A stretch of 22,367 nt of DNA from an uncultured delta proteobacterium (GCA_963712115.1 CAVQGX010000010.1:1-22367); one strand, 5' to 3'. Numbered from the stretch's first letter, positions 1-22,367 are shown. Program-made: numbers and translations. The notes: generated by a model from the sequence alone, not told the origin.

Positions 1-1189
1 TGTTTTCCAGCTGTTCACGGTCGGTGTCTTCACGGTAGATGAAATAAGTCGCCCCGAAGTAGAGGGCAAAGCGCTCACGAACAAGGCCTACTTCTCCCTT
101 GCCAGCAAATTCCCACCAATCGGCTTCTTTGGAAAATTTGTTTCCCCCTGCTGACTGATAGTCAGTTTCCAGCTTGCCTTTATGGTACTCCGCCTGAAGG
201 GCAGAGTAAAAGCCTCGCATGCTGCCATTTTTTACTTCGAAAAGATTTAGCCGGGCCCCGCCGCCGTAAGCCAAATTGAAGTTGTCCATATCGTCAACGT
301 CATAACAGACACCGACATCCGCAAAAAGTCCCAAGAAATCTGTAATTCCGAAGCCAAGGCGCAACATATCCAGGTTCATCTCAGTGTCGAATCTATATTT
401 TTCATTGCCTGAAACGGAAACGTCTGTTTTTGTCGTGCCGCCGTTGGTTGTGATTTCCGTACGCTCGGTTACCTCAGTGTGAACTTCCCGGTAGGTGTGC
501 TGCCAACCAAGGGAAAACTTGCCCCCAACAACATTCCTGCCGTATCCCCTCCTCTGCCACACCGGTTCCTCCTCGCGAGGTTCTGCTTTGACCTTGACCG
601 GTGGCTTGGCAGGGGGAGGGGCAGGTGAGACAGGAGGAGGAGCTTTTTTGGCCTCGGCTACCATTACCTTTTGGGGCTGAGCTGTAACTGGTTTTTTTGT
701 AACTGGCGGTTCCGTCTTTCGAGCCGGCGGTAAAACCGGAGCGGTCTTTTTTTCAATCCTGGGTGCTTTTGCCATGTCCTCCCCTATGGGAGAGTCCTTT
801 CGGTAAATGGCAGTGTATTTGGCAAACCCTCTCTTCTTCAACTCGTCGCTTTTTATTTTAGCCTGATTATATGTGGAGAAAGGGCCGAGGTAAATTCGAT
901 ACCAGTATCCCAGTTTGGGGACCTCCTCCCCCCTTACCACCGCACTGTATCCTTTTTTCTGTAAATCCTTTGCCACCTTAACTGCATTGCTATTCGCTCT
1001 AAATGAGCCGACATGGATATAATAATAATTATTCTTCGCCTGAACCAAATAGGGGTTTAAGAAGAGCCAAAATGTGGCAGTCAAAATTATTGTAATCCAC
1101 AGCCGGATTTTGTCTTGTTTCCTTGGCAAAATTCCGGCCCTTGAATTCTTCCAACAGAACTCTGTCATTTTTGCTCGCTCCATGTCCAT
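1..1189 (-). CDS. SPOR-domain protein with Pro/Lys-rich linker and predicted C-terminal outer-membrane beta-barrel (3' end runs off the window)
   Basis: Not in the ORF track because it has no stop in the window. Manual translation shows in-frame ATGs at 1189/1183/1168, a hydrophobic segment (LWITIILTATFWLFLNPYLVQA), a SPOR motif (YYIHVGSFRANSNAVKVAKDLQKKGY...YWYRIYLGPF), a PPPVSPAPPPAKPP linker, then amphipathic strands (LRLGFGIT, LAYGGGARLNLF, LYFGATYF). The frame is open to base 2. Confidence 0.8.
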   Translation of the reverse strand, partial: MDMERAKMTEFCWKNSRAGILPRKQDKIRLWITIILTATFWLFLNPYLVQAKNNYYYIHVGSFRANSNAVKVAKDLQKKGYSAVVRGEEVPKLGYWYRIYLGPFSTYNQAKIKSDELKKRGFAKYTAIYRKDSPIGEDMAKAPRIEKKTAPVLPPARKTEPPVTKKPVTAQPQKVMVAEAKKAPPPVSPAPPPAKPPVKVKAEPREEEPVWQRRGYGRNVVGGKFSLGWQHTYREVHTEVTERTEITTNGGTTKTDVSVSGNEKYRFDTEMNLDMLRLGFGITDFLGLFADVGVCYDVDDMDNFNLAYGGGARLNLFEVKNGSMRGFYSALQAEYHKGKLETDYQSAGGNKFSKEADWWEFAGKGEVGLVRERFALYFGATYFIYREDTDREQLEN

Positions 1190-1253
1190 GAAATTCCCAA
1201 CAAATGGATTAATATTTTTGCTTTAATTACCTAGGGGTGTATCAACAAGCTCT

Positions 1254-1270
1254 CGCAATAAGAGTGCCAA
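1254..1270 (-). promoter_or_regulatory. sigma-54 (-24/-12) promoter of the SPOR gene
   Basis: The minus strand reads TTGGCAC-TCTTA-TTGCG, with exact GG-N10-GC spacing about 65 bp upstream of the first ATG. Confidence 0.7.
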
Positions 1271-1318
1271 GTTTGCCGATGGTGGGTCTTTCTCAAATCA
1301 AAGACTAAAAAACATGTA

Positions 1319-1336
1319 ATCTTAAATAGTTAAGAT
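1319..1336. promoter_or_regulatory. palindromic operator-like or IHF-like site in the divergent SPOR/yihY spacer
   Basis: ATCTTAA-ATAG-TTAAGAT is a perfect 7-bp inverted repeat about 50 bp upstream of the sigma-54 site. It also partly matches the IHF consensus. Confidence 0.35.
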
Positions 1337-1424
1337 GATGTATGCTGGTTGCTTTGTTGGCAAGGGCTGGAAATGCTGCTACATCTCAAACACTTTAACT
1401 GGCTGGCAAGGATGGAAGGTCATC

Positions 1425-1453
1425 TTGACAAGTAAACCTTAAGTGGTCAGTAT
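1425..1453 (+). promoter_or_regulatory. candidate sigma-70 promoter for yihY
   Basis: TTGACA (1425-1430), 17 nt, then a weak -10 (CAGTAT). Confidence 0.4.
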
Positions 1454-1508
1454 TAGATATTATTTACTGGGTAAACAGGGCTGAAAGCTAAAAGATGTAG
1501 TTTCAACT

Positions 1509-2900
1509 ATGTCAAACAAGACTAATATCAGTGTTTCTCTTAAGAAGCTAATATGGGACAAAGAGTTGTCAGCTTTTCCCTGGTGGAAGGCTTGGCTCAT
1601 CAAATCGGTCCGGATTTGCTATGTTGCGGTGCGGGATGTTGTGGACGGGCAACTCACACTCCGAGCCATGAGTTTGGTATATACCACCTTGCTTGCCCTG
1701 GTGCCCTTGCTTGCCGTTAGCTTTTCCGTGCTCAAAGGCTTTGGAGTGCACAATCAGATAGAACCGCTGTTGCTGAACTTCCTGAGCCCGCTGGGCGAGA
1801 GGGGGGTCGAGATCAGTTCCAGGATCATAGGGTTTGTGGACAATGTGAAAGCAGGAGTTTTGGGTTCTGTGGGTCTGGCCCTTTTAATCTACACGGTTAT
1901 CTCACTGATTCAGAAAATTGAGTCGGCTTTCAATTACACCTGGCGGGTCAAGCGGAGCAGACCACTTGCCCAGAGGTTCAGCGACTACTTGAGCATCATT
2001 TTAGTAGGCCCGGTCCTGATATTCACAGCTCTCGGCATCACAGCCACTCTGACGAGCACGGCCATGGTTCAAATGTTGGTGGCCATTGAGCCCTTCGGGA
2101 GTTTTTTGCAGATAGGAAGTCATTTGCTGCCCTACCTGTTGATCATTACAGCATTTACCTTCTTTTATATCTTCGTGCCCAACAAGAAAGTTCAACTCAT
2201 CTCTGCTTTAATCGGTGGAACCACAGCAGGGGTTCTTTGGGAGGTTACAGGCTGGGGTTTTGCTTCATTTGTGGCTGCATCTACTAGATACACAGCTATT
2301 TATGCGGGTTTTGCCATCCTCATTATGTTCATGGTCTGGGTGTATTTGAGCTGGCTGATTCTCCTTGTGGGGGCGAACATTGCTTACTATCACCAGCATC
2401 CTGAGTCTCTGACGCCCGAGCGGCGGAGTCTGCGCCTGAGTAATCGGCTAAAGGAAAGGCTTTCGCTCTTGGTAATGTTCATGGTGGGGCAAAACCACTA
2501 CCACAACCGCCCGGAGTGGACTCTGGACGATCTCGCTCAGCAACTGCATGTGCCCGCCGATGTTCTAGAACCCATCATCGAATCCCTTGAAAACAAACGA
2601 ATACTCGCCAGTACCGCAACGGATCCCCCAACCTATTTACCCGGGCGGCCCCTGGATACAACGGAAATAAAGGAAGTTCTCCATGCAGTTCGCACAGCCG
2701 ATGAGGCGCCCAACGCCAATCTCAACGACCTTCCGGCTGAACTTGTCGTGGACCAAGTGATCAACGATCTCGACCAGGCCGTGGCTAATGAACTCCGGGG
2801 TCTTACTGTCAAAGAGTTCGCCCTTTCAGAACCATCTAAGGTTAACTTGCTTTCTCAAACATCCGAGAGGCAGAAGGCTTCTTCAGATGAAAGTCATTAG
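1509..2900 (+). CDS. YihY/virulence factor BrkB family inner-membrane protein with C-terminal Rrf2-like winged helix
   Basis: YihY motifs (A-SL-YTTLLALVP, IESAFNYTWRV, YxFVPN, IYAGFA, WLILLVGA) and multiple TM segments. The C-terminal 'WTLDDLAQQLHVPADVLEPIIESLENKRIL' resembles a wHTH. Confidence 0.9.
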   Translation: MSNKTNISVSLKKLIWDKELSAFPWWKAWLIKSVRICYVAVRDVVDGQLTLRAMSLVYTTLLALVPLLAVSFSVLKGFGVHNQIEPLLLNFLSPLGERGVEISSRIIGFVDNVKAGVLGSVGLALLIYTVISLIQKIESAFNYTWRVKRSRPLAQRFSDYLSIILVGPVLIFTALGITATLTSTAMVQMLVAIEPFGSFLQIGSHLLPYLLIITAFTFFYIFVPNKKVQLISALIGGTTAGVLWEVTGWGFASFVAASTRYTAIYAGFAILIMFMVWVYLSWLILLVGANIAYYHQHPESLTPERRSLRLSNRLKERLSLLVMFMVGQNHYHNRPEWTLDDLAQQLHVPADVLEPIIESLENKRILASTATDPPTYLPGRPLDTTEIKEVLHAVRTADEAPNANLNDLPAELVVDQVINDLDQAVANELRGLTVKEFALSEPSKVNLLSQTSERQKASSDESH

Positions 2901-3061
2901 ATCCATTGATACTGCCATTCCCAAGAAACAAATAGGCCGTATGTTTTGTCCTAATAATATTTCACCTTTTTCCCGCCCCCGCGACCGGTATTTGCCATGG
3001 GGGAGGGGAGGTTAGCTTTTTTGGGGGTTGTGCATTCAGGCTTCAGGAGAGGAGGTCCATT

Positions 3062-3301
3062 ATGAAAAAAATTGCCATAGCAGTCGCTATTGTCGCAGCC
3101 CTGGCTTTTGGAGCCTTGAATTATCACTTTATTTTGCTGGATAGTAATATAAAGATACTGAAGAAAGTGGATTTCACTTTCCAGGATACCTTTGTGGATG
3201 CAAGAGGATCTAAGAAATATAAACTCCTTCTTAACCCCGCCCTGGTAAAAGCCGGAGTGAAAGATCTATATAAAAGAGAGGGTATCACTATTGGGAAATG
3301 A
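3062..3301 (+). CDS. small hypothetical protein with N-terminal signal/TM segment (79 aa)
   Basis: Strong RBS (GGAGAGGAGG). N-terminus MKKIAIAVAIVAALAFGAL. Confidence 0.8.
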   Translation: MKKIAIAVAIVAALAFGALNYHFILLDSNIKILKKVDFTFQDTFVDARGSKKYKLLLNPALVKAGVKDLYKREGITIGK

Positions 3302-3380
3302 GGATCTAGCAAGGGTAACTCAACTGACCCTGCTGCTGCCGTTCTTTAAAACCAGACAAACAATCGGGCCCTTGCCCTCG

Positions 3381-3469
3381 GCCCTGAGCGACTCGACCTG
3401 AGGACTTCGAGTGAGCCTCAGTCGAACTCCTCGTCGACAGGTCCCGTCGAAGGGCTCCTCAGAATGACA
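3381..3469. repeat. nested REP-like palindromic element (TGAG...GTCGAA units) followed by a CTCAGAATGACA half-element
   Basis: Outer GCCCTGAGCG...GTCGAAGGGC, middle TCGACCTGAGGA...TCCTCGTCGA, inner TTCGAGTGAGCCTCAGTCGAA. Confidence 0.6.
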
Positions 3470-3544
3470 CCCAGTTGAAGCATTGCTGGATGGCTACTAA
3501 CTGGTATTCACTTAGATAAAGGAAGGAAGACCAAGGAGGTGAAA

Positions 3545-3757
3545 ATGGCTGAGTTAAAATGCCCACTTTGCGGCTCGAATAGTTTCTATACCAAGGACCC
3601 AACAGATCCATATGAAGTCTACGAATTTGATTTGTCAGATGGGAAGGTAGTATTCAGCTCGGAAGTGAATGAATCCGATTTGCCCGAATTTGACGAGGAG
3701 ACCGAGACATACTGCAACAGGTGTGCCTGGCACGACAAACTCAAAACCCTGGGTTAA
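3545..3757 (+). CDS. small acidic zinc-ribbon-like protein (CPLC...CNRC), about 70 aa
   Basis: AGGAGGTG precedes ATG 3545, which is preferred over GTG 3539. Two CxxC motifs. Confidence 0.75.
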   Translation: MAELKCPLCGSNSFYTKDPTDPYEVYEFDLSDGKVVFSSEVNESDLPEFDEETETYCNRCAWHDKLKTLG

Positions 3758-3760
3758 TTA

Positions 3761-3850
3761 AAATTTCAAATTTAAGATTTCAGATTTAAGATTCAAATAC
3801 AGATACTAGCTCTTGAATCTGCAATCTGCATCCTAAAATCTAAAATCGCA
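3761..3850. repeat. inverted pair of heptamer arrays (AGATTTM)n / (MAATCTR)n
   Basis: Left arm aaatttc-aaattta-agatttc-agattta-agattca (3761-3796). Right arm gaatctg-caatctg-catccta-aaatcta-aaatcgc (3813-3850). Confidence 0.75.
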
Positions 3851-3864
3851 AAGGAGGTTTCGAC

Positions 3865-4308
3865 ATGAAGAAGATCATGATTGCCTACGACAGTAGGACC
3901 GGCAAAACGGAAAAAATGGCTGAGTCCATTGCAGAAGGAATCCGTATGGCAGGTCACGAGGCGGAAATCAAAAAGATTACCCAGATCAAAAGCGAGGCAG
4001 AATTGCAGGGGTATGATGCATATGTCTTCGGCTCCCCCACCTACCACAGGGACATGATCGGTACGATGAAGACTTTTCTATTCTTGGCCCAAAAGGCAAA
4101 CCTAGAAGGCAAACTAGGCGGTGCATTTGGTTCATACACCCATAGCGGAGATGCTCCCGCTATAATTTTCGACACCATGGAGCACGTATTCAAGATGAAA
4201 ATGACCAATCTGGGTTCTTTTAATTTGAAGGAACGCCTTGTTGACGGTGCAGAAGGTTTGCGGGCCTGCCAGGATTATGGAAAGTCCATCTGTGAACAAT
4301 TGGCTTAG
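3865..4308 (+). CDS. short-chain flavodoxin-domain protein
   Basis: FMN-binding loop YDSRTGKTEKMA, GSPTY and GAFGSY motifs. RBS AAGGAGG. Confidence 0.9.
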   Translation: MKKIMIAYDSRTGKTEKMAESIAEGIRMAGHEAEIKKITQIKSEAELQGYDAYVFGSPTYHRDMIGTMKTFLFLAQKANLEGKLGGAFGSYTHSGDAPAIIFDTMEHVFKMKMTNLGSFNLKERLVDGAEGLRACQDYGKSICEQLA

Positions 4309-4362
4309 GAGATCGCAGAAACTTTAGATCCAGGCGGATGGTGCATTAAGCCTTGGTGTTAG

Positions 4363-4390
4363 AGCCATGTCCTTTGGGCATGGCTTTTTT
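4363..4390 (+). terminator. rho-independent terminator after flavodoxin
   Basis: AGCCATGTCC-TTT-GGGCATGGCT stem followed by a T-run. Confidence 0.8.
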
Positions 4391-4425
4391 ATGGGCTAGC
4401 CCATGACTACCTCGCAGGTCCCTTT

Positions 4426-4441
4426 TGGCACGGGTCGTGCT
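4426..4441 (+). promoter_or_regulatory. sigma-54 promoter of the TIR gene
   Basis: TGGCACG-GGTC-GTGCT with exact GG-N10-GC spacing, immediately after the flavodoxin terminator. Confidence 0.65.
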
Positions 4442-4499
4442 AAGTGTACGGGGTTGAAGAGAAAATGATCTGTACATTGATTACAACGGGTTGGAAGTT

Positions 4500-4683
4500 T
4501 AGCCCGGATATTTCATGAATCACCTGCTGCGACCACGGATATGGATGTCCTTCCTGGCGTCCTCGAGTGTCGGCCCCTGCGACGTACCGTTTAGGTACGC
4601 CTCGGAACCAACACCCTGCGGTTGCCAGGTGGCACGACCATCTTCGCGGTCTCGCGACAGCAATTCATGAAATATCCGGGCTA
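4500..4683. mobile_element. MITE (184 bp including terminal TA dinucleotides)
   Basis: Perfect 21-bp inverted ends TAGCCCGGATATTTCATGAAT (4500-4520) and ATTCATGAAATATCCGGGCTA (4663-4683). The interior is also self-complementary, and no transposase is encoded. Confidence 0.8.
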
Positions 4684-4698
4684 GGGAGGAATGGAGAA

Positions 4699-5730
4699 TT
4701 GAAGATATTAATCAGTCACGTTTCAGACGAGGCCCTGTTTGCTTTGCTTCTCAAAGACTTTATTGAATCTACCTTCCTCGGGCAATTTGAAGTGTTTCTC
4801 AGCAGCAATTCCGGTGAGCGGGGAGTCGGGGATAAATGGCTGGTGGAAGTCGATGCTTCTCTTAGCAGTGCGGAGCTCCTCTTGGTACTCTGTAGCCCGA
4901 AATCGATTCGCCAACCATGGATACACTTTGAATTCGGCTGCGCCTGGACCAAAAGTATGGCGATTACTTGTATCTGCCACTCGGGGTTGAACAAGGTTGG
5001 TCTACCTCCACACCTTCGTACCTTTGATGTGTTGGAGGTTGAAAATGATGATTTCATGGAGCAACTCTTCAACGACCTGGCAAAGCGATTCGGCATCAAG
5101 CGACTCCCAAGGCTCTCCTATGACACCATGAAAGCCGAGTTGCGCGCTACTCTGGTATCGATTGCATCATCGGCTCAAGCCGGCGACAGAGCAATTCTGA
5201 CCGCTGATGTATCTGAGGGGCTAGTTGCAGTTAGGACAGAAGCTGAAACTTCTCCAGCGCGAGGGCAAGTTTATACTGCACCCGTAAAAACTGACACCGC
5301 AAAGAAGGTTGCTGAGACTCCCCCAGAGATACAACTGGTTGAGGAAGGGTTGGATGATGAAATAGATGGAACCATAGAAGAGAGATTTAGGGAAAGAAAG
5401 GAGACCCCTGAGCCGCAACCTATGTCACGCAGTTCCCCGGGAGTTGTAATTAAGAAGAAGAAAAAACGTGGCAAGAAGAAAGATGAAACAGCCAAACCGG
5501 AGAGCGTACAAAAGAGAGTACTAACGCTCCTTTCGGAAGCTGGGGATACGGGATATCCCTTGGAAGATTTGTCTGATTTGCTGGGTATAGTTGGCCCCAA
5601 ATTAGAGCCTTACCTGGATGTTCTCAAGGAACAGGCATACATAAACATATCTGTTGAAGTTGGCAGGCCTCCCGAATACAAGATCGCCGCAAAGGGAGAG
5701 CAGTACTTGGCAGAGAGCGAGCCTGCCTGA
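4699..5730 (+). CDS. TIR-domain protein (TIR_2-like) with charged linker and C-terminal winged helix
   Basis: TIR motifs KILISH, GDKW, LLVLCSPKSIRQPWIHFEFG (putative catalytic Glu in WxxxE). The C-terminal 'YPLEDLSDLLGIVGPKLEPYLDVLKEQAYI...YKIAAKGEQYL' resembles a wHTH. Start is reassigned to the in-frame TTG 4699 after GGAGA, because the track's GTG 4567 lies inside the MITE. Confidence 0.8.
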   Translation: MKILISHVSDEALFALLLKDFIESTFLGQFEVFLSSNSGERGVGDKWLVEVDASLSSAELLLVLCSPKSIRQPWIHFEFGCAWTKSMAITCICHSGLNKVGLPPHLRTFDVLEVENDDFMEQLFNDLAKRFGIKRLPRLSYDTMKAELRATLVSIASSAQAGDRAILTADVSEGLVAVRTEAETSPARGQVYTAPVKTDTAKKVAETPPEIQLVEEGLDDEIDGTIEERFRERKETPEPQPMSRSSPGVVIKKKKKRGKKKDETAKPESVQKRVLTLLSEAGDTGYPLEDLSDLLGIVGPKLEPYLDVLKEQAYINISVEVGRPPEYKIAAKGEQYLAESEPA

Positions 5731-5749
5731 TCAACTTCCTCGGCGGTTT

Positions 5750-6724
5750 TTAACGGTCACTGAAGTCTTCCCCCGCAATCAATGTCAATGCCCGAGCAGC
5801 TTTCTGCCGAACCAGTGTGCTCTTATCAGTCAGGGCTGCAGACAGCGGTTCTAGTGCACGGGGGTCCCTGATCTTGGCCAAAGCGTCCACCGCGTTTCCC
5901 CTCACTGTGACATCCCTATCATTCAATGCCTCAATAAGCGGTTCCACTGCCAGGGGATCCTTAATGCTGCCCAACGCCTCAGCAGCATGGCTTCTCACAT
6001 CCCAGTGGTCGTCGGATAGGGCGACAACCAGGGATTCCACTGCTCTAGTATCTCCCAGCCAGCCCAGGGCTTGTGCCGCACTCATTCGCACATGTGGTCT
6101 CCTTTCTTTATCCCCAAGGACAACAATCAGGGGTTCTACCGCCCGCGGGTCATTGATCCTTCCAAGTGCTTTTACCGCCTGTCTTTGAATGAGCGGATCT
6201 TTGTCGTTCAGCACCTTAATTAGAGGCTCCACTGCCCTGGGATCCTGGATTGCTCCCAATGCTTTCACCGCATTACTTCGCACTAGAGGATCATGGTCTT
6301 TCAGTTCATATATTAGAGGTCTCACTGCAGGTTTACCTATTTTCATCGAGAGCTCTGTGGGTTGCCTACCGAGAGAAGCGGTACGGGGTAAATCATAATC
6401 CTCGTCCAGGTAGAGCAAGACTTTTTCCCTACTCCACTGGAGACGCTGGGCAATTTCTTCGACATTCAACCCCTCTTCCTGAAGAGACCTCACTGCCAGA
6501 AGTTCCGCCTGTGGTTGGGAGATTTGCAGGTAGCCTTTAGCCCGCATGCATAAAGCTAACTTCCTATCATCTTGCGGATCAGTACTGCACGATTCAAGGT
6601 CGGTCCTGATCATGGCGTCTGAAACTTCTTCTTGGTACCATACCTTCTTTGTTGGGGCACAGCTCGTGAGCCACATGGCTAACGAAGAAAGGAGGATAAT
6701 CCTAAGTGGCGTAGTCAAGACCAT
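5750..6724 (-). CDS. HEAT (PBS-lyase-like) repeat lipoprotein
   Basis: Lipobox LTSC. About six 31-aa repeats of VR-xx-AxxALGxIxDPRAVEPLIxxLxD. GGAG lies 6 nt before ATG 6724 (alternative start 6736). Confidence 0.85.
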   Translation of the reverse strand: MVLTTPLRIILLSSLAMWLTSCAPTKKVWYQEEVSDAMIRTDLESCSTDPQDDRKLALCMRAKGYLQISQPQAELLAVRSLQEEGLNVEEIAQRLQWSREKVLLYLDEDYDLPRTASLGRQPTELSMKIGKPAVRPLIYELKDHDPLVRSNAVKALGAIQDPRAVEPLIKVLNDKDPLIQRQAVKALGRINDPRAVEPLIVVLGDKERRPHVRMSAAQALGWLGDTRAVESLVVALSDDHWDVRSHAAEALGSIKDPLAVEPLIEALNDRDVTVRGNAVDALAKIRDPRALEPLSAALTDKSTLVRQKAARALTLIAGEDFSDR

Positions 6725-6741
6725 GGTAATCTCCATTTCAA

Positions 6742-6935
6742 TTCAAATGGTTCCAACCGTTCAAATCGTCAAATCAGCTCACAGCTGAAAGCTCATAGCT
6801 CAAAGGAAATCGTTCAAGCCGCAATACGATAATTTCGAAATTCGAAATCCGCAATTCGCAATTCTGACCTCTGATCTCCGACCTCCGACTTCTTTCGCCT
6901 GTCCTCCGACCTCTGTCTTTATCCTGCCAGCTGCC
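6742..6935. repeat. stack of short tandem arrays (TTCAAATCG 9-mer; AGCTCAN, AATTCGC, TCYGACC and AGCTGCC heptamers)
   Basis: Read directly. Five different degenerate arrays fill the spacer. Confidence 0.75.
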
Positions 6936-6937
6936 CA

Positions 6938-7831
6938 TCAAGCCCTACCCTTCGCCATTCGGACTTCCAGTCTCTGTACAGCGAGCGAGCAGGTCAAGGT
7001 CATAACAAGGTACAAAATGGTAATGGTAATCCAAATTTCAAAAGTAAGATAGGTCGCCGCCATCAATTCCATTCCCTGAAATGTCAATTCTTGAATAGAG
7101 ATGACCGAAACAATAGAAGAATCCTTAATGAGAGAAATGAATTGTCCAGCCAACGGCGGTAAAATTCTTTGTACTGCTTGGGGTAAGATGACATAGCGCA
7201 TCTGTTGCCATTTGGATAAGCCGAGGGCATGAGAGGCCTCCCACTGGCCCTTGTCGATTGATTGAATACCAGCCCGAATTATCTCGGCAATATATGCTCC
7301 TTCAAAAACCGCAAGGGTAACCAGGGCGGAGAGAAAAGCGGAGAGAAAATTGGAAGGCGCCAAAAGAATTGCGCAGGCCCGCTGCACAATCTCAGATTGG
7401 CTCAAGATGAAATCATCAATAGCCAAAATAGGCATGATCTGGCTGCTGACAAAGTAGTAAAAAATAAAGATCAGCACCAGAGGGGGCATGTTGCGGATTA
7501 ATTCCACGTAAGTTCGGCCCATGAGGCGGTAAAACAATCCCTGGCTTAGGCGGCAGAATCCCACGATAGTACCCAAAACAGTTGCCAGAACCGTACCCCA
7601 GACACTCAGCCTTATGGTAGTGAAAAGACCTTGCATGATTAGATTGGCTACCCACCTGCCACTCTCTTGATCGTAGCGGAAAAAGTACTGGGGTATGGCT
7701 TGCCAATTCCACTTGTAGTTCAACCCATTCCTGATCTTGTGGCTGAGGTAAATCACTCCAGCCAAAATGATCACGGAAATCACAAGATCGAGAGGGGTTA
7801 GCTTAGCTTTCTTTTTTCTCAAATCTGTCAT
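6938..7831 (-). CDS. polar amino acid ABC transporter permease
   Basis: YVELIRNMPPLV, the EAA loop ([27 protein letters not shown]) and LIKDSS. Confidence 0.95.
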   Translation of the reverse strand: MTDLRKKKAKLTPLDLVISVIILAGVIYLSHKIRNGLNYKWNWQAIPQYFFRYDQESGRWVANLIMQGLFTTIRLSVWGTVLATVLGTIVGFCRLSQGLFYRLMGRTYVELIRNMPPLVLIFIFYYFVSSQIMPILAIDDFILSQSEIVQRACAILLAPSNFLSAFLSALVTLAVFEGAYIAEIIRAGIQSIDKGQWEASHALGLSKWQQMRYVILPQAVQRILPPLAGQFISLIKDSSIVSVISIQELTFQGMELMAATYLTFEIWITITILYLVMTLTCSLAVQRLEVRMAKGRA

Positions 7832-7836
7832 CGGTT

Positions 7837-7956
7837 ATTTCGTATTTCACATTTGTTAGCTGCTACCTCACACTCTATGCTCCATGCTCTAACCGTTCCC
7901 AAATCCGAAATCCACAATCCGAAATCTGAAATCTCAAAATGCTCCATGCCAAATGC
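7837..7956. repeat. stack of heptamer arrays (TATTTCR, TCYATGC, AAATCYG)
   Basis: Includes aaatccg-aaatcca-caatccg-aaatctg-aaatctc and tctatgc-tccatgc. Confidence 0.7.
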
Positions 7957-8787
7957 CTACTTAATGAACTGCTCCCAGTCCTTTGTGTTAAACCAGTAAT
8001 TATGTCTCTCTAGCAACCAGCCTTCAGCCTCGACGGAGCGAATCCAACTATTGAAGTAATTGAGGGTGTCGAGGTCGCCCTTGCGGACGGCAAATCCTAT
8101 GAGTTCACGGGAAAACGGCTCAGTGATGGCGAACAGGGTATCTGGATATTTTATGGCTTGGTACGCAGGAGTTGGCAGGGAGGCAACAACGCCATGGAGC
8201 TTGCCATTGAGCAATTCCTGATAGAGTTGGGGTTCTTCTGGAAAGAGGCGGAGCTCTGCCTTGGGCATAACTCGCCTTATCGCGGGCACGGAGGTAGATC
8301 CGAGTCGGGCTCCGAGAATCACGTCGGCACGATTGAAGTCCTCAGGTTGCTTGAAACCGGCAGCCAATTTCTGGTGGGCGCAGATCGTTTGGCCGCTGTA
8401 ATCGTAAGGAATGGTGAAGTTTACTTTAAGGTTGCGATCTGCTCGAATAGTCATGCCTCCTATGATGACGTCGAACTTGCCGGTAAGGAGGGCAGGAATG
8501 ATCCCATCCCACTTGGTCGGGATAAACTCGACCTCCACCCCGGTGTCTTTTGCCAGTCGAGTGGCAACGTCGATTTCGAAACCAATGAATTTACCAGTCT
8601 TATCCTTCATGGCCCAGGGAACAAAAGTGGACATGCCCACACGAAGTACCCCCCGCTTAATTATTGTTTCTATGGTGCTTTCAGCTATTAATTGTTTCTG
8701 CAACTTACCTGCCGAGGCCGATATCACCAAGGAAAACACCAGAGTGGTGGTGATTAAAGCTTGAAGGAGTCCCCGAAGTGTTTTCAT
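7957..8787 (-). CDS. polar amino acid ABC transporter substrate-binding protein (SBP family 3)
   Basis: Signal peptide. Motifs GVLRVG, GFEID, WDGIIPALLTGKFD and VNFTIPY. RBS AAGGAG. Confidence 0.95.
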   Translation of the reverse strand: MKTLRGLLQALITTTLVFSLVISASAGKLQKQLIAESTIETIIKRGVLRVGMSTFVPWAMKDKTGKFIGFEIDVATRLAKDTGVEVEFIPTKWDGIIPALLTGKFDVIIGGMTIRADRNLKVNFTIPYDYSGQTICAHQKLAAGFKQPEDFNRADVILGARLGSTSVPAIRRVMPKAELRLFPEEPQLYQELLNGKLHGVVASLPTPAYQAIKYPDTLFAITEPFSRELIGFAVRKGDLDTLNYFNSWIRSVEAEGWLLERHNYWFNTKDWEQFIK

Positions 8788-8810
8788 CTTTTACTCCTTT
8801 CTACTAAACT

Positions 8811-9100
8811 CGCAGAGCGCATAGCGCATAGCGTTAAGTCAAATCGTTAAAGTCGTTAACGGTAAACCGCACGAGATGTTATCCGTTATTCGTTATACGT
8901 TATACGCAAAAGATCAGCCTATAACTCGTTCTAACTTTAAACTTTGAACCTTGAACTTTGAACTACTGCCCTCTGCCCTTTGACCTCTACCGATTACAAC
9001 AAATGACAGCGAAGCGTACTGACCCAATGACGCCGAAGGCAAATGACTCATGACCTGCCTGCTGCTAGCTGCCAGCTGTATTTCCCCATGCTCTATGCCC
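8811..9100. repeat. stack of eight short arrays (CGCATAG, AAATCGTT-type 9-mer, CGTTATA, AACTTTG, TCTGCCC, AATGAC+hairpin, CTGCTAG, CTCTATG)
   Basis: Read directly from the 313-bp spacer between the ATPase and SBP genes. Confidence 0.75.
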
Positions 9101-9853
9101 TCAAAGAATCTGGCTAATGAACTGTTTAGTTCTCTCTTCCTGTGGATTGGAAAATATCTGTTCCACCGATCCTTCTTCCACAATTCTTCCCTCGTCCATA
9201 AATATGACCCGATCGCCAACTTCGCGTGCGAACCCCATCTCGTGGGTAACCACGACCATGGTCATTCCCTCCCGGGCGAGCGTTTTCATGACCTCCAGGA
9301 CTTCACCGATCATCTCTGGATCAAGAGCACTAGTTGCCTCGTCAAAAAGCATTACTTTGGGTACCATTGCCAGGGCCCTGGCAATGGCAACTCGTTGTTG
9401 TTGACCGCCGCTGAGTTGGCCTGGATAGACATGGGCTTTCTCAGGAATGCCAACTTTTTCCAACAAGGACATGGTAGTCTCTGTGGCCTCTTCTTTTCTC
9501 TTGTTCCTCACCAGTACTTGCGCCAGATTGACATTTTCCAGGACAGTCAGGTGGGGGAAGAGGTTAAATGACTGGAAGACCATGCCTACCTCTTTGCGAA
9601 TTTCTAGACGATTCTCCTTGTTGTCATCAAGAAGTATACTGTCGATGGTAATGGTGCCTCTATCAAAATCTTCGAGGCCGTTCAGGCACCTAAGAAATGT
9701 GGACTTCCCGGCGCCCGAAGGACCTATGATTACCACAACCTCTCTGCGCCGGATCTTGGTGGAGAAATCATCAAGAGCTCTGACACCACCGGGAAAAGTC
9801 TTGTAAACCCCCTCTACTTCAATGATGTAATCACCCAGGGTCTTTCTTTGCAT
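9101..9853 (-). CDS. polar amino acid ABC transporter ATP-binding protein (GlnQ/HisP family)
   Basis: Walker A GPSGAGKS, signature [15 protein letters not shown], Walker B MLFDE, and H-loop VTHEMGFA. Confidence 0.95.
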
Positions 9854-9869
9854 CGAAATCTTCCAAGGG

Positions 9870-10676
9870 TTAGGTTAATGCCAGGATGTCGGCAATGGTT
9901 GAAAGCACAACAGTGAGAACGAGGTAGATGGCTGCCACGGTGAACCAGACCTCAAAGGTTAAGAAAGTCTCACTAATGATCACTTGTGCCTGCATGGTCA
10001 AATCGTATATGGCGACGGTGGATACTAGTGCCGAGTCTTTAATCAGCGAGACTGCCTGACTGGTGAGAGGAGGAAGTATCCGCCTGATCGCCTGGGGCAG
10101 AATTATATACCTATAGGTGTGAATAGCGCTGAGACCAAGGCTATGGGCCGCCTCCCATTGTCCTTTGTCTATGGAGACTATACCAGCCCGGAAGATTTCC
10201 GAGGCGTAGGCTCCCTCGAATAGGCTCAATGCGAGCACCCCTGCGGTAAACCTGCCGATCCCCAATGCTGGTGCAAGGACAAAATAGATGAAAAACAACT
10301 GAACCAGAAGGGGGGTGTTTCTGATCAGTTCCAAATAACCTCGCGCCACAGCTCTACCTACAAATGAGTCAGACATTCTCAACAAGGCGGTCACCAGACC
10401 AAAAAGAGCGGCTAGCACCAGACTCCAGGAGCAGATGCGCAAAGTTACAATCAAGCCGTCCATTAAAGGACCGAGTACGAGCTTGCTGCCTTCGAAGCTG
10501 AAGATGTATCTGGGCACTCGGTGCCACTGCCAGTTATAGCCCAATCTCTCCGTTCCTCTGTAGAGCAGCCAACTAAGGGCAACTATGACGAGTAAAAACT
10601 TAATGATGTCAACCCACGGCAAGGTAGTAAAGGGAAGCCGAAAAGGGCGAGAACTTCGATTGCTGACTAAAGCCAT
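9870..10676 (-). CDS. polar amino acid ABC transporter permease
   Basis: [13 protein letters not shown], the EAA loop and [11 protein letters not shown] 10676 is preferred over the track's start at 10724; the start is uncertain. Confidence 0.9.
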
Positions 10677-10702
10677 AAGGTAGCACCAAGGGCCAGAGAA
10701 TT

Positions 10703-10719
10703 GGCAAAAGCTATTCCAA
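10703..10719 (-). promoter_or_regulatory. possible sigma-54 promoter for the ABC operon
   Basis: The minus strand reads TTGGAAT-AGCTT-TTGCC (GG-N10-GC), but the -24 box is imperfect and the leader would be very short. Confidence 0.3.
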
Positions 10720-10742
10720 AACAAGGGTAGTAGATGGGTTTA

Positions 10743-11405
10743 TGATGTGTGCTGTGTGATGTGCGATGTGGAATGAATAATCAAGCACATTGTCTGGGCA
10801 ACGCTTTTTCATCTCACATCTCATATCCCATATCCCAGATCAGATAATCAAACTCGGGTCGCGTATGGAAAAACTCAGTATCCAGCATCGAGCATCAAGA
10901 ATCAAGCATCCAGCATCAAGAATCCAGCATCGAGAATCTAGCATCCAGCGTCGTGCGTTCTATTTTATGCAACATTTTTACTATTTCAACCAATTCCGCA
11001 AATTGTATGTCGGTTGTCAGAAAAAGCATGGCGCATGGGGCATAGGGTATAGGGCATAGAGTATTTGGCGAGACGTGCGAGACGGGAGGTCGGGCGAGAC
11101 GGGATCAGAGGTCAGAAGACAGAGGTCGGAGGACAGGAGGTCACTAGGCACTAAGGACTAGGCACTATGCGGGGCTGGACGACGCGGGGACGCGGAGAAA
11201 CGGCGAGACGGGGATATTCAGCAGGCAGCATGCAGCTAGCAGGAAAAAGATATCCTGTATAGATAATGGTTTTTGCATGTCTCGAGCTGACTGCTGTCAG
11301 CTGCAAGCTGGCTCCTGGATTCTGGCTCCTGACTTCTGGCTCCTTGAGCCTTTACGATTTAAACGACTTCAACGATTTGAACGGTTTGAACGACTTGAAC
11401 AATTT
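10743..11405. repeat. large mosaic of about 11 different 7/8/9-mer tandem arrays
   Basis: TGATGTG x4 / CATCTCA x4 inverted pair (10743-10837); NAGMATC x11 (10876-10952); GGCATAG x5 (11025-11061); GCGAGACG-type; GGTCAGA x5 (11103-11137); CACTAGG x4 (11142-11170); GACGCGGG x4; CAGCAGG x3; AGCTGAC x4; TGGCTCC x5; AACGATTTG-type 9-mer x6 (11352-11405). Confidence 0.85.
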
Positions 11406-11426
11406 AATTTGTCTCAGCGGTTAAGC

Positions 11427-12860
11427 TTACGCGCTCAAAACAACAGTGTCACGCTGAATGGCGTGGTTGGAGTTGGCCTCCCTGAAGTAAATACCCTTGC
11501 GGTAAAAGGGATAGTAAACCAACCTGGATTTCTCGACCTTAATTTTTGACTCTTTCAGTGAGTTGCGAGCGCGGCGGTTATATCTGGGCACCATGGAGAT
11601 AAGTACCGTTTGGGCTAATTGTTCGGCTTCGGGGTCAGCTAGGCACACTGCCTCGAACCTTTCTTTTTCCAGTCTTTTTTTAGGGCGAAGTTGTTTGGAG
11701 GGTGGGCTAACGCAGAAAAGGTTGGCCAACTTGGAAAGGGACTTGGGGCTTCTAATTTTGAAAGCTGGAATCAGAAACCGAATTGACTTGGAACCATTTT
11801 CTCCTTCCCTTGCTAGCGGAAGGTTAGGTAACAATTCGCGGAGGTCGGAACGGCTACTCAACACCCCACCGCTAATTTGAATCTGGGTTTCAATATCCCA
11901 GAAGGGCATGTAACGGACATCATGTTCGAACCTTTTCGGAGTAGCCACTAGCTGATACTCCACTTCCTGGTAACTACCAGCGTTTTCGGTCCAGGCCCGG
12001 GTGCAAGTGGGACAAATGTGAGTCTTGCTGGCGGGAGAGAAAGGGAGATTCCAGCCGCATACCGGGCAGGTAAATGGAATCAGGCGGAGATCGCTGAAGT
12101 TAACTACCGTTTCACTCGGCAGGCGTTTCTTGAAAAAAGACTCTACAGTCTTATTCCACACGGTTTTCCTGACGCGATTGGCCACCCCATCAATAATCAG
12201 CAGACCGCTCCTATCTTTTGCTTCTACCACCAGAACCCAGAATGGAAAATAGACTACTGAGTAGACTTCTCCCACCAATTTTGTATCTGCAAATTCCACC
12301 CTCAAGCTTCGATCAGAGAAGCCGTAGGTTAGGAAGCTGCTAGTGTATTTCCTTGCCTCCTGGAGGCCTACCTCAGCAGGAAGAACAATCTCTGCACCGG
12401 AGAGCCTGGTGTGGTGGAAGAGCTGCAAGGGTATGGCAGAGGTGCGCACTCCCATAGACGGCAAGTTAAGATCTGGTTCCCTGTAGGCTGGAAAAGAGAA
12501 ATCGAAGATCTTGGTTTTAAGTTCCTTAGCGTCATCCCATGTGCTCATACCCAATTTTGAAACAGTGTGCCTCTTGCCCAGCAGCCAATGAAAGACCATT
12601 CCTATAGTTCGCCAGTATGGAGCATAGACCAAATAAAGTTCCTTCTTTTTCCAGCGCCATGACTCTTTGCTGATAAGTAAGGTCGAAATCCGATGGTGAA
12701 ATTGTGTTTCAGTCCAGCGTGGCGGAAACATAAACCGCGGAATGCCTGACTTACCGGAAATCTGATTTGTGGAGCCGCAATACTGACAGCGAACCACCTC
12801 GATTTCTTCGTCAAAGACTATGTCGCCCCCGCACTGGGGGCAATCGACCTTGATTTGCAT
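11427..12860 (-). CDS. zinc-ribbon protein (YdjG-like) with apparent internal duplication
   Basis: CPQC/CQYC + YAPYW...YFPFW, then CPVC/CPTC + YMPFW...YYPFY. Lies downstream of the SPFH gene. Confidence 0.75.
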   Translation of the reverse strand: MQIKVDCPQCGGDIVFDEEIEVVRCQYCGSTNQISGKSGIPRFMFPPRWTETQFHHRISTLLISKESWRWKKKELYLVYAPYWRTIGMVFHWLLGKRHTVSKLGMSTWDDAKELKTKIFDFSFPAYREPDLNLPSMGVRTSAIPLQLFHHTRLSGAEIVLPAEVGLQEARKYTSSFLTYGFSDRSLRVEFADTKLVGEVYSVVYFPFWVLVVEAKDRSGLLIIDGVANRVRKTVWNKTVESFFKKRLPSETVVNFSDLRLIPFTCPVCGWNLPFSPASKTHICPTCTRAWTENAGSYQEVEYQLVATPKRFEHDVRYMPFWDIETQIQISGGVLSSRSDLRELLPNLPLAREGENGSKSIRFLIPAFKIRSPKSLSKLANLFCVSPPSKQLRPKKRLEKERFEAVCLADPEAEQLAQTVLISMVPRYNRRARNSLKESKIKVEKSRLVYYPFYRKGIYFREANSNHAIQRDTVVLSA

Positions 12861-12924
12861 GATCTAAGTAGCCATGTTTTACGATTGGTGCCGACTACAA
12901 GGTTTTGCTCTGAACGAACGCCAA

Positions 12925-13025
12925 TGGAGTACTGGAGTGCTGGAGTTATGGAGTAATGGGTTTCAAAAGCTCACGTCGTTACCATGTCTTTGCAGTACTC
13001 CATTACTCCACTACTCCATTACTCC
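12925..13025. repeat. inverted pair of octamer arrays (TGGAGTAN)x4 / (NTACTCCA)x4
   Basis: Left arm 12925-12958, right arm 12993-13025. Could form an approximately 33-bp stem. Confidence 0.85.
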
Positions 13026-13106
13026 GGCAAAGTGCTACATGAGGGAAGGCTTTACTAACCATTACTAGAGGTATATCAAAGACTGAACATGGATATCTGC
13101 TTTGGG

Positions 13107-14225
13107 TTAGGTCAATTTCTCCCCACACTCGTTACAGAAGTTGGCCTCCGGTAGCGCTTCATAGCCGCAATTGGAACATTTTTTGAATTTTTTCTCGACC
13201 TTGGTGCCGCAATTCATGCAGAAGTTGGCACCTGCTGGAAGATCCTGGCTACAGTGAAGGCATTTGTTGATAGTTACGATTTGATGGCCGCAGTTGGAAC
13301 AGAAACGAGCATCCATAGGTATTTGCGCCTGGCAGGCAGGGCAACTCGTCTGCTTTTGCGTGGGTAAATGACCCTCTTGCATTGTTTTCTGAAGCATGCC
13401 GGGAATTAACATGCCTAAACCGGCACCCAACCCTAGCCCCATACCACTTGCGGCATCCCCAGCCCCTTCGGCTGTAGCTGCATCTCCCATGGCCTTGGCA
13501 GCCTTAAACTTCATGAAGCTATCAAGGTCGCCCACAGCCTGCATGCCGGCTTTGGCATCGATCATCTTTTGAACCTCGGCCGGCGGGGTAATATTGTTGA
13601 TATAGAAATCAAGAAGGCTGATGCCGTAACGAGCAAAGTCCTCATACACTCTGCTCTTGATTGCTGCGCCAAGTTCGTCGTAATAGGCGGGCAGATTAAA
13701 GACGGTTTCTAACATTTCACCCAAGAGGTCGTTAACCCTGCTTACTATTACATCGCGGAGGAAGTCTTCTATCTCTTCGGTACCAAAAATCCCCTGTGTG
13801 CCAACGAGAGTGTTGATAAAGAGTAATGGCTGAGTAATACGCATGGTGTAGGTGCCGAATCCGCGAAGACGGACAAGGCCGAGCTCAGCGTCCTTGAAGG
13901 CAACGGGCTCCTTAGTACCCCATTTGAGGTGGGTGAAAATCTTGGTGTTGGCAAAATAGATCTCAACTCTGAAGGGACTCTTGGTACCAAAAGGAAGGCT
14001 GAGCACTTTGGTGATCAGGGGTAAATTAAGGGTAGAGAGGGTATGCCGACCTGGTCCGAGAATGTCGTAGGCTTTGCCGTCCCGAAAAAAAATAGCGGCC
14101 TGGCTTTCACGGACGATTAACTGCGCACCCAGCTTGATTTCTGCTGATCCATTTTCAGGAATGCGATGCATCATGGTGTGACCAGTTTCGTCAAACCACT
14201 CGATGACTTCAAGGAAAACGGCCAT
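13107..14225 (-). CDS. SPFH/Band-7 domain protein (YdjI-like) with C-terminal zinc ribbons
   Basis: QLIVRESQAAIF, GPGRHTL-T-NLP, KWGTKEP, LRGFGTY, GMGLGLGAGLG, and three CxxC-x10-CxxCG units. RBS AAGGAG. Confidence 0.9.
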   Translation of the reverse strand: MAVFLEVIEWFDETGHTMMHRIPENGSAEIKLGAQLIVRESQAAIFFRDGKAYDILGPGRHTLSTLNLPLITKVLSLPFGTKSPFRVEIYFANTKIFTHLKWGTKEPVAFKDAELGLVRLRGFGTYTMRITQPLLFINTLVGTQGIFGTEEIEDFLRDVIVSRVNDLLGEMLETVFNLPAYYDELGAAIKSRVYEDFARYGISLLDFYINNITPPAEVQKMIDAKAGMQAVGDLDSFMKFKAAKAMGDAATAEGAGDAASGMGLGLGAGLGMLIPGMLQKTMQEGHLPTQKQTSCPACQAQIPMDARFCSNCGHQIVTINKCLHCSQDLPAGANFCMNCGTKVEKKFKKCSNCGYEALPEANFCNECGEKLT

Positions 14226-14243
14226 GGGGGTGCTCCTTTCGAT

Positions 14244-14302
14244 CGCGCCTAGCGCATGGCGCAGAGCGCATAGAGTAATAAACAGTGCTCTACGCCCCGC
14301 GC
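14244..14302. repeat. CGCATAG heptamer array with degenerate inverted arm
   Basis: cgcctag-cgcatgg-cgcagag-cgcatag-ag ... ctctacgc-cccgcgc. Confidence 0.6.
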
Positions 14303-14324
14303 CTTTCAGGCCATGGATGAAAAA

Positions 14325-14828
14325 CTAATTTTGATTAAATATGGATTTGCGTTTTTCTAACCTTTCTTCGAGTCGATTGATTGCCTGCTGGAAATCATCC
14401 AAAGAATCTGTCTTCCAGTCGTCATCCTGACGCTGCTTCAAATTGCCAACCGCTACTGCCAACTTCTCGATCTCTTGGTGCAGAGACAGGTCGTAATCAT
14501 ATAGTTGTGCAAGTTTTTGCTCATCCACTTTTACCCCCGCAAAAAGACCGGCATAGCCGTAGCTGGAAAAGCGAATGGTATCAGCCAGTCGCATTATTTT
14601 GCGAGCGTGCCTGTCCAGATGACTCAAGGGTTGGAGAATGGCTTTATTAGTGAGCTTAGATTGAATTTCTTGTAGGTAGTTTGCCTGCTCACCGATCCTT
14701 GCTGCCAGCTGCTCGCGGATGATCTTATCTTGGGTTCTCAACCCCTCTCGTTCCTGGTAGGAGGGCATACCGGGAAAAATACGAACAACACTCTTGAAGA
14801 TTGCCGCGACCTTTTCCTTGGTGAGCAT
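14325..14828 (-). CDS. helical hypothetical protein, first gene of the SPFH operon
   Basis: RBS AAGGAG. Motifs FPGxxSY-ERE-LR-DK and SYGYAGLF-VKVDE-L-LYDYD, with coiled-coil character. Confidence 0.8.
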   Translation of the reverse strand: MLTKEKVAAIFKSVVRIFPGMPSYQEREGLRTQDKIIREQLAARIGEQANYLQEIQSKLTNKAILQPLSHLDRHARKIMRLADTIRFSSYGYAGLFAGVKVDEQKLAQLYDYDLSLHQEIEKLAVAVGNLKQRQDDDWKTDSLDDFQQAINRLEERLEKRKSIFNQN

Positions 14829-14919
14829 AATTTATCTCCTTTTTTGTAACACTCCTGGGCAGCAGCAAAGAAAACACGCGCAAGATTAGGGGTTTAGGTT
14901 TGCAATAATCAAGCCACAG

Positions 14920-15033
14920 CATCTGTCATTTCACATCGTTCATTTCTCATTGCACATTTAAAGCAAGCAACTGTTTACTCAAGTTGATCTCCACTGAATA
15001 GATGATAAATGTGAAATGCGAAATGAGCAATGA
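14920..15033. repeat. inverted pair of heptamer arrays (CATTTCA)n / (AAATGHG)n
   Basis: Left arm 14920-14960, right arm 15003-15033, between divergent genes. Confidence 0.7.
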
Positions 15034-15038
15034 AGGAA

Positions 15039-15056
15039 CCAGACGTTGACATCTGG
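15039..15056 (+). promoter_or_regulatory. operator-like inverted repeat containing a TTGACA -35 box
   Basis: CCAGACGT-TG-ACATCTGG (7/8 symmetric) lies upstream of the Cys-rich mini-gene. Confidence 0.35.
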
Positions 15057-15140
15057 CGTTTCGTACTTACGGATAGTGGTTAGTTGTTATGGAGAAAAAG
15101 TATTTAGTTGTCTAATACAGTCATTAAAAGGAGAATGAAT

Positions 15141-15362
15141 ATGGCTTACACCTGTAAAAATTGCGGAGCGGTTGCAAGTGAACCTGGACATCTGTGCAAT
15201 CCCTGCGGGGATGCGGCCAAGTGCAGCTTTTGCGGCACGCCCAAGGCAGATACAAAACATATGTGCAGGGACAAATTGGCAGCCATGAAATATTCCTGCT
15301 CGGGTTGCGGCAGGGTCGCCATGGAGCCTGATCACCTTTGTAAGCCCAGCGCGATTAAGTAA
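15141..15362 (+). CDS. small Cys/His-rich protein with three CxxCG-x7-HxC repeats (73 aa)
   Basis: AGGAGA lies 6 nt before ATG 15141. Contains 10 Cys and 3 His in a strict repeat. Confidence 0.8.
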   Translation: MAYTCKNCGAVASEPGHLCNPCGDAAKCSFCGTPKADTKHMCRDKLAAMKYSCSGCGRVAMEPDHLCKPSAIK

Positions 15363-15378
15363 AACTCACTTCTTTGCA

Positions 15379-15605
15379 ATTCCCCTCTATGCCCATTTGA
15401 AAAAGGGGGATAGAGGGGAATGTTCCCCTTTGTCGAACCCAAAATCCCCCCTTACCCCCCTTTACGAAAGGGGGGCTGAAAAATCGTGATTTAAAAGAGT
15501 CTCCCTTTAAAAAGTGGGATAGTTGCTAATAAGGGCCTGGGAGGCGTGGTGAGGAGAAAAGGCTATAAAGTCCCCCTTTTTTAAAGGGGGATTTAGGGGG
15601 ATTTT
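15379..15605. repeat. REP-like CCCCCTTT...AAAGGGGG palindrome cluster between convergent genes (may terminate transcription)
   Basis: Hairpin ATTCCCCTCTAT...ATAGAGGGGAAT (15379-15421). Inverted copies at 15441-15477 and 15569-15605, and a partial copy near 15498-15520. Confidence 0.7.
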
Positions 15606-15654
15606 TAAGTGGGGATTGGAAGCTTGTGGTGGATAGAGTTTTGAATCGGGGTAG

Positions 15655-16047
15655 TTATTTCGATGACTTACTCTTCCCGCCAGGTATAACTCTAAGTTGG
15701 CTTCGGCGCTGACTTGCTCTCAATTCTCTCAATAGTTGCTGCCTCGTTTTTTTGTTTTCCTCTAAGGACTGGGCATAATCGACTCGCTTCCTTTCGTGAT
15801 CTGCATCTATTTCTTTCACCACCACCCGCGTTCGTTTCAGTCTTTGGTAGGCGAGGGAGCGGGACCAGAACTTTTCATTCAGAGGTCTACCGTAGGTCTC
15901 TTCAAGCTCTTCTTTAAAGGCATGGGCATGGTGGTCTAATAAAAAACGTTCGAGATCGAATAGTTCTTCGTCCGCCAGATAATAGGGTGAGTACTCCCAC
16001 TCGGCAACCTCAAATGCCAGTTTTTCAAAAATCTCCTCGTTGTCCAT
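15655..16047 (-). CDS. hypothetical protein (about 130 aa)
   Basis: ORF directly follows the thioesterase. Acidic N-half, basic coiled-coil C-half ending LRVIPGGKSKSSK. ATG 16047 (the track uses TTG 16053). Confidence 0.65.
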   Translation of the reverse strand: MDNEEIFEKLAFEVAEWEYSPYYLADEELFDLERFLLDHHAHAFKEELEETYGRPLNEKFWSRSLAYQRLKRTRVVVKEIDADHERKRVDYAQSLEENKKTRQQLLRELRASQRRSQLRVIPGGKSKSSK

Positions 16048-16062
16048 AATCAAGCTCTAAAA

Positions 16063-16536
16063 TTAACTACCGGCCAAATTTAGATTGGTGTGGCTGTCGT
16101 TGCCCTCGAAGCGAGTCACGGCTTGGCGGAAACTCTCAGGTGCGCGAATGGGTTTTGAGGTGGACGGATCAACGGCCACCGCGACAATATGACCGTTGGC
16201 AATGAACCGTTGAGATTCGGGCTCGAAGATAGAGAATTCGAAAGTAAAGCTGGAATTGCCGATTTTTCCTACCCGGGCATGGACATGGAGGATCTCGTCA
16301 AAAAAAGCCCGGTCACGGTACTGGCAGAGTGACTCCACGTAATAAAAATCAACCCCAGACTGCAAGAATTTGTCGTAACTGTAGTCAATTGCTTTTAGGT
16401 ACTCGGTGAGGGCCACGTCGAAGTAGGTAAGGAAGTGGCCAAAAAATACATGCCCCTGCTGGTCCGTCTCGATAAAGCGGACCTGGATAGGATGAAAAAA
16501 GCGATAGAGGTATTGAGACTGTTTCTGCTTGGTCAT
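16063..16536 (-). CDS. acyl-CoA thioesterase (4HBT/YbgC/FadM hot-dog family)
   Basis: VRFIETDQQGHVFFGHFLTYFD, KIGNSSF and PIRAP motifs. ATG 16536 is preferred because the track's start at 16605 is in a repeat. Confidence 0.9.
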   Translation of the reverse strand: MTKQKQSQYLYRFFHPIQVRFIETDQQGHVFFGHFLTYFDVALTEYLKAIDYSYDKFLQSGVDFYYVESLCQYRDRAFFDEILHVHARVGKIGNSSFTFEFSIFEPESQRFIANGHIVAVAVDPSTSKPIRAPESFRQAVTRFEGNDSHTNLNLAGS

Positions 16537-16600
16537 GGTGCCGACTGTACCATAAACAGTGGTAAGGGCAAACCCCGAAAAACCAACCAAGCACCGACTA

Positions 16601-16804
16601 GTCATTTAGCCACTAGAAGTGGCTGTCATAACGCTACGCTGTCAATATGCCTTCGGCGTCATTTATTGTCATCACTTCATGGCCCCTTATTGAGATTAAT
16701 AGCTATCTGCTATTATGACTACTTTACGACTTAATGACGGGCGAAGCCCTAATGACGGCGGAGCCAAATGACGCGGAGCAAATGACCATAAATGCGCTTA
16801 TGAC
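16601..16804. repeat. inverted pair of AATGAC/GTCATT arrays, with units interrupted by mini-hairpins
   Basis: Right arm aatgac-GGGCGAAGCCC-taatgac-GGCGGAGCC-aaatgac-GCGGAGC-aaatgac. The left arm is the reverse orientation. Confidence 0.75.
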
Positions 16805-16841
16805 AAAAAATGTAGGATAGGCTTTAATTACCGATGAGAAG

Positions 16842-17375
16842 CTAGGATTTCCTGGCCTCGAGGAGCCACTCATGCAGTGACTGCACGCACTCCTTGATGT
16901 CCTCAAAGCAGAAACGATAGGCTTCCAGGTTGAGACCGTATGGATCATGAATTCCCCGTTTCCGGGAACCATAGCGGGCAAAATGCCGGAGGAGCAAAAT
17001 CTTGCCAGATGCTTGAGGGTAGAGGTCAAGCAACTGCTTTTGGTGTCCGGGTTCCATGACCACTATCAGGCCTGCATTGTCAATGAGTTCTGGAGTGACG
17101 AGACGGGCTTGGTGCTCTTCCAAAGAAACTGAGTTTTCGAGGGCCACCCGTAAAGAGTGGAAAGATGCCGGACTGCCCGGTAAAGCGGTAAGTCCCGCCG
17201 AGCCAATCTCCATTTCGCAAAGGGAATTCCTTTCCAACAACTTTTTCAGAAAGCCTGCGGCCAAAGGGCTGCGGCAGGTGTTGCCGGTACAAACAAAGAG
17301 GATATTTCGGATTTTCGCAGGGGTTATGGGTTCCTTAAAGGCTCCTGCGTTAGAAGCTGTAGCCTTTTCACTCAT
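16842..17375 (-). CDS. low-molecular-weight protein phosphatase (YwlE/PtpB-like, possibly arginine-specific)
   Basis: P-loop FVCTGNTCRSP, SAG and the general-acid loop IHDPYG. Confidence 0.9.
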   Translation of the reverse strand: MSEKATASNAGAFKEPITPAKIRNILFVCTGNTCRSPLAAGFLKKLLERNSLCEMEIGSAGLTALPGSPASFHSLRVALENSVSLEEHQARLVTPELIDNAGLIVVMEPGHQKQLLDLYPQASGKILLLRHFARYGSRKRGIHDPYGLNLEAYRFCFEDIKECVQSLHEWLLEARKS

Positions 17376-17423
17376 CTATTCAGACCTCGAGCGGAAAATG
17401 AGCAGGGGCAATAAGACCGTCAG

Positions 17424-18293
17424 TTATTCCGGGATGCTCTTTTTTGAGCGTTCGATTCGACGTCGAACTGCGTCCTCGGGGGCATGTTCGCTCTCAACCC
17501 GGCCCCTGCCGGTGCGCACCCCCAGAAGTACAAGGAGCCGCCTTCGCAGCGAGCGTATTGGGTCGCCCACGCTACGCAAGGTACGGATCAACCACGGCGG
17601 ATGTTTTACAATTGCTTGCTGCTCAGCAGTGAGCAAATCCGGGCGACTGTTATGGAAGTGTTTCAAAACTAGATAATCGTCTACACCCTGGGCTAGCTTT
17701 AGTAACTTTCGCATTGGCCAGGAATTGCCGGGCCACCAGCCGAGTAGGACAAAACTAATCTGGAAATCCACCAAATAGGGTTGCCCATCATCGCCGACGA
17801 CAATGTTTTCTCGCTTGCTAAGGTCAACGTAAGCTAGGTCGCGACCGTGAATATCCTCAACAAGTTGCTGGAGCTTTGGAAAAAAAATATCATCCACTCT
17901 TTCGCCTCGCTCGAAAGGATGGCCTTCCACATAGTCGTGGGCAACAGCGTGTGGTTGAGCTGCTCCACCTACCGTGAGTTCACCGCTGTAGCGGGGGACG
18001 TTGGGAAGGTCGGCAAGAAGTTGCAAAATGCGCGCTTCACGTGCCGCAAGTAGTCTTCCCAGCCAGTGCATGGGTAATCCGAAGATCGATTGCCTGCGGT
18101 TGAACTTGGCAACTATCTTGCCCCTCTCACCCTCATACAGGGCCGTGGCCGCCCACGAGTCATGCTTGAGGATGTCAACTCGCCGGTAGGGGTAGCCGTC
18201 CAGTTCGATCTCCAGCGGAGGATCGGCCTTGCCTAAAGCGCGTAGGAATCTAGGCCTGGGGCGTCCCGCCTTGTTGGCACTTCGGTTTTTCAT
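17424..18293 (-). CDS. atypical protein-kinase-fold protein (RIO/Kdo-like)
   Basis: IVAK lysine, helix-C RE, catalytic loop YVDLSKRENIVV, and metal-binding LVDFQ. Confidence 0.75.
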   Translation of the reverse strand: MKNRSANKAGRPRPRFLRALGKADPPLEIELDGYPYRRVDILKHDSWAATALYEGERGKIVAKFNRRQSIFGLPMHWLGRLLAAREARILQLLADLPNVPRYSGELTVGGAAQPHAVAHDYVEGHPFERGERVDDIFFPKLQQLVEDIHGRDLAYVDLSKRENIVVGDDGQPYLVDFQISFVLLGWWPGNSWPMRKLLKLAQGVDDYLVLKHFHNSRPDLLTAEQQAIVKHPPWLIRTLRSVGDPIRSLRRRLLVLLGVRTGRGRVESEHAPEDAVRRRIERSKKSIPE

Positions 18294-18395
18294 CTCTGGC
18301 CATGTGAAATTTTATAATATGCAGCCTAGCTGGGCCGGCAGACAGATACACTTAACATCATTGGAACCGTATTGGCAAGGATTAGGGTTGGCACA

Positions 18396-18623
18396 CTATG
18401 CAGGAAGACTTGAATGGCCAGTTGATGGGGTTGCCCGCAGATCACTCCCTTTATCGTCTTGTGATTTCGCGCAGGCCAGGCAGATCTTTTCCCATTGTTG
18501 AAGCTCATCCAAAGGTATTAGTTGGGGTATAAGGTAGACCCTCTCCATATCTTTCTGGTAAGGGCATCTTCCCTGTTCAAGTTCGGGACAAGATTCTATT
18601 TTATTGTACGTCAAAACAATCAC
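18396..18623 (-). CDS. small hypothetical protein with four Cys (75 aa)
   Basis: ORF immediately downstream of a good sigma-54 promoter, with a G-rich RBS-like stretch. Motifs C-x7-CPY and CxxC. Start uncertain. Confidence 0.5.
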   Translation of the reverse strand: MIVLTYNKIESCPELEQGRCPYQKDMERVYLIPQLIPLDELQQWEKICLACAKSQDDKGSDLRATPSTGHSSLPA

Positions 18624-18643
18624 CCCCCCTGCCTCGTTTATAA

Positions 18644-18659
18644 AGCAACCTTTGTGCCA
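18644..18659 (-). promoter_or_regulatory. sigma-54 promoter
   Basis: The minus strand reads TGGCACA-AAGG-TTGCT, a near-consensus match. Confidence 0.75.
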
Positions 18660-18686
18660 GCCTGATTATTATCAGGACGCTCTTTA

Positions 18687-18699
18687 TAAGTGACTGATT
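18687..18699 (-). promoter_or_regulatory. IHF binding site
   Basis: AATCAG-TCAC-TTA matches WATCAR-N4-TTR, with an AT-rich flank, about 30 bp upstream of the -24 box. Confidence 0.55.
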
Positions 18700-18955
18700 T
18701 TAAATAATATTATCTTTCGCGAGGTGGGGGGGACTTGTGGGGAAATTAGAGGGAAAAGAATAACTTTGTTAACAGTTACTTTGGGCTATGAATAATAAGT
18801 GAATAATCTCCAAGGCTTAACAAGTGTAAACTAGGTGTGCAACGTGGTGATAACGAAGTTGGCATAAAGCAGAAAAGGGACTACCCCAAAAGACCTTTCC
18901 CACTCAAGCAGCCATCAAGCTATTGGATCCGTCATCTGGGCGGATGCTTACTGCT

Positions 18956-20239
18956 CTAAGGCATACGTTTCAATTCCACCCTCCGATTTTGAGCCCTTCC
19001 TTCTTCAGTGGCATTCGACGCCACCGGCCGGGTGGAGCCATATCCTTTGGCTTGCAGTCGCTCAGGAACAATACCCTTTGTCCTCAAATAATCCATTACT
19101 CTTTTGGCTCGTCTTTCAGATAGCCACTGATTGTACTCTGCAGTCCCGGTGTTGTCTGCATATCCTTGGATTTCTACCTCTATCTGAGGATTTTTCTCCA
19201 AGATGGTGACCACCTCATCCAAAAGTGGATGGGCCTCAACTTTTATATAGGAGCTGTTGGTATCGAACAGCATGGTCGCCTTGAGGGACCAACATCCCAC
19301 TTCGTTCACAGTGGCCCCCACGGGAGTACTGGGGCATTGGTCCAAATAATCAGGCACGCCGTCACCGTCACTGTCAGGAGGACAGCCGGAACTGTCAACA
19401 GCGACCCCCGGCGGAGTGTTTGGACACTTATCTGCATAATTGATCACTCCATCAGCATCGCTGTCCAAGGGGCAACCCTGCGCGTCCACTTCCATCCCTT
19501 TTGGCGTGTTGGGACATTTGTCCAACTCATCCACGATACCATCACCATCGCTGTCTAAAGGAGCTTCAACCAGATAAAATACCTCTCTGACAAAACGCTC
19601 CAGCGCCATTTTATCTGAGGAGAGATCAGTGCCCTCCACGTAAATACCATCGGTACGGCCACTGATTTCTCTGAGAGTTGCTCTTTCTTTCTCCTTATCA
19701 GACATGGAAACGGTGTGAAATGATAAATTGCTGTAGTTTGCTCGCAAGCTGTCTTGTGCCTTCAGCGCTTCAACACCCAGGTTTTCCTCGCCATCGGTGA
19801 ACATGATAATCGCCGTTTTTCCCCGAGGCATCTCTTTTAGAACTTCGCCCAGATCGAGGATTCCCGTTCCTAAGGGAGTCTGGTTGCCAAAGATGGTTCC
19901 CTCTACCGGCAGGCTTTCTATACCCTTTGCGAATGAATTACGATCATATCGTTTAGGGCCAAGCAGCATTTTACTGGGAGGAAATGATTGTATCGCTCCT
20001 ATATAGCCGAGTTCGGGAATGAGTTTGTTCATCTCCAGCAGTATTCCCTTGGCCAGTTCGGCTTTGGTTGGAACTGCGCCTTGTTGGGTTAGAAACATGG
20101 AGCCCGATCTATCTATGAGAAGGATGAAGTTGTCAACTTTGGGTACCAGCCTCTCCTGCGCCAGCGCAGCCCCTGCTAGCAAAAAAAATACAACCAGAGT
20201 CAAACTAACAAGCCTCAATGTCGTGGATTTTTTCTTCAT
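18956..20239 (-). CDS. OmpA-family protein: VWA domain + thrombospondin type-3 (DxDGDG) repeats + OmpA C-terminal peptidoglycan-binding domain
   Basis: Signal peptide, MIDAS DRSGSM and MFTDG, three DSDxDGxxDxxDxCPxTP repeats, and GYADNTG...YNQWLSERRA...NRRVE. Confidence 0.92.
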   Translation of the reverse strand: MKKKSTTLRLVSLTLVVFFLLAGAALAQERLVPKVDNFILLIDRSGSMFLTQQGAVPTKAELAKGILLEMNKLIPELGYIGAIQSFPPSKMLLGPKRYDRNSFAKGIESLPVEGTIFGNQTPLGTGILDLGEVLKEMPRGKTAIIMFTDGEENLGVEALKAQDSLRANYSNLSFHTVSMSDKEKERATLREISGRTDGIYVEGTDLSSDKMALERFVREVFYLVEAPLDSDGDGIVDELDKCPNTPKGMEVDAQGCPLDSDADGVINYADKCPNTPPGVAVDSSGCPPDSDGDGVPDYLDQCPSTPVGATVNEVGCWSLKATMLFDTNSSYIKVEAHPLLDEVVTILEKNPQIEVEIQGYADNTGTAEYNQWLSERRAKRVMDYLRTKGIVPERLQAKGYGSTRPVASNATEEGRAQNRRVELKRMP

Positions 20240-20378
20240 AACTCCTCTCCATCTCTTCTGGCTTAAAATTAAAAGCTTAGAAACGCAGCAAGAAGTTTTC
20301 AGGACTCAACTTAATTTGCATGCCAGAGACACGATAATTTAATCGAGCTGTCATGTACAATCCAAACTAGTGAGTAGA

Positions 20379-20407
20379 ACGATAGAGCCGGAATTAGATT
20401 TTGTCAA
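20379..20407 (-). promoter_or_regulatory. sigma-70 promoter for the OmpA-family gene
   Basis: TTGACA-17 nt-TATCGT. Confidence 0.6.
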
Positions 20408-20543
20408 TTATTCATTAGATAGATAACCTGACAGTAAACTAATGAATTAGGGTAGACAACAAGGCAATAGTCGAGACGGGATTTTGAAAACTGGCAGAAA
20501 ATATGGAGGAGTCCGGGCTATTGAGGGCTTCAAGTTTTCACTC

Positions 20544-21011
20544 TCAGAGTTCTTCCATGGCCTCATATGCACCCTTTAGCCTGTCTCGAAGTAAAAAGCA
20601 GAACCTCTGCAAAACATTAAATCCGAGCTCATTGTCATGAAGCATAATCTGTCTCAGATCCGGGCCCTTGATGGCCAAGACTTTTGTTGGTTTCCGGCAG
20701 AGGGCCGAAGACATGAGGGTATGTTTTTCATTCAGAAGTGTAGACCAGCAGCCAAAAACCCTTCCTTTGCTGAGCATTCCAATAAAGGCAGTTCCTTTCC
20801 GCGTACCCAGATCTACAGATCGCTCTAAAAAAACGTTGCCTTCAGCGACTATGTAGATCCGATCTCCCAAATCGCCTTGCCGAAAAATGTGATCTCCGGC
20901 TGCATAGGCTTCCACACTACACAGATTTGCCACTTCCTCGAGGTCATCTTTTTGCAGACCCTTGAAAAACTCGCAGTTTTCCAAAAGATTGATAATCTCT
21001 AAACGATCCAT
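20544..21011 (-). CDS. stand-alone cyclic-nucleotide-binding (Crp/Fnr sensory) domain protein
   Basis: FFKGL, GDHIFRQGD-GDRIYIVAEG-V and GRVFG motifs. No HTH is present. Confidence 0.88.
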   Translation of the reverse strand: MDRLEIINLLENCEFFKGLQKDDLEEVANLCSVEAYAAGDHIFRQGDLGDRIYIVAEGNVFLERSVDLGTRKGTAFIGMLSKGRVFGCWSTLLNEKHTLMSSALCRKPTKVLAIKGPDLRQIMLHDNELGFNVLQRFCFLLRDRLKGAYEAMEEL

Positions 21012-21104
21012 GACTAACCCCTTAGATTTCAGAAGGATAAATGCTGGACCAGATAATTGATTATTGTATGTCGACTTAAGCGGTTTTCTTGCATCCCCGC
21101 GTCG

Positions 21105-21320
21105 TCATTCATTTACTTCATATTTAAAAGACAGATTTAATCTTGCTCTGTAGGCGACAACTTTACCTCCTTCGATTTTCATATCCAGTTCTTTGACCTC
21201 AGCGATTCTTAAATTCCTTAAGCTTTTGCCAGCAGTCTCCACAGCGTTTTTGGCTGCTTCTTCCCAAGAGACATCACTTGTCCCCACCAGTTCAATGATC
21301 TTGTAGGCACCCACAGACAT
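21105..21320 (-). CDS. dodecin family flavin-binding protein
   Basis: YKIIELVGTS-SWEEAA-NAV-A-KSLRNLR...YR-LSFKYE. GGAGGGAG RBS precedes ATG 21320. Confidence 0.92.
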   Translation of the reverse strand: MSVGAYKIIELVGTSDVSWEEAAKNAVETAGKSLRNLRIAEVKELDMKIEGGKVVAYRARLNLSFKYEVNE

Positions 21321-21392
21321 AATCTCCCTCCTTTTTGAGAGTTGAGTCCCATGCAGTTCATCCCCCACTCCATTTCCAGACCTTCTTAAAAC

Positions 21393-21422
21393 ACGATATA
21401 CTCGATCAAGAAATCCCGTCAA
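21393..21422 (-). promoter_or_regulatory. candidate sigma-70 promoter for the dodecin/cNMP genes
   Basis: TTGACG-18 nt-TATCGT. Confidence 0.45.
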
Positions 21423-21444
21423 TCAGAAAAACCATTACCTTATT

Positions 21445-21629
21445 AAAAAGAATAACCCCAACTGGTCAGTCAACCTCAGCTTAGCAGGGGTTTTGTCGGC
21501 ATGGAAGGAGTGGACAAAGAAAACCCCACCCATTCATGTTGCCCTTGTTGGTCTGCGCGGTCGAAAGGTGGGGTAAGGAGAAAAGAGTTTCAAAACAGGT
21601 GGTGACTTTACACCACTGAGCACACTCTT
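21445..21629 (-). ncRNA. candidate structured sRNA (unclassified)
   Basis: Own promoter TTGAAA-18-TATCAT (21660-21631), three hairpins, two CUCCUU motifs and terminal U-runs. No convincing ORF. Confidence 0.35.
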
Positions 21630-21725
21630 AATGATAGCGATAATCAAGTGGGTATTTCAATAAGGCAAAGGCAGTATTTTAGCTGGATGCACTACGTAGG
21701 TATTTTTCCTATTTTTGGGACTTAG

Positions 21726-21891
21726 TATCCCGCATCTCAGATCTCAGATCTAACATCCAGTTTGCATGTGTTTGGGATTTAGACCCACCTGCCTCTCCTT
21801 GCTCTCATGGCGGGCAGGTATCGCCTTCTCGGATTTACCTGCAAGTTCCGAGCTCTTGTCCTTGGTGCATAGTGCATAGTTCCTAGTGCTT
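21726..21891. repeat. CATCTCA array, ACCTGCC...GGCAGGT hairpin and CATAGTG array
   Basis: Located at 21726-21760, 21787-21819 and 21861-21891 respectively. Confidence 0.65.
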
Positions 21892-22367
21892 ACTGCTTTT
21901 TCTTCGGTGCTGCCACGTCGATAATCTCTGCGGCGGTGAGTCTCAACAGTTCATCAAAAGTGGTGCTGAACATGTTCTGGGTAGTACCAGCTGCCGGATA
22001 GATTTTTGGAAAGCGATTAAGGCTTTCATCTAAATAAGTGGGTATGCTCTGCCTGTGTGCCACCGGGGGGACAGCTCCAACGGGATAACCAGTTATTGCC
22101 TGAACAGTTTCAGCATCGGCTATCCTAGCTTTTCTGACTCCAAGGAGATTCTTAAGTTTTTTAGTGTCAACATTCATATCCCCGGACATTAGAACCAAAA
22201 CCGGCTTTCCATCTGCCAAAAAGACTACCGATTTGACAATCTGGCCCAGTTCCACTCCTAGTGCTTCAGCTGCAAGATAAGCGTTCTCAGTGCTGTCAGT
22301 GAAAGTGTGGATCTGTTTTTCCAGACCGTGGGAAGTCAGAAATTGCCGAACCTCTTCGTCTCCAAAA
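21890..22367 (-). CDS. YbaK/EbsC family aminoacyl-tRNA editing-domain protein (5' end outside the window)
   Basis: The frame is open to the window edge (FGDEEVRQFL...AAEALGVELGQIVKS). Motifs IVKS, TGYPVGAVPP and AAG. Confidence 0.9.
   Translation of the reverse strand, partial: FGDEEVRQFLTSHGLEKQIHTFTDSTENAYLAAEALGVELGQIVKSVVFLADGKPVLVLMSGDMNVDTKKLKNLLGVRKARIADAETVQAITGYPVGAVPPVAHRQSIPTYLDESLNRFPKIYPAAGTTQNMFSTTFDELLRLTAAEIIDVAAPKKKQ

Follow-up and report, generated by a model that had tools for sequence, protein, structure and literature searches.

Inverted matches around an ABC transporter operon of an uncultured deltaproteobacterium as a probable by-product of dispersed mosaic repeats

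In a 22,367-nucleotide stretch of DNA from an uncultured deltaproteobacterium (hereafter the window), short arrays upstream of an ABC transporter operon have reverse complements in spacers within and behind that operon. Do such matches let distant segments find each other, or are they left by a process that spreads repeats? An earlier note had mainly suggested zippers that serve as modular addresses and pair, within RNA or ssDNA, over distances of kilobases, and had named the footprints of a repeat-depositing process as the alternative. Our analysis indicates that the inverted matches are most probably a by-product of dispersed mosaic repeats rather than a pairing code.

The operon and its inverted matches

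The features of the locus are listed in Table 1. According to the ORF list, every gene from 12860 to 5750 is co-directional; because the gene model stems from a crude ORF caller, the spacer boundaries are approximate. For the product of the gene upstream of the array block, a Pfam search returned only a sub-threshold zinc-ribbon match. The stop codon of this gene is 22 nt away from the first array of the block and the position of its orthologue is unchanged in relatives. Synteny of the ABC operon holds across the genus, and the nearest named relatives of one window protein are Deltaproteobacteria and Desulfatiglandales MAGs.

Table 1. Features of the locus and the seven inverted matches
Feature	Position	Strand	Basis
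Upstream gene, 477 aa, no clear family	11427..12860	-	ORF list
Polar-amino-acid-type ABC transporter genes	6938..10724	-	Pfam BPD_transp_1, ABC_tran, SBP_bac_3
Permease, ABC operon	9870-10724	-	
ATPase, ABC operon	9101-9853	-	
Family-3 solute-binding protein, ABC operon	7957-8787	-	
Second permease, last gene of ABC operon	6938-7831	-	
Operon-internal spacers filled with arrays	8788-9100; 7832-7956		TRF
HEAT-repeat protein gene, 3' of operon, bounds spacer 6737-6937	5750..6736	-	Pfam HEAT_2, HEAT_PBS
9-mer tandem array, unit ACGATTTGA, 5.8 copies	11354..11405	+	TRF
Non-array dispersed segment with short palindrome (11232-11318), then CTGGCTC heptamer array (11308-11344)	11232..11344	.	TRF
ACTAGGC-family heptamer array and adjoining G+C-rich module of ~45 nt	11142..11215	+	TRF, family rank
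CAGAGGT-type heptamer array, resembles element-A left arm; contains 22-mer and one 15-mer	11103..11143	+	TRF
GCATAGG heptamer array (family rank 5) and GGCGAGACG 9-mer array	11033..11103	+	TRF, ranks
Putative promoter-like site of ABC operon: TTGAAA, 16 nt, TAAAAT	10962..10989	-	Consensus match
Arrays in predicted 5' leader of operon: TGATGTG, ATCCCAT, 21-nt higher-order CAGCATC array	10743..10949	.	TRF
ACCTCTG-type heptamer array, resembles element-A right arm; partner of 22-mer and one 15-mer	6862..6919	+	TRF
9-mer array, orientation opposite to 11354-11405; partner of 15/15 match	6742..6775	-	Repeat search
Inverted match 22/22	11116-11137 with 6898-6919		
Inverted match 15/15	11103-11117 with 6862-6876		
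Inverted match 15/15	11372-11386 with 6755-6769		
Inverted match 17/18	11362-11379 with 8840-8857		
Inverted match 11/11	11232-11242 with 9062-9072		
Inverted match 10/10	11219-11228 with 9055-9064		
Inverted match 11/11	11051-11061 with 9091-9101		

When recomputed from the sequence, all seven matches described in the earlier note were present and all were reverse-complementary, and a repeat search recovered identical arms, one of which extends to 28 nt at 89% identity (6742-6769 with 11372-11399). Their roughly nested order was weaker than had been thought: counted from the coordinates, 13 of the 21 pairings are nested but 8 cross, and the partner segments 11362-11379 and 11372-11386 overlap. 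Only the longer matches exceed chance expectation, whereas the remaining four (10-11 nt and 17/18) are at chance level; matches of 10-18 nt are shared by any two spacers of this genome that are rich in arrays.

The 22-mer occurs once per strand in the 4.9-Mb genome. For the two 15-mers 9 and 10 occurrences were counted, for the 11-mers 15 and 72, and for the 10-mer 146. Exact stretches of at least 10 nt are shared by the upstream spacer (10725-11426) with 1320 of 3258 other crude spacers, of at least 11 nt with 812, of at least 15 nt with 202 and of at least 22 nt with 31. High copy numbers of such 15-22-mers throughout the genome had been named in advance as evidence against a code, and this is largely what we observe, although the exact 22-mer itself is not of high copy. 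As the exact 22-mer is unique to two sites genome-wide, the pair shares unit variants and their order beyond mere family membership, and some specific copying event, or selection, would therefore link the two. The pair of spacers 6737-6937 and 10725-11426 is one of 26 among 9965 spacer pairs at most 5 kb apart with at least two separate inverted exact matches of at least 15 nt.

Arrays and element A in the genome

TRF analysis bore out that 11025-11405 is a stack of short arrays. A CRISPR array was ruled out for this block, as its units of 7-9 nt are arranged head-to-tail without spacers, in contrast to the CRISPR arrangement of 24-48-nt repeats and unique spacers. Multi-array segments of the block, 50-115 nt in length, recur on many contigs at 76-92% identity. 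BLAST searches gave 39-46 hits genome-wide over the outermost 9-mer array, 9-30 hits over the GCATAGG array with its adjoining 9-mer array, and hits of 87-99 nt (77-83%) on contigs C37 and C68 for the dispersed segment that precedes the CTGGCTC array and for that array. ACTAGGC is the commonest heptamer family (144 arrays), followed by ACCTCTG (120 arrays). The ACTAGGC array and its G+C-rich module recur jointly elsewhere in at least 10 BLAST hits of 57-79 nt (80-86%) covering 11142/11143-11215, and the same segment has a 38-nt inverted match of 100% in the permB>HEAT spacer of locus L088. For the arrays in the predicted leader, hits were few (0-2), and this leader differs between strains by 7-nt indels at 10742 and 10746.

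Both partner regions match the arms and the 9-mer tail of a dispersed mosaic, element A, in which a 9-mer array follows a hairpin that is about 100 nt long and has arms of the CAGAGGT type. Upstream of the operon, the CAGAGGT-type array matches element-A positions 60-92 at 85%, and the 9-mer array, which corresponds to the 3' array module of such mosaics, matches query positions 152-181 at 90%. Downstream, the corresponding values are 87% for the ACCTCTG-type array (positions 100-129) and 93% for the 9-mer array (positions 155-181, minus strand). The three strong matches (22/22, 15/15 and 15/15) thus fall on parts of element A. The two CAGAGGT/ACCTCTG arms of the window are separated by 4.2 kb and are not adjacent.

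Element A is present in 34-44 copies in the genome, 34 of them of at least 70 nt, with core columns mostly at least 90% conserved. All 18 searched genomes of the family contained matches, and none of the 12 genomes that represent other families of the class did. The consensus hairpin comprises 23 pairs with 97.8% of the cells paired, and folding energies are -48.3 kcal/mol (z -4.8) for one strand and -37.9 kcal/mol for the other. In co-directional contexts a sense bias of 17:5 was observed. Better folding of one strand together with this bias suggests that the repeats may have a role at the RNA level; in an Rfam search no family reached the threshold. Both modules occur together in 32 spacers, compared to about 4.7 expected under independence, and in 30 of the 32 spacer orientations with both modules the 9-mer array is preceded on its 5' side by the heptamer arrays.

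For the whole genome, TRF reported 4676 rows, 2115 of which have period 7, 426 period 8 and 541 period 9. There are 274 canonical heptamer unit families and the merged arrays amount to 111,804 bp (2.28% of the genome). Most period-7 arrays (1865 of 2115) lie outside crude ORFs (<50% overlap), and 1128 of 3132 spacers contain an array. Relative to co-directional genes, 647 arrays are in sense and 611 in antisense orientation, and arrays are depleted in the final tenth of co-directional spacers, without a concentration just 5' of start codons. Unit families involved in the seven matches rank 1, 2, 5 and 21 of 274. In a control with this genome (G000), three ACTAGGC units (at most 2 mismatches) gave 185 hits, while the reversed pattern gave 0. 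In their numbers, which lie far above those predicted from composition, in their non-coding location and in their unit-number variation between strains, the arrays agree with the class of dispersed intergenic short-tandem-repeat arrays (LSSR / STRR-like). Arrays also follow one another in preferred orders: 103 of 483 adjacent array pairs belong to bigram types seen at least 4 times, whereas 1.15 were expected, with a maximum of 14 in 300 shuffles.

Neighbouring spacers share repeat segments 3- to 8-fold above distant ones, and direct sharing exceeds inverted sharing. A common 22-mer was found in direct orientation for 83 and in inverted orientation for 31 of the 9965 spacer pairs at most 5 kb apart, compared to 5769 and 5618 of 5,167,612 pairs on different contigs, corresponding to increases of 7.6-fold and 2.9-fold, respectively. 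Similarly, arrays of the same family in different spacers at most 5 kb apart numbered 89 direct and 66 inverted, when about 44 each were expected (300 label shuffles), and at least two separate 15-nt matches were shared by 65 such pairs in direct orientation versus the 26 inverted ones mentioned above. Striking long-range complementarity in this genome is therefore to be expected from its repeat load, and similar 'codes' at other places in this genome or genus deserve little weight as long as they do not exceed the local background reported here.

Origin of the matches and competing explanations

Intergenic spacers in this genome and genus are colonised by stacks of short tandem arrays, mostly with 7-nt and some with 8-9-nt units, in which arrays recur in preferred orders with conserved hairpin elements among them. 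Spacers 10725-11426 and 6737-6937 each hold one degenerate copy of an element-A-type mosaic, a CAGAGGT-type heptamer array and then a 9-mer array, and these copies sit in opposite orientations. We propose that their opposite orientation leads to the 22/22, 15/15 and 15/15 (28 nt) matches and that the module order in opposite copies makes the 9-mer-array match enclose the two heptamer-array matches. Slippage may change the unit numbers of arrays. Recombination, template switching or transposition may copy segments from one spacer to another, in both orientations and with a preference for neighbouring spacers.

Related loci indicate a turnover of repeats in the spacers. In all 13 related loci gene order and orientation are the same. 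Local spacer-to-spacer copies in the 14 orthologous loci (the window and these 13) comprise 4 direct and 3 inverted spacer pairs, among them a 242-nt direct copy in L092 and a 98-nt inverted copy in L087. Indels of unit multiples (7, 14 and 18 nt) distinguish the window from its duplicate, contig C9, and from contigs of public runs; some of the C9 differences may be errors, because the C9 copy also carries frameshifts. No conserved or co-varying pairing was seen in relatives, as in 6 of 8 orthologous loci the upstream spacer has no inverted match >10 nt in any of the downstream spacers, and public-run contigs of near-identical strains have 245 unrelated letters in place of the downstream partner spacer.

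It is extremely improbable that the upstream block and the downstream spacers pair in one polycistronic RNA and thereby direct processing or differential stability. If both arms were in one RNA, a perfect 22-bp duplex and a 28-nt duplex at 89% could form, the genes concerned are all co-directional, and a search of the minus strand of 10725-11426 revealed no terminator-like site. Contigs from RNA libraries cover the region in part, but contigs prove neither transcription nor transcript ends. However, the block lies upstream of the promoter-like site, which is the best consensus match within 6600-11600 (10/12). Its core can be aligned in all 9 of the orthologous upstream spacers compared, whereas the arrays that flank it differ. 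Due to this location, pairing would need read-through from the upstream gene. The crossing and overlapping partners, the lack of counterparts in most orthologous loci, the exchanged partner spacer of close strains and the mainly direct sharing among nearby spacers all speak against such pairing. Addressing by zippers, in RNA or ssDNA, is thus not supported: its units belong to the commonest families and occur in both orientations, partner relations are not conserved, and the putative promoter separates the block from the operon transcript. In contrast, the footprints of a repeat-depositing process are supported by partners that match one dispersed mosaic and by the increased sharing between neighbours.

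We consider it very unlikely that the inverted copies act as recombination substrates and mediate inversion of an operon segment in part of the population, whether incidentally or as a switch. In agreement with such an inversion, repeats of 22-28 nt bracket the operon, inverted segments roughly 100 nt long arise between these spacers, as L087 demonstrates, and a joint of opposite strands (7856|11317) was present in contigs of X15, X17 and X1, each a run of a different study, with a shorter side of at most 79 letters. However, this joint is away from the repeat arms of the earlier note, with no shared letters reported at it, and an inverted copy of the upstream segment inserted into the SBP>permB spacer would yield the same contig, an arrangement which exists in L087 with intact gene order. 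For other joints the sides measure just 20-34 letters, and such joints are attributed to repeats; 13 of 13 related loci keep gene order and orientation, and Pfam matched no recombinase family among 20 window ORFs. Equally doubtful is pure coincidence, in which both spacers would have gained arrays of abundant families independently, with no copying between them. The numbers of spacers that share at least 15 or 22 nt with the upstream spacer (202 and 31 of 3258) are in its favour, and a scan of many windows, each with several neighbouring spacers, should turn up some such pairs. Coincidence is opposed by the 2.9-fold (inverted) and 7.6-fold (direct) increases in nearby 22-mer sharing, two different modules in the same relative order in both spacers, and the 22-mer itself, which is an identical series of imperfect units.

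Inverted copies between the upstream spacer and an operon-internal or downstream spacer were encountered in the window and in L087 (98 nt, 92%), and the joint 7856|11317 may be a further case, in a related strain. From the genome-wide rate of 0.26-0.31% we would have predicted fewer such copies at a single operon, which counts against a mere by-product of dispersed mosaics. Heptad-periodic mosaics including element A might instead constitute a lineage-wide functional system, for example as RNA hairpins and arrays to which a repeat-reading protein binds or which a double-strand RNase cleaves. Copies in opposite orientation around operons could in that case pair within read-through RNA, or could cause repeated inversion and re-inversion that shuffles spacer segments. 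We regard this as unlikely; if true, such a process would have left its traces in the joint and in the inverted copies that the window and L087 carry independently.

Relation to known repeat systems

Invertible promoter or operon switches (invertons) have a promoter-bearing segment between inverted repeats. The locus is similar in that a segment with a putative promoter is flanked by inverted repeats; unlike invertons, it has no Pfam-recognised recombinase family in 20 window ORFs, its repeats belong to high-copy families and gene orientation is fixed in 13 relatives. Repeats of the REP/BIME, ERIC, BOX and Correia types are non-coding, dispersed, modular and intergenic, occur in both orientations, are in some cases transcribed hairpins and can create fortuitous inverted repeats around operons. 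Element A, and only element A, resembles them as a conserved dispersed hairpin of about 100 nt in dozens of copies, but there is no sequence relation, and its arms consist of 7-nt periodic units that grade into tandem arrays. Cyanobacterial STRRs are tandem heptanucleotide units, dispersed, mainly non-coding and with several families per genome in heterocystous cyanobacteria. The arrays described here share these features; however, the three STRR units gave 0, 2 and 0 arrays, which does not place the arrays among STRRs, and the relatives named above are not cyanobacteria.

Multicopy heptanucleotide-repeat elements of Geobacter metallireducens form families of 16-49 dispersed elements with 3-5 tandem 7- to 9-nt units, some of which are paired sites on opposite strands, their function being unknown or proposed as regulatory (PMC2700814). 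Dispersed families of tandem heptanucleotide-type units are common to both organisms, but the units differ, as the GGACCGG unit gave 0 arrays here, and copy and family numbers are far larger here.

TAACTGA repeats of Beggiatoaceae, cyanobacteria and some Bacteroidetes are described as mostly intergenic sets of 2-6 or more 7-nt direct repeats at hundreds of places (MacGregor, 2015; PMC4679880). The same paper mentions spacers with 'larger assemblages of heptamer repeats', different heptamers mixed together in Microcystis, contigs whose ends fall in repeat regions, and relatives that lack the repeats although their gene neighbourhood is the same (PMC4679880). Our arrays are alike in forming short, mostly intergenic sets of 7-nt direct repeats at many places. 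However, the TAACTGA unit gave 0 TRF arrays in G000, so the arrays are not members of that system, and they further differ by 274 unit families versus one dominant unit, by the lack of a concentration just before start codons and by conserved hairpin elements that belong to the system here. Ordered stacks of 7-9-nt arrays make up about 2.3% of the genome of an uncultured sediment bacterium, together with hairpin elements conserved family-wide; these repeats fragment assemblies and change between strains that are about 98% or more alike in flanking genes. They offer a natural system for studying the origin and spread of heptamer arrays, a question that was left open for cyanobacteria and Beggiatoaceae (PMC4679880).

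Inverted matches around the transporter operon

The earlier note had described seven inverted matches between a block upstream of the ABC-transporter operon and spacers further downstream, and had proposed that they could form a modular pairing code. All seven reverse-complement matches are present at the coordinates listed (22/22, 15/15, 15/15, 17/18, 11/11, 10/10 and 11/11), and a repeat search of the window recovered the same arms, with one match lengthened to 28 nt at 89%. TRF confirmed that short tandem arrays are stacked in the block (11025-11405), as had been described, and likewise in the spacers within and after the operon. The order of the partners, said to be roughly nested, is only weakly so; counted from the coordinates, 13 of the 21 pairings are nested, 8 cross, and two partners overlap. 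Pfam assignments of the minus-strand genes indicate an ABC transporter of polar-amino-acid type, with the gene order permease, ATPase, family-3 binding protein, permease. By exact search of both strands, the 22-mer occurs at two sites only in the genome (G000; 4.9 Mb in 70 contigs, 48.9% G+C, contamination estimate 5.99%), of which the window constitutes the whole of contig C10.

Among sigma-70-like sites in 6600-11600, the best match lies on the minus strand at 10989-10962, where TTGAAA and TAAAAT are separated by 16 nt (10/12 matches). The core of this site can be aligned across each of the nine orthologous upstream spacers compared; the flanking arrays differ. This places the block between the upstream gene's stop codon and the predicted operon promoter. 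As judged from the sequence, pairing of the block with downstream spacers on one RNA would need read-through from the upstream gene.

The strong matches coincide exactly with the matches obtained when a 190-nt query of element A, a dispersed hairpin, was searched against the window. Therefore, the upstream and downstream spacers share one arrangement of the two modules, which is inverted in one spacer relative to the other. This explains the 22/22 match and both 15/15 matches, and also why the match of the 9-mer arrays encloses two matches of heptamer arrays. In G000, heptamer and 9-mer modules occur together in 32 spacer orientations, versus about 4.7 expected if they were independent, and in 30 of these 32 the heptamer arrays are located 5' of the 9-mer array.

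Flanking genes, element-A segments in the window and example copies of the two hairpin elements in G000
Feature	Position	Strand	Remark
477-aa gene, family unassigned			upstream of operon
HEAT-repeat gene			downstream of operon
Element-A left arm	11105-11137	+	190-nt query match
Element-A 9-mer tail	11369-11398	+	190-nt query match
Element-A right arm	6864-6893	+	190-nt query match
Element-A 9-mer tail	6769-6743	-	190-nt query match
Element A, example (L099)	C34:16865-16967		about 34-44 other sites
Element B, example (L100)	C27:32749-32826		dozens of other sites

Array load of the genome and dispersed hairpin elements

Arrays detected by TRF in G000 number 2115 with period 7, 426 with period 8 and 541 with period 9. 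The heptamers fall into 274 canonical families, merged arrays make up 2.28% of the genome, 1865 of the period-7 arrays are located outside crude ORFs, and 1128 of 3132 spacers contain at least one array. Orientation relative to flanking genes is mixed (647 to 611). The families behind the seven matches rank 1, 2, 5 and 21 by abundance. Among 3258 other spacers, exact matches to the upstream spacer are found in 1320 at a length of at least 10 nt, in 812 at 11 nt or more, in 202 at 15 nt or more and in 31 at 22 nt or more, and matches of 10-11 nt are thus uninformative. Arrays are combined in an ordered way, with 103 of 483 adjacent array pairs belonging to bigram types seen at least four times versus 1.15 expected. 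In BLAST searches, many contigs matched multi-array segments of the block 11025-11405 over 50-115 nt with 76-92% identity, and the predicted 5' leader (10725-11005) is almost devoid of such genome-wide matches.

The recurrent bigrams include adjacent inverted arrays, which constitute conserved hairpin elements. The core of element A measures about 90-100 nt, with CAGAGGT-type arms and an 11-nt loop, and is preceded by degenerate GCAGCAGG arrays and followed by a 9-mer array. There are 34 copies of at least 70 nt in G000, with core columns mostly at least 90% conserved, and a whole-genome search gave 44 matches. The element was detected in each of the 17 congeneric genomes and in the single genome of a second genus of the family (18/18), and in none of 12 genomes searched that represent five further families of the class. 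On one strand its folding energy is -48.3 kcal/mol (z -4.8), compared with -37.9 on the opposite strand, and pairing in the consensus hairpin (23 pairs) reaches 97.8% over 30 distinct copies. Evidence from covariation is weak, since the copies are related by descent and a two-sided change is seen in one pair only (AU 23, GC 5). In co-directional contexts, 17 copies are in sense and 5 in antisense orientation. In element B, a further family of dispersed hairpins, the arms are CAGGTTT/CAGGTGT arrays and the loop is T-rich; its copies occur in both orientations (78 BLAST HSPs; dozens of copies of at least 70 nt). No Rfam family reached its gathering score in the window, and elements A and B gave only hairpin look-alikes below threshold (best 32.5 bits versus a cut-off of 55).

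STRR and REP/BIME-type elements are known comparable repeat classes. The specific units of these and the following systems are not used among the TRF arrays of G000 (STRR units: 0, 2 and 0 arrays). One report documents intergenic heptamer arrays in Beggiatoaceae, cyanobacteria and some Bacteroidetes, as well as mixed heptamer 'assemblages' and contigs that break within them (PMC4679880). For Geobacter metallireducens, another describes multicopy elements of 3-5 tandem units of 7-9 nt, some of them paired on opposite strands (PMC2700814), and this was the only description of such a mosaic in a deltaproteobacterial-type lineage found in the literature searched. In contrast to the known heptamer systems, G000 displays a very large vocabulary, ordered stacking and conserved heptad-periodic hairpin elements common to a whole family of genomes. 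A reversed control pattern (three CGGATCA units, up to 2 mismatches) had no match in the window's genus and 33 + 41 matches in G026, a genome from another family of the class, so that heptamer arrays of a different vocabulary exist elsewhere in the class.

Pairing code or repeat footprints

Nearby spacers share repeat segments above the level of distant ones, and direct sharing is the stronger signal. For spacer pairs up to 5 kb apart, a 22-mer is shared directly by 83 of 9965 and in inverted orientation by 31 of 9965, and for pairs on different contigs the numbers are 5769 and 5618 of 5,167,612. Same-family arrays in different spacers within 5 kb amount to 89 direct and 66 inverted cases versus about 44 each in 300 label shuffles, and this enrichment extends, more weakly, to 100 kb. 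Replichore or strand polarity of the families was considered as a source of the local direct excess and rejected, as orientations on the 20 largest contigs are mixed and unrelated to GC skew; there, families are clumped by region without strand polarisation. At least two separate 15-nt matches are found in 65 direct and 26 inverted pairs out of 9965, with a background of 4417 and 4312 of 5,167,612 for pairs on different contigs. The window's pair is one of these 26. Eight loci possess an upstream spacer together with one or more downstream spacers. Direct exact matches do not exceed 10 nt in any of them, and only the window (22 nt) and the related locus L087 (30 nt) exceed this length in inverted orientation. 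A pairing code is not supported, given the predominance of direct sharing, the position of the block upstream of the promoter-like site and the presence of a longer inverted match in only two of the eight loci. The alternative offered in the earlier note, footprints of repeat deposition, is favoured by the similarity of both partners to element-A arms and 9-mer tail, and we consider it quite probable that the inverted matches are dispersed-repeat footprints without a pairing code. Three observations are not accounted for by this reading: the 22-mer is unique to its two sites, inverted copies recur at this operon in two or three lineages, and element A is asymmetric between strands.

The stretch is present in public runs of marine-sediment and estuary metagenomes, at 46-58% of sampled words, and partly in RNA libraries. 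The comparison was made on contigs, gaps in cover and depth spikes over arrays being excluded as evidence. Strains are 90-99% alike and differ in arrays by unit-multiple indels of 7 and 18 nt. In contigs of X15 and X16, 245 other letters take the place of the spacer 6664-6947, and the flanks there are at least about 98% alike. Contigs of three runs, which come from three studies, show a joint between opposite strands, 7856|11317, whose shorter side has up to 79 letters and which is located away from the arms of the seven matches. It could be an inversion breakpoint, against which speaks that no recombinase family was found by Pfam among 20 ORFs of the window, or it could represent an inverted upstream copy inside the spacer between the binding-protein and second permease genes of a related strain, an arrangement that L087 offers. 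Short-sided joints (20-34 letters; for example 6862>9090, 11127>6869 and 11382>6862) were rejected as rearrangements and attributed instead to array repeats elsewhere or in other organisms.

Related loci, a duplicate contig and further features

Named relatives in the ATPase search were MAGs of Deltaproteobacteria or Desulfatiglandales with up to 77% identity, and gyrB matched only protein-atlas clusters labelled Pseudomonadota / Thermodesulfobacteriota. The two closest of the 80 ATPase loci (L001, L002) carry 0 and 1 TRF rows, so same-genus genomes were taken for the orthologous comparison. The gene order (SPFH, 477-aa gene, permease, ATPase, binding protein, permease, HEAT) is conserved across the genus, and spacer lengths and contents vary widely. 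BLAST of spacer against spacer within 14 loci revealed four direct and three inverted spacer pairs with local copies, among them a direct copy of 242 nt in L092 and an inverted copy of 98 nt at 92% in L087. Modules of the window's upstream spacer were found inverted in the spacer between the second permease and HEAT genes of five relatives (L086-L089, L091), and the upstream stack is nearly identical between L087 and L090. This indicates that stacks are both inherited and copied.

With the queries used, the ATPase gene was missing between the first permease and binding-protein genes in two relatives (L086/G013, L089/G008), and both permeases and the ATPase were missing in L095 (G003). The operon appears to have decayed in some species, with the neighbours staying in place. 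In three more distantly related loci from Deltaproteobacteria or unclassified bacterium MAGs with 62-65% ATPase identity (L016, L022, L030), pairs of heptamer arrays likewise lie directly downstream of the ATPase gene, and the L016 pair consists of an array and its own reverse complement.

Window positions 1-10736 are duplicated at the end of contig C9 (58290-69396) with 98.5-99.7% identity, and C9 terminates exactly at the start of the upstream array stack. In this copy the 22-mer is broken by small indels, and it was set aside as evidence on the 22-mer because all four transporter genes carry frameshifting indels. The duplication appears to stem from redundant strain sequence or from an artefact of the assembly. 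Two more partial copies of window 4499-4691 are also located on C9.

A 387-aa protein encoded at 4567-5730 on the plus strand gave a weak, sub-threshold TIR_2 match (23.6 bits versus a cut-off of 28). The spacer between the SPFH and 477-aa genes, partly conserved in L088 and L089, contains 8-mer arrays of AATGGAGT and its reverse complement (12923-12959 and 12996-13025), which face each other 37 nt apart and together form a potential long hairpin.
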